Shown here piece after piece: positions 1 through 64,000 of a DNA stretch of 64,000 nt. The stretch spans positions 16,368,001-16,432,000 of the forward strand of contig NW_026262615.1 in NCBI RefSeq assembly GCF_021869535.1. The letters run 5' to 3'. Under the pieces are notes generated by a model. That model made no database searches. It was not told the origin of the DNA and worked only from the letters and a program-made list of their open reading frames with translations. A program made the position numbers and the translations under genes. The stretch is from Mytilus californianus (lineage: Eukaryota). Every line of letters begins with the position of its first letter. The stretch's first letter is position 1.

Positions 1-1144
1 CTCACAAACAACTTAACAAACAGCTATATATCTGTATAATGTAAACAAAAATATAACACACAATAAAAAATTTTAAACTTAAAAAGGTTAGTTAAAGTAT
101 AAACTAATAGGTTTTTATTCATGACACAAGCTTACAGGTTTTGTATGCTTATAATGGGGTCTGGATGGAGTTTATAGAATAGAGAATAAAGATTCTAGAC
201 TACAGAAAAATGGGCCAAAAAGATTTAAAAAAATAGTGAAACAATAAAGAATAGAGAAAAATGGGGTGCAAAATATAAAGATTGGAGAGTACGGGGGAAA
301 CATGATAGAGAAGAGAAAAACCAACCAAATATAAAAGAATATGGAAATGAAGATCCCCCATCCAGACCCTCTATAACTGTAAAGTTTCAACAACAAAAAT
401 AATAAGACATGAAAGGTGCAATAAAAAATCCTGACCACGAGGATGGATAACACCATGACAAACATTGTCCTCAAATCATAAAACAGAACACACAAGACTG
501 AACTTGAATGTATTAACACCACTAACCACTAACATGACTGTGAGTGAACTAGAATGGAGTATACAGATAGAGGTAACCTTAATCAGGAATTAATATTACA
601 TTTGTACTACTATAAGTTATTTTATACATCTGTGAAATAAATTAATTACAATTATAAACATGCAAGCAAAATTAAAGATGTATTAATATTCATCTGGCAA
701 TGCTTAAAACAATTTATCTGTTTCTTAAGATACAAAATGTACATTGTTATGATTGTATATTTAAGATAAGTAAAATTTACACTACAATTTTTTACTTTCA
801 GGGCTTTTCAATGAATAAAAAAATTTGCAGAGGGAGATAATCATCTGAATACAATTGCAAAGCAACCAAATTTCACACACAAAATGGATACTGCCAATTT
901 CACTTTCCACAAACTAGCAAAGCATTTATTCTAAATAATGTTCTCCCAAAGAATTATCAACTTCTATAAATGTTTCATTAAATTATTTCTCTAGCTATAT
1001 TTAATATATATACGAGTAATACTATATTTCTGATTACACTAAGTAGTAATTTGTATGTTACCACTTCCTACAAAAAATATGTAGTGCATTTTACCTGTAC
1101 ATGGTCAGGTGTAATTTATTCAGTAATATTTACACCAAACTATA

Positions 1145-2083
1145 TTATGATTTGGAATCTGCAAGCCTTGTATTACTACCAAACATATTTCTCATTAAAA
1201 ATTCATAAGTTGCATTTATAATACCCCATGATATAAACGATCTGGTAAAATTTATGTGTACACCTCTAAACAATTTCTTAAGTTTTCTGTCTCTTTCAAT
1301 CCATACTTGTTTGGAAACTTTCCAAAAGCTGTCAAATTCACCACTAAGTTTACATTGCATCTTAACCTTCACTACATTGACGGGATAAAATATAGTACTC
1401 AAAGATGCACCTAAAACAGCACCACAGAAAAAGTCCTGAGATATTCTATCAGCTTGGGAATCAACTCTTGGCAAATTTTCCATGGCGTAATCTCTAAAGA
1501 GGAAAAACGGTACATTGCTTGGTCCATTTCTTAGTAAAACTGCTGATAATCCACGAAAATATTCCCTGAATCCATATTTACGTACCTCTTTAAAAGCATG
1601 AGCGGTATTGTCAAAACGATCTTTATACTGGCGATCTTGCATTAAAACTTGAATTCTTTCAAAAGGACACAACACTGCTTCTAAGGTTCCTGCAGTTAAT
1701 GCTGAAAAAATACGAACTCCATGGAGCGGTAAAGATGGATGTTCAACTGTCAAATAATGTTGAATTTTATAATAGGATCCAAACATAAGCGAAAGTGAGG
1801 TAGTTTTCTGAAGCAAAGGGGACAACAATCCCCGATACAAATGACGGATGCCTTCTTTCTGTAACTGCCCTACAGCCTTGCAAACTCTCACACCATGCAG
1901 CTGCTGTCGAAACATCACTTTATTAATGGGGAATGTAAACCCAATATTTACGAAGGCTGCTCCCCAGCCACTAATGAATTCTTCATAATCCTTTGTATTT
2001 CTGCTATGGATATAGGTTGACATTTCCTTCTGAGAAATAGTCCCAGGTTTTTGTACTATATTTTCCATATTGTGGTTCTTCAT
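1145..2083 (-). CDS. SLC25A51: Mitochondrial carrier SLC25A51/MCART1-like (mitochondrial NAD+ transporter), 312 aa, single coding exon
   Basis: Intact 312-aa ORF with three carrier-type Px[D/E/N]xx[K/R] repeats (FPINKVMFRQQLHG, CPFERIQVLMQ, YPVNVVKVKMQ). GWGAAFVNIGFTFPINKVMFRQQ and LFRGVHINFTRSFISWGIINATYE are diagnostic of the SLC25A51/52 subfamily. A splice acceptor (ctttcctttatccattacAG, AG at 2192-2191) lies 107 nt upstream of the ATG, so there is an untranslated upstream exon. Confidence 0.92.
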   Translation of the reverse strand: MKNHNMENIVQKPGTISQKEMSTYIHSRNTKDYEEFISGWGAAFVNIGFTFPINKVMFRQQLHGVRVCKAVGQLQKEGIRHLYRGLLSPLLQKTTSLSLMFGSYYKIQHYLTVEHPSLPLHGVRIFSALTAGTLEAVLCPFERIQVLMQDRQYKDRFDNTAHAFKEVRKYGFREYFRGLSAVLLRNGPSNVPFFLFRDYAMENLPRVDSQADRISQDFFCGAVLGASLSTIFYPVNVVKVKMQCKLSGEFDSFWKVSKQVWIERDRKLKKLFRGVHINFTRSFISWGIINATYEFLMRNMFGSNTRLADSKS

Positions 2084-2339
2084 GATATGAAATGTTATTT
2101 AATAATTGGATTATAGACACAATACATTTGACAGTTCGACATATTCTTGTCAATTATCAACATCCTGCAGAATCTGGCTTCTTCTCAAATCTGTAATGGA
2201 TAAAGGAAAGATCAAAATTGTTGCTTAACCGTATACATGATATAAAAGACTTAAAACAGGTATAAGCAATCTATATGTAAATAAATGTAAAACAACATTT
2301 GGAAAATCTCCAAAATTTGAGGACACCAATGGTCCATGC

Positions 2340-3300
2340 AATAAAATTGAGAATGGAAATGGGGAATGTGTCAAAGAGACAACAACCCGACCATAGAACA
2401 GACAACAGCAGAAGGTCACCAACAGGTCTTCAATGCAGCGAGAAATTCCCGCACCCGGAGGCGTCCTTCAGCTGGCCCCTAAACAAATATATATACTAGT
2501 TCAGTGATAATGAACGCCATACTAAACTCCAAATTGTACACAAGAAACTAAAATTAAAAATAATACAAGACTGACAAAGGCTAGAGGCTCCTGACTTGGG
2601 ACAGGCGCAAAAATGCGGCGGGGTTAAACATGTTTATGAGATCTCAACCCTCCCCCTATACCTCTAGCCAATGTAGAAAAGTAAACGCATAACAATACGC
2701 ACATTAAAATTCAGTTCAAGAGAAGTCCGAGTCTGATGTCAGAAGATGTAACCAAAGAAAATAAACAAAATGACAATAATACATAAATAACAACAGACTA
2801 CTAGCAGTTAACTGACATGCCAGCTCCAGACTTCAATTAAACTGATTGAAAGATTATGTCTTCATCATATGAATATCAGGCACAATCCTTCCCGTTAGGG
2901 GTTTAGTGTCATACCATCATAACATATATGAGAAGAACATAACCCGTGTCATGCCAACAACTGGTTTTTAAATAAATGTGTTAAGTGCCGATGCAAAGAC
3001 CCTATAAGTGAATCAATATTAACGCCAAAATATGCAATCTTTAATGACCTGACAACAGTATCGTAACTATATCCCTTCTTAATAAGTCTATTTAAAGGTT
3101 TTGTTAGCTTCAGAGGTGAATACTGACATTTTTGTGCTTTATAAAGAATATTTCCAAAAAATTGGATGTGAAATACCTGAACGTATAAGAAGTCTGCATG
3201 TTGAGCTATATTTAGGAATGATGTCCTTATACCGATGATAAAATTTAGTAAATGTTTTGACTAGTTTGTGATATCGAAAACCCTGGTGTAATAATTTTTC
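2340..3300 (+). repeat. Young high-copy dispersed repeat (Nin-domain-like core ctcctgacttgggacagg...ggggttaaacatg), in the SLC25A51 intron
   Basis: 2340-2668 is almost identical to 58911-59240. The same core recurs at ~24850-25200 (-), ~30020-30450 (+), ~42480-42830 (-) and ~49740-50010 (-). Confidence 0.75.
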
Positions 3301-4308
3301 AGTAAGTCTTTACCAAGTCTTTAATTAGGTGTTACTAAATTTTGAAACAAATAATTTGAAAACTTGTAATTAATATTAATACAAAACATAATTTGAATCC
3401 CAATAACCAAATAATGACCATTTTTACATGCTACCCCAGAGACATATATATACATTTAGTTTATATGTCTCTGGCTACACATATATAAAAGAATGCAAGA
3501 CAACATATCATATTACAGAAGAATAAGATACTTACAAATGCATGGGGAGTGACAAGTCCCAGCCCTATCTGTGTGTAAAACATAGCTCTGTGTGTAATAC
3601 ACACACTGAGTGTGGTTGTAATCATGATAATTGTCTTTAATAATTGCAATATTATCTATATAAAATTGGCCTGTGGGAAATGTTTATGTATATTACACTT
3701 TAATATATATATATATATCATGTATATTTTCAATATTAACAAGATAAAAACAAAATGATCTATTTAAAAATAATTGTGTAAAAATGTAAGAAACAAAATA
3801 TTTAAATGTATTAATATTTAAATAAAATCTTGGAAATCAAGGTTAAAAAATATCAATAAAAGACTGCAAAATGTCATCTAGAAAATAACACATCTAAACT
3901 CTGAAAGATTTTGTCAAAACGTTATCAAGTTATTGCACAGACAACACTGAGTATCACTTTTCACTACTTAAAAACATCTACAACTCAACAACGATAAAAG
4001 CTAAAATTGTGAGAATACAACTTGACCTTCATTTAGTCATAGGAAACAACATATTTAAATTTGAAAGATTTCATCAAAGCTTTTTTAAGTTATTGCATGG
4101 ACACTGTTTGGCAGCTGCCAGCCCGCCGTACATCATCAAATTAATAACTGATGTGTTCCATTGGAAATACGGTTAAAAATGGGGTCACTGCTCGTTTTTG
4201 CCTGCTATAATATAAAATAACAAAAATTTTCTGTAGATTCCATTACAATTTGAACTATTTCTGAGTTACCTCCACTTTAAATGCAAAGTTTAAAAAAAAT
4301 CTGAATCA

Positions 4309-4772
4309 GGCCAAAAAAAATATATATATGTCTGTTTACCGTTTATACTTGACCGACCCTATTTCTGAGCGCCAACCTGAGGTCATTTTTTTTTCGATCT
4401 TAAAGTGAAAAATTAACTGAACTCGTGTCAAAAGTGAAGTTAGAGTTGCCAATTAAATAAATCTATTGCCTGATACATCCCAATGTTCACAATTGTGAAT
4501 ATGGTGGCAGTTTAAAGGAAAGTCGCAACTTGTGTGATGCAAAAAACACTTTGCCGTCATTTTTTTCCATCCATTAACCAAGGGAAATAATCCAATTATT
4601 AAAAATACAGATAAACTCTGCCCATGGACAACTGGACAACATGGAACGATTGAAGACAGACTGCATGACTCAAAATCATGTTGCAAAAAATAAGATGAAA
4701 TGGAAATACCAACCTTCCTACCCTATTTTTTTTAATGATGTAACTTTAAACAGACATATCTTTTTTTTGGCC
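4309..4772. mobile_element. Non-autonomous TIR element (MITE) with GGCCAAAAAAAA termini
   Basis: Left end ggccaaaaaaaatatatatatgtctgttta vs right end taaacagacatatcttttttttggcc (imperfect inverted repeat). No clear TSD. Confidence 0.55.
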
Positions 4773-5691
4773 GCAAACAAAAATATTCTACTTTTGTAAA
4801 AGAATGATCAATTATAACTTAAAATCACATATTTTTTTCATTTAAATGAAAATTCTTATTAAATTGCACTCCTGCATTGAAATTTGCTCACTAAATAGAA
4901 AATTTAGACCTATTGTGTTCTGCCACTTGACAATCCAAGATGGCAGAAGACACCCATAAAAACAAGAGGCTCTCAAGAGCCTGAATTGCTCACCTGTATT
5001 TCAGAGGAGAAGATTTTTAAATGTTAGCAAACTTGATGAACAAATTGTGTAAAATTGTCTTTAAAGGACAATAACTCATTAAGGGGTCAATTGACAATTA
5101 TGATCATATTAACTTTTGTGAAGATCTTACTTTGCTGAACATTATTGCTGCTTACAGTTTATATATATCTATAATAATATTCAAAATAATAACAAAAAAC
5201 TGCAAAATTTTGTTAAAACTACCAATTCGGTGGCAGCAACCCAACAATGGGTTGTTCCATTCTTCTGAAAATTTCAGGGCTGATAGATCTTGACCAATTA
5301 AACAATTTTACCCCGGTCACATTTGCTCTAACAGATTTAGATTTCGAGATATAAGCCAAAAACTGCATTTGACCCTTATGTTCTATTTTTAGCCATGGCG
5401 GCCATGTTTGTCGATGGATACAAACTTCGGATACAATTTATAAACAAGATACCCTAAGGAACATTTAGTTAAAGTTTGAAGGTAATTGGCCCAGTAGTTT
5501 CAGAGGAGAAGATTTTTAAATGTTAGCAAACTTGATGAACAAATTGTGTAAAATTGTCTTTAAAGGGCAATAACTCATTAAGGGGTCAATTGACAATTAT
5601 GGTCATATTAACTTTTTTGTAAATCTTACTTTGCTGAACATTATTGCTGCTTTCAGTTTATATATATCTATAATAATATTCAAAATAATAA

Positions 5692-8586
5692 CAAATAAAA
5701 TGCTTCGCTGGGGCGCAGCTTGATACGACCGCAGAGGTCGAACCCTGAACAGTTGGGGCAAGTATGGACACAACATTCAAGCTTGATACAGCTCTGAATT
5801 TGGATTGTTATTAAATATTTGACACAGCATAGGTTTCTGACACAGAAAGAATGTGGTCTAAGAACTTGAATTTTTTTAATTTACCTATTATGGTCCAATG
5901 TCCAAAATCAAAATACATGGTTAGATTCAGCATATCAAAGAACCCCATATATTCAATTTTTGTTAAAATCAAACAAAGTTTAATTTTGGACCCCAACTTG
6001 GACAAACTTGAAAACTGGGCCCATAATCAAAAATCTAAACACATGTTTAGATTCAGCATATCAAAGAACCCCAAGAATTCAATTTTTGCTAAAATCAAAC
6101 TAAGTTTAATTTTGGACCCTTTGGACCTTAATGTAGACCAATTTAAAAAACGGGACTTAAAATTAAAAATCTAAATACACGGTTAGATTTGGAATATCAA
6201 AGAACCCCAATAATTCAATTTTTGATGAAATCAAACAAAGTTTAATTTTGGACCCTTTTGACCTCAATATGAACCAATTTGATAGCGGGGCCCACAAATA
6301 AAAAATCTAAATTCATGGTTAGATTCAGCATATCAAAGAACCCCATATATTCAATTTTTGTTGAAATCAAAAAAAGTTTAATTTTGGACCCCAACTTGGA
6401 CCAACTTGAAAACTGGGCCCATAATCAAAAATCTAAACACATGTTTAGATTCAGCATATCAAAGAACCCCAAGAATTCAATTTTTGTTAAAATCAAACTA
6501 AGTTTAATTTTGGACCCTTTGGACCTCAATGAAGACCAATTTAAAAAACGGGACCCAAATTAAAAATCTAAAAACACGGTTAGATTTGGCATATCAAAGA
6601 ACCCCAATAATTCAATTTTCGATGAAATCAAACAAAGTTTAATTTTGGACCCTTTTGACCTCAATATGAACCAATTTGATAGCGGGGCCTACAAATAAAA
6701 AATCTAAATACATGGTTAGATTCAGCATATCAAAGAACCCCATATATTCAATTTTTGTTGAAATCAAACAAAGTTTAATTTTGGACCCCAATTTGGACCA
6801 ACTTGAAAACTGGGCCCATAATCAAAAATCTAAATACATGTTTAGATTCAGCATATCAAAGAACCCCATATATTCAATTTTTGTTGAAATCAAACAAAGT
6901 TTAAATACTGGACCCTATCTTGGACCAACTTGAAAACTGGGCCCATAATCAAAAATCTAAACACATGTTTAGATTCAGCAAATCAAAGAACCCAAAGAAT
7001 TCAATTTTTGTCAAAATCAAACTTAAGTTTAATTTTGGACCCTTTGGACCTCAATGTAGACCAATTTAAAAAACAGGACCCAAAATTAAAAACCTAAATA
7101 CACGGTAAGATTTGGAATATCAAAGAACCCCAATAATTCAATTTTAGATGAAATCAAACAAAGTTTAATTTTGGACCCTTTTGACCTCAATATGAACCAA
7201 TTAGATAACGGGGTCCACAAATAAAAAATCTAAATACATGGTTAGATTCAGCATATCAAAGAACCCCATATATTCAATTTTTGTTGAAATCAAACAAAGT
7301 TTAATTTTGGACCCCAATTTGGACCAACTTGAAAACTGGGCCAAAAATCAAAAATCTAAATACATGTTTAGATTCAGCATATCAAAGAACCTCATATATT
7401 CAATTTTTGCTAAAATCAAACAAAGTTTAATTTTGGACCCTTTGGACATTAATGTAGACCAATTTGAAAACTGGACCCAAAATTAAAAATCTAAATACAC
7501 TGTTAGATTCGGCATAACAAATAAATAAATGTGATCAAAGATTTTACAAATCTAATGCGCCATACTGTGCAATTAAAGATTACTTCTTGAAATTTTTCAA
7601 TATTTGAAATTTGAAAAAAAAATAATATTTGAAGAATAATTCTTTTTAATTTCTGAAATCTGAAATGAGAAAAAATTGGCCCCCCACAATTTCTTTTTAT
7701 CCCCCCCCCCTTTTTCCCCCAAAAAAATTCTTTCCCTCAAGATATGGTCATAATCTCAATTCCAATTTCCAATGGAGTTGGCAACCATAATTACCCATTA
7801 AAATTTACCATAGTGCTAACTTAATCTATTTTATAATAGAATTAATAAAAATATAGTGTCAAATCTTTCATATGGATTTTTTTGTAAAAAAAAAGATGAA
7901 AACATTTGCAGATATTTTTACTGGTCTTCCTTTATAAATATGCATTTCTTTAAACATAATTTAAAAGCAGTGTAAGGGAAGTAACCAAAACGTTGTATTT
8001 TGATTACCTCCCTTACACTGTTTTAGATTATCTTTATTGTTCATTAACCATTACTTTATACATAATTTAAAAGCAGTGTAAGGGAGATAATTTCAATGAT
8101 GTATTTGATTTATCTCCCTTACACTGCTTTAAATTATGTTTTGTACTAAAGTATTTGTCCATTAACCAGGACAACCTTGTTTTTCCCCCTTTTTTGCCCC
8201 TAATTCCTAAACGGTTTGAGCCATAACCCCCCAAAGCAAATCCTAACCATCCCTTTGTGGTATGGAAACTTGTAGTATAATTTCAGAGAGATCCATACAC
8301 CGTTCCACAGTTATTGTCTGGAAACTAGAAAATGCTCATTTTTGGCCCCTTTTTGGCCCCTTATTCCTTAACTGTTGGTACCATAACCCCCAAAATCAAT
8401 CCCAACCTTCCTTTTGTGGTATTTAACCTTATGGTCAAATTTCAAAAAGATCCATTCACTTAAACTAAAGTTAGAGTGCGAAAACCAATATGTATATATA
8501 TATATACGCCGGACGACGACGACGACGAAGACGACGCCAACGTCATACCAATATACGACCACAAAATTTTTTTGCGGTCGTATAAA
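5692..8586 (+). mobile_element. HINE-like element B nested in element A, carrying a satellite array
   Basis: Interrupts A at aataataacaaa|...|aaaaactgcaaaatttt (compare the uninterrupted unit at ~5185). 5' subTIR gatacgaccgc (~5723). 3' (gac)n plus hairpin tatacgaccacaaaa...tttgcggtcgtata at ~8550-8584. Confidence 0.75.
5900..7520. repeat. Tandem satellite, 12 monomers of 126-137 bp with a ~398-bp three-monomer higher-order period
   Basis: The anchor atcaaagaac occurs at 5934, 6060, 6196, 6332, 6458, 6593, 6729, 6855, 6982, 7119, 7255, 7381 (spacings 126,136,136,126,135,136,126,127,137,136,126). Confidence 0.9.
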
Positions 8587-10678
8587 AACTGCAAAATTTT
8601 GTTAAAACTACCAATTCGGTGGCAGCAACCCAACAATGGGTTGTTCGATTCGTCTGAAAATTTCAGAGCTGATAGATCTTGACCAATTGAACAATTTTAT
8701 CCCATGTCAGATTTGCTCTAAAAGCTTTAGTTTTTGTGATATAAGCCAAAAACTGCATTTGACCCCTATGTTCTATTTTTAGCCATGGCGGCCATGTTTG
8801 TCGATGGATCAAAACTTTAAATACAATTTATAAACTAGATACCCTAAGGAACATTTAGTTAAAGTTTGAAGGTATTTGACCCCGTAGTTTCAGAGGAGAA
8901 GATTTTTTGTATAGTTTACGACGACAGACAACAACGACGACGGATGCCAAGTGATGGCATTAGCTCACATGGGGCCCTTCGGGCCCCTGTGAGCTAAAAA
9001 GGAAGAAAATATCAATAGTCAAACATCAAAGTCAAAGAAAAACCAACAATTCATGTTTTCCATGGGAAAATATCAAAAAACAATGAAAAGACAAACAACA
9101 GTCTACAAAACACTACATGGAAAACTAAAGACTGAGCAACATGATCCCCATTTTTTAATTTTCTTGTACCAGTGAACTATTTTGGAGGTACATGTAGAGT
9201 TATATCCCTTAGACATTCAGATTTTTTTCACTTATGCAGTATCTGTAAATAATTCACATTTTCTTCTTTTCTTGAATTTTTCTTGACTACATTGCTGTAA
9301 TTGAGTTTTTAATTGTCTGTCATTGATAGCTGTCTATGCGGTATGGCTTTTGCTCATTGTTGAAGGCTGTTCATGTACGTTGACCTATAGTTGTTAGCTT
9401 CAATGTCATTTGGTATCTGGTGGAGAGTTATTTCATTGGCAATCATACCACATCTTCTCATTTTATATTTACTATTCATAAAAGTATAATTTCAAGGTCA
9501 ATCAAAATCTCATTGGTGCATTTTCTGAAAAATACTGCAATTTACTATTCTCCAGGGAGCAATTAATATTTGAAGGCCCTGCACAGTTACTTAACATCTG
9601 TGTGCAGTAGATTTCTTAGTTATAAAAATATTTGTATACCAGGAAAAAAATTATGACATGTTTTGGTCTACCAAAACTTGAGATTTAAAGGGTTGTTAAA
9701 AAAATTTACTTGTATTTTTGGAGAAGATTAAGAGGAGATTATTCAAATCTTCAAATAAAAATTAAAAACTTACAACTGAACTAAATCCATATTCAGGACG
9801 AGAACATGATAATGTGTTCGATATGAATATAAACCTGCTTTGAACTAGACCTACACACTGAGCTTGGTCTCACTAATTAGTAACAAGAAGCATCAGGAAG
9901 TGACAAGAAGCGTAAAGGAGCGACAAGAAGAATAATTTAGCGACAAAAAGACTTAATTTAGCGCCAAGAAATCTTAATAGAAATCATGGTAATTAAAGGT
10001 GTTTTTTTTTTTATATAAATGTGTTTTCACTACTTACATGCATGTAGTTAAAAATCATAAGGTTATGAATGTTTGAATTTGTGTTGGATGGGTTTGTGTT
10101 TATGGGTTATTTCTTCATTCTTAAATTTTGTTAAGCTATTTTTCTCAATTCTTTATGGACAATTGGTATAAACAGATGATTGAAGGATTAGCTCCTCATG
10201 TATGCTTGTATATTAAGAGTAATTGCCATGTGCTTTTATTTACATAATTTAATTACCAATTAACTCCCTGTTGTGACATGATAATGATTCTGGGATTGTT
10301 GCAAAATGTTCAGATTGATACATACTTTAAAATGTTTTTTTTTTTTTCACTAAAAATTCATAATATAACTGTAGTGCTACTGAATAAAATAAATTTGTAA
10401 CTTTATTAAACAACAAAAAATCAGCTGGAATGAATTCACTTTTTCTATTAATTGATTGTTTTTATAGTGTTTAAACTTTCTTGTCACTAAATTTGTCTTC
10501 TTGTCGCTAATTTTTTCTTCTTGTCACAAATTTTTTTCTTCTATTTTTCTCTTAAGGCCAACTAAAATTAATTAGTAGATTTTCATCCAAATTTTTTTTT
10601 AAAATGGGGCGGGTGGGATGATTTTATTATTTTATTTTTATTTCCTCCAAACCCTTTTGTGACGTGTTCTTCATATGC

Positions 10679-10744
10679 CAGTCTGATTAAAACCAGCCCC
10701 CACTATCCATATGTAGATAGTGGGGGCTGGTTTCAATCAGACTG
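10679..10744. repeat. 66-nt near-perfect palindrome/hairpin (29-bp stem, 8-nt loop)
   Basis: cagtctgattaaaaccagcccccactatc-catatgta-gatagtgggggctggtttcaatcagactg. The single mismatch becomes G-U on the minus strand. Confidence 0.85.
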
Positions 10745-10771
10745 TTCATTTGCAAGGGTAATTAAGCTTAT

Positions 10772-10774
<3 letters not shown>

Positions 10775-10810
<36 letters not shown>
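10775..10810. repeat. (TA)n microsatellite
   Basis: Uninterrupted TA dinucleotide run. Confidence 0.9.
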
Positions 10811-10814
<4 letters not shown>

Positions 10815-11559
10815 AATTCTGCATAATTTTTCAAGTTTTTAATAATATTTCTGATTGGCAACCACTGTTCTACATGTAATTGCTGCTTTAGAAACCTATT
10901 TTTAGTAAATAGCAAAAAGGTGGAGAAATGCTCTATTTTTGACTACCTACATCAAATTCATTTTGCTTTCTAAGCTATGGTTTGTAGTGCCCTTTACAAG
11001 TATTATGAGTACAGAGTGAAATGAAAACTCAAACTGTGTTGAAAATACTAGGGTTTATGCTTTTTTGATTCTTATGCAGCCGTGCAAAAAATACAATGTA
11101 AAACATGAACTTAACCAAAAAGAAGTTGTTTAATGACTCTATTGAGGGGTTGGGGACAGAGGGTAAACATGGTAAATCTAAGGGCTTGCTATAATACATT
11201 TTGTACGTTGGACGACTTTTTGTACTCAATATTATTATATGGTCATAGATCGCACAAGTTCGTGCTTGTGTCAATTTCTGTATTTCAGTCATGTTTTTTG
11301 TAGCAATGTGTTTCACGATTCTTGCGCTTTGGATATCATTCACAGTCCAAATTTCCTGACACAAAGTCTTTGTATATATAGAAAAATCCATGGTTTTCTA
11401 ATCACTGAAATTAGTGACACTGCAATTTGCATTCTTGGACACCTCCTGTTACTCGTAACTCGATTATTTCATGCCCTTCTCAACAGCAATCTCTATTCTC
11501 GGAAAATAATGTTGTCATTATAGAGCAGAATATTTCGACTTAATCATTTGGGTAATTAC

Positions 11560-11667
11560 TTGAAAAAGTATGAGAAACCGAAATTTGCTTCAGGAAGTTT
11601 TGAAAGAAACAAAATTATCGGCGGTTACTGGTAACTATGGTAACAGAAATGAACAAAATCCGGAAAT
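11560..11667 (-). promoter_or_regulatory. Candidate SLC25A51 promoter and first non-coding exon: RFX X-box plus two ETS sites
   Basis: GTAACTATGGTAAC (11631-11644) fits the X-box consensus GTHNYY-AT-RRNAAC. ETS motifs CAGGAAGT (11591-11598) and CCGGAAAT (11660-11667). Minus-strand donor-like tcaa|GTAATT at 11560/11559. Linkage to SLC25A51 is inferred. Confidence 0.4.
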
Positions 11668-12002
11668 CGTAAATCCTGTCAAGGCAAGAGAAACAAGACG
11701 TTTCGGCCATGGAGCCGGTTTCGTCCTTGGTTGATTCGGCCGTGGTCATTTCAGACTTGTACCACTTCGGCCATGTAATAAAAGTAGTTTCAGCAATACT
11801 TTTATTTTATATCAAAAGAGATTTGTTGTATATACTCTCATTTATATACCTTTAATAACTTTAAAAAGAACTTTAATCATACCTGCCAACCTCTGACAAT
11901 GAAAAATCATGTCATGACATGACATGTCAAAAAGCGTGTGAAAACACGAGATGTAAATGCGGACTTTTTAAAATGAACATCATACAAATTTGTTAATAAA
12001 AA

Positions 12003-13027
12003 AAATTTGTAAGGGTTTCGCGGAACCCAGTGTCTCGCCTACTTTTTCTGTTAATCGCAGGCTCAACAAAAACGAGGAAGTAAATCAATAAAAATATTCC
12101 TCTTGATACTATCTTTTGATTGTAAGAAGTTTCTGTCCAAGTTTGGTAAAATTCCAGGATAGTTTATGAATCTAATAAATGTTTAAAAACTTTAACTGCA
12201 GACTGAATGTAATGTTAACTGGAAGAAAACAAAATTTCCTTCTAGATACTAGCATTTGATCATAAACAAGCTTCTGTCCAAGTTTGGTACAAATCCAAAA
12301 TAGTATAAGAAAGTTATTAAAATTTTAAAAACTTTAACCACAGAGTGAATATGTTGTTTCCTGGCAGAAAATCTAAGTCCATTTAAAAGTAAAATATGGA
12401 AAAAATGGATTTATTTTTTTACAAAATTTCCTTCTAGATACTAGCTTTTGATAATAAACAAGCTTCTGTTCAAGTTTGGTACAAATCCAAAATAGTATAA
12501 GAAAGTTATTAAAATTTTAAAAACTTTAACCACAGAGTGAATGTGTTGTTTCCTGGCAGAAAATCTAAGTCCATTTAAAAGTAAAATAAGGAAAAAATGG
12601 ATTTATTTTTTTATAAAATTTACTTCTAGATACTATCTTATGATCATAAACAAGCTTCTGTCCAAGTTTGGTACAAACCCAGGATAGTTTAAGAAAGTTA
12701 TTAAAATTTTAAAAACTTTAACCACAGAGTGAATGTAACATTTACTGGCAGAAAAACTAAGTCCATTTATAAGTAAAATACGGAAAAAATGGAATTTTAT
12801 TTTTACAAAATTTACCTCTGGATACTATCTTATGATCATAAACAAGCTTCTGTCCAAGTTTGGTAGAAATCCAGGATAGTTTAAGAAAGTTATTAAAATT
12901 TCAAAAACTTTAACCACAGAGTGAATATTTGTGGACGCCGCCGACGACAACGACGACGAAGACGCCGACGGAATGAAGGATCGCTATGTCTCGCTTTTTC
13001 GACTAAAGTCGAAGGCTCGACAAAAAA
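12003..13027 (+). mobile_element. HINE-like element with 192-bp tandem repeats, nested in the hAT
   Basis: 5' tgtctcgcc subTIR. The unit anchor cttctgt[c/t]caagtttgg occurs at 12271, 12463, 12655, 12847 (192-bp period). 3' (gac)n plus hairpin ttcgact-aa-agtcgaa and ggctcgacaaaaa. Confidence 0.75.
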
Positions 13028-13049
13028 ACAATATTCTACTGTAAACTTT

Positions 13050-13770
13050 TATTGCATTCAACAGTGGCCTATTTTTGCTGCTTTCAAAACAACACTACTA
13101 GGCAAATATTCAAAATAACTGCCAGTTTGGTTACATTTACATGATAACAAGGCACACAGTGTCAATATATCATTGAGTTCTGATCTAAATTCAGTGTAAA
13201 TTTCTTTATAATTGAAAATGCTCTCTCACAGTCAGAATTGTTATTTGGCAAAACTAAAATATTAAACGTTTAAATAGCAAGCGTTGAAAGAATGTCATGA
13301 CATATTTTTTGCCGTTAAAAATGTCATCTACATCTGCTATTGTCTGGTCAAAACTGGGTAGTTCATCAGAAGACAGCTGGTACTCTGAGAACTGATTCAA
13401 CAGTTTTGTGATATTCCCTTCCCATATGGCCTGTGGAAATCTGTTGGCTAGATTTGAAACTGAAAATGAAAAATATTTTATAATTTGAATACCATTGAAT
13501 GCTTTATCAAATAGTTACATCCTCTCACACATGTTGTTATGATTGCAAATGATTGATAATGTTTGCAGATGATCCAATATAAATATGAGAGTAACATAGG
13601 GTGCACAATGGCCCTCTGTCACTTTCTTTTGATTCATTTTAACATGGACTCCCAACTTTTTTGGTACGTACACACGTATCGTTTTCGCTTAGCACTCGGC
13701 TCTTGAGACGACAGTACAGGTCCAGAAAGTGACCTCTTTCTGCTGGATATTTCCCCAATGTCAATTTGAG
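13050..13770 (-). pseudogene. hAT transposase remnant (Zn finger joined to dimerisation domain, catalytic core deleted)
   Basis: Hand translation shows both terminal domains, with stops and frameshifts and no DDE core between them. Confidence 0.75.
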
Positions 13771-15189
13771 AGAAAGAAGTAACAAAATCTTAAAACCTAC
13801 TTACAAACTTACCTGAAGTGAAGGGCTTTTGTTGTTCGTCCACATCGTAAATAAACAATGGCGACTCAACAATTACTACAAAATTCTCGGTATTTATCGT
13901 CTATTAATGAAAACCCTGTGAATCGTGATCTCAATAACTACCAAAAAATCAAAACAACGAAAAAGCGTGTAATGGCGTATAAAGTAACGAAAAGCGTGTA
14001 CACACCATGTGACAAAATTCTCGTGTATAAACCGTTGAAAAAGCATGTATTACACGCGAATATCATGCGAGTTGGCAAGTATGACTTTAATGCACTTTCA
14101 TAGTAATGGAGGCAGAGACCTGTACACACATATGTGTACATATGTCTCTGGTGGGGGTTTATATTTTCTAGACTTCAATCTTCTGATAAAAAGTTAGAAA
14201 ATTTATATATTTACCTGGCTCTGCCGACTGGTACATTTTTTATGTCTAATCATATATAAAGAAATATTTACTTACTTCTTATTTTTTTTATTCAAAACAT
14301 TGATAGACACGGACATTAAGAAAAAATCATAATGGACCGAAACAACCAAGTCCGAAGTGGTGTATGGCCAAAACGACATATGACAGAACGGGTTTATGGC
14401 CGTAACATCTCTAAAGCGAGGCAGGTACACTAGTAGCATTTAGTACAAGGCAAGGTGACCACAAAGGCGTTTTTTCTCCTTCTGTATGCTGTTCATATTG
14501 TATTTAATCATGTTAAGATAGTCCATATAATTATGACGTCTTGAAAGGCTACTATATTTTTATGCTTTGATGCCTTACAACGTCGCTGTAAAAGCAAAAA
14601 AATATAGTAGCCTTTCAAGACCTCATAATTATTTGGACTAATGTTAACACTCAAACAAACAAATATTTTATTGCTTATTTTAATCACACCGCCCACAAGG
14701 AGCAGAATAATCAACATTAACTTCGACTCATGATCGACTTCAAAAGATTGTTTTGATTTTAGTTTAATTTATACGTCTTTTATAAAGTTGACCTTTTTTA
14801 GACCAGACTGAAAATTACGGCAGAAAATATCCTCCCCCTTTTTTAAGGTATATCAATGTTTTATTACATGATGGATATTGCTAGTTAATGCATTCATTTG
14901 GAGGCTTTTGCGTCTTTACCATGATGCAGAAATTCGTAGAATCATACTGACTGTATTTTGAGATTTGCACATTCTGCAGCATCTTTTCAGGGGAGACAAT
15001 TCATACAATTTTGACAACCTAAATTGGGTATTACAATTTGGATCATTTCAAGTAATGTGTTTTATCTGGGACTATTATAGTCCCAGGTTTTATGATATAT
15101 ATTAACACTTATATTTCGTTATTTGTGTCGATATACTTCGCCCGATTGCTACATTTAATCACAAGAAGGAGAGATCGATTACGGGGAGG

Positions 15190-15390
15190 CAGGGGCGGGT
15201 CCAGGAATATAGGTTGGTGGGGGGAAGGGGGGATGGGCGCTAACTTAAATGTTCGCCGAGCGTAGCGATGCGAAAATATTTTTGAGGTAAAATTATCGAA
15301 ATATTCTTTATTAAGCTTAGGACAACCATGCTTTGCAAATTTTAGGGGTGCGCACGCCAGCCACACCCCGCCGGCTGAATCCGCCCCTTG
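15190..15390. mobile_element. CAG(G/T)GGCGGATC-type MITE (further copies 34010-34166, ~48341-48510, ~57365-57495)
   Basis: Termini caggggcgggtccagg...gaatccgcccct, GC-rich interior. The 34010-34166 copy (cagaggcggattt...ggatccgccactg) is flanked by catgt on both sides. Confidence 0.55.
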
Positions 15391-15519
15391 GAGGGACTGA
15401 CCGTGAATTTTCGGGTTAGATATACATATGAAAAAGGGGGGATCAGCCGACGAAAGTTTCGATCTTGATAACATTGAATAAGGGAAAAATTAAAAGATAG
15501 TCTGTCTATTCAGGACATC

Positions 15520-15830
15520 AAAGTGCAAAAATTTCTACAGATACATTGGCGAAAAAGTTACATATCAAGGACAACAAAGTAAGCTGCCGTGAAAAATTTC
15601 TCTGACAGATACATTGACAAAAAAGCTACATATTTAAAACAACAAAGTGCAGAAATTTCTGCAGATACATTGGCGAAAAAGATACATATTCAAAACAACA
15701 AAGTGCAAAAATTTCTACAGATACATTGGCGAAAAAGAAAGATATTCATGTCAACAAAATGCAAAATTTTTTTACAGATACATTGGCGAAAAAGATACAT
15801 TTTCAGGACAACAAAGCAAACGTTTCTGCA
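15520..15830. repeat. ~56-bp minisatellite, 5 copies
   Basis: Unit caaagtgcaaaaatttctacagatacattggcgaaaaag...; the anchor cagatacattg recurs at a ~56-bp period. Confidence 0.85.
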
Positions 15831-16302
15831 CTTAATTACGGTCGATCGCCATCACAGGTCTAGGACCTACCTGATAAATTTTGTTAGTTTGTTCTCCGCC
15901 TAAACATACTTGAAATATATGCCACTGTATCTGCATCTGTAACTGTATCGAGATAAATTCTACCAATGTAGGCACACCTCCAATGGAGTTGAATATATAT
16001 AATATCCTTCACCACACAATATAATAATACGCAATGAATGTCTAATCCAATTATGAATACATAGTAATATATCAATAAAAATGACTTCTGTACCGCCACC
16101 ATTATGTACAATTAATATATGATTTGACAATAAAAAGATAAAATTTATATTTAATTTTAATCTGTATGCACCCATATAATAACCAAATTTATTATTGGTT
16201 GATAACCGTCTATTTGATTCGATTACAACTGATGATACCTGTGGAGATTCCCACCCTGATCATCAGCTTAATGTCATATATAGTTTACATTATATTTACT
16301 CC

Positions 16303-19300
16303 TCATGAAAGGTTGTTTTTCTTTTCACATTTTTGTTGTTTGGTTAGCAGTTCATACCGCTTCATATGCAGATTGTTAATAAGCTGTCTACACACACTCT
16401 AGTTGTCCAGTAATATTTTGAACAATTTCATTGTTACGTTTATCCACAGTATAGTAGAAAGGATTAACTATTAGCTGAACTAAGTCTACTTCCTCTACAA
16501 AGCAAGATTTTGGTAAAAGTTCACTCCCCATATCAATTATTATCTTCATCAGTCTTTTCCTGTCGGTTTCAAGTGACTCACATGTTAGTAAAAAATGTGA
16601 CAAGATTTCAGGACTCTTATTACAAAGTTTACATGTTGGACTGACTTTGTTTTTATTGAATGATGCTCGATTCGATTGAAATATATATGTTCCTGTAGCA
16701 ATTTTGGTTCTTGTATGAATCCTTACAATGTCTCTATTGTTGGCTGTTTTTGTAGTGATCAATGGGTGTATTTTCCCAATAGAATATTGACAATTTATAT
16801 ACCGAAGAGTTGAGTTCATCTTTGAGTCATCAAGAATTTTATTGGTCCAGTAGCTTTGCACTTTATTGTTTATAAAGGATTTCCATTTGTTTTTTGTTAG
16901 TGGATTGTCCAGAAAGTTTTCTATATTTTCTATATTATATAACAAACAGAGTTTTTTAATATCAATGAACCAACTGTTACTATTGAAAGATTTTAATTTA
17001 AGCTGCCTTTCCGCTATTCTCCACACATTTGAAGTTTTTTTCTGATCTCGTGATGGTCCAAAATAATGTCAAAATTTTGATATTTAACTCAGCTTCAATA
17101 GGTATCATGCCAGAGAGTATATAAATGGCTGGGTCTGCTGTATTTGTAGATAATGATAGTAGCTGTTTTAATAATTTCTTGTGGTATAGATTAAGAGTTG
17201 TTAGAGATTTTCCTTTTGGGATCAAAATTTCTAGTCCATAAGTAAGAATAGGTAGTACAAAAGTTTTAACTAGTGAGATAATTGTTTCTGGGTCCAAACC
17301 GTTGGTTCCATGAAGACCTGATCCCATTAAACTATATAAAGTGCGTCTTGCTTTTTTGATGTTTTCTTCAACTGTTAACTGGACTGAGTTTTTTTCTGAT
17401 TTATGTATTCCAATGTGTGTTGCTGTTTTAACTACTGGCATTGGCTTATCATCCATATTCCAAAATCCTTCTCCAGTTTCTATTGTTTTTGAGGTTGTTC
17501 TTACTGGCAGTATTACACTTTTAGTAGGTTGTAATAAGTATCCTTCTCTTCGACTGAAGTCAACTGCAATATCAACCATGGACTGTATCTCCAGTGGATT
17601 TGTTGCTATAATAGCGACATCATCAGCGCAGGTAGGTACACAACAGTTTATGTTACCAATTTTTCCGCCGAGTCCTGTTTCACACAAGAGGTTCAATAAA
17701 GGGTTGACATATACTTTATACAAGTCAGCAGATATAGCTCCACCTTGACGTACTCCTTGTTCTACTAAGAAAGGTTCCGAAAGGTGACCATTTCATTTAA
17801 TACATGTAGCAGCATTTTGGTAAAGATTTTGTATCATTAGTAGAGATTGATCAGATATTCCAATTTGGAAGAGTCTTCTAATGAGGTTTGCATGTACTAC
17901 TACATCAAAGGTTGACTTCCCATCAAGCAGTGCTATGTAAGTTGGTCTTTTTAGGTCTTTATTTTCTCTCTCAAACTCCTCTATGATGAGTTCACACATA
18001 CGTGGGGTGGTATCCTCTGTGAATCCACTTTGTAACGGGTTTTGAGATTCGATAATTTTTATATTTTCTCTTAGTTTCAAGATCTTTTCTATTATTTTCG
18101 ATAAGGTTGGAGTGACAGTAATTCCACGGTAGTTAGTAGCATCTTTAATATTGCCTTTGTTTTTAAATATTGGAAATAATGTGCCAATTTTGAGTAGGTC
18201 TGGAACATAACAGTATTTAAATGACATATTTATTAGTTCACGTATATAAGCTTTCAGATCTTCACCACCATATATAATATTTTCTGCTGTGATTCCATAA
18301 ATGTCTGCTGCTTTGTTTTTGTTCAAACTTGATATTGCTTTTTCTACTTCTTCATCAGTCACTTGCATATGAATATATCTATTTTGACAAATATCAGATA
18401 TAACTTTAACTTCTTTTTCAACATTTTCCAAATGTTTATGATCGAACTTTGTATTGACAGACTTTTTAGCTAGTTCTCCAAAATGTATATGCCAGCCGTT
18501 AATAATTTGGTTGTCACTGTTATAGATTTGATTATCAACATTGAGCTAATCTATATGTTTTGACATTTTTCCTCTTTGATTTCTAATCATTCTAAAAAAC
18601 GTTTTGGTATCTGTGACTTTAGAATCAATTAGTTTTTGCCTCTCATTTATTCTTCTAATTGCTATTTCTAAGCGACATTGCTTCCTCAGTTCGTAAGTTG
18701 TTAGCTTCTTTTGTTTCAGGTAGTAGTTGTGTGGATCATTAATGCTTCCGTTACTTTTCAAATTATAGAACGCTATTTTCTTGTTACTGATAGCTTTACG
18801 AATTTCCTCATTCATCACTTGTAATTTTGGCTTCTTTTTTCCTTTTTTTGATTTAGGAGCAATATCTTTTGTAGCTTTAATTATGATGTTATTTAAAGTG
18901 TTGAATCCGCTGTCAAGGTCTTCACGATTTTGTATTTTACATTTTGTTGAGCTAATTTCTGTAGAGATGAGGCGTGCATATTTTCCTGTATCAATTTTGT
19001 CCCATTTTATTCTTGTGTTAAATGTTTTTGCAGATGTTTGAGAGTTTTTAATAATATTGAGCTTTTTCTGAAGATGTAAAACAGACAATAACAGAGGATA
19101 GTGGTCCGAAACATTTGAAGTTACATTTAGTTTCTGTATATCTATTATGTTCTCTGAATATTTATTTTGATAAAGAATAAAGTCAATGGCAGTGGCATCT
19201 TTTCCATTTGAATGTATAAAGGTAAGTCCAGTTTCTTTTGAAGATAGCTCATGGTCTTGCATAAAGTCATTGATATATTTCTTTCTATGAGAGGAAGCAC

Positions 19301-19784
19301 CATTAATTATGTCTTCATTAAAGTCTCCTCCTATAATTATCTGATGAGTATTGGAGTATGTACATACAATCTCATTCAGTTGGTCTATACATTCTAGTAG
19401 CTCTTGTGTACTGTTAGTGGGTCCTTTGCATGGTAGATATAAGAAAACAATGATGATGTTAGGATCTCCTTCTATTTCAATGCATTGAATTCTACTATTT
19501 CCTGCTTTCAAAGTCGAAATTAAGGGGTCTAGTTCTTTTCGCCACAATATTGCCACCCCACCGTATCCTCTCGGCATTTGTATTGGAGGCAGAGGGTCAT
19601 CAGTGTCAACCGGCCTTCCTATTCCTATATATTTAGAGTCAATTTCATTCAACATGTTGAGTTGACAATCAAACAACCAATGTTCCTGAAGTAAATAAAT
19701 ATCTACATCTTCCTTCATCTCTCTGAAGAATGGACCACAAGACTTAGTTAAAATATTTTTACAGTTAAAACTCAAAACTTTCAT
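16303..19784 (-). pseudogene. ORF2: apurinic-like (EEP) endonuclease plus reverse transcriptase, disrupted
   Basis: EEP motifs MKVLSFNCKN, LLQEHW, GYGGVAILW, GGDFNED, SDHYP (18546-19784). RT motifs NYRGITV, LQSGF, ALLDGKSTFDVV, PTCADDVAI (16998-18431). C-terminal CKLC...HFLLTC (16388-17026). In-frame stops at 18546 (TAG) and 17793 (TGA), and frameshifts near 17.0 and 16.4 kb. Confidence 0.92.
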
Positions 19785-19861
19785 ATTCTTCTGCTCACAA
19801 TCATTAAAATCTAAAACGTTATTTGTACAGTTACTATTTACATATGTACGTGGATTGTCAT

Positions 19862-21853
19862 CTAGTGCGGTGTCTGGTTGAGGCTTGGATGGTATAAAAA
19901 ATGATCTGTATAACTTGTAGGTTGGTAGTACAATGGTTGTCCTATTTTTCTATACTGATTATCTATTGTTTGCTGATCGATATGCCTCGAGTGGTATGTA
20001 TTCTGATCATTAGTTCTTAAAAGTTGTGTTGTATTGTTTTGAATAGATATGTGGTTTTGGACCTTTTCTTTGTTTGTCCAATTTGGAACAACTTCTATAA
20101 AGTTATCCTTGCAGATGTTTCGGGTCTCTAGTTTTGTTTGATATGAGTATTGACTAGATATTTCTCTTTTATCATGATTCTGATACTTCCTATCTTCATT
20201 TTCTGATCGGTACCAGTATTGATTGGGTTCACTGAACTGCGCTCCATACATACTGTACTGATTAGTTGCTGGTGGTTCACCATAGTTTTGGTTATAGCTG
20301 CTATCTCTATAGTACAGTTGTTGGTTTGAAGGATACATTTGCTTGTAATCATATGATGTTTGATTTTGTCTATTGAGAGTATCATTGTTGGTATTTTTAT
20401 TTTCATTTTGAAGTTTATTTATTTCATCATCAACTTTACTAAGTACATATTTTGTCACTTTTTCTCGTATACCAATCACAAGGTCATCAGTTGCAGTGCT
20501 AGTCGTATTTTGGTGTTCAGGAGGATGTTGATTTTGCCTCTTCTGAAAAGACTCTATTTTGGTGTACAGAGTTTTAATTGTATTTTCCAGTTCTAAATTT
20601 CGAAATTCTGCTTTATGTAATCTATCTAAGATGTTTGTTTTTTCCTTCATATTTTCATTAATCATGGCTTCTTTCATTTTTAATTGTTCTTCTCTTTTTT
20701 CAACTTTTGTTCTAATTGTTTTAATTCCTTCATATGAATTTTGTGATTTTCATCTTAACTTGTTTTTATCAGCTGTAACAGTATATGTAGAACCATCAGT
20801 GATCAGATGTGAAGTATTCGGAGATTCAGGTTGTGTCTTTTGGCGTATTTCATCACTTTGTGCAGTACCGACAGTAGCTCTAAATTCAGGTTGAATATAT
20901 TTTGTAGTTGTTTCAAGAGAAATGTTAACTGGTCCTGATTCATTAATGTAAGTTGTCTCTATTTCTACAGATTTTGGTATTGTTTCATGTGTTTGTTGTT
21001 GGGTTTTGTCACTGAGGTCTCTCTGTTCAGCTAACCCTATGCACGAGTTTCATTTTTGAGTATCATTATCTAGACAATTGTCATGAAATGGCATGTCACA
21101 TATTAAGCATCTGTTTTCAACACTTTGTTCAAAAATTATTGCAGGCATTACATTGAATTTCTTCTTGTAAAATCATGTCAGCTACTGACAATTCTGGATT
21201 ATTAATAGCACAGTCATTATGTAATATTGCTAACTATACAAAGTTGTTTCTTGTATCAAACTCTTCATTTATGCAAATTTTACACACATAGATATGTACA
21301 CTTTGTTCTATTTCTTCAATTTCGTTTTCAGCTAGTTTGTCACATTTATAATGGACCCAGTTTTAAGTTTTATTGCCAGATTTTGATTTAACATTTCTAT
21401 ATTAATTTTTGCTCCATTTATCTGTGTGTTACTCATAATTTTGTAAATTTCTTGAGCATGTTGATGTATGAATTGATGAGCATCTTTTCCATTTATCAGT
21501 AGTGTACATTTTGTTACATATTAAGCATTGATTGTGAAGCTCAAGTTTGTCGAGTCAGTGATTTGATAGGTATATTGTACCTTTTTTGCCGGTTTTGTCC
21601 TTGGCAGTTGTTTTATTACATGTATCAAAGTATGTTTCACATGCATATATGAATAGTTCAAAGGATACTGTATCCAGTTGAGCAGTGATACCCCCGCCTG
21701 TATATGAATATTCAATCTCAGATCTCTGTGTAGTCTCAAATTTTTTCTTTAAAGATTTTTCGATATTTAACACATATCTGTTCTCATAAGTTTTTCCAAT
21801 ATAAAGCTTGCTGTCACTTTTTGAATGTTTAATGGTTTTTTAACTAAAGCCAT
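19862..21853 (-). pseudogene. ORF1: gag-like protein with PHD-finger remnants, coiled coil and Q/N/Y-rich C-terminus, disrupted
   Basis: Likely ATG at 21853 (caagATGgct). Fragments YTGGGITAQLD, YVTKCTLLINGKD, WVHYKCDKL...YVCKIC (PHD second half) and RCLICDMPFHDNC. Coiled-coil segment in ORF 19862-20677. Confidence 0.7.
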
Positions 21854-21951
21854 CTTGTATAATTATAAAATTTTCTAGTATTGAAATTGTCTATAAGACC
21901 AGCGATACCTGTGAAGATTCCCACCCTGATCGCTAGTACCTATATGTCAAT

Positions 21952-22669
21952 TTACCAACAGTCAAATATTGCCTGTTTTGTGATCTTACGTAGCCACACT
22001 CTTGCTAGGTTCGTGTCTGGATGTATTCCGTCACGGTACAAGTTAAAGTTATACTGATCAGATGCCTTACGTTAATTGTCTGATTTTTTTTGTTTATTTT
22101 ATGATAGATATCTGAGGCGAAATTTGGTGTAATTGATCTAAGTGTCCTGTTGAGGTTGCCAATATGCTCATTGATTTCTGTGTATTGTTTTAGAAGTTTG
22201 ATGTCTTGTTCTATAAATTGCTTTAGCTCTGATGTTGTTTATATTTATTCCAAGCCTATGGTGGGAGTTGTAAGAAGGTGAGTTTACAACCTGGATAGTT
22301 TCTAAAAAGTTCAATAATATGTTGATAGTTATCAGTAAGTGTTTTGATTGTGTCTTGTTCCTCAGACCTTAATGATATGTATTTTCCGTCATAGGATGTA
22401 ATGTCGCACGTCCCTAACCATATATAGAGAGATATATTGTCAAGCTGACCAATCTTGGAGTCTAGATTGCTATGTAACCATTCAAGTCCTTGTGTTGAGG
22501 TACGTCCAGACCTGAACCACCACTTGATTGTGTTTTCTGTGGGGATAGTACAATGTTTGCTGACCCAGTATCCCTTACTGTCAGTAAGAACAACCGGAGG
22601 TAATAGGCGTTGACCAGGAGGTGGTACAATAGGTTCACGCAAAAACTTCAACAATTTATATTCTGTCAT
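21952..22669 (-). pseudogene. SGNH/GDSL-type esterase ORF (one frameshift near 22255)
   Basis: Block I VVLTDSKG, block III YIWLGTCDIT and, after the frameshift, block V YRDGIHP (22018-22032), ending FDCW* (TAA at 21952-21954). Confidence 0.8.
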
Positions 22670-23559
22670 GAGTTGTATTATGCAATCAAAAGTTATTATA
22701 TAGGTTATATTCAAAAGCGTGCAAGAGTATACACATGTACGGGTAAGGCAAAGCTATCTACTGGTTATATAAGCAGGCTGGATATATGTAGAAGGCAGAC
22801 AGTACAGGTTATATACTCAAAGCTCTATTGACTGGTAAAAGTCGGTTATGATTTAAAAAAAATGTCATTCACTTTTGTTGGAAGACAATATATGATATCT
22901 GCAGACTATATATTTACAGTCATGAATTGATAAAAATGTTTTATTCGGTAAAACAATAACACAAGATTTTCACCTCCTGAATAACGTAGAAAGTTCACTG
23001 TAATTTATAAAAATTGGATACTATTAAAACTCTAATTCAGGGAATGATTATTGATGGGTGCATACAGACTATCTAAAAAAAATTAAGAAATGACCGCCAT
23101 GACATGCGGATTATGGATGGGCTCGCAACTGACGGATTGGTTTTAGTGTTTATATATCAAATAAGACGCATAAAAAGTTTATAAAAGTATTCCGCCAGTG
23201 TTAGGTGTAATAAAGGGATGTATTTGCAATGTTCCTGTCACAATATATCTTCTAAAATATCAAATTCAATGAAAATTTTCCTCTCCCAAATTCAATGAAA
23301 ATTTTCTTCTCCCAAATTCAAACCACCACCATTTATTCGAGCATGCGCACATCAAAAAAATGAACGTTAATCAAGCAACAATCTCAGTATCATTCAATCA
23401 AATGCCCAGTTTCAGGATAAATATGTTACAAACTGTCTTGACATATAGATAAGTGTAATCGAAGATCCATTATCTGATGAGTTGAAACATGGTATATACG
23501 TATATAGGCCCTAAAAAATCAGAGACAAGTTCATGTAAGTTCTACTACTAATCAATCAG

Positions 23560-24460
23560 AGCTTTTAACTACTTCCTTAACTACTATCAAAAAACTTATC
23601 ATTAACTTTTGTAATAAAACATATGAAAATAGTGGAATTAAGTATTTATTTAGTGTAAAAAATTCTTTGGATGTTTTAGATAAATTACGCGCTTTTGATG
23701 GTCCTTCTGATTCGGTTGCCGTCAGTTTTGACTTTCCACTCTTTATACTACATTACCACACAATCTTATCAAACAAAAGAGTTGCTTTTTAATCAAATGG
23801 ACGTTTGAAAAATCTGATTGCAAATTGCTTTGCTGCAACTCATATAAAGCCTTTTTCCTGAAAAAAAGGTAAATATGCTAGATATGTACCTACTTGAGGT
23901 AATGAGATGATTAAAGCTGCAAATTTTCTCCTTGACAACATTTATTTACGTTTCGGCAGTAAAGTTTATTGACAGGTTGTAGTTATTCCTATGGAAACCA
24001 ATTGCGCCCCTTTAATAGCTGACTAGTTCCTATACTAACATGAATCACGGTGTATGGCCAAACTGAGTAACGACCCCGGCGTCTAAATTCCATTTAATTG
24101 ATAAATTCAACAACAGTTACCACTATCTTGATGATATTTTTTCGTTAAATAATCAAGAATTCTCTAAATATACTGCCAAAATTTACCCAAAGGAACTTAC
24201 TTTATATATTAATACCTTTACTAAATCATACTAGATACAACGATTTGGTTTGCAAGTTTGGATGTACCTGTAGAAAACATATTTCAAACGGAATAGCACA
24301 TTCTAATGTTTACCGAGCCCGAAAATTTAGTTGATCCGGGTAAACTTATAAATCATTTAAATAAACTTATTCTGAAAGGTTACCAATTCAAAACTGCAAT
24401 TAGATCCTTGAATATGGTTTTTATTGGTATTCATATTGATTATCTTTTCAGTAAATTTAA
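23560..24460 (+). mobile_element. Penelope-like element (Naiad/Chlamys-type) reverse transcriptase relic
   Basis: Degenerate translation NFLLDNIYLRFGSKVY*QVVVIPMETNCAPLIAD*FLY...FNNSYHYLDDIFSLNN...IYPKELTL matches the PLE RT motifs PMGTNCAP..ADLFL / RY.DD. Confidence 0.8.
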
Positions 24461-25844
24461 ACCATACTAAATATTATTGTTATACACACATGCACATTCA
24501 CGATAACCATATTTTGGCATTGCGCACGTCATGTTTTTCTTTAACTGTTAATGACGTCTTTGCACTAATTCCATTGGATGTTTGATGTGTACTGATTGAT
24601 ATTTTTGTCTTAGATATATGATTTTTTATAGTTATTATTGGCTTTGAACTAGCTGTCAGTAACTGCGAGTACTCCCAGATCTGTACTTGGGTCTCCTTTT
24701 TTGTTTTTATGGATGTATAAATACCCTGCCCCGTCCTGTCTTTGTTTTTGTTAGATGTTTTTCTGCTTTATATCGATCTGAGGAGTTTAAAGCCCTTTTT
24801 CACTGATTGTTATAGTTTGTTCTTATGTTTTACTATTACACCACTTTCCCCGGTTAGGAGGAGGGTTGGCGCCTTCAAACATGTTTAACCCGACACATTT
24901 TATATGTGCCTGTCCCAAATCAGGAGCCTGTAGTTCAGTGGTTGTCGTTGGTTCATGTCTGTAATATTTCATTTTTGTTTTTCGTAAATGGCTTTTTTTA
25001 TAAATAAGTTCATTTAGTTTTCTTAATTGAATTATTTTATATTTTTCATGTCGGGGCCTTTATAACCGACTATACGGTAGAGGTTTTTCCTCCTTGGTGA
25101 AGGCTGTACGGTTGCCTATACTTGCTTACATTGCTTCATTTGAACTTTGGTGGATAGCTGTCTCATTGTTTATCATACCACATCTCCTTATTTTCATATA
25201 AATAAGTTAAAACAGGGAGAAATACAATTTGTTTCGACGAATAAAACGTCTGCTACAATAACATGAACTAAAAAATGAGTACGTCCGAAACGCTTTTTTG
25301 GATTTAATCATCATCATTTTGCTTACAACAAACTAACATTGGAAAGCCAAGGGTGTATAAAGACTTGAAATCCTGAGGAGATATATGAATAACCAAAATC
25401 TACCTAAGGTCAATTGAAACCTTAGTTTCATTTAGTAATTCCAAATTTATCAACAGAAAATGCATCAGAAAAGTATGTTAAAAATCATTAGTAGCATAAA
25501 TTCCAATGGTTTATAAAATACTACCAGGTACGTCCGGAAAACTATTAACTGATCTTCAACACCATCTCAATAAAATATCGTATGTATCTTGGATGCTATC
25601 GAATAAGGATATTGTTTTAACAACTTTTAAACCTCCAAAACACCAACGGACGTCAAGCTATAATTACAGGTCATCATACGGCCTTCAACAACAAGCAAAT
25701 CATTTACCGTATAATAAGCTATAAACAGCCCTGGATAAAAAAGAATTGGAACAGTTTACTAAAGAAAAACCATAGGCCTTTTTTAAGCTAGTGATATAAA
25801 ACTAAAACAAAAAAAAACAAAAAAAAAACAATTATGGCAGATAG

Positions 25845-26387
25845 CATCTTCGCTAGCCAAGGGTTACGACCCACTTCCCTCCTCTCCACCCTTGGCAGAT
25901 TAAGCCAACATTTGTAATAACAATGTTGCGCCATCTATCGGTAGATTAAAGTCACGCCCATTCCGAATACATTATTCTTGACCAATGGTAGCACTTGAAC
26001 TCTTCAATTTGGAGGTAAAAACACGGTAGCGTCTAGATTCTACACACTTGGTAAAGCAGGAAACGAAAATATACGTTGACATTCATGCATTTGTGCAAGA
26101 AACATACACAGGAACTTCTATTAGTTGATTAAAAACATTCAAATTGTCACTAAATATAGTCGTATGTTTAGGGATGTAAAGACTTGTTGCACAATAAGCA
26201 CGTGGCAATTGTTTACATACACTTTCTACATTTACACGTGATAATGTTATAGACGCTTTTTGATTGGATGCAGCGAGTTTCGACTGCAACCAATGAAAAT
26301 CATTACCTTGTGTCTCCGAAATTCTATCTCATTCTGCCAAGGGTGGAGAGGAGGGAAGTGGATCGTAACCCTTGGCTAGCGAAGATG
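25845..26387. mobile_element. MITE with ~55-bp TIRs and 9-bp TSD (MULE-like)
   Basis: TIR catcttcgctagccaagggttacga[c/t]ccacttccctcctctccacccttggcaga at both ends. TSD ggcagatag at 25836-25844 and 26388-26396. Confidence 0.88.
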
Positions 26388-26504
26388 GGCAGATAGCAAC
26401 CAACGGCAAATAATGAACTATATGTTCCTGGCTTTGAACCGGCCCAATAAGAATGTGACGGAGTTATAGACTTTTTTGCTATCGTTCAACCCTTCTTACC
26501 TATA

Positions 26505-26690
26505 GGTAAGAGATTTAAGTAAAGTGTCCTTTTGGTTTTTCGAGTAATTTGATCTTCTTTTTTTCGAGTGAGACCTATCTTTTCGCATGAATATGATGTA
26601 AAATTTTAACAAATTAAACAGACTTCTTTCTAGGAAAACATAAAATTGAAACTTGAAATAAATATACAAGATACCTTGTCATTTATAATA
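26505..26690 (+). mobile_element. Older, diverged copy of the left end of the 29089-32084 element
   Basis: ttttcgagtaatttgatc...ttttttcgagtgagacc...gaatatgatgtaaaa...aaacagactt aligns by eye with 29120-29300, but lacks the intact CAC terminus. Confidence 0.55.
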
Positions 26691-26777
26691 GAAACTGCTT
26701 CTTTTGATAAAACGTGCAGGGAATATAAAAAGCATCTTTAATGCAGCCATAAAGAGGACAATGGATTCGTTCAGTTA

Positions 26778-28432
26778 CACAGGCAATTTTTTCCAACGTG
26801 TGTTTAACGTTTGTGCTCATTACGTGAAAACTATGTTATTTCCACGTGTGTATCACACCGTTTAAACATTTATATCACCTGTATTTGACACACACAAGAT
26901 TCTCACGTGATAATCACGTTTTAATCTGCTCACGTGATATTCACGTTTAAACGTAACGTTATTTTCACACGTAAATTTTTTAACGTAATATTAACGTGTA
27001 AATATTGTGTTAATTTCACATTTAGATTTTAGAATTAAATTATAAGGAATGATTGTAATATTTTTTCTGTTTATTCGAAATAACAGAAAAAATGTGCTAC
27101 GCGCGTTATTCAGTGTGCACCACATTTTTGATGTTATTTCTTCATAGACAGAAAAAATATTACAGTCATTCCTTAAATAATAATAATGTTTACTAGGGTT
27201 GTAAACTATAGATATATTGAGAATTTTATCACATTGTTGTTTACAAAGCAAAAGCGACACTCATATTAGAAGTAAAATAAAGCTTTCATTATGTATGCTT
27301 AAATAAGATAATATTATAACAGTAAATAAAATTCTTTTTTTTATCCTTTCAGATGAAGAAACTTTCAAAAGAGTGGAGCATTTAGAAGACAGAACAATCA
27401 AATATTATTTGTTACTATTTCAGTAACTTTTCAAATGTTAACTGTTTAGAATATTCTTAAATATAAATATAATTGAATTTAATTTGGAAAGTGTTTTGTT
27501 TTTTTTAACATTTGGTAACATATGCCTCTGTTAGGCACAATTTTTTAATCATAAGCTGATAATTTTTAGATTTGTCATGGTAAACCTGCAAGGGACACAA
27601 CTCTTGTAGAATGAACATTGTAAAATAGCTAGTCTGTATTGAATTGTTGTTTGGTATACATTTGGTTTTGCATTATTTGTTGTGCAATTTCGAATTCGAC
27701 TTCTTTTCAAACATTGTATAAATTTAAAATGTAGCTGACTTTGACATTGGTATTCATACTTTTAGATTTTTTATGAATTGTCAAGCAAACGCGATTATAA
27801 AGCAAGAATTTCAAACAAACAAAAAAAGAAATACTAACAGGAAGATTCGAAAGGTTTCAAACATGTAGAAATAGTCTCATGGTTTAAATAAGATTTGGAT
27901 TTATATATATATATATATAAGTTTTAATGGATGCTAAACATCCAGCCACAAATATTACATACATATTCAGGATGATAACAGGTTAATAAAACATGCATAT
28001 GAGGTAACTGATAATCAATATAAGACAATTTATTGATGTATAACTCACTTTTACAGTACTTTTACCATAAAGAACCAGAGAAATATCTTCAAATAGAGAT
28101 GACCAAGAACAAAAAAATGATATGTCAATGAGTGCAACAAAGACAATATTTCATTTTTCCTAGTGGCTGCTTCACATAAAAGTCTTGTTGTATTATCACG
28201 TTTATATCACGTGGCTTTATATTTAACGTGAATATCACGTTGTATTATCACGTTGATATCATGTGGATTTATATACAACGTGAATATCACGTGTGACGAA
28301 CGTTTATTTCATGTTGTGCTCACAACGTGAATATTACGTTTCTGCTCGTTTCACGTTGTACTCACGTGGTGTGGACAACGTGAATTTCACGTGATTCCCA
28401 TGTTAAAATCACGTTGGAAAAAATTGCCTGTG
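26778..28432. mobile_element. Non-autonomous CMC/EnSpm-like element (CAC termini, TA TSD) with CACGTG-rich subterminal repeats
   Basis: TIR cacaggcaattttttccaacgtg / cacgttggaaaaaattgcctgtg, flanked by TA on both sides. Many (t)cacgt(g) motifs in the terminal ~250 bp at each end. Confidence 0.75.
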
Positions 28433-28509
28433 TACGCAAAAGCGTCAAAACCAGGTAGATTGCAACTTTACTAAATATCACTAGTGGAGCAAAACTGCAA
28501 TTACCCACA

Positions 28510-28830
28510 TGGAGAACATGAATTCAGCCCTGAGTTTCTCAATCTTTTGTTTCATGTGAAGTTGATGTGAAGTTCATGTGGGGTTCGTGTTTATCAATCT
28601 TCAGTTTCATGTATAGTTATAGTTGGGTTCGTATTTCTCAATCTTTAGTTTCATGTGAAGTTCTGGTGGGGTTCGTGTTTCTCCATCTTTAGTTTCATGC
28701 ATATGAAGTTAATGTGGGGTTCGTGTTTCTCCATCTTTAGTTTCACGTGAATTTAATGCGTGGTTCGTGTTTCTTATTTTTTTATGTTTCATGAGAAATT
28801 CTATTAGGTTCCTGTTTCTAAATCTGTAGT
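28510..28830. repeat. Degenerate ~45-bp tandem repeat
   Basis: Repeated gtggggttcgtgtttctc(a/c)atctttagtttcatg. Confidence 0.7.
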
Positions 28831-29088
28831 TTCATTTCATGTGTATAAAGGACCATCGTTTGTTATTCAGCGTTCTTCTTTGGTGTAGTATGTTTTTATT
28901 TGACTTATGGTTGTTGATGATCTCCTTAGCATCTTCTCCTTTTTTAAACACCATGCAAATTCAGGAAAGCTTTTTGGCTATAGCAAGTTTAAGCAATACT
29001 AATTCCAAATTATACAAGAGGATTTTGAAAGGCAAACTTTGGTTTCATATGAAAAATTTGAATATCAATGATCATATGTGACAGTGTA

Positions 29089-32084
29089 CACGGTAGGTAT
29101 AGTGTCCGGCTAGGATCGTTGTTTTTCGAGTGATTTGATCGGGTTTTTTCGAGTGTGACCACTTTTTTTCGAGTGATTTGATCGGGTTTTTTCGAGTGTG
29201 ACCACTTTTTTTCGAGTGAATATGATCAAAAATGTAAACAAACAGACTTACTTTCTGAAAAGACGTGATATAGAAGCTTGAGTTTAATATACAAGGATAT
29301 ACAAGGTGTGTTAGTATTTGAGATAAAAAGATATTATCAATCCGACATTATTTTTCGTTCAAAAAGTTGAATTTAGCCTTACAATGCTTTTATTCCAAAA
29401 AACAGAATAAAGCCATTTTTATACACATACCAATGCAAACGTCGATGGAAATGCATACATGGAATCCATATATCCTTAGATATACAGACACTTTACAAAA
29501 ATTCTTGTTGTTGCATTGAAAAACGATATTTTGAGACTAAATTCATTACTATGTGTTCGGGTTTTTTCGAGAGCAGTCCGGGCTTTTTCGAGTGCGTCCG
29601 TGTTTTATCGAGTGATTATACAAATTTCCCATAGCTTAGAATGTTGTGTGTCAGTGTATTTACGTTTAAAAACAATAAAAAAAGGGTTCACATTATGTAC
29701 TTTTTAAGGCACGAAACCAATGCATTCATCAGTTTAATAAAGGTGTACTAACACTTACACTTTATAAACAAGTATCAGCCATCTGTATTTATTGTTGTTT
29801 GTCACATCTAATAAATTACATGTACAGTATATATTCATGATGTCAACAATCTAATGTAAGCATAGACAATTTGGATTGAGACGTACGTACAAAGAGTGAA
29901 TTAAGCTGATGAATTATTCATTTCATTGTTAACTATATATGAAATTTAATTCAGATGTTATTGTCAATGGGAATAAAAACTGGTCGGATAAAGTGTCTTT
30001 TAGTAGAATATTTTTTATTACATATAAAAAAAGAAGATAATGAGACAACTCTCCACCAGAGACCAAATGACACAAAAATTAACAACTATAGCTCACCGTA
30101 CGGCCTTCAACAATGAGCAAAGTCCATACCGCATAGTCAGCTATAAAAGGCCTCGAAATGACAAATGTAAAACAATTCAAACGAGAATGCTAACGGCCTA
30201 ATTTATGTAAACAAAATAAACGAAAAACAAATATGTACACATCAACAAACGACAACCACTGAATAACAGGCTCCTGACTTGGGACAGGCACATACATACA
30301 GAATGTTGCGGGGATAAACATGTTAGCGGGATCACAACCCTCCCCTAACCTGGGACAGTGGTGTAACAGTACAACATAAGAACGAACTATAAAAATCAGT
30401 TGAAAAAGGCTTAACTCATCAGATTGATACAAATAGAAATACATCTAACAAAAACAAATGCATTTTACTGATTCTTCTCTGCTGTCCAGTAGGTTTCTTT
30501 CTCCGTTTTTTAATGAACAGCTGCGCCATGGGCGCATGATACGCTTGATATCAAACTCGCCGGAGCATCGTTTAATATTATATTGAAATTGAATAACTCG
30601 AGTTGATATCAAGCGATATCCATTATCACTCGTTATGAAACCTATAAATAATTTTTCAATGTCATATCAAAAATTTATAAAAAAAAAAACTAAAAGGGAG
30701 GTAACCTTGATCTATATAAAGCAGTCACCGAAGTTTCATGAAAACTCCTCAAAGCACTTTAAAAATATTGTCCGAAAACTGTAAAATCACCCCTTTTTGG
30801 CTCACCTGGCCCTAAAGGGTCAAGTGAACTTTTCTCATCACTTGGCGTCCGTCGTTGTCCGTCGTCGTCCGTTAATTTTTACATTGTGTCGTCCCGTGAT
30901 GCTCAGATATATACGTCTAGAGTTTTAATTGCTGTTGAACAGATCACAATCTGAGCAGATTTATAACTGTATTTTAAAGTTAAGGATAGCGGATCATGTG
31001 CAACGCAAACATTTTTTTACAGAAATATTCTCCTCTAATACGTATGGAACAAGTTCATTATAGATAGAGATAACTGTAAACAGCAAGAATGTTCAGTAAA
31101 GTAAGATCTACAAACAAGTCACCATCACCAAAACAGAGAATTTTGTCATGAATTACATTCGTGTCTTTAATGTAGGAGAGTGTCCATTGTTTAATATGCA
31201 CTGCAGCACATAGACCAGAGTGAGCGACACAGATTCTTTAGAGCTTCTAGTTTGTTTAATAAAATCCTATAACTCGAAAACGTAAAATCTAAAATTTATT
31301 AAATTCGAAAGGGAGGATACCTCAATAAATAAAAAAAATTTAACGAAGTTTCATGTAAATTGGTTACAGCGTTTTTGAGTTTTGTCCGACATGCTGACGA
31401 CGGACGGACAACGGTATATCATAATACGTACCGTAAAAAAAACTCCGGGGTTCACCACGAAAAATATTATTAACTGTGACAACAAAAATTCCATAAAATG
31501 AAGTTGAAAAGATTATGAGTCTCCTGCACTATGTTCTTAAGACCTTTTTATAAAGGATCCAATAATTTCTAATTTAATACTGGAAAGTTGTGGTAGAACG
31601 TTTTCCGAACAGGAAACTTGCATTAAATTGAAAAAGGGTAATGTTGATCAACGTAGTAATATGTTTTGGTGATTTATTGAGAATATATGATATTTTCATT
31701 CATTAAATTACATTTATTTACTAGAAAAGTCATTTTTTAAAGTCAGAAATAACTTTTTTCTTATTAAAAGTTTCGTGAAAAAACCCGAACCTTTGTTTAA
31801 AAACCCGGACGGTTTCACAGTTCCTCTCGAAAAAGCCCGGACAATCACAAACACTGAATTTATTGGTTAAATACAAGGAAATTGTGCTTCTTTGTTACTC
31901 AAATCATGTATAGTATTCAAAATAAGATGGGTAGTCACGTAAAAACTATTATAATATTACTAATTAGTAGTTATTTGACCTGATCGCATGTTTTATCACT
32001 CGAAAAAGCCCGATCTACCCTCGAAAAAAATGGACAGATTCATTCGAAAAACCACGATCCTAGCCGGACACTATACCTACCGTG
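29089..32084. mobile_element. Non-autonomous Transib/RAG-like DNA transposon
   Basis: Perfect 30-31-bp TIR cacggtaggtatagtgtccggctaggatcg at both ends. 5-bp TSD GTGTA (29084-29088, 32085-32089). Subterminal ttttttcgag repeats. The interior is filled with other repeats; no transposase ORF was seen. Confidence 0.72.
30790..31440 (-). mobile_element. HINE-like fragments (same family as 4958-9000) inside the Transib-like element
   Basis: ggctcacctggccc-taaa-gggtcaagtgaac hairpin with (gtc)n, and gagcgacacagattcttttagagcttctagtt terminus. Confidence 0.55.
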
Positions 32085-32670
32085 GTGTATAACAGATTAA
32101 AAGAACTTTATTCGTCTTAAAATAGTGACAATTACATATCAATATACATAAAATATGACAACAATTTCATATATTAAAAGATCATGTAGGTTCACTTTCC
32201 AGATATCTGCTCCTTGTGAGATAATTACATATTACACTCTTACCATGCGGTGTAATTAACAAAACCCCTATAGGTATCAAACTATAAAAAAAAACTCATT
32301 GAATTACTTGTACAAATAATAAATAGTTCTCTTCATTATCAAACATAAACATGAGTTCGTGGTATGAAATAAGGTGGCACCTAGGACTTCTGTTTTGAGG
32401 TGGAAAGGTGGTATAATCAAGCAAAATATATATTCGGGGAGCGTAGAGAGGCAAAAAAATAACTGTTTCAAGTACTATAGTTCAAGGAAAATCATTTTAT
32501 TTTTGATATAATTATATAAGTGAAGGAAAATGACATTTTCTTTATAAATACGTCATTTCTAAGAAAATATCTGAAAATTATGTTTTCGCATCTATATGCA
32601 GTTCAATTTCTTGTAGCTCTGGGTGTCTGATTCGAACTTGGAATGATAATTTAGGTACAAGCTCAGTTAT

Positions 32671-35600
32671 CTACCCTTTGGTTGATACATCCTCCAACGC
32701 AATCCAAGGAGCTTTGAATCTCCTGCATTCACAACATTGTGGAGCTTTCAGTTGAAGTCTGCGTATACGTGGAAATGGTTGTGGACAGTATAACCAAATG
32801 TTGAAGATTTTGAAGTTGCTTGGTACACACCTGTATCTGTATGGAAACATCCAGGAAATGCAGGGAACATTCTTACAAGATTGTGGTCTGAAATTGATAA
32901 AGTATTTTGTTTTAATGAAAGCTTCTGGATAACATTTTGATAAATGTACATCTTAACGTTGTGATTGTTTTACCTTTATTTTCATTTTTGGGTACGAGCA
33001 ATCACACTGTAGAATGCAGAAATTTGGAGAATTTTAATTTTATCATGCATGCTACATTTATGGATCAGAAAAATAAACTTTATATCAATTCATAAGTATA
33101 CACTTATTTAATGAATGGCTACTGGTAAAAAGAAGAATATATATAGCAAGTTTATTGTCCCAAGACACCAACTAGGCCCGACCAAAGTGGAAGGAAATAG
33201 TACAATAAACTTTCTACTTTCCGAAAAGTCATTATAAATATGTGTTTTATTGTAGAGAACGTATATGAAAATGTTTAGTGCTTCCAGTTAATAGTTTTTG
33301 AAACTATTAACTGTTAAATTGTCCTTTTACGAGACCATGTTGACTTTGCTTCCAGTAAGTAGTTCATACCGAGTAAATAGTTTTTGATACTATTAACCGG
33401 TAAAAAGTCTTTTCAGACAATTTGGTTTTAAAAATACATTTTTAATACTGAGGTATAATAATAAATAATTTTGACCCATGTGGATTGCACTTTCAAAATT
33501 CTCATAATAGATAAGTTGAACAAAATATCTGTATCAGCATTAATTATTTTAGCTTAAATGATGATAAGAATGAGAGTGAAATCGCATTTCAAAAGATATA
33601 CCAACAAATCAGAAGTTGTTCACCCTTTCGACACTATAGTGTAAACATATTTTTATTAAAGAATTCGTTAGGTATGGCTACAAGAATACATAAATACGAA
33701 ATATACAAGTAATTCAAAAATTGGGATTAGGAAACAAGAGCAGTGCTCTTATATAAATCAACCTTCCTATGTGTCGACACTTTTGGCAGCGTTTTTGAGT
33801 TCATGCGTTCAAAGGGGTTTTAAAACTTTGCTTGTCTTTAATTATGGTTTCCCATCTTATTATATTATGTAATGTAATGTAAAAAATGGTTTTGTTTAAC
33901 TTTCTAGGGTTACATCGGGGTTAAGGGAGACAACTCTTCATTTCAGAAAAGCGTATTTTTAAAGCAATTATATTTAACTTGTGGTTCCATTGATTTCTAA
34001 GAGCCATGTCAGAGGCGGATTTAGGGGGAGGCCAGGGGGCCCGGGCCCCCCTTTTTGGGGAAACATTTGGTTGATTATATAGGGAATCACTGAAGCATGA
34101 CTGGAGCGGGCCCCCTCTTAGGCAGTCAGTGGGCCCCACTTATGAAAATTTCTGGATCCGCCACTGCATGTCTCTTATCATAAGTCAATTTGTCTTTGAA
34201 GTTTTACACCAAATAATAACTCACTTGCAGTCAGCATATGTTATAGCCGTAAAAACAGTATTCCACCAAGGTCTCAGTACGTAACACTTTTTCCCGTAAT
34301 ACCAGAACGTTCTTCCAATAGACAATGATCTGAACTTTGACTCACACATCGACCCTCCTATAGGTGGTCTAAAATATCGTAAATATACACATAAACATAA
34401 AGTGAATTGTGAACAATTGTTTTATTAATAATTTGAAACTGTTTGTAGTATAGACCATGTAATTTTCAATGACCGGAAGAGACAATTAAGCAATAAACAA
34501 ATATCTGGTTAATATCCGTTTTTGGTGGGGTTCGTGTTGCTCACGGGGTGTTTAGGTTTTTCTATACTAACTTTTGTGTACTGTTGTTTGTCTGCTGGTC
34601 GTTTTTTTTTTTTTCGTTTTTTGCATTGATATTTATTGTCAGTTGGTTTTCGACTTATGAATGCGCGTATCCCTTCCGTATCTTTTGCCTCTCTTTTATA
34701 GAGTTTTTATATCTATACTTTATATTTACAGTTCAATATATGTATATATGATGTAAGCGTGTGTCTATCACTTGAACGCAATGTTGTGTGAGATTTTAAT
34801 AGCTGAACTGTTAGGGTTTTTTTTGCCAGTGACTTTTGTCCTTTATTAACCAGAACGAGACTCGTCAACGGACACTACCAGGCAGAAATACAAAAAAAAA
34901 GTTGTCCAAAGTAAAGCATGAATAAGAAAATCAATTAAAATGATGTATATATGGAAATATATTAATCTTACTTTTGTGCGATCCACGGGTCTTTGGAATT
35001 TAAGGAAATGAGGCTAAGTGCAGTTTCTTTGTCACTCTTTAACTGCTCATAATCTCTTTTATTATTTTCAGAAAGTTCTTTCTCTGCTCCATCTATTTCA
35101 GACCTATATTAAAATAAGATTTTTCAGACATATGATAAAATAAGGAATTCAGACCTATGACAAAATAAGATATTTCAGACCTATGATAACGTAAGATATT
35201 TCAGACCTATGATAAAATAAGATATTTCAGACCTATGATAAAATAAGAAGCAATTCACTTAGTCAACATAACTTTAGTATCAGCATGTTTAATTATTACA
35301 TGTTAGCTATATACCACTTCCTTGGTATCAGCTAACACGATTTATATATGAGGAATCCGAATCACAAAATTCCATAGGTATGAAATCCGAACATTCGACC
35401 TGTCACCAATACAATACAAATTACAGTACATAGACACACAAACAAGATAAACAAAGTATAAACAACAAACCTAATTAGAAAAAGGAAATATGGCAAAATT
35501 ATTCCAATGTTGTAGTGTACGTCTTATTTAACGTGTGGGTGTCGAGGCAAAAAAAGTAGATACATGCATAAAACCTTTCATGACACATAGATATATAACG

Positions 35601-38024
35601 AGTATGAATTCTTTCACATGTTAAACATGTCTTTAAATATGCAAACTATACGTCTGTAAATATTGATGAGTTTATAATCTATAAATAACTTTCATGCATT
35701 TTTTCTAGTAATAGGTACGTGAATGTGCAGGTCGAGATTACACACTACACTTTTAAAAAAAAGTTTCTATATAATAACATTACATGTATGTTTCATTAAA
35801 ATCCGTAATTTGGATTAATTGACATCAATCACGAGACACTCAAATAAAATTATAAAAAGAAACATTCAATTATTGAATATAATATGACGAAATATTAATG
35901 TTTAGAACGTTAGATCATAATTGAGTCCAGATTTACATATACAGGAATATGGGGTATTTCATCTTTATTTTGTTTGTTGCGTTACATTTGAACCTTCGAT
36001 TCTTCGATATGTATTTGTCCTTTTGGTGTAAGATAATCTAAATGAATCCATATTGGTATTATTTTAGTAGAATTTTCTATGCGATTTGCATTTTGAAAAA
36101 AAAAACGGCATATTCACCCGAAGAAAAAAGTGATATTCACCAGGCTAAACGTCACGTGCTTTTACGGGTATATACATGTATAATAACGGTAAAACTGTTT
36201 GACGAACAATAAGCTTTGCTACAATTGCCGAAATACTTTTATTCTCTCGGAATATCGAATATAAAACAATTACTGCATATCTTTTGTATTGGTAAATATG
36301 TGGTAAAATTGACCGTATTTTGAAAAGTCAACGAAACCAAACATATACCTCGCCAAAAGACAGTATAATATTTTTTTAAATGTGCAAAATCGTTAATTGT
36401 TTGAAAATTATTTGTAGGTAAAAGAGATATAATTGTGATATTTTTGCCATTACGAAGCTGGATACTCTGAATTTTTTTTTATAAAATAAATAAAAGATAT
36501 CGTAAACTATATTTGTAAATTAATCGTAGTTAAAAGTGATAAAACTCAGCAATGTTTGCCATCGTGATGCGGGATTCCCTGAATTACTTTTATAAAATAT
36601 GAGATATATCGCAAATCATTTGTAAATAGTTTCTTGAAGTACAATTTATTAGAAAATTTTACAGAAACAAGGATGTACTGATATACAAATGCCACCTGAA
36701 AAGACGAAACGTGTATACAGCTGACTTACTCAGGGTATTCATCATTATCATTGAAATCAAATCCTTCTGCTATAATGTCATTATACTGGGCATCACAATG
36801 GTCTTCTTCTTGGCAAAAGCCATATGCCAAGACGCAGAAGAATACCTAAAAATTAAAGGTATTGATGAGCCAAATCAATAAATTGAACAAGCATGCACAT
36901 TTTAATATTCATTTATCAAATACAGTTTATTTTAGTTTGGGCCTGTTTTTTCAGAGCCCAAACCGAAAAAAGATGAAATCCCAAAAGATGAAATACATAA
37001 TAAATAAACTGAACTTTAATTTTGTGAAAAGAAAATTCAATGATTTTAAGTATGTCGGCGGAAATCCCTTCCAATGATCAATATGGGAACAATTAAGTGG
37101 TTACATACTTAATTTTTATGATCTGCTTTTTTTCGTTTAGAATATTTTAAATTGATTAAACAATTTTAAATATGATAGTATATCATGCATTATTTACTGA
37201 ATATGTGATCTCTCGGGTGCAAAGTTGTTATTGTTATACTTTCGGATTCAATGATTGATTGATTGGTGTTTAACGCCAATGTCAGCACTATTGTGCTATT
37301 TCGTTGAGGTCATTTTTTATTGGACGAGGAAGCCGAAGTGCCCGGAGAGAACCACCGACCTTTAGTATGAAAACTGAAAATCTTAGTCAACTTCGTAAAA
37401 CAGTAATAAATTGATTGGCGATTTTTTGTAAGTTTTAAGCCATATGAATGCAAATGACGTATCACAATTTGCACGAAGGTCGTTTTCTAATTGCTTCTAA
37501 ATCTGCATTATTTTTCTTTCATTTACAATAAATATGAATACAATTACATATCTGAATAGATCAAACATGTCAAATGAAGCTCGACAAATTATCATTAGTT
37601 TAAAATTATCATTATTTAAAATTATCATTAGTTTAAAATTATCATTAGTTTAAAATTTTCATTGTTTATCGTTTAAAGATGATGGCATAGATACATAGAT
37701 AAATCATCAAAATACAAAATTGAAAAAAAATAATTGAAAAATACAAAAAATAAAAATATAAATAAATAAAATAAGGAAATAATTACATTATCAAATAAAC
37801 GATAGGTCAATAAACATTGAAAAAAAATAATTAAAAGTTAATGATTGGAATAGTTTTGGTCAAACATTTTGAACCTGGAAATTAGAGGTAACAGTATAGT
37901 TTACCAATGTTCAAATATCATATTTAAAATCAGTTATAACTATAAAATAATATCTGATTATTGACAGAATGATATATGAATTAAAATAGAAATAGATACG
38001 TACCAACGTTCTTAATATTTTCAT
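32671..38024 (-). CDS. Secreted Spaetzle/neurotrophin-like cystine-knot protein, paralog A, 209 aa, 5 coding exons
   Basis: Exons 38024-38004, 36845-36730, 35103-34972, 34368-34225, 32887-32671. All introns are GT-AG, phases 0,2,2,2, and the CDS sums to 630 nt. Protein: MKILRTLVFFCVLAYGFC (signal)-acidic pro-region (NKR dibasic)-MCESKF...KCYVLRPWWNT...YADCKPQSCKNVPC...YRCVPSN...WLYCP...APQCCECRRF. The terminal PxCCxC is typical of Spaetzle-family knots. Confidence 0.85.
35098..35247. repeat. Six 25-26-bp tandem copies of the exon-3 splice acceptor of paralog A
   Basis: Minus-strand unit cttattttatcatAG|gtctgaaatat. Acceptor positions 35103, (35129 mutated), 35154, 35180, 35206, 35232. Confidence 0.85.
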
Positions 38025-38084
38025 CTTGAATCAATATTGTTGCTGCTGAATATGTTGATAATTTGAATTAAGCGCCGTCCGTTG

Positions 38085-38092
38085 TATATATA
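38085..38092 (-). promoter_or_regulatory. TATA box of paralog A
   Basis: TATATATA ~60 nt upstream of the ATG. A CCAAT motif (attgg on +) lies at ~38110. Confidence 0.5.
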
Positions 38093-38099
38093 CTCGATG

Positions 38100-38740
38100 G
38101 AGAACTTTGATTGGTGAATATTGTATCCAATTAATATCAGAGTAAGAGTATGCGGATATCAATGGTCCACTGAAGCAAAATGTTGATAAAATTTTAACTG
38201 TTTTATGTTAATTCATGTCAGTAGGACTAGGTTTACATTAAAAGTTTTTTATGTGTGCTTTAGTGCAATTTTAAGATTTCATTATCAGGCGATCATTCGT
38301 AAACTGCGTCAACAAATTTCTTTTGTTAGAAGACTTTATAAAAAAAAAGTATTCAAATGAGTTGCAATATAAGTTATTTTCGGCAGAAAAAAAATATTTT
38401 TTTAAAGTTGTTTCCTTAAAATAATGATTTATATAATAACAGAATTAAAATATAATACTTTGTACTTTGAAAATATAAACTTAAGTGCATGCAAACCAAA
38501 GTGTTTTCTCTTTTGTTTTCTTTTTATCTTTTTAAGAAAATGATAAAAATCAGGATATAGTTAATTATGTTACAGTTAAAAACAAATATCACAGCACTTA
38601 GATTTGTACTTAAAAAAAGAGTATTATATTTTGTCTGGTGCACCAAAATTTTCATTATAAAGATTTAACACCTTTTGGATGAAGAAATGGTTTATAATCT
38701 TAACCTTTTCATCATTTATGAAAACTACAATGTTGTGTTT
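38100..38740. repeat. Segment present in three direct copies (38100-38740, ~41850-42400, ~42850-43700)
   Basis: Shared blocks such as ttgattggtg, gtatgcggatatcaatggtcca, ttcattatcaggcgatcattcgtaaact, aaaccaaagtgtt and atcatttatgaa...aatgttgtg. Confidence 0.8.
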
Positions 38741-40121
38741 AAAAAAAAAAGTCGATTCGACATCTGTGTTTGGAGGAGTTGGTGTTGCTTGATCTTTAGA
38801 TTTCTCTTAAGTGTTTTCTATAATACTATCTTTTCTGACCGGACGTGGCTGTGTAATTAATTGTACATCCCGCACAACTAAACGGAAGGCCCACTTTGGC
38901 AAAAGTTTTACTGCTGGTTGATAGAAGACCAGAGTGACCATATCTCTAATTCCATGTCACCCTTGGGTTCCTTTGATTTGGAAACGTATCAGATATGTTG
39001 ATTTGATAAGTTTTAGTGGTATTTTACGTGTTCATGTTAGAGGTTTTAGAAACTTATCCTGCTTGAAATCTATAACTTCCATCTAATAATTGTAAGTATG
39101 GAACAGAAAGCAGATGGAACGGGTATTAGCAGTAATCATATCAACAATTGTAGGCATGCTAGGCTTACCGGTAAATTGTCGCAAATTTAAAAAAAATATT
39201 TTAGAGCAAACAAAATACTGATTGCAAAACGTCATGGCAAATTATCGTCAAAATATTTCATCGTACTATTATTTTATTTGACAAAAAAAAACTTTTCTAT
39301 GCGTCAAAACCTGAAGATAATTTGAGGAATGTTAAGCAGATCTTGCTCATCTAGTCGCAGCCGTCATGTTACTCATTTAAAGAGCACATGGTGATTAGTC
39401 TCATTGATGATGTCACAGTCGAGAAAACGAGTAGTTATCAGGAGTCAAAGCATGGAACATGTGCAAAAGCTTGACAATGTCAGACGTGCATTAAGGGATA
39501 AAATGGTTCTATGATAGACTTTAAAAGTCACCAGTCAAATTAGAAAGTGAAAAGCTGCATCATTAAACCAACTCATGACGAAGACCCTAGAAATCTGAAG
39601 AAGTGACTTATGTCACTCAATACGCTAAAGAGTCATCAGAATTTTCTATGTTGAGTTCATTCAACAATTTAACCACACATGAAGCGCTATTCGTTTGCGT
39701 AAGACTCATCCATTTGAATCTTAATAGTTGAAAAACATTTCAAAATAAACTTGTTGGAGAAAGTTTTGAGTAAATAACATATGTCCGTGAAATCACAATC
39801 ATTATAATGAACATATACCATATCAATGAGGTTATCAGTAGGCTATGGCAGATTGCATGTACGAACAAGAAGCTTGAATTGAAAAACCATTTTGTTTGTC
39901 ATAGATCGAAGTTTTCAGTTGTCCACTAGTATCAAATTCAGGAAAAGGATCTTGATTCGATGGTTATCCTCATCAGTAGACTGGTTCCCGATCGCAATAT
40001 TCAGTATGTTACACATATACCAATATAACAGCGTATGGCTATTAGCTAATACCTGGAACGTAGTACCGGGAACCAGAATACCTCATCCGAATCTAAAGGA
40101 CTATAGGTTATTTTATGTTAA

Positions 40122-40396
40122 GGTGGTACCTAACACTACAGGGAGATAACTCTGTAAAAATCAGCTAAACGTTTTAATAACGTTGTATTGTAAAGGAAAT
40201 ATTAAGCTTCTCAATGATCAAAATTAGTGTTTGTCAATCTGCTATATAACCAATGAAATTTTTCTGATAAAGTGGTTGGTTCAAATTTTTTTGAAATTTT
40301 TATATTTTTGTCAAAGGGTCAAAGTAAACATTTTGTCAAAATTTTATGAAAATTAAACGAGCCAAATTAATATTAGTCAAGGTGTTGGGTACCACC
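40122..40396. mobile_element. Kolobok-type MITE, TTAA TSD
   Basis: ttaa|ggtggtacctaacac ... gtgttgggtaccacc|ttaa. Confidence 0.85.
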
Positions 40397-43300
40397 TTAA
40401 TACCCCAAAATAAAAATAACGTCAAGTCATTGGTTGATTTTATATTGCTAAGGAATCACGACATTTTGATGTACTCTTTTGAACAATTATAAAAATGCAT
40501 TAGATTCTGAAACGACAAATTTAGAATATACCAAAAAAAGAGAAAATACCTCAAGGAAGTCGCAAAAATCTCATAACTTAGCCAGGCAGAGTGTGTAGAC
40601 AAGGTATGCATTTACCTCTATGCATGTAGCATGCCCCATGCGAATGATACCTCGAGTGAAATTGTCACAATGGGGACACGGACACACTTGGCGAACTTTT
40701 AAGATCAGACGACAATTCTTGCAGTTAGCCGTGTATATCTCGTTAATTGCAACAGACGCATACCGTTCCGTGTAACAAAAAAGACATTTGTTTTGCTCTG
40801 TACTGTCCATAACGACAGGTTTACATGAATATATATTAATATGCACGTAATCGCTGCTATATGTGTGAAAGATTTTCGTCAATATATCTGTAAGCCCCAG
40901 TAAAGGATTTCAAAGGAAATATAACCCGGCAAATTTGTACAAATGTGAATCAGAAATAAATCAAATTCGTGACAATTTGTTAATCCATCTAGCTTATCTT
41001 TTACATTTCTTTGTGTTGGATTAATTCTATTGTTAAAATGTTTGTTTGTCATATGGAAAACCACCTTGACGATAATAAGTTACTCCATCGGACACTTATC
41101 TTTTTCTATAGATACTGTTTTTATGTACTCTTTTGTATGTTATCATAAGCTCTGTTATAGGTTTTCGGTCTGATACTGTCCGGACCTTGCCAAAAAAGTT
41201 TAAAGTATTGGTATTCCGTCTTTTGGTAATTATAGCTGGAAAACTCCCGGTTATAGAAACACAGCCTCAGCTAATTAATGAAACAATAATAGGCAACAGT
41301 AGTTTACCGTCGATCCATTTTGAAAATAAAAAATATAAAAGAAAGGAATTGAAGAAAGAAAGAAAGAAAGAAACAAACAAAAATCTTTGATAATGAACTT
41401 AATGATGTTTCCGATTTACGGTTTGACATATTGTAACTCAAGATTTTTCCTTGAATATGCATTAAACTCTTTGTCCAAAATTTAGTAACTTAATTTCGTT
41501 TTCTTCTGTCAGAGTAAAATTCTTTTGTCCCATATATTTCATATCATTAATACAGCTACATTTTTACCATCAAAAATGTATTCCAAAATCAATCGAGTGA
41601 CCTGTCATTGTTTTTATATATTGTTTTATGTATAACGCATTATCTCGTCAAAAAGACGTAATTTGGGGGAATTCAGAAGAGATCATTCGTAATATTGTAC
41701 TCGTACAAACTTATGACCAAATTACGTCTGGAAGGGCTACTCATACGCATTGGTATTTCGTTACTAAAATTCATGCCATTTAGGCTTTGGAGGATGATTG
41801 TATCATTAGAAATCATTCTTCATCTCCTTATTTCATGTAATTAAAATATTTTACGTTTTCACAAAATAATGCCACAACCTGACTTTGCTGGAAAAAAGAT
41901 TCGATTCAGTTTGCGAATTCAAATATTAGTAAAAGTGTTAGAAATGGAGATTATTGGCTATGATTCATTTTCAATATTTGTATAAAAGAATCGAGCTTTG
42001 AATATGTTTATCATTTTTTGGTTCTCTTAGAAATAATTTGATTGTTTAAAATACTTGTTAGACAAATGGGATGGCGAATTTTGATTGGTGAACATGCATT
42101 CAATCCATATTAGAGTTAAGGTACTATGATACAGATTTCAATAGTGCAGCGATGCACCATATAGATTAGAAATTTTGCTGTAATGCACATTAATTTTATG
42201 TTAATGCATGTCAGTAGGGTAGGGTTAACATCATATGTTTGAATAATATTTAGGTGCTATTTTAAGAAATATTACATCATCAGGAGATCAAACCTTTGTA
42301 AACTTTGTCAACAATTTTCATTTTAATTGAAGACCTTATCACACAAATTATTATACTGAGTGCCAATAAAAATTATTTTCGATTCATAAAATTTATATAT
42401 GTTTAAGTTGATTCCTTTGTTTGGTGGATAGTTGTCTAGTATTGTCAATCATACTTCATATTATTGTCATTTTGTTTATTTTCTTTTGTTTCCTATTCTG
42501 ACATCGGACTCGGACTTCTCTTAAACTGAGTTTTATTGTGCGTACTGTTGTGCGTTTGTTTTTTCTACATTGGCTAGAGGTATAGGGGGAGGGTTGAGAT
42601 CTCAAAAAACATGTTTAACCCCGTCGCATTTTTGCGCCCGTCTCAAGTCAGGAGCCTCTGGCCTTTGTTAGTAATGTATCATTTTTAATTTTAGTTTCTT
42701 GTGTATAATTTGGAGTTTCTCGCTGCATTGAAGACCCATTGGTGGCCTTCGGCTGTTGTCTGCTCTATGGTCGGGTTGTTGTCTCTTTGACAAATTCCCC
42801 ATTTCCATTCTCAATTTTATTCATCTCCTTATTTTGAATAATATTAAAAAGCATATACATTTTCACATAATAACGCCACAACTTGACTTTTCTGGAAAAA
42901 AACTTAAATTTTTGCGAATTCAAATATAAGTATCAATATAAAAAAAATGAAATTGTTGGCCATAATTCATTTTCAATATTTATATAAAAGAATCCAGCTT
43001 TAATAATGATAATCATTAATCGGTACTCTTAAAAATAATTTTATTGTGTAAAATACTTGTCAGACAAATGGAATGGAGAATTTTGATTGGTGGATATGTA
43101 TCCAATTAATATTACAGGAATAGTATGCGGATATCAATGGTCCAATGAAGCAAAAGTTTGCTGTTATGCACTATAATTTTATGTTAATTCATGTCAGTAG
43201 GGCTTTGTTTACATAACAAGCGTTTAGGAGTAATTTGATACTATTTTGAAATATTTCATTATCAGGCGATCATTCGTAAACTTTGTCAACATTTTTTGTT

Positions 43301-43714
43301 TATGTATAGACTTTAGCAAACAAATATTTTAAGTATGTAGCAATAACAATCTTCGACTAACAATATTTATTTTTTTAAAATGCTTCCTTGAGATAATAAT
43401 TTATGTTTATTTTTGTAAATAAAATATACTTGAAAATACAAAAGTAAGTAAACCAAAGTGTTCCTTTCTTCTTCCTTTTTTAAGGAAAATGGTAAAACAA
43501 AAAAACTAGATCGATTTTTTTTGTTCTTAATTAAAGACAAATATCACAACCATTAAACATTCTAACTTCAAAAAGTCATCAAGTATTATATTTTGCCGAT
43601 GATTTATTGCACAAAATCTGCCTTAAAAACAATTTTTGGTACGGATATCGTTTTTGTTGTCCGATCCTTTCAATCATTTATGAACACTAAAATGTTGTGG
43701 ATTCTAATAAAGAA

Positions 43715-44450
43715 ATTGTCTACTTTGTCTATCCAAAGGGCCAAGTGAGCTTTTCTCCTAACTTTTACAACAAATCTTCTCCTCTGAAACTACTGGGTCA
43801 ATTTTATTCAAACTTGGCGACAATCACCATTGGGGTATCTTATTTCAGAAATGTGTCTTCTTATAGGAGTTATTGTCCTCAATTGACAAATTTTAATACT
43901 TTTTTACATTTTTGCCTATTATCTTGAAAACTATAATAGATAGAGAGAAACTTTAAAATGCAAAAATGTTTAGCATGACAAGTTCTTCAAATGAGTCTTA
44001 TGGCCGAAATCGTCAGTCGACTCCTTATTAGAGTTATTGCCCTTTGATGACGATTTTTACCAATTTTGTGCGTTTTTGCATTTTATCTTAAACATTATTA
44101 TAGATAGATAGAAACTTAATAAGCAAAATGATCAGCAACACAAGATCTACAATTAAGACAACATGCAGAAAATCATCCGACGACTCCTTATTGGAGTTAT
44201 TGCCCTTTAATGACGATTTTCACAAATTTTGTTTGCGTTTTGCCTTATATGATAAAAATTGAAATAGATGAATAGAAACTTAAGATAGCAAAAATGATCA
44301 GCAAGGCAAGATCTACAAACAAGTCAATTTTTGCCGATATAGTCACAAGATCAACAAAAAAGAGAATTTTGTCATGAATTCTATTCACGGCTGCAAGTTG
44401 AATATGCGCATAGACCTAGGCGAGCGACACAGGCTCTTTAGAGCCTCTAG
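43715..44450 (-). mobile_element. HINE-like element
   Basis: aagggccaagtgagcttttctc at one end and gagcgacacaggctctttagagcctctagtt at the other. Internal ~170-bp repeats (ggagttattgccc). Confidence 0.6.
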
Positions 44451-45108
44451 TTCTATTTGACGCCGGTTTTCGTCTGATTTTATGTTGCCCAATCTTTAGT
44501 TTTCTATGTTGTTTTTCCCTTCATCATTTCTAATTTTGTTGCCATGAATTATGTCGGTTTTTTCGGCTTTTGAAATTTGATTGTCCCTTTGGTATCCTCG
44601 GACTCTTTTTTGCTAATATGCTAAATCTAGTACTTTTTCATAACAGCTTACATCGTATTTTCAAATCTGTTTCGTTTTAGCAGTATTAAGTTTCAAAACT
44701 AAAACGCTATTTACCTTCTTTAATTTTTCAAAGTTGTTGATAGTGTTCGTGTTGCTAAATCTTTAGTTTTCTATCTGATGTTTTATGGATTTGTTCGTCT
44801 TTTCGTCGTTTTTCGTTTATTGACAAAGCATTGTCACCTTTTCTTCGACTTTTGATTCTGAATGTCCCTTCGGTATATTCTGCCTCTTTTATTCAAGTAG
44901 ATATATATATAATTTTGTTAATTTTAAATAGCAGTATGTAAAACAAATTTGAAAGTTCATAAATTTCGATGCAGGGAACACCCGTGATATATTATTAGGT
45001 ATTCATTTTCTATTTTTTGGAAAGCAGCGAACTATTTTTTCGAGGAAATGCATATTTTAATCGGTATGTATATGTTTTTTGGAATAGATTTTTTTCCTTC
45101 CCACTTTT

Positions 45109-45163
45109 TTGATTTGAGTCTTTCGTAGACGAAACGCGCGCCTGGCGTACCAAATTATAAGCC
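45109..45163 (+). ncRNA. Degenerate type-I hammerhead-ribozyme-like motif (Penelope pLTR type)
   Basis: ttgatttga-GTCT-ttcgt-AGAC-GAAAC-gcgcgcctggcg. Stem II and GAAAC are intact, but the CUGAUGA core is altered. Confidence 0.35.
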
Positions 45164-45968
45164 TATAATGTCAAAAAAATGCTACTGTGTATTAAATCAT
45201 AAAAAAATCAAAAACAAAAACAAACAAAAAACTGATTTCATCATTCGACCTTTAAGTCTCGGAATAATACTGAAAATGATTTATTTATTTATTAATTTAT
45301 TTGACCAAATAGACATTATCTTACGAATACTGTTATGTGCCTTGCATATTTAAATTAGAAATAGTGAAGGAATGAACAAACATATTCAGTAAAGTAATTT
45401 TTCGTTATGAAAATTCATTTTGTTAATATATCACAGATGTAAGCGTCTTCTTTATTCTGTACAAAATGAAATGCGAATATATATTTCATTGACAATACTG
45501 TCAAAACTGCTATACAAGTGACAAAGAAAACATAAGCGAATCTTACAATCCTACAAACATTTTTTTTTATTTGAATTGTTGATGTTAATAGTACACGCTC
45601 CTTTTTTACCTCTGTGTTGTAATTGTTTTGAGAATTTCTTTTGATGTTCAATTAACACATTTTATAGGTTTGGTTGATGCAAATGTATTTCCTTATGGAG
45701 TCTGCTGAAGCAATACTTTTTTTTATAACCAGGATTATTTACGGGAAAAAAATCAGCAGTTTCACTTACTTACGTATATATTTATTATGAGAGTTCATGC
45801 CTTATGGCGTGTGTCAAACTTATTATCCATTAAATTATATACTGATTTTATCTATACGCCTCTGTGGTGTTGATTTCTTTTCTTATGGTTCGATGACCAA
45901 ACTTTAAATTATTTCCGTATATTTTCATTCGCTAATGTTTTACCCAATGAAATGCAAGTTTACTTCAA

Positions 45969-45975
45969 TATAAAT
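45969..45975 (+). promoter_or_regulatory. TATA box of paralog B
   Basis: TATAAAT 70 nt upstream of the ATG at 46039. Confidence 0.55.
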
Positions 45976-46038
45976 GAGAAGCACCGCGAAGTTCAAATCA
46001 AACAACACTCAACTCATTCTAGAATAGAAATAACAGAT

Positions 46039-49000
46039 ATGGCTATTCTACGAATTTTGGTAAGTAATTGAATATTTTTTAGACTTTAAAATAATAAAAC
46101 ATCTACTTAGATGTAGTAATAAATGAATAAATCTATACTTTTATAAACTGAATTTATTCTCAAAAACTTATGATTTTACTATTATTTAAAATGTAGTTTC
46201 TTAATTTGAATATTTATTCTCTTAACTTTTGTGTTATTTCTCATAATTTCTCTTTTTGTGAACTTATCGAAAATTAAAATGTATGAGTTCTAAAATTGGG
46301 TTTCTTAAGATTTTTGGTAGCTTGCGTTTGGTCAAATCAAGAGTTTTATTATCGTCAAATAATTATATTGATATTAGGACTCTTTTTGTACGTATTTATT
46401 CAATAGTAAAATATCGAAATGTATCGTTTCTTGTTTAGCCAATACTAATGCTCTTCAATCACAAACTGTTTGATTGATTAATTGGTAGCTACTTAACGCC
46501 CAATGACAAATATTTAATGCATATTCATGAAAAACAATTTTGATTGAATGATATATTATATTAGGCATATATTTTTACAAGAATACATTTGATTCTAGGG
46601 CGGCAAAAATGTAGGTTTGAATATAGAACGAATGGTGGAAAGAAAAAACTGCTTCCACTGTAGCATTACACTGATTAAGCCGAAACTATGTTAAAGCCAA
46701 TATAAAAAAAAACCGTACTTTCTCCTATTATTTTTCAATGTAGCCATCCAGTTTACACTTTGGAATTTCGGTGTATAAGATTCTTCAAATAATTTAAAAA
46801 CAAATGGCTGACGAATGAGAAGTCAGAATAATTGCCCCCACCCCCTTTGTTCACCGGCCTTTCATTATAATATCATATTTATATTATAGGGGATTGTGTT
46901 ATGTTTTTCTGCTGTTGTCAACTGTCAGATTTGTGCATCGGAGGCGAAAACTGAAGATCCATTCCAAGGAAAAATAGAAGATGAAAGGGGCTATCCAAAG
47001 TAAGTTAATAACAATTTAACACAATTAGCATCTTTCTGAAGGTCATGTTCGTTTGCCGTTTTTAGGTTAGCTCTTTGGGAAAGGGGAGGGGTCATTTAGT
47101 TGCAATTCAATACATTTACTATAATATTTTTTATTTTTCGCAGACATACATGTATTTTGACAGCTTTTCTATAGACCAGGAAAATAAAAACGTGGAGGGA
47201 TCTGTTCAAATTTTTAAAAATAGTTTTAAATACAAAGTTGTATTGCATTTGTAGGTTATAGATGGAATAAATATAAAATTCTATTAGTTTGTAGTTTGGT
47301 TTCTATTGTAACGTTTTTACAGAGATTCGGGTGTTTTCTAGTGATATGTTTGATTGTATGTTCTTTTGTTCTTTTATGTACCTTTTGTTCGTCAAATGAT
47401 TGACAGAAATATAGCGACAGTAAATTATCGATGTTCAAATGTCATAAATCGATTAAAATGAGACAAATCAAGGTTACAACCAAACAATGAGGGAATCGCA
47501 TGAACCTCAAAAGGAGCGAGACCGGATGTATCGACAGTGTGTTGACGGCAAATCATTTTCAGCGCCTGTTTAATATATTTTTAATTGTTTGGACCCGAAT
47601 AATAGCTTGACAAATTGCACATCGTGATTTTATTTGTGTCTTTTGAAACAAGCATTGTACCCCTTATTTAAAGATAGTGTTTGGGTAATACGGGACTTCA
47701 AAAACTTGTGATTTGTCTTGCTTTCTTGCTTGTTTTCATTCACAAACGCAAACACTATCAGGCAAACCGTATACATACATGCGGAATCGATAAATGAAAT
47801 TTCAACGTGAGCTATGGTTATAAAAACGCACGTATTTTTTTTCTACCCTTTTCAGAGCTGAAATAGAAAGTGCATATGAGAAGTTAGACCGGGACACAAA
47901 AACACAGATCAGAAATGATGCTGCTGAAATGGCAACGTTGAGTAAACTGGACTTCCTCCCTGTGTAAGTAATAATGTTTACTTTTTTCCATCTTTCTGTC
48001 CCTCTTTTTTTTCCATTTTTCTGTCCATCTTTTTTCCATCTTTCTGTCCAGCTTTATATCTTTCATTCATCACTAGTTTTCTTTTTTTTTTCTTCCTTTT
48101 TCTCTTAATATGGTTATGATTTCATGAATATTTGTAAAAGGGATATTTGTTTTAGTATATTCTTATTAAAAAGAGACAAAATCATAACAAAATTTGCAAA
48201 AGTTATTAAATTCGAAAATTGGTACAAATAACACAACAAATGATAAATAAAATCCACTTTTATGCACATATAGTATCCTTATAAAATTAATGCACGGCTT
48301 ACAAAGCCATCCAGCTGCGTAGAACAGCGTAGACAAGTAACAGGGGCGGAATCAGTAAATTCAGAAGGGAGCTTAATTGCATAAAAGTAAATATATACCG
48401 CCAAGCGGAGCGAGGCAAAATGTTTTGGAAAATTTTATTTTATAAATGATATTTTTTACATTAAAAAGGGGGCGTACGCACTCTTTGTCCCCTAAATTCA
48501 ACAACTGACTGCAAGATAAGATGGAAAACCATAGCAATATGTCAAGGGCAAATCATACTGTGACTGTGTCGTAGTGACGTATAAATAGAACAATGTAACA
48601 CAGTCAAAAATAAAGATAATAACCAAATGAAATATGACCTGAAAAAAGGAAATATTTAAATGACTTCAATTGTATGAGTGACCTTTACTTCTATTATTTT
48701 AGAGAGGTATTTTGTTGATTCCCTGTTTTTTCCCAGTTATAAAATTTCAGCTTATCGTTTATCCATGCTATGTTTTACATTACAATTACAAATAACAAAT
48801 TAATTCATTGCTTTCATGCATTCTTATTTTTCAGTTCGTTTTTGTCATCTTCCCTCTGCCCCCACAAATTTGTCACAGTCTATCCAAGAGGATGGCATTT
48901 CCTAAGCAGTAGTTTAGGAAAGTGTTGGATTCTCAATAATTGGTGGAATACTCCTCTTTCGTACGCTGTTTGCGCGTAAGTACACATATAATAGAAATTT

Positions 49001-50583
49001 TAAAAATGTATTTATTCAGGGGAGGACAAACGTTATATAATTTACACAACAACATTAGTGTAATGTAATTAATGTAACATTAATTAATATTAACATTAAT
49101 GTAAATAACAATCCGGGTATAATTTTTGCAAAAACGAAAATGAAAGTATTTAGAACGCACCACATCATAACCCTGCTCTTGAATGACATATGATATTAGG
49201 TATATATACCTTTTGTCCAGATTGGAATAACAATACAAAAATGTTCCTTCAATACATTCCTCAAACATTTGGTTATATGCTTTGTCAACAATTTGGTCTC
49301 GCATCAACTTTTTTCAGTTTAGAAACTTGCGATAAATCCAATAGGGTTCAAAATACAATGCTCACAAATGCCCATTCAATCACACTTGACAAATTGCCCA
49401 GGGAAATTGTTAATCTGCATATATTTGTGATAACCTTTGCTATAACTGTTCATTATAGGCGAAATTTACTATCCGAAGTGTAATTGTCCTTCTTTTTATG
49501 GTTACAAATTTGTAAATTTGTAAACGTTAATATTTGAAAATCGAAAAGCTCTGAAAATGCTGGAATTGTGTTGGCATATTCTAAGAAGTCGTCAAAATTT
49601 TAAAACGATTAAGTGGTCAAATTCGACAGAAAGACTTTCGGTTTAAATTGTTATTAAAAGGAAAATACATTTAGGGGTTGCGATTCTATGGGTACTCAGT
49701 ATGAATGGAACTATTAGGTGTGTTCTGATAAGTATCAGAAGGGAGGGATAAGATCTCACAAAACATGTTTAACCCCGCCGCATTGTTGCGCCTGTCCCAA
49801 GTCAGGAGCCTCTGTCCTTTGTTAGTCTTCTATGATTTTTTAAATTTTAGTTCATTTATATTTTTCGGAGTTTAGTGTGACGTCCATTTTGACTGAACTA
49901 GTACACATTTTTGTTTAGGGGCCAGCTGAAGCCCTTCTCCGGGTGCAGGATTTTCTCGCTGTGTTGAAGACCCTTTGGTGGTCTTCGGCTGTTATCTGCT
50001 CTTTGGTCGGGTTGTTATCAACAAAATAATAGTATGTCAACCAGTCACTATAGTGAGCATTATATCTTTTCATTCGTTTGCTCGTCCGTTCGCACTGTTG
50101 ATACTCCACGATTGAATGGATTTCAATAATACTTTCAGAAAGTCTCATTACTGGCCGATCTACGGCGTATTATACAAGTGAAGAGTACAACAATATTATT
50201 TGATAAATAAATCAATAACGTAAAGCTTCGACTTATTGATCGAATAAATTTGTGGGAAACGGGAATATCAGATAAAAGATTTATAACAGATAGTAAAAAG
50301 AAAAAGAAATTAAAAAGTTTAAACTATAGAAAATGAATCCCTTATAACAATTTTTTTTCTTACTTATGTCTGCATCAATTCCCCACACGAATAACATTAT
50401 TCTTTATTGTATATTTGTAGGACAAAATCATGTCAAGACCTACCTTGTTCTGCTAAAAACTACCGTTGTACACCCTCGAACCACAAGGGTTACGTAGCTT
50501 GGACCTATTGTCCAGGAAAAGGATTCAGTCGCAGATGGTTTACATTGCCTCAGTGTTGTGAATGTCAAAGATTTAAATGTTGA
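46039..50583 (+). CDS. Secreted Spaetzle/neurotrophin-like cystine-knot protein, paralog B, 180 aa, 5 coding exons
   Basis: Exons 46039-46059, 46890-46999, 47856-47963, 48835-48975, 50421-50583. Introns are GT-AG, phases 0,2,2,2, and the CDS sums to 543 nt. Protein: MAILRILGIVLCFSAVVNC (signal)...SLCPHKF...KCWILNNWWNT..SYAVCATKSCQDLPC..YRCTPSN...WTYCPG...TLPQCCECQRFKC*. Cys spacing is colinear with paralog A. Confidence 0.87.
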
Positions 50584-51591
50584 GAGAAAGAGAGAAAGAG
50601 AGAGAGACCCAGAACATTTTTGATCAAACAAAATATAATCCTGTATTAAATACGAATATTGGACTGAAAATTAAATCTTGATATAATTTGGAATTTTTAG
50701 TTGTTTCTTTAATAACATGCATATCGAATGGGGTGAAGATTTTATCCTTTACTCCATTTAATGTCATCCTATCGGACGTGATATGTAGCATGCACATCCA
50801 TGCAAAGACAACCCGACAATGAACATTATACTAATTAAACTAGGTAAAATAAACGTATAAAGTCCCTTTTAATCTTAGTTTTATCTAGTCAGGCATATGA
50901 ACTGTAATTTATGAATTTGATAATTACACAAAGATTCAGTGGAAGAACATAAACAGACAAAGAAATTAAAGCACGTAAACTATACAAAAAAAAAATCTAA
51001 GTGCACTGCAGTTGAGAAACAGGACAGCAGAACACAAAAATGAAACATTACAATTTCGCCATTACAGACTATAATGCATTCTGTGCAATAGTTTCAAACA
51101 CGTACACCACATTTTGTGATTGGTTAAAACGTTATGAAATTCAACCAATGACGTGACGTTATTTTTATTTTGAAGAACAAAGTTATTTAGAATTTCTGAA
51201 TCATTGACTAATGGATATGGGTTTGGCTCATTGTTGAAGGCCATACGGTGACCTATAGTTGTTAATTTTCTTTTTCATTTTGTCTCTTGCAGAGAGTTGT
51301 CTCGTTGGCAATTATACCACTTCTTATTTTTATAATACATAGTATCGTAAATTGTGATATTGAAAATTCACACAATTTTTGGAATGAATGGTGAGGTTAG
51401 TTACTTAACGAAATCTTGCTACCTTTGAAAAGGGAAAGTGTTCCTTAGTCCGTTTTTGTCCGCTCCATGAAAGCGAAGTCGAATTTGTTCATTTAATGCT
51501 AATGGGATTACTTCATATTACAACTATCATACAAAATCATGCAAAGTGTTGTCGTTGAATTTTTTCTGTCCAATAAGGAATTTCGTGTTAA

Positions 51592-53601
51592 GATGTATGT
51601 GAAGTTAGCAGCCGGTTCGTTATTCGATATTCGATATTCAATATCCAACCGGCTGCTAGCAGTCGGTTCGATATTCAAATTTTGTTGAAAATCATAAAAA
51701 AAATAAATACTTGATAACATTGATAGTATGATTTTCATAGTTAAGAGGACTAATAAATTACGTAGGAAATCGTTTAATGACCCCTTCTCGCTGTCCTCGA
51801 ATGTAATCCCTTTTGTAAGTTACATATTTGTCTTTATGTACAATAGATTTTTATCAATAAAACGACTTCAAAGATGTTATTCTATATATGATATTTCTTA
51901 AAACAAAAAGAAAAACCGATCTCTAGAAAAATTTAGAAATATAATTAAAAATATTTATGGAAAGCCCAAAAACGAAATACAGATATCTACGGAGGGCTTA
52001 GATTGTCACTTTTCAGCTAAAAATTGTCAAAATTTCAGGACAAAGGGCACAGGGCAATGATGAGAGCCCCCTGATCTCTCAATCTTTCTAATGTTATGCA
52101 GACATTTAGTTTTATATATAGAGAGTCTTTGATTTAGTTGAATTTTATGGACATTGAAAGACCAGGGGGTCGCACTCTCATTGAAGCGGTCTCAGGTAGG
52201 TTTTCACTATATATTTTGAATATCAAACTGGCACTTTAGGCCCTCCGTAAATATAGAAAACAGGAAGTTTACCCAAATTCCTTTTAGTCACGTTTATATC
52301 TACCTATTAACTAAATGTCTGCATAATATTAGAAAGATTGAGAGGGCAGAGGGCCTTCACCATTGCCCTGTGCCCTTTGTCCTGAAATTTTGACATTTTT
52401 TAGCTGAAAAGTGACAATCTAAGCCCTCCGTAGATATCGAAGATGACATTACTCTAGGAAATACTTCTGATACAACCTTTATATTTACAGAGTCTTTGAT
52501 TTAGTTGAATTTTATGGACAGTGAAAGACCAGGGGTGTCTCACTCTCATTTAAGCGGTCTCAGATAGGTTTTCACTATATATTTTGAATGTCAAACTGGC
52601 ACTTTGGGCCCTCCGTAAATATAGAAGACAGGAAGTTTTCCCAAATTCCTTTTAGTCACGTTTGTATCTACCTATTTACTAAATGTCTGCATAATATTAG
52701 AAAGATTGGTATCAGGGGGCTCTTGCCATTGCCCTGTGCGCTTTGTCCTGAAATTTTGACATTTTTAAGCTGAAAAGTGACAATCTAAGCCCTCCGTACA
52801 TGTAGATATCGAAGATGACATTATTCTGGGAAATGCTTCTGATACAACCTTTATATGTACAGAGTCTTTGATTAAGTTGAATTTTATGGACGTTGAAAGA
52901 CCAGGGGGTCTCACCCTCATTTAAGCGGTCTCAGGTAGGTTTTCACTATATATTTTGAATTTCAAACTGGCACTTTGGGCCCTCCGTAAATTTAGAAGAC
53001 AGGAAGTTTACCCAAATTCCTTTTAGTCACGTTTATATCTACCTATTAACTAAATGTCCGCATAATATTAGAAAGATTGAGAGATCAGGGGGCTCTCACC
53101 ATTGCCCTGTGCCCTTTGTCCTGAACTTATGACAATTTTTAGCTGAAAAGTGACAATCTTAGCCCTCCGTAGATATCCGTATTTCGTTTTTGGGCTTTCC
53201 ATAAATATTTTTAATTATATTTCTAAATTTTTCTAGATTTATAGTCTTTTCTTTTTGTTTTAAGAAATATCATATATAGAATAACATCTTTGAAGTCGTT
53301 TTATTGATAAAAATCTATTGTACATGAAGACACATATGCAACTTACAAAAGGGTTAATATTTGAGGACAACGAGAATTAACGATAGAGAGAATTTACGAC
53401 AGTTTGAAGGGGTCATTAAACGATTTCCTACGTAATTTATTAGTCCTCTTAACTATGAAAATCATACTATTAATGTTATCAAGTATTTATTTTTTTTATG
53501 ATTTTCAACTAAATTTGAATATCGAACCGACTTCTAGCAGCCGGTTGGATATTGAATATTGAATATCGAATAACGAACCGGCTGCTAACTTCACATACAT
53601 C
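51592..53601. mobile_element. Foldback-like element: ~520-550-bp TIRs enclosing three ~370-bp tandem units
   Basis: 51592-52109 is the reverse complement of ~53050-53601 (termini gatgtatgtgaagttagcagccgg / ccggctgctaacttcacatacatc). Internal units start at 52122, 52489, 52861. Confidence 0.85.
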
Positions 53602-53618
53602 AGTGTACATCGTGTTAA

Positions 53619-54240
53619 AGGTCATACGATACAGTTTTGATCCCAACGGTGATTTTTTTACGACAATTTCCATACACGCTAATTCATACCTAGTTAATTC
53701 AAATATGTAAGGAAAACATACCTTCATGTGCTACTTTTAGAGATAAATGGGTTCGAAATTTTAGACATTTGCTCAAAATTTCGGTTTCTTGGAAATTTAC
53801 ATCCTTTTGAGAGACATATCTAACTTTTTTATTTCAAAAGAAAGCGAGTTTTTGTAAACGCATTTGGAATGTCTTCTTTAAATAAATGTTCTCTGAATTT
53901 ATGTAACATTTTTTGTAAATAGTTCATTTTAATTAAATTTTCATGATTTTGGAAAAAAAGTAGTCAATTTTTGCTATATGTTTATATAATTTAAAAAAAA
54001 TATACATCGGTCATTTGTCCATAAAAATTGGTACAAATAATCTTCATACATGTATATAATCAAGCTAAAAGCCATTTCAAAAAAGAGGGTCCATATACTC
54101 GTTTTCAAGCTTATTATTAAAATCAGTCAACAAATGCATATTTTCCCAACATGTCACAGTTTGACGTCTCGAACAAAAATCATTTTACGTTAGCAACATC
54201 ATTATTTCCCCTGTTAAATGTATCGATGTATCGTATGCTC
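53619..54240. mobile_element. Kolobok-like MITE, TTAA-flanked
   Basis: ttaa|aggtcatacgataca ... tgtatcgtatgctc|ttaa (imperfect TIR). Confidence 0.55.
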
Positions 54241-54879
54241 TTAATTGCAGATTTGGAGTTACTCTCAGATGAATTTAATGTCAGCTAGTTTGGCTAAATC
54301 CGTGACGATTTAGAGCTTTATATACGGTATAAACAAATTGCAATCCCAGAGGAATGTCTAATGCCCAAGCATGTCTTTGTGAGTTTACTGTGATGTTGGA
54401 TTGCTGAGTCATTGACATTTTACATCCATCTCCATATATTCGTATGTTCTTATTTTCAAATGTCCTTAAAATCAACTTCATATCATAATCAGTAAATCAT
54501 ATTGTTAAATAGAAATGAAAGGAATTCAATGGGACAGTAACCGAATAATAGAAATTCACAAAAACATTCTTTAAGATAGAAGGTTTCTGCGTGTGCGATT
54601 AAAGCACATTATATTATGTTTTCCCAAATATTCATGGTTATAACGGTTATTGTACCACTACAAACACTGCAACAATGGATTTACAAATTAGGTGCAGAAA
54701 GAGGCTCGGAAGATATCAAAAACTCATTAGTGGAAGGGAAACTGACAGCGCCATGGGGAAAAATAACAGCGAAATTTATTAGTAAAAAAAAAGACTGGTT
54801 GGAAGGATAATTTGACCGGTTCGGGTAATGTTTCTTCTTGACAACTACTAACTGGTAAAAATAACGTTAAAATACGGCT

Positions 54880-55800
54880 CAGCGTGTTGGTCTAGTGCAC
54901 AAAGCATGGTTCATATTTATACCTTACTCGCCCCGAAAGCGTGTCGGTCTAGTGCACAAAGCATGGTTCATATTTATACCTTACTCGTCCGGAAAGCGTG
55001 TCGGTCTAGTACACCAAGCATGGTTCATATTTATATCTTACTCGCCCCGAAAGCGTGTCGGTCTAGTACACCAAGCATGGTTCATATTGATATCTTACTC
55101 GCCCCGAAAGCGTGTCGGTCTAGTACACCAAGCATGGTTTATATTTATATCTTATACTCGCCCCGAAAGCGTGTCGGTGTAGTACACCAAGCATGGTTCA
55201 TATTTATACCTTACTCGTCCGGAAAGCGTGTCGGGCTAGTACACCAAGCATGGTTCATATTTATACCTTACTCGTCCGGAAAGCGTGTGGGGCTAGTACG
55301 CAAAGCATGTTCAGCTTTAATATATCTTACTCGCCCCGAAAGCGTGTCGGTCTAGTACACCAAGCATGGTTCATATTTATATTACTCGCCACGAAAGCGT
55401 GTCGGTCTAGTTCACCAAACATGGTTCATATTTATATCTTAATCACTCGCCCGAAAGCGTGTCGGTCTAGTACACCAAGCATGGTTCATATTTATATCTT
55501 ACTCGCCCCGAAAGCGTGTCGGTCTAGTTCACCAAACATGGTTCATATTTATATCTTAATCACTCGCCCGAAAGCGTGTCGGTCTAGTACACCAAGCATG
55601 GTTCATATTTATATCTTACTCGCCCCGAAAGCGTGTCGGTCTAGTACACAAGGCATGGTTCATATTTATATCTTACTCGCTTTGAAAGCGTGTCGATCAA
55701 GTACACATAACATGGTTCATATTTGTATCTTACTCATTACGTTCTCGTCCGGATATGCATGAAATATTTGCAACTGGACGAAAAATACAAACCAATCCAT
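54880..55800 (+). repeat. ~57-60-bp minisatellite (~15 copies) ending in a SINE-like 3' tail
   Basis: Unit gaaagcgtgtcggtctagtacaccaagcatggttcatatttatatcttactcgcccc. It is followed by cgttctcgtccggatatgcatgaaatatttgcaactggacg, which resembles a common bivalve SINE tail. Confidence 0.88.
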
Positions 55801-56071
55801 CTATGCCTCAGGTTTCTGTTAACTTTGTGACTATTTAACTATTCATGGAACACTTTCTTTTCGTAAGAAAACAACTGTTCACTTTCAAATTCAGTTGCAA
55901 CTGTTCACCGTAATCAGTAAACATTAATGAGTATAAGTATAAATTCCCCATCAGAAATGCGATTTAAATAGAAGAAATATCAAGACTATGATGCTCTTAA
56001 CACAGGAGTTTGTGAACAGGATGCCCTGTGGGTGCACCTGAGTTGTAGTACCCCGAATGACTCTCCCCCTC

Positions 56072-56102
<31 letters not shown>

Positions 56103-57079
56103 AACAAAACCCTTCCCCTCGATCCAATCTGATTTGTTAGCAATTTGAAAAAAAGCTTTTGTTCTTTTTTTATAGATATGATATAACACACAACTAGTTC
56201 CATACACAAGAATTATCAGAGAGATATAACTAGTTCCATACAAAAGAATTATCAGAGAAATATACACTTTATGAATTTATCTTTACGAATAAACCTAACG
56301 AATTGACCATTTGGATAAACACAAAAAGGTGACAATTTATTTACATGTTACCGTGCTTTAACATTTGAATATATATATAGTTTCCCCCTTAAATTGCAGG
56401 AGATAATATGAAAGGGCAGATAACTTAATCACATCTGAATAAGTTACCCCCTTCAGAATTCGCCGTTTAAGAATCACAAATATATATATACATGTATGGA
56501 TAATTTCATGATGTGATCGGTCTATGATCTTACTTTTTACTGCCACAGGCTTAGCGGAGAAATCGTAAATACAAATGTTTAAGTCTTTGGTTTGACCTAG
56601 GCGAAATACATGGGCACCCGCACTCGAGAAAAGCAGCCTACTATGAGACTACCGGGGCGGTCCTAGACGTACAGAGAAAATAGCATAAAATAAATTAAAA
56701 AAAAAAAATAAAATAATAAAATAATAAAAACATGCCATACGAATTAAAACAAAATAATAACAAAGAAAAACAATAGTAAAAATTCCTTAAAGTGACAAGC
56801 ATACAACACCCCTCCTCTCCCCAAAGAAAATTAATACAAAAAATAAAAACAAAAACAAAAAACAAATTAAAAGCACACACATATCTGTACTATTATATTC
56901 TAGGAGTCGACCCTTCTATTTCCCTTTTTTATTGCAATAATTTTGCGAAATAGGTTTTGTTTGTCAGGGGGATCCACCCATCTATTGTTAAGCTTCCTCT
57001 TATCTTATTTTATTTCCGATGAAGTTTTTTTCTCTCAAAAATCGAACTAATACTTGGTTGTTGCTACTTGTGGACTGTC

Positions 57080-57700
57080 ATTCCAAAAAAGGATCACTCC
57101 GCGGTAGATAGTGCATCGGTACAGAGGACTGTCTTTCAAAAAGGGATCACTCCGCGGTAGATAGTGCATCGATACAGAGGACTGCCATTCAAAAAGGGAT
57201 AACCTCCGCGGTAGATAGTGCTTCGGTATAGAGGACTGATCAGGACTGTCATTCCATAAGAGATCATCTCCATGGTAGATAGTGCTTCGGTAAAGAGGAT
57301 TGTCGTTAACAAAGGGATCATCTTCGCGGTAGATAGTGCTTTGTTACAAGGAACTTTTATTTCAAATGGCAGTGTCGGATCCAGGGGGGAGGGGGTCCGA
57401 GGGTTGTAACACCCTTTCTTTTTGACGATCAATGCTTTTGAATGGGACCATATAGTTGGAACCCCCCTTTTAAAAATGGCTGGATCCGCTCCTGAAAGGG
57501 ATCATCTAGCGGTAGATCGTGCTTCGGTACAGAAGACTGTCATTCTAAAAGGGATCATCTACGCGGTAGATAGTGGTACTTCGGTACATGGGACTGTCTT
57601 CCCAAAAAGGGATCACCTCAGCGGTAGATAGTGCTTCGGTATAGAGGACTGTCATTCCAAAAGGGATCATCTCCGTGGTAGATAGTGCTTCGGTATAGAC
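57080..57700. repeat. ~54-bp minisatellite (9 copies) interrupted by a MITE at ~57365-57495
   Basis: Unit ctgtcattccaaaagggatca(c/t)ctccgcggtagatagtgcttcggta(c/t)agagga. Confidence 0.85.
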
Positions 57701-58299
57701 AAGATTAACATTAAACTTTTTGTTTTTCCAATATGAGTTTATAAATAACGTAGTTATATTAATAGATATATAATAAATAAAGTTAACCTAGCTTATTTTA
57801 ATTGTTCTGGATCGGTTCAGTTTATTTACGATCTTGAAAGTTTTGTATCAAAAAGTAAAATAATAAAAATACCGAAGGATAATTCAAAACGAAATGTCCT
57901 TTATCAAATGGAAAAATCAAAAGCTCAAACACATCAAACGAAAGGAAAACAACTGTCATATTCCGGACTTGGTACAGGCATTTCCTTATGAAGAAAATGT
58001 TGGATTAAACCTGGTCTTATAGCTAGATAAACCTCTCACTTGTATGTTAGTCGCATAGAATTCCATTGCATTGACAACAATGTGTGAGCAAAACAAACAG
58101 ACATAATGAGTAAAAGATTTGGATATAGCAGTCAACATTGTGTTATATAATCTTAATCACCACAAAAACAAATAACTATTTCAACAAAGAAAAACAAAAT
58201 GGCATATAGACACTCTATAGACAAAGTGCATAAGCAAAATTGGATGACAAGAATACAACAAAGTCCATAGCACAATAAGATAATGGCGGAATGTATAAA

Positions 58300-58760
58300 T
58301 ACCAAGCATCGTCTCGTTTGTTATAGATTCTGGTACTGAGATGAACGCTTATGTAAATAACGATGTATTGTTCGTCTGTTGTTTCTTTAATTTCTAGTTC
58401 TGGAGAATATGTTAATGAAACCAAATCAGAAACGTTTGGATTGTTAGTGGAGAGAACATCATCAATATATTTGAGTGTGAAATTAAATTATCTAGCTTCT
58501 TTGATCTTTTTTGCTTTAGACAAGTGTCTGAAGGAACTCCGACTCATATGAAAATAAGAAGTGGTCGGCAAGGAAAGGCTCACAGTTCTTTCCCATAGGA
58601 ATGCCGACAATTTGTTGAAAAAATCTACCTCCGAATTCAACAAATTTGTTGTCAGTAAGAAACTCCAGCATACTGATCATTTGTTCCTCTTTGTAGAGTT
58701 CATAGAATATGTTACAAGTGCGTATTTATTTAAAATGCATTTCCATAAGGTACTAACGGT
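58300..58760 (-). mobile_element. Penelope-like RT relic
   Basis: MISMLEFLTDNKFVEFGGRFFQQIVGIPMGKNCEPFLADHFLFSYESEF...FTLKYIDDVLS...YSPELEIKETTD. Confidence 0.82.
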
Positions 58761-58864
58761 GCTTAAAATATAGTACTAGTACTTGATTTATAAACAAAAG
58801 TAAAACTAACAATATTTTTCTAAAGGAAAAACATGGTTTTCAATATCTGTTACTTTGTGAAACA

Positions 58865-59620
58865 AATATATCCCATCAAACTGGAAATAAAGGATATATT
58901 AAACACAATTAATAAAATTGAGAATGGAAATGGGGAATGTGTCAAAGAGACAACAACCCGACCATAGAACAGACAACAGCAGAAGGTCACCAACAGGTCT
59001 TCAATGCAGCGAGAAATTCCCGCACCCGGAGGCGTCCTTCAGCTGGCCCCTAAACAAATATATATACTAGTTCAGTGATAATGAACGCCATACTAAACTC
59101 CAAATTGTACACAAGAAACTAAAATTAAAAATAATACAAGACTTACAAAGGCTAGAGGCTCCTGACTTGGGACAGGCGCAAAAATGCGGCGGGGTTAAAC
59201 ATGTTTATGAGATCTCAACCCTCCCCCTATACCTTTAGCCTCTTAAGTCTACATCAAATCTTGAAATACATATATCTTGACAATGAGGGTCAATCGAGAA
59301 CAAAACTTTACGACAGAAAGGAATGATTTCAGCTTTCCGATTGGAAACTTTCCTTTCCTATGTAGCAATATTTCAGCAGCGCTTGCATATGGAGTATATA
59401 TCTCCATGTTGCTGACACAATATTTCAGCGATTGCATTTCTTATCCAGCTTTCCTTGATAGGGGTTACTGACTATAAGTGAGCTATTGTACAAAGGGTTC
59501 CAAGTGGTCAAGTGGAAGGCATCCCCTCGAAAAGTTTTATGGACACACCACAAGTAAGTTGATCGGTATGGGATATCTTTGTTACAGATGACCACGCATA
59601 TGTTCCAATATGTTGTACTA
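58865..59620 (+). mobile_element. Penelope-like RT thumb relic, split by a young 330-bp repeat (58911-59240)
   Basis: IYPIKLEIKD before the insertion, and DNEGQ..TKLYDRRNDFSFPIGNFPFLCSNISAALAYGVYIS after it. Confidence 0.75.
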
Positions 59621-60648
59621 ACCATAATCCCGTCCTCTTTTCCTCGATTGAATATGATATCACCAAAATGAGACTCATCACCAAATTTGAACTAACCTTG
59701 AGCAACACGACGGATGCCACCATTGGAGCACGATCTGCGTATCCTTCCGAAGCATCTGAGAACACCCCTTATTTTTGGCGATGTTCGCGTTACTTAGTGT
59801 TTAGTTTTACACGTTTTTTCTATACGTCGACTTTCGTTTTTGCTAGGTATTGTCATTTATCTCGACTTAGGAGTTTTGAATGTCCCCCTGGTATCTTCCG
59901 CCTCTTATTTTTTTAGTTTTAGTTATTTTTTTTCAGCAAAAAAGTATCTGCACCAAAAGCTGAAAAAAATTTATGACTGTCTCTATACTCAATTAAAACA
60001 TTTCTTTTCTGGATTTACCTCCACCAGGAACGTTCAACCTAAAAAATCTGAAAAGTCAACGATGAACAAATAAGTAGAAACGTTAGGAGCTACATGTCCT
60101 AAAAGGGACCATAAAAGATAGCCAAATTCATATATGGTCCGTTTTGGGGATAATTTCCTAATTTATTAACAGCGAATTTAAGATAAGTATGGTATAAATC
60201 AGGTCAGGTGCGAGTTACTGATATTTGGCTGACGAACTCTGGGACTAACAAACAGTCCACCTGCTTACTGTAAACCAACATATTTTCAGTAATACCTTTT
60301 TTCGCGTTAAGCCCTTTCTAGACCCCTTCGCAGCAATTTAATTTCGCGGTTTTCAAATTTACTTGATGTATTTTTAAAAATCGGAGAAGATTCTAGTTTA
60401 ACACATACGAGACTATTTAAATTTTTTACTCGCGAAAGTGGCGAAAAATAAATCGCTTGTGAAAATAAGTTGGTTAACAGTATTCGATATTTTATCTGCC
60501 GATAGTTATTGATTGTAAATTTAAAAGAAAAATTGATTAAAGCTTTATTATTTAAAAGAAATAACAAGACCGAAACAGGGGGTTTGTAGAACGTCACAAT
60601 TGGAATACACCCATAGAAGAATAGGTACAAATATGATTCTGTGTAAGT

Positions 60649-63600
60649 CTACTTGGGACACGCCATCCACGTATAGACAACATTGTAGGTAATCGAGTTG
60701 GCCCAGGAAGTAATTTTCAATACGAATCCATGTCTGGACAGATGGTGTACAGTCGTACGTATCCTCACATTCTTTTTCCTGTAGGTATCCAATGAGGTCA
60801 TTCCAACCACTAAAGCCGGTGTCCTGTAGAAAGGTCCATGAAAAGGTATGTACTGAACTCGACTTTTATTTCGTTTACCTGAATACCCAAGCTGTGCAGT
60901 TCCAGATTTACCTACAAGCAGTAAAAGAAAATGCTAAACATTTATCAAAGTGAAAAATAATTTTAGAGCCTCCTCATGGGGTTTTTGATCATGTGATTAC
61001 TTGGCCGTTTTCATAGTAATTATTTGATTACCAGGGTAAATATTTCATGATTATTTGATTATTAGATAATCTAGGACTGTATTTTTTATTATTTGATTAT
61101 CTTCTTTAAAAAAAATAATTAATGAGTATGTGATTATATTGGCAAAAAATTGATTATGTGATTATGTGATTACTTGGACACCCCCATGAGGGACCTCATT
61201 TTACGGCGGACTATTTTAAATTGGTAATCAATTGCAAATCAACTAAATTTGATTGATTTCAGTCAACGCTACAGTCGCTACTGTTGCAGCTGGTGCAGTT
61301 ATATTGTAACAGCTGAAGACATTTCAAGAAATATATTAGTGACCTCAAACAGGGATTTAACAGCATTCATTTAATACTATTAGTAACGGGCCATCTTCAT
61401 TGTTGGTATGGTCAGAGTATGTAAATTTCGAAATATTGTTTTTTTGTTTCACTAAAAAGACCAAAATCAGATTAAATATAGCTTGGAACTTAAAATAAAC
61501 TCATCATAGATACAATTAGACAGTTTATGAGATTATTTTGGTAATGAGAAATGAATATTTATAATATACCATAAGCAGTTTTGTTGGATAATTGGTACAT
61601 TTCATTAGTCAATGAAGATGTAATTTTTCTCATACAAAATAAGGTCCGCCTTCATCACCGTTAACAAAATGATATAAAACTGAAAAGGATGATACCAAAT
61701 CATTCATATATTTTAAAAACATGGAACCTCCTCAAGTATTTGCAGAGTATTTCGAATACTAAGATTAGGACATGGAATAGAAGTATGCAAATGTATCGTC
61801 ATGTAAGACGAGAAATATAGTCATGCCAGATGGGAGTAATATAACCTTCAAAGTTTATTGAGTATTTCCAGTATAAAATTAAAAAATATTTCAGTATTAA
61901 CTATACAGAGGACATGTGAAGCATGCAATGTTTTTCAAGTGAAAAATTGCAAGCATCAACTTTTTAAAAGATGTACGAATATACATCCGGTTTGTTGACC
62001 TTTATAAATTCGTTATATCAATATTGTCTGTTTTGAACCATCAGTATCCAATATATAATGGTAGATTAACAGACTAAAGAATGTCGACTACGGGTCGGGG
62101 ATATGCTTCAAATCGAGTGGAAATCTGCCTTAACACGCTACTTGTGAAAGACTTTCCTGCGATTACATGTAAGCTCGTGAAAAGAATATGTAATTCACCA
62201 TCCTGAAATTGTGCGTTTCTGGCGAATAAATTCCTAAGAATCGTAAAATAATGTCAAATACGCGGAAAAGACCATACTAATTAAGATTGTACTCGATTTT
62301 AACAGATTTACATATATTTTATGTATCAGTGTTATATGCCATCGACACAAAAACTTTTCAAAACAAAAGTACAGTTATTTATAAAAGCCAGACAAGGGAT
62401 GATATATGGTAGAAAATAACCAGTTATCACAATTTTGGAATGTCATATGAACACAAATAAAAATCAGTCATTTTTTGGAATATATTTCTGTTAATAGAAT
62501 ATAGAAACCACACAGTTGCATTGCGAATGGAAATAACTGTGGCAACTACAGCATAATACATATTAAATGTAAAAAGAACTGTCTCATCAGACCAGACAGA
62601 TTCGATATTTTTCATTTCTACCATGAATTTAACTGTAAAGTGTAGACAAATTGAAAGCTTTGATACTACTGCAAAATTGTAATTGAATATTTTGTAGTAG
62701 ATCTTTATAACTTTTCAGAATCAACATCTGACTTACATCATTGGTTGAATATAAGTCATCAAAATATTTTCCCAGAATGTTTAAAATGACTGACCTGTCT
62801 ATAAACTGCAATTTTAGTTGTATTATTTTTCACTGTGAAGGTGCACAATACAACACATCACTTGTATTTCCAAATATACTTTCTCAATCTTTTTTTATGC
62901 CTTAATATCTTATTCAAACGACACAAGCACACACCATCCACATAAATACTATGTTCATATGCCGGATAGCAGAAAGAGGATAATTCAGTTTTGATACCTA
63001 TAAAATATTTTCATGATTTTGTAAAGTTTTCTTGGTGAAAAATTCTTTATTTTATTTTTTTTTCGTTTTCAGATAACGTTTATGATGCCGCAATATAATT
63101 ATGCGTAATTGATCATAATTATGCAATAAATGGACCGGTTGATTTCAATCAATAAACAGAAGAAATTATTAATACAAATACTAACTAACGTATACTTTAA
63201 ATGCAAACAAACGTAACAGATGAATACTCACAACGGTTACCATGGTGATGGCCATATCGTTGGACTGAAATAAATTTAAAAATCTAATTTTAATGCACAT
63301 ATTATGCTACTATATTTAAGCATTCAATTAAATTGGATGAAGGAAAACAAAAAATAATTTATAGTCACACACACACACACACACACACGCACGCACATAT
63401 AATCCAATATAACCATGACCATCATTTATACGTGAACATAAATTGAGAGTAAGCGACCTTTGAAATAGTATCGTCTATGACAAATAAAACAGTGTATGTT
63501 AAACAGAGTGTCTGAGTTCAATTGAAAATAAACTAACCTTTTGTCTTCAACATGGCTACTTCTGATTTCAGGGCCTCAAACTCAATTTCCATTTTACTTT

Positions 63601-63748
63601 TTGACTTCAACTTGGCTACTTCTGATTTTGGAGCCTCAACCTCTTTCTTAATTTCATTGAATGAGGAGGAAGAGGATTCAAACTCTAACTGGCTGGCGCC
63701 AACTGCAGACAAAATGCATACAGTTATACATATTAAGACGAGCTTCAT
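60649..63748 (-). CDS. Secreted H-type lectin (HPA/discoidin-like domain) with coiled-coil neck, 157 aa, 2 coding exons
   Basis: Exon 63748-63538 (MKLVLICITVCILSAVGA signal; EIKKEVEAPKSEVAKLK / EIEFEALKSEVAMLK heptads; donor g|GTTAGT) joins in phase 1 to exon 60911-60649 (acceptor ttgtAG): ...IPFHGPFYRTPALVVGMTSLDTYRKKNVRIRTTVHHLSRHGFVLKITSWANSITYNVVYTWMACPK*. This matches the H-lectin pattern F...F...P.v..g...lD....Ri......gF.....tW.......W.A. The CDS sums to 474 nt. Confidence 0.88.
60972..61191. mobile_element. Small MITE in the lectin intron
   Basis: cctcatgggg ... ccccatgagg termini, with internal atgtgatta repeats. Confidence 0.4.
62629..62770 (-). mobile_element. Penelope-like RT fragment
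   Basis: YSTNDVSQMLILKSYKDLLQNIQLQFCSSIKAFNLSTLYS resembles the PLE motif (SGVNQMWILKNSKDLL...SIKTFDFSTLY). Confidence 0.6.
63365..63395. repeat. (CA)n microsatellite
   Basis: cacacacacacacacacacacacgcacgcac. Confidence 0.9.
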
Positions 63749-64000
63749 TCTGTCAAGCTTCCTAGCCTCACTTACGAAAACTAAACACCTTATACATGTT
63801 ATACATACTTTTATAAACGTTAACCGGAAAATGTTTTTTTTTCTTACAAGTGACTTCGACAAACTGGTAACGTATATGTATAAATGATCAATATTATATA
63901 AAATAAGGCTTCAGGTTTAAACTGGTAGTGGTAGTTTAAACATTACACATACAATATACCCAGAGGACAGACAAATACACAAGAATGGGCAAACAAACAA

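Follow-up and report, generated by a model that had tools for sequence, protein, structure and literature searches.

The hairpin that accompanies an esterase-like ORF in retroelements of the mussel Mytilus californianus is probably an RNA site, particular to each family, to which the SGNH esterase-like protein of the same element binds, in the manner of Rev and Tat. Comparison of its copies establishes that the structure of the hairpin is under selection. It was identified in a decayed LINE of the window (the entire 64,000 nucleotide stretch of contig NW_026262615.1 analysed here), in which an SGNH esterase gene is followed by ORF1, with a PHD, and then by the endonuclease-reverse transcriptase (RT) gene. 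We take this element to be RTEX-like from its architecture. Its features are the following:

15925..23352, minus strand: decayed three-ORF non-LTR retrotransposon, delimited by its domains and by an extent common to other copies
21952..22669, minus strand: SGNH esterase-like ORF, free-standing and frameshift-broken in the window copy (an intact relative was modelled with an SGNH fold)
22041..22112, minus strand: Lys/Arg-rich variable segment preceding the DGIH block, a candidate RNA-reading beta-hairpin
21899..21936, minus strand: hairpin copy B, between the esterase and ORF1
19862..21853, minus strand: ORF1, broken, with an N-terminal domain, a Cys/His PHD-like region (PHD Pfam match in relatives) and a coiled coil
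16303..19784, minus strand: ORF2, broken, with an APE endonuclease, the RT and a C-terminal zinc knuckle
16229..16266, minus strand: hairpin copy A, within the 3′ UTR
15958..15981, minus strand: terminal stem-loop adjoining the tail, distinct from hairpins A and B and common to an RT subclade
15925..15949, minus strand: 3′ tail of the (GATACA)n type

Hairpins A and B were recovered where an earlier, sequence-only reading of this DNA had placed them, and none of 100 shuffles gave any match. Both have the same predicted fold, a stem, a 4x4 loop and a second stem (z −2.9 each). Three double changes and one U-A to U-G change separate their outer stems, and pairing is kept throughout. The esterase TAA (21954-21952) is followed 15 nt later by B, whose end is 45 nt short of the ORF1 ATG (21853), and A starts 36 nt past the RT TGA (16305-16303). 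The single difference between the two cores had also been taken as a mark of selection. It is private to the window copy (C is found in three of four B copies genome-wide) and is therefore no evidence of selection. The esterase of intact relatives is a separate ORF with its own stop codon and not a domain of ORF1. Thirteen non-coding 3′ fragments carrying hairpin A were found inside another repeat, their flanks being common where checked. A SINE-like short element was considered for the fragments that start near 16276, but was judged unlikely, since they have no ORFs and lie inside another repeat.

Related hairpins were detected by pattern search at 56 of 60 esterase loci, with 148 sense and no antisense matches, using patterns composed after the loci had been viewed; repeated or variant hairpins were recognized by eye at the remaining four. 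The first hairpin lies within ~110 nt of the esterase stop codon in 48 of 53 loci. Its hosts are RTEX-like, CR1/L2-like and RNase H LINEs and also Ty3/gypsy elements. An RNA model built from LINE copies only recovers the gypsy copies (E 0.002-0.009) and overlooks the types of L103, L104, L111 and L209-211 as well as window copy B. Core identity is 0.96 within elements, compared with 0.41 for the outer flanks (161 pairs) and 0.54 between families, and hairpins found kilobases away from the esterase still match the type of their own element. Flanks fold better with their own hairpin than swapped ones do in 55 of 68 and 44 of 59 cases. This supports the earlier claim that selection acts on an RNA structure close to the ends of ORFs. 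In fixed register the outer stem covaries weakly past 5 bp, pairing being kept in 44 of 219 double changes, and pair-type measures gave no gain over shuffles. A short UGG/CCR stem is common to most families, with U-G at one stem pair in 22 of 59 copies. The esterase lineage at L229 has a wholly different hairpin.

These properties bear on the possibility that the motif acts as DNA, either as a family-specific target of an element protein (VANC-like, anti-silencing) or as a transcription-factor site. The hairpin arrays of non-coding parts, which vary between related elements, do resemble VANC targets as described in the available text of PMC5735166. However, the sense orientation of 148 out of 148 matches, the recurrent U-G pair, the selection on flank pairing and the lack of a constant factor consensus across families make this reading improbable. 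We find it hardly credible that the hairpin serves for cleavage or processing (as a new ribozyme or a nuclease target) and splits a polycistronic RNA, as might be imagined from copies placed between ORFs and at times in arrays. Positions 15500-24500 of the window gave no match to Rfam families (ribozymes, SECIS, IRE, SRP) at E up to 5, and no catalytic core is invariant past three or four stem bases. Furthermore, copies are found inside ORF1 at L060 and as arrays in the 3′ UTR at L084/L085. Cleavage within ORF1, or in the 3′ UTR ahead of the tail, would detach sequence that the element needs.

The sequence of the hairpin tracks the esterase. In Mantel comparisons of 21 RTEX-like families, which do not fully remove shared ancestry, the correlation with the esterase was r 0.57 (p 0.0005) and that with the RT r 0.06 (p 0.18). 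The value for ORF1 was 0.006 (20 families), and that between ORF1 and RT was 0.85. When windows were slid along the esterase, the basic segment gave a partial r of 0.47-0.50 and other non-overlapping windows at most 0.27. It ranked first in all four subsets, where equally variable windows gave 0.01-0.20. Windows closer to the esterase stop codon than the basic segment gave −0.11 to 0.11, though they are more conserved. By correlation and structure prediction, an Arg/Lys-rich motif encoded by the element thus appears to vary with the hairpin, as in Rev/Tat/N-type pairs. The residue code is loose, L228 having a type-Y-like hairpin and no DLYR motif. As most hairpins are linked to the 3′ end of the esterase gene, and the basic segment is the one nearest to the first hairpin, recombination linkage could explain part of both signals.

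The sequence-only reading compared the hairpins to the L2/CR1-type 3′ stem-loops read by the RT and proposed a role in retrotransposition, packaging or 3′ processing. The comparison fails on position, since A ends ~280 nt before the tail, the element running on for ~300 nt to the (GATACA)n repeats. A different stem-loop adjoining the tail tracks the RT subclade (it occurs at 7 of 27 loci, each belonging to the subclade of the window element) and is the better candidate for RT recognition. An ORF1p or ORF2p binder acting in packaging or RT recognition, by which full-length and esterase-only RNAs would be copied, is largely refuted. Copy A and the arrays of L084/L085 do lie in 3′ UTRs, and ORF1 proteins bind RNA according to the available text of PMC3905857. 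Against such a binder, the hairpin does not correlate with the RT or ORF1 trees and occurs in LTR elements (Ty3/gypsy) and in elements without such an ORF1; moreover, 25 of the 27 loci whose ORF2 end was located lack it past the RT. The packaging idea survives in altered form, the esterase being the likely binder.

Recognition by host machinery (export, protection from NMD, localisation, U1 or reinitiation factors) would be needed once an extra ORF precedes the element, and the hairpin would then track the esterase by linkage only. We consider this unlikely. It would account for the UGG/CCR stem shared by most families, for hairpins often lying 40-120 nt ahead of the next ATG, for the 5′ splice-site-like GUAAGU/GUCAGU of some types, and for a family of L1/Tx1-like elements (7 loci) that lacks the esterase and whose 3′ UTR carries a type-Y hairpin. 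That UTR is conserved along its whole length, so the hairpin may be there as a passenger or as a host-read signal. In contrast, the differing cores of families that share one genome (0.54 identity, against 0.96 within families) and the unrelated hairpin of the L229 lineage argue against a single host reader, which would favour one sequence, and distal copies keep the type of their own family. A family that has the same ORF1 and lacks the esterase (6 copies with a common 5′ end) gave no match to the RNA model; because the model overlooks several variants, absence of the hairpin from esterase-less families is soft. Hairpin arrays at L218-L222, L230 and L231 have no esterase within the stretch examined.

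Other candidates were rejected. A universal 5′ splice site is incompatible with a splice-like sequence present in some types only. Stop-codon readthrough would meet in-frame stops past the esterase stop codon in the window element and in most families, L059 alone being open. Calicivirus-type TURBS expose UGGGA upstream of the stop codon of the first ORF; the mussel copies are downstream of the stop, their UGG is paired and UGGGA is lost in many families. Likenesses to SRP helix 8, to NF-kB or CSL DNA sites and to the hammerhead are limited to the window family or mispositioned. A link to PiggyBac was dismissed since the hairpins of L212 belong to a 460-bp insertion absent from three other close copies.

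A blind pattern scan of metagenomes yielded 64 loci. One of them has a full esterase 50 nt upstream of the hairpin, whose core is of the same type as that of its nearest esterase relative. At the other 63, no signal of an esterase, ORF1 or RT was detected. Scans of metagenomes and viral contigs for related loci found no relatives. RNA in raw reads amounts to 3-101 reads from four runs, mostly of a diverged 3′ fragment, too few to define ends, strand or splicing. At this coverage, too thin to bear on its existence, no esterase-only sub-RNA appeared. No description of the hairpin was found in the literature searched; Repbase reports and most subscription journals lie outside that search and may describe the three-ORF layout.

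The esterase family comprises 951 clusters at 50% identity (E up to 1e-10). An intact relative was modelled with a pLDDT of 91 and its best fold match (Z 16.8, rmsd 2.9, 180 aligned residues) assigns it to SGNH; the Lipase_GDSL domain is detected in 10 of 74 members. The catalytic Ser is present in 74 of 74, and the Asp and the His in at least 90% each. The Asn of oxyanion-hole block III is presumably replaced, as GTCD has Cys at the position assigned by motif. In the AlphaFold model of one esterase the basic segment forms strands 190-194 and 200-204 (pLDDT ~87); these were not clear in the first model (pLDDT 61-72). Sequence searches of the PDB returned nothing significant. The ZfL2-1 esterase is absent among the fold matches listed, which shows nothing.

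In our preferred reading, binding by the esterase, the basic segment, a predicted beta-hairpin, would read the internal loop beneath the GUGG/CCAC stem. Freshly made esterase would load in cis onto the hairpin beside its own stop codon, and additional copies, such as A in the window element, would supply extra sites. As for purpose, the leading candidate, offered with considerable doubt, is that the enzyme is brought into the element RNP and improves the fate of a multi-ORF RNA (membrane targeting, export, stability or translation of downstream ORFs). Esterase and hairpin would make a portable module, hairpin-only elements borrowing the protein in trans. Stated in full, and still tentatively, an active SGNH hydrolase, with a rapidly evolving beta-hairpin grafted on as reader of an RNA loop particular to the family, may be a self-addressing module through which the enzyme is sent by each element to the transcripts of that element. 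It may have moved among at least three LINE types and Ty3/gypsy; esterase-less elements (L1/Tx1-like) may have captured the address for use in trans, and the many orthogonal pairs may form a natural recognition code. If true, this would explain how one accessory gene is swapped among unrelated retroelements yet acts in cis, and would provide many natural orthogonal protein-RNA tags. The role of transposon esterases has been an open question since their first description. To our knowledge the idea most favoured is contact with membranes or lipids, and no RNA target has been defined. With a cognate hairpin and a candidate segment for reading it, the question could be tested on a protein of 245 aa and an RNA of 40 nt.

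Rev-RRE, Tat-TAR, lambda N-boxB and phage coat-operator pairs combine an element-encoded basic peptide with a cognate hairpin that has a non-canonical internal loop. Here, as judged from sequence, the candidate basic segment is instead grafted onto an apparently active hydrolase. According to the available text of PMC5785220, the SGNH fold is able to bind RNA in Oskar OSK, which lacks catalytic residues, while Ser, Asp and His are conserved in the mussel esterase. OSK matches the modelled esterase with Z 14.0 (rmsd 2.8, 166 aligned) but comes 25th among the SGNH matches, a rank that does not establish any special kinship. Esterase-type ORF1p of CR1/L2/RTEX elements (ZfL2-1; Schneider et al. 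2013, PMC3905857) also have the SGNH fold, keep the catalytic residues and lie upstream of the RT gene. They differ from the free-standing mussel ORF of ~245 aa, which is ahead of a separate ORF1 and has no preceding coiled coil. The available text of that study describes the ZfL2-1 class without defined RNA-binding domains and describes no cognate RNA hairpin, for which there is a candidate here. In bdelloid rotifers the GDSL/SGNH ORF3 of LTR and Penelope-like elements (Rodriguez et al. 2017, PMC5408684) is likewise common to unrelated retroelement classes, in another host; the mussel ORF comes first, and the available text of that paper describes no cis RNA element. Stringent LINE/SINE 3′ stem-loops, as presented in the available text of PMC3747384, are also small hairpins with compensatory changes in a LINE 3′ UTR, whereas the mussel hairpin is not terminal, lies mostly outside the 3′ UTR and tracks the esterase, not the RT. 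VANC of Arabidopsis VANDAL elements is similarly an accessory protein whose targets differ by family and recur in non-coding parts (PMC5735166, available text); those targets are DNA motifs, while the mussel hairpins are strand-specific paired structures.

Both copies of the 38-nt hairpin described in the sequence-only reading are present on the minus strand and no further match occurs in the window; 100 shuffled sequences gave 0 matches. The retrotransposon in which they sit, a decayed non-LTR element of 7.4 kb, has three ORFs; we take it to be RTEX-like from its architecture. The element is terminated by a (GATACA)n tail ~280 nt past copy A. Its features are:

15925-23352, minus strand: element, with an esterase-like ORF, a PHD-type ORF1 and an EN-RT-zinc knuckle ORF2
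21899-21936, minus strand: hairpin copy B, between the esterase stop and the ORF1 ATG
16229-16266, minus strand: hairpin copy A, 3' UTR
15958-15981, minus strand: terminal stem-loop next to the (GATACA)n tail, distinct from the hairpin, present at 7 of 27 loci, each of which falls within the RT subclade of this element

In both copies an 8-bp outer stem leads through a 4x4 internal loop (CAGG/AGGU) to a GUGG/CCAC apical stem (folding z ~ -2.9 for each). The spacings first reported are correct: copy B is 15 nt from the esterase stop and 45 nt from the ORF1 ATG, and copy A 36 nt from the RT stop. A genome-wide collection of the core yielded 21 exact matches (17 type A, 4 type B) versus 0 for the control. 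The one-base core difference between A and B exists but is private to the window's copy B. Comparison with Rfam gave no match. A degenerate tandem repeat (15507-15830, unit ~45-55 nt) lies directly past the element's 3' end. A 3' fragment from a sister subfamily, present at loci L112-L124, starts near hairpin A inside a tandem-repeat-rich repeat and is the source of many of the few RNA reads.

The hairpin belongs to a family associated with the esterase. Sixty 10-kb loci were picked for spread among the 150 esterase matches listed of 501 candidates, and de novo repeat finding revealed short repeats specific to each element. Search patterns composed after inspection of these loci matched 148 times in sense and 0 in antisense orientation in 56 of them, the remaining four having variant hairpins identified by eye. 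The common build is a variable outer stem, a family-specific internal loop, a short UGG/CCR stem and a 5-6 nt loop; a single type has 294 exact genomic matches (control, 0). In 48 of 53 loci no more than ~110 nt separate the first copy from the esterase stop. Other copies are 5' of the esterase, 5' of or inside ORF1, 5' of ORF2 and, rarely, 3' of ORF2. L082, which carries 9 hairpins, has an esterase-ORF1 unit tandemly duplicated upstream of the endonuclease ORF. In L059 (oriented 995-3907) esterase and ORF1 share a reading frame, with one TAG between them and no other stop before the ORF1 ATG. Downstream of a diverged esterase, L229 (minus strand), L195/L231 and L142 carry ~8 copies of another hairpin, of AGCAAG...CTTGC type. 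A repeat shared by L217, L225 and L226 has ORF1-like remnants, an additional unassigned ORF and a pair of type-Y hairpins spaced 83 nt apart.

Copies within an element share 0.96 identity over the 16-nt core versus 0.41 over the outer flanks (161 pairs); core identity between families is 0.54. In 55 of 68 copies, flanks taken from another family fold worse than the copy's own, as do, in 44 of 59, flanks taken from a different copy in that element. The claim of covariation was sustained in part: among 53 aligned copies, paired cells and covariation score exceeded every one of 500 shuffles as well as each slid register, but the two measures of pair type failed to do so. Stem registers vary by hairpin type, and with the register kept fixed, pairing past 5 bp is weak. 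A DNA target is improbable, as U-G pairs and the strict sense orientation point to a hairpin that acts as RNA.

The trees of esterase and RT conflict. Across 21 RTEX-like families, hairpin distance correlates with esterase distance (r 0.57, p 0.0005; still 0.57 with RT removed) and not with RT distance (r 0.06, p 0.18). ORF1 tracks RT (0.85), and its correlation with the hairpin is 0.006 (20 families); the comparison omits L104, L070 and three degenerate copies. Reading by ORF1 or RT is accordingly quite improbable, marginally more so than a DNA target. The earlier proposal of an L2/CR1-type 3' stem-loop recognised by the RT falls, since 25 of 27 loci have no hairpin copy after the RT and a different stem-loop adjoins the tail in 7 of 27. 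The latter is likely the real 3' recognition element.

An intact esterase relative has an SGNH hydrolase fold (predicted model pLDDT 91; best Z 16.8), and Ser, Asp and His are conserved. Position 88 of esterase alignment A2, presumably where SGNH hydrolases usually carry the block III Asn, is a nearly invariant Cys. The protein family comprises 951 clusters (E up to 1e-10). Named homologues are from Mytilus, plus one from Dreissena; Atlas look-alikes are labelled Mollusca and, from few records, Annelida. A variable Lys/Arg-rich segment precedes the DGIH block in every esterase examined. When 20-residue windows were slid along the esterases of 23 families, with correction for the remaining protein, this basic segment was the best correlate of hairpin type (0.47-0.50; other windows ≤0.27). 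In each of 4 subsets it ranked first, against scores of 0.01-0.20 for windows of equal variability. AlphaFold models the segment of one esterase as a two-stranded hairpin (pLDDT ~87) and that of another with uncertainty (pLDDT 61-72). No simple residue code applies strictly, L228 being an exception. Because the segment lies near the first hairpin, linkage can mimic co-evolution; hairpins kilobases distant, such as copy A, share the type of the rest of their element. On balance we favour a model in which the esterase would use its basic beta-hairpin to bind the cognate RNA hairpin and would load in cis next to its own stop codon, while additional copies would provide further binding sites. The purpose of such putative binding is the least certain point. 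That the hairpin is instead a cleavage site seems very unlikely, the least probable reading considered.

The esterase-plus-hairpin unit stands at the front of RTEX-like LINEs, CR1/L2-like PHD-EN-RT elements, an RNase H LINE and Ty3/gypsy elements. A covariance model trained on LINE copies alone and scanned over 470 kb (73 hits) recovered the gypsy copies in L093, L094 and L100 (E 0.002-0.009); it missed the L103, L104 and L111 types, which weakens their claim to kinship. In the Ty3/gypsy elements L093-L096, L100, L104 and L091 the esterase is upstream of gag, and in L096 between LTR-like repeats. An esterase-less L1/Tx1-like family (L213-L216, L223, L224, L227) has one type-Y hairpin (e.g., L224:8590-8625) in a long 3' UTR conserved throughout. 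In loop and outer stem this hairpin is similar to the ones in gypsy elements L093-L100. This hairpin is compatible with use in trans, a host reader or a passenger; a signal read by the host is a minor possibility for the hairpin in general. Several hairpin arrays have no esterase within the stretch fetched. The covariance model, insensitive to variants, had no hits in six copies of a family that shares this ORF1 but has no esterase. A piggyBac-associated case was only apparent, being an insertion. A blind metagenome scan by hairpin pattern gave 64 loci. In one of them a full esterase lies 50 nt upstream of the hairpin; it is 61% identical to that of L086, and the hairpin core is of the L086 type.

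Esterases of transposons, and the sharing of them among element classes, are already described (PMC3905857, PMC5408684), as are an RNA-binding SGNH fold in Oskar (PMC5785220) and stringent 3' stem-loops (PMC3747384). VANDAL elements have family-specific protein-target pairs, the target being DNA (PMC5735166). The word "esterase" is absent from the main text of a bivalve LINE survey (PMC10294476). No account of this hairpin came up in the literature searched. A likeness to TURBS does not hold, the copies lying downstream of the first ORF's stop. An element protein with a cognate RNA hairpin is a known kind of system, for which Rev, Tat and N offer comparisons. The esterase-linked hairpin is real and, with its putative binder, would be a variant within this known kind.

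Follow-up and report, generated by a model that had tools for sequence, protein, structure and literature searches.

The locus described here is very probably one dead copy of a Mytilus LINE of the APE type that has three open reading frames (ORFs), the first of which encodes a free-standing SGNH esterase. How does an esterase come to stand, as a gene of its own, at the head of a retrotransposon, and does it belong there? In the window, by which we mean the whole 64-kb stretch of Mytilus californianus DNA that was analyzed, the element occupies about 15925-23351 of the minus strand, or 7.4 kb. The original prediction had drawn it too narrowly, at 16140-22850; the boundary near 23351 is common to four copies, and the other falls at about 15925. 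A full-length copy reads, in order, as a 5' UTR, the esterase ORF, a spacer with a hairpin, ORF1, ORF2, a 3' UTR with a hairpin, and a tail of hexamer repeats, and each of these parts lies on the minus strand here; the esterase, ORF1, and APE-RT had already been said to share one strand. The window copy is a degenerate pseudocopy, 97.2% identical to the copy L005 over 7316 nt, and it is dead: esterase, ORF1, and ORF2 are each broken.

The 5' UTR (22670-23351), about 680 nt long, leads up to the esterase ATG, has no long ORF, and contains a 26-nt tandem duplication at 23261-23321 that is absent from L005. The first ORF (21952-22669), for the SGNH-fold esterase, survives in three pieces: 22669-22259, with the motifs DSKG and GTCD, about 22229-22101, and 22071-21955, with DGIHP. 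What breaks it up is an in-frame stop (22258-22256) together with two frameshifts, one near 22232 and one near 22090, so that the original prediction was right to give this ORF a stop of its own, the natural one at 21954-21952, and wrong if it took the ORF to be a single open frame in this copy. Its estimate of a spacer of about 100 nt comes out at 98 nt (21854-21951); the copies L003 and L005 have this length too, and each of the three frames of the spacer is closed by stops. ORF1 (19862-21853) starts at the ATG where it had been placed; a conserved N-terminal domain is followed by two PHD-like fingers and a coiled coil, and the tail is rich in Q, N, and Y. It too is degenerate. The expected PHD remnants are there as Cys/His finger remnants at 21362-21237 and 21172-21053; several stops interrupt the frame, a 148-nt deletion at 21362/21361 has taken half of the first finger, and the 3' part is still open over its last 271-295 codons (20749-19865). 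ORF2 (16388-19784) is made up of APE (19784-18549), RT (18545-17001), and a C-terminal region with a zf-RVT-like motif (17068-16391); two stops (18548-18546 and 17795-17793) and one frameshift (near 17040) interrupt it. Beyond it lie the 3' UTR hairpin (16227-16268) and a tail of GATACAG-like hexamer units without poly-A (15925-15949).

Judged by its sequence, the element is an APE-type non-LTR retrotransposon, or LINE, of Mytilus. The APE segment in the window matches Pfam Exo_endo_phos_2 (E=1e-10) and the RT segment matches RVT_1, and matches to Exo_endo_phos_2, Exo_endo_phos, and RVT_1 in the window pieces together with intact relatives place APE and RT in one ORF. The copies also show the hallmark of LINEs—a common 3' end, variable 5' truncation, and no LTRs—and they have the traits of the CR1/L2 group (Jockey superfamily), namely a hairpin in the 3' UTR, a short tandem-repeat tail without poly-A, and a PHD finger in ORF1. 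Neither source names nor PDB matches (R2 and L1) discriminate among clades for the RT. For the fingers of ORF1, Pfam gives PHD matches in relatives, and there are weak structural matches to the PHD folds of Pygo and DPF; for the N-terminal domain of ORF1, no fold match was found. Rfam had nothing relevant to say of the window element or of the relative L007, a scan of viral contigs found no relative, and a scan for bacterial promoters and terminators was uninformative, the element being eukaryotic. In all searches the broken ORFs were taken one piece at a time, and none of the contigs looked human.

To ask whether the esterase belongs to the LINE is to ask whether the two move together. Six further Mytilus copies were fetched, which with the window copy make seven. 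Four of them (the window copy, L002, L003, and L005) are full length and share one 5' terminus upstream of the esterase, whereas the other three lack 5' sequence and begin at window positions 22152, 21690, and 19351; the hairpin and the 3' tail are common to all copies compared (six, in the case of the 3' end and tail). In every copy that reaches that far, which is to say in the four full-length ones, esterase, ORF1, and ORF2 are collinear, and L004, truncated inside the esterase, is continuous through the spacer into ORF1. A common 5' terminus combined with varied points of truncation, one of them inside the esterase, means that the modules move as one, and the three ORFs therefore form a single retrotransposition unit. 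Between the modules, we found no A-tail, no simple-repeat tail, and no target-site duplication, as had been observed before; at the junctions of the window copy, L003, and L005, no target-site duplications were clear by eye.

The linkage reaches well beyond these copies. The same arrangement is seen in L002, L003, L004, L005, L007-L009, L019, L020, L024, L028, L042, L054, L055, and L057, and when elements were sampled by their ORF2 first, an esterase lay upstream in 3/3 contigs that had enough 5' sequence. The original prediction had proposed counting how often the three modules are physically linked; other Mytilus copies and distant families alike show the same order and spacing. Within the family to which the window copy belongs, none of the copies sampled keeps all three ORFs intact. 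Intact three-ORF relatives come from bivalve-associated assemblies: L007, with ORFs of 245, 768, and 1130 aa, and L057, with ORFs of 248, 815, and 1138 aa. (As an aside, the genome bins of bivalve symbionts contain host LINE contigs.)

The esterase is evidently a separate ORF, conserved over deep divergence. L005 has it intact at 242 aa (L005:6923-7651), and L003 has it open for at least 237 aa, without the ATG from which L005 starts; the stop is the same in both (after AIFDCW), with a 98-nt spacer following and ORF1 in another frame. The ORF starts about 25 residues ahead of block I, and the coiled coil is found in the next ORF instead. An exhaustive family search of protein clusters gave 373 clusters that match the esterase at E<=1e-3, with stand-alone proteins of about 240 aa, and 54 of the best 150 matches are proteins of 230-262 aa that begin with Met and have in common an N-terminal SDSKG and a C-terminal DGIHP followed by DC(W/Y). 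Throughout the family this last motif is kept, and no more than a few residues separate it from the stop. The same first ORF also lies upstream of two other LINE types and of Ty3/gypsy gag-pol, and in an esterase tree, built by a quick method, the branches follow the type of partner element.

What sort of protein is this? The AlphaFold model (pLDDT 95.1, complete at the C terminus) predicts an SGNH alpha/beta fold: of the top 50 matches in a Foldseek search of the PDB, nearly every one is a GDSL/SGNH-family hydrolase or a related acyl-esterase, the E values going as low as 7.6e-7 and the TM scores, normalized by target length, as high as 0.70. Of the SGNH blocks, the Ser of block I, the Gly of block II, and the Asp-x-x-His of block V are all present in the family; S31, D217, and H220 are invariant in 52 sequences with identity down to 26%, and G55, the block II Gly, is at least 90% conserved among them. 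The Asn of block III (GxND) is absent, and at its position, assigned by motif and not by superposition, there is a conserved G-T-C-D in which Cys88 is at least 90% conserved. Because a conserved Cys replaces this Asn, catalysis is not assured. Pfam Lipase_GDSL matches only 9 of the 52 members, weakly, Pfam finds no match in the three window pieces, a word-index protein search with the window piece finds none either, and phmmer with the piece, like a search with the 52-sequence profile, gives chance matches alone in the PDB.

The spacer holds a conserved hairpin (21899-21936), with an outer stem AGCGAU/AUCGCU and an apical part GUGGG-AAUC-UUCAC, and the 3' UTR hairpin has the same 28-nt core with one mismatch; the outer stem of the latter differs, yet it remains fully paired (AGCUGAUGAU/AUCAUCAGUU). 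This recurrence of the spacer hairpin in the 3' UTR is found in three LINE families, and some families have further copies inside the 3' part of ORF1. As a point against the three-ORF reading, the recurrence may mean that the esterase module formerly lay at the end of an element and was joined to the LINE later. We did not retain a rule that the spacer hairpin equals the 3' UTR hairpin, since it fails in L055 and L057. RNAalifold recovers only the invariant upper stem; a lower stem of fixed register forms pairs in just 57% of cells, since families differ in their register. Some relatives have spacers built of tandem hairpin units, two of 136 nt in L007, three in L011, and five to seven in L054 and L055.

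Those arrays resemble monomeric LINE 5' UTRs, and they raise the thought that the spacer once served a two-ORF LINE as its 5' UTR and promoter and still drives an mRNA for ORF1 and ORF2, while an upstream promoter makes the full-length RNA for the esterase. Reinitiation after a long first ORF is inefficient, which speaks for two transcription units of this kind. However, the window copy's family has a spacer of just 98 nt, with no more than one hairpin; the three truncated copies all begin elsewhere; and the hairpin is also present in two places where a promoter would be hard to make sense of, 3' UTRs and the interior of ORF1. We consider this account plausible enough to keep in mind and improbable on balance.

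Much less probable is that esterase and PHD-ORF1 are made as one protein through readthrough, frameshifting, or splicing, as might be supposed from annotated Mytilus proteins such as P0210, P0158, and P0226, which join the esterase with PHD or ORF1 segments. The spacers range from 98 to 1153 nt with 1-32 stops in every frame, the frame of ORF1 varies, the C-terminal motif of the esterase is conserved family-wide, and its structural model is complete at that end, whereas the joined gene models are without parts of the esterase, as is expected of predicted introns. A single fused ORF, which the original prediction had named as a finding that would count against it, is not what intact copies have: they keep a separate esterase ORF with its conserved stop.

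The original prediction had also imagined a bipartite system, in which an esterase-only satellite travels with the LINE or targets its 5' end; such a satellite would be non-autonomous, have a 3' hairpin like that of the LINE, and depend on the LINE for its mobilization. That a hairpin with the core of the LINE 3' UTR hairpin stands just past the esterase stop lends this some appeal, as do L010 and L011 (beside an assembly gap), which consist of esterase and hairpins with no recognizable ORF1 or ORF2 downstream. As a description of the present element, we find it slightly less credible still than a fused protein. In the window, no tail repeats or target-site duplication were found 3' of the spacer hairpin, and there is no independent boundary between the modules; all full-length copies begin at the identical point ahead of the esterase, L004 runs on across the junction, the esterase tree tracks the partner lineage, and every element selected by ORF2 with enough 5' sequence carried the esterase. 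Finally, that an esterase-bearing fragment fell beside a LINE by chance at this locus only, which the original prediction had named as the other finding that would count against it and for which nothing speaks beyond the window itself, is refuted by the recurrence of the arrangement at the many loci given above.

The reading as a tricistronic LINE, one of the two that the original prediction had offered, is the one that the collinear copies, their one 5' terminus, L004, and the separate intact esterase ORF support. How, then, might such an element work? One full-length RNA would start at the common 5' end, and the esterase, as the cap-proximal ORF, would be translated by ordinary scanning; for ORF1 and ORF2, ribosomes may reinitiate or enter internally, or a shorter transcript may serve, with the spacer hairpins as the likeliest cis-signal. 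By analogy with the esterase of ZfL2-1, the product might act on lipids or membranes in RNP assembly or transport, and the protein of ORF1, with its coiled coil and PHD fingers, would take care of multimerization and chromatin reading. One might go further, tentatively and against our own leaning, and imagine the esterase ORF and hairpin spacer as a portable leader cassette, swapped among classes of bivalve retroelement (at least three LINE and several Ty3/gypsy lineages), whose GUGG...CCAC hairpins are the cis-signal that lets one RNA serve three cistrons or are recognized by element proteins at the spacer and 3' end.

Why should this matter? LINE biology rests on models with one and two ORFs, and studies of the transposon esterase have dealt with it solely as a domain of ORF1p. 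Since a three-ORF LINE splits the esterase from a multimerizing, chromatin-reading ORF1, the role of the esterase becomes testable by itself, and the conservation of such a LINE raises the question of how three cistrons are served by one eukaryotic RNA. Bivalve genomes abound in such elements, and here an accessory gene turns out to be common to LINEs and LTR elements; there is also a practical matter of annotation, for Mytilus gene models join or mislabel these ORFs.

In the literature, we found no published description of a three-ORF LINE with a free-standing esterase. The esterase-type ORF1p of CR1, L2, and RTEX LINEs was reportedly described by Kapitonov and Jurka in 2003. In elements of this type, ZfL2-1 (PDB 4c1b) among them, there are two ORFs, and the esterase is a C-terminal domain of ORF1p (e.g., residues ~350-540) after a coiled coil (Schneider et al. 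2013, PMC3905857). The Mytilus element is like these in having an SGNH-fold esterase upstream of an APE-RT ORF, in keeping the catalytic Ser and Asp-x-x-His, and in a 3' end without poly-A. It is unlike them in that its esterase stands alone at about 240 aa, with its own stop and without a coiled coil, and in that a separate PHD and coiled-coil ORF1 comes between the esterase and ORF2. The 52-sequence profile, which recovers no PDB chain at E<=1, reveals no sequence-level link to 4c1b, and 4c1b, whose crystal is a domain-swapped form, is not among the top 50 Foldseek matches of the model. A survey of CR1/L2 elements has esterase ORF1s only in two vertebrate subgroups and reports no element with an esterase ORF plus a PHD ORF1 and no three-ORF layout (Metcalfe & Casane 2014, PMC4120745). 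With the PHD-type (type III) ORF1 of CR1/L2 lineages, the Mytilus ORF1 shares its PHD finger(s) upstream of APE-RT, and its best structural matches are Pygo-type PHD structures, as in that survey.

Free-standing esterases are known from elsewhere, as a GDSL/SGNH ORF3 downstream of pol in the Vesta LTR elements and Athena PLEs of bdelloids (PMC5408684) and as an SGNH ORF after YR in amphibian Ngaro elements (PMC9210276). As in these, the esterase ORF in Mytilus is an accessory gene, with similar ORFs across retroelement classes; unlike in these elements of rotifers and amphibians, it is the first gene, and it is found in bivalves, in LINEs and Ty3/gypsy. LINEs of the stringent type (the CR1/L2 group) have a 3' stem-loop and a short-repeat tail. 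The Mytilus element is like them in its 3' UTR hairpin and hexamer-repeat tail without poly-A and unlike them in that the hairpin is present again, once or as a tandem array, between its first and second ORFs and, in some families, inside the 3' part of ORF1 as well.

What lies on the minus strand of the window is one copy, now dead, of a LINE that very probably carries three separate ORFs, the first of them an esterase. How much of the window does it occupy? A word search with a 412-aa APE piece found matches at 83-95% identity in proteins of Mytilus coruscus, M. galloprovincialis, and M. edulis, and six of the loci behind these matches (L001-L006) were fetched and compared with the window, so that seven copies of the family were sampled. 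Homology begins near 23351 (window coordinate) in the window, L002, L003, and L005, which share an identical start (TGTGCGCATGC...) between unrelated flanks, and in all copies it stops after a common 3' region where GATACAG-like hexamers are repeated (about 15925 in the window); the element therefore spans 15925-23351, and the 16140-22850 of the original prediction was too narrow. The flanks hold repeats of their own: 56-nt tandem units in about four to five copies (15507-15817, some 100 nt past the 3' end) and another interspersed repeat at 24200-25200, parts of which recur in L002 (5032-5298), L003 (17168-18673), and L004 (1029-1207 and 14807-16129). Another, distinct LINE (14463-21131, minus strand), whose ORF1 is of the PHD kind, adjoins the M. 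coruscus copy in L001 tail-to-tail.

Three-frame translation of the minus strand gives the order esterase, spacer, ORF1, APE-RT, and together with Pfam it bears out the modules as originally described. Behind a 5' UTR of about 680 nt (with a 26-nt tandem duplication at 23261-23321 that L005 lacks) come one esterase piece with DSKG and GTCD (22669-22259), another with DGIHP (22071-21955), the terminal stop (21954-21952), and directly after it a 98-nt spacer. The Cys/His-rich ORF1 region runs from an ATG at 21853 to 19864-19862, and the APE-RT region (ORF2) begins at another ATG, at 19784, and extends to 16388; its pieces match APE (Exo_endo_phos_2, E=1e-10) and RT (RVT_1) in Pfam. Decay is evident throughout: an in-frame stop (22258-22256) interrupts the esterase, whose frame also shifts twice (near 22232 and 22090); ORF1 contains several stops and has lost 148 nt at 21362/21361; and two stops and one frameshift break ORF2.

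Are these modules one unit or two? The three are collinear in L003 and L005 and also in L002, despite a 5.9-kb foreign insertion within ORF1. L004 is truncated at window 22152, inside the esterase, and its homology continues via the spacer into ORF1, while the 5' truncation points of L001 and L006 fall at 21690 and 19351. Variable 5' truncation is usual for LINE copies, and nothing resembling an element end was found between the modules in the window. The satellite originally offered as an alternative, an esterase-only element traveling alongside the LINE, finds its sole hints in two possible solo units (L010:2437-3500 and L011:10001-11360), but the collinear copies, the scattered truncations, and the lack of an inter-module end disfavor it so strongly that we consider it highly improbable. 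Both units have an esterase ORF and spacer hairpins with no recognizable ORF1 or ORF2 downstream; L010 continues into a truncated ORF1 start only, and L011 reaches an assembly gap. Chance juxtaposition is excluded by the same evidence.

That the esterase is an ORF in its own right is seen in the better-preserved copies. In L005 it is open for 242 aa (6923-7651), and in L003 for at least 237 aa (7567-8280), without the ATG that L005 uses; both terminate at the same stop, following ...AIFDCW, and in both ORF1 starts 98 nt farther on in a different frame, across a spacer with stops in all three frames. When the 137-aa esterase piece was searched exhaustively against proteins, 373 clusters matched at E<=1e-3; among the best 150, 54 proteins start with M, measure 230-262 aa, and have in common an N-terminus (MSE.KL.K...SDSKG) and a C-terminal DGIHP...DC[WY] followed by a few residues at most. 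Four Mytilus gene models (P0210, P0158, P0226, and P0269) join part of the esterase to PHD, ORF1, or APE segments; these joins across the spacer look like products of gene prediction, not genuine fusions. Intact relatives exist: L007, the 8.7-kb vent-metagenome contig that encodes one of the 54 M-start proteins, has an esterase of 245 aa, an ORF1 of 768 aa, and an ORF2 of 1130 aa (APE and RT). For an unbiased linkage test, L054, L055, and L057 were chosen on ORF2 alone, and all three have the esterase ORF upstream, with all ORFs intact in L057 (248, 815, and 1138 aa); in L056, the 5' end is cut off. Collinear copies, a separate esterase ORF, and relatives with three intact ORFs make the tricistronic LINE, one of the two readings in the original prediction, very probable.

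Sequence methods are weak guides to what the first ORF is: Pfam gave no match to the window's esterase pieces, Lipase_GDSL matches 9 of 52 family members (best E=1.3e-4), and a PDB profile search with the family gave no match. Across the 52-sequence alignment, S31, D217, G218, H220, and P221 are invariant, with G55 and the G-T-C motif nearly so, and a conserved Cys takes the place of the block III Asn. That alignment gave an AlphaFold model of high confidence (pLDDT 95.1, pTM 0.90). GDSL/SGNH-family hydrolases or related acyl-esterases, including 4iyj, 3p94, 4hf7, and sialate O-acetylesterases, make up nearly all of its best PDB matches (TM up to 0.70, target-length normalized). By these invariants, the model, and its structural matches, the ORF has the SGNH fold, as modeled, and the Ser, Asp, and His residues. 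ORF1, aligned from six relatives and pieces of the window family, comprises a conserved N-terminal domain (...YT.N.Y.T.C..LVNGK...), two C4HC3-like fingers, a coiled coil, and a low-complexity tail. Pfam PHD matches are significant in related elements (L034, 3.4e-4; L037, 2.9e-6; L045, 3.4e-7); a moderate model of the N-terminal part of L007 ORF1 weakly matches Pygo and DPF PHD fingers, and its N-terminal domain has no structural match.

The spacer has a feature of its own. A 28-nt sequence, GATCAGGGTGGGAATCT[T/C]CACAGGTATC, of which chance would give no copy in the 64-kb window, is present there in the spacer (21931-21904) and again in the 3' UTR (16261-16234). The two copies form the same hairpin, in two tiers, with outer stems that differ in sequence yet are fully paired (AGCGAU/AUCGCU vs. 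CUGAUGAU/AUCAUCAG). L007 has 34 nt common to two tandem spacer units and one 3' UTR copy, with outer stems unrelated yet paired, and L054 repeats the pattern with about seven spacer copies and two in the 3' UTR; in L055 and L057, the match fails, the spacer motif being absent from their 3' UTRs. Extra GUGG...CCAC hairpins lie within the 3' part of ORF1 in L019 (3263, 3395) and L028 (6464, 6611, 6782), a few hundred nucleotides upstream of ORF2. Over 25 instances from six families, the upper GUGG/CCAC stem is essentially invariant (one G-U in 100 pair cells); the lower stem is variable, in a register that differs by family, and its double changes (40 cells) outnumber those in shuffled or slid controls, with none of 500 shuffles reaching that count. 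Rfam gave no match. The mode of expression is inferred, and so is what the hairpin does: it may signal the translation of the downstream cistrons, be bound by proteins of the element itself, or be left over from the acquisition of the module. The UGGGA core of the hairpin is reminiscent of the calicivirus reinitiation motif, a lead only.

Scans with the esterase alignment found 6 loci in symbiont genome bins, probably host contamination, and 35 in metagenomes, most of putative origin. Bins named Sedimenticola, Ca. Thiodubiliella, and Ca. Thiodiazotropha carry eukaryotic LINE/LTR contigs (L013-L018; P0018, P0020, P0330, and others), presumably mis-binned host DNA. By tblastn and Pfam annotation, the esterase ORF comes first, with four kinds of partner behind it: LINEs of the window's type (L019, L020, L022, L024, L028, L034, L042); LINEs of a second type, whose ORF1 is shorter and PHD/FYVE-like and whose ORF2 has 940-1015 aa (L014, L027, L036, L038, L041, L044, L047, L049, L050); LINEs of a third type, with PHD fused to APE in one ORF (L037:1856-4116 and, in part, L045:2793-4464); and Ty3/gypsy elements, in which gag and then PR-RT-RH-IN follow (L015:223-6884, L016:1702-7930, L018:2614-5263, L031:223-6745, L013:2095-3304), L016 having LTR-like repeats at both ends (1-268 matching 8493-8759). 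On a quick maximum-likelihood tree of 30 intact esterases, they group by partner type (8 label changes vs. 14.5 with shuffled labels). The M. edulis esterase of L011 clusters with the PHD-APE fusion type. In L030 (~1614), L045 (~4039), and L051 (~1165), the PHD ORF behind the esterase opens with a short leader whose end, just before the finger, is a 2A-like ...IE.NPGP, which the window's family lacks; such motifs have been described in APE-type LINEs (PMC3708506).

Literature text searches, which did not cover Repbase entries, found no description of three-ORF or ORF0 esterase LINEs, and the three-ORF layout goes unmentioned in a 2026 CR1-group survey and in a bivalve TE survey. A survey of Jockey-superfamily ORF1s has no such layout either and limits esterase ORF1s to two vertebrate subgroups (PMC4120745). 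Transposon esterases are described as C-terminal ORF1p domains that follow a coiled coil, both in CR1, L2, and RTEX elements, which have two ORFs, and in some Penelope-like elements (PMC3905857 and its Table S1); free-standing esterase ORFs occur downstream of pol in bdelloid LTR, Athena, and amphibian Ngaro elements (PMC5408684, PMC9210276). The Mytilus element differs from both arrangements: its esterase is neither within ORF1p nor after pol but stands alone, as the first ORF of three.
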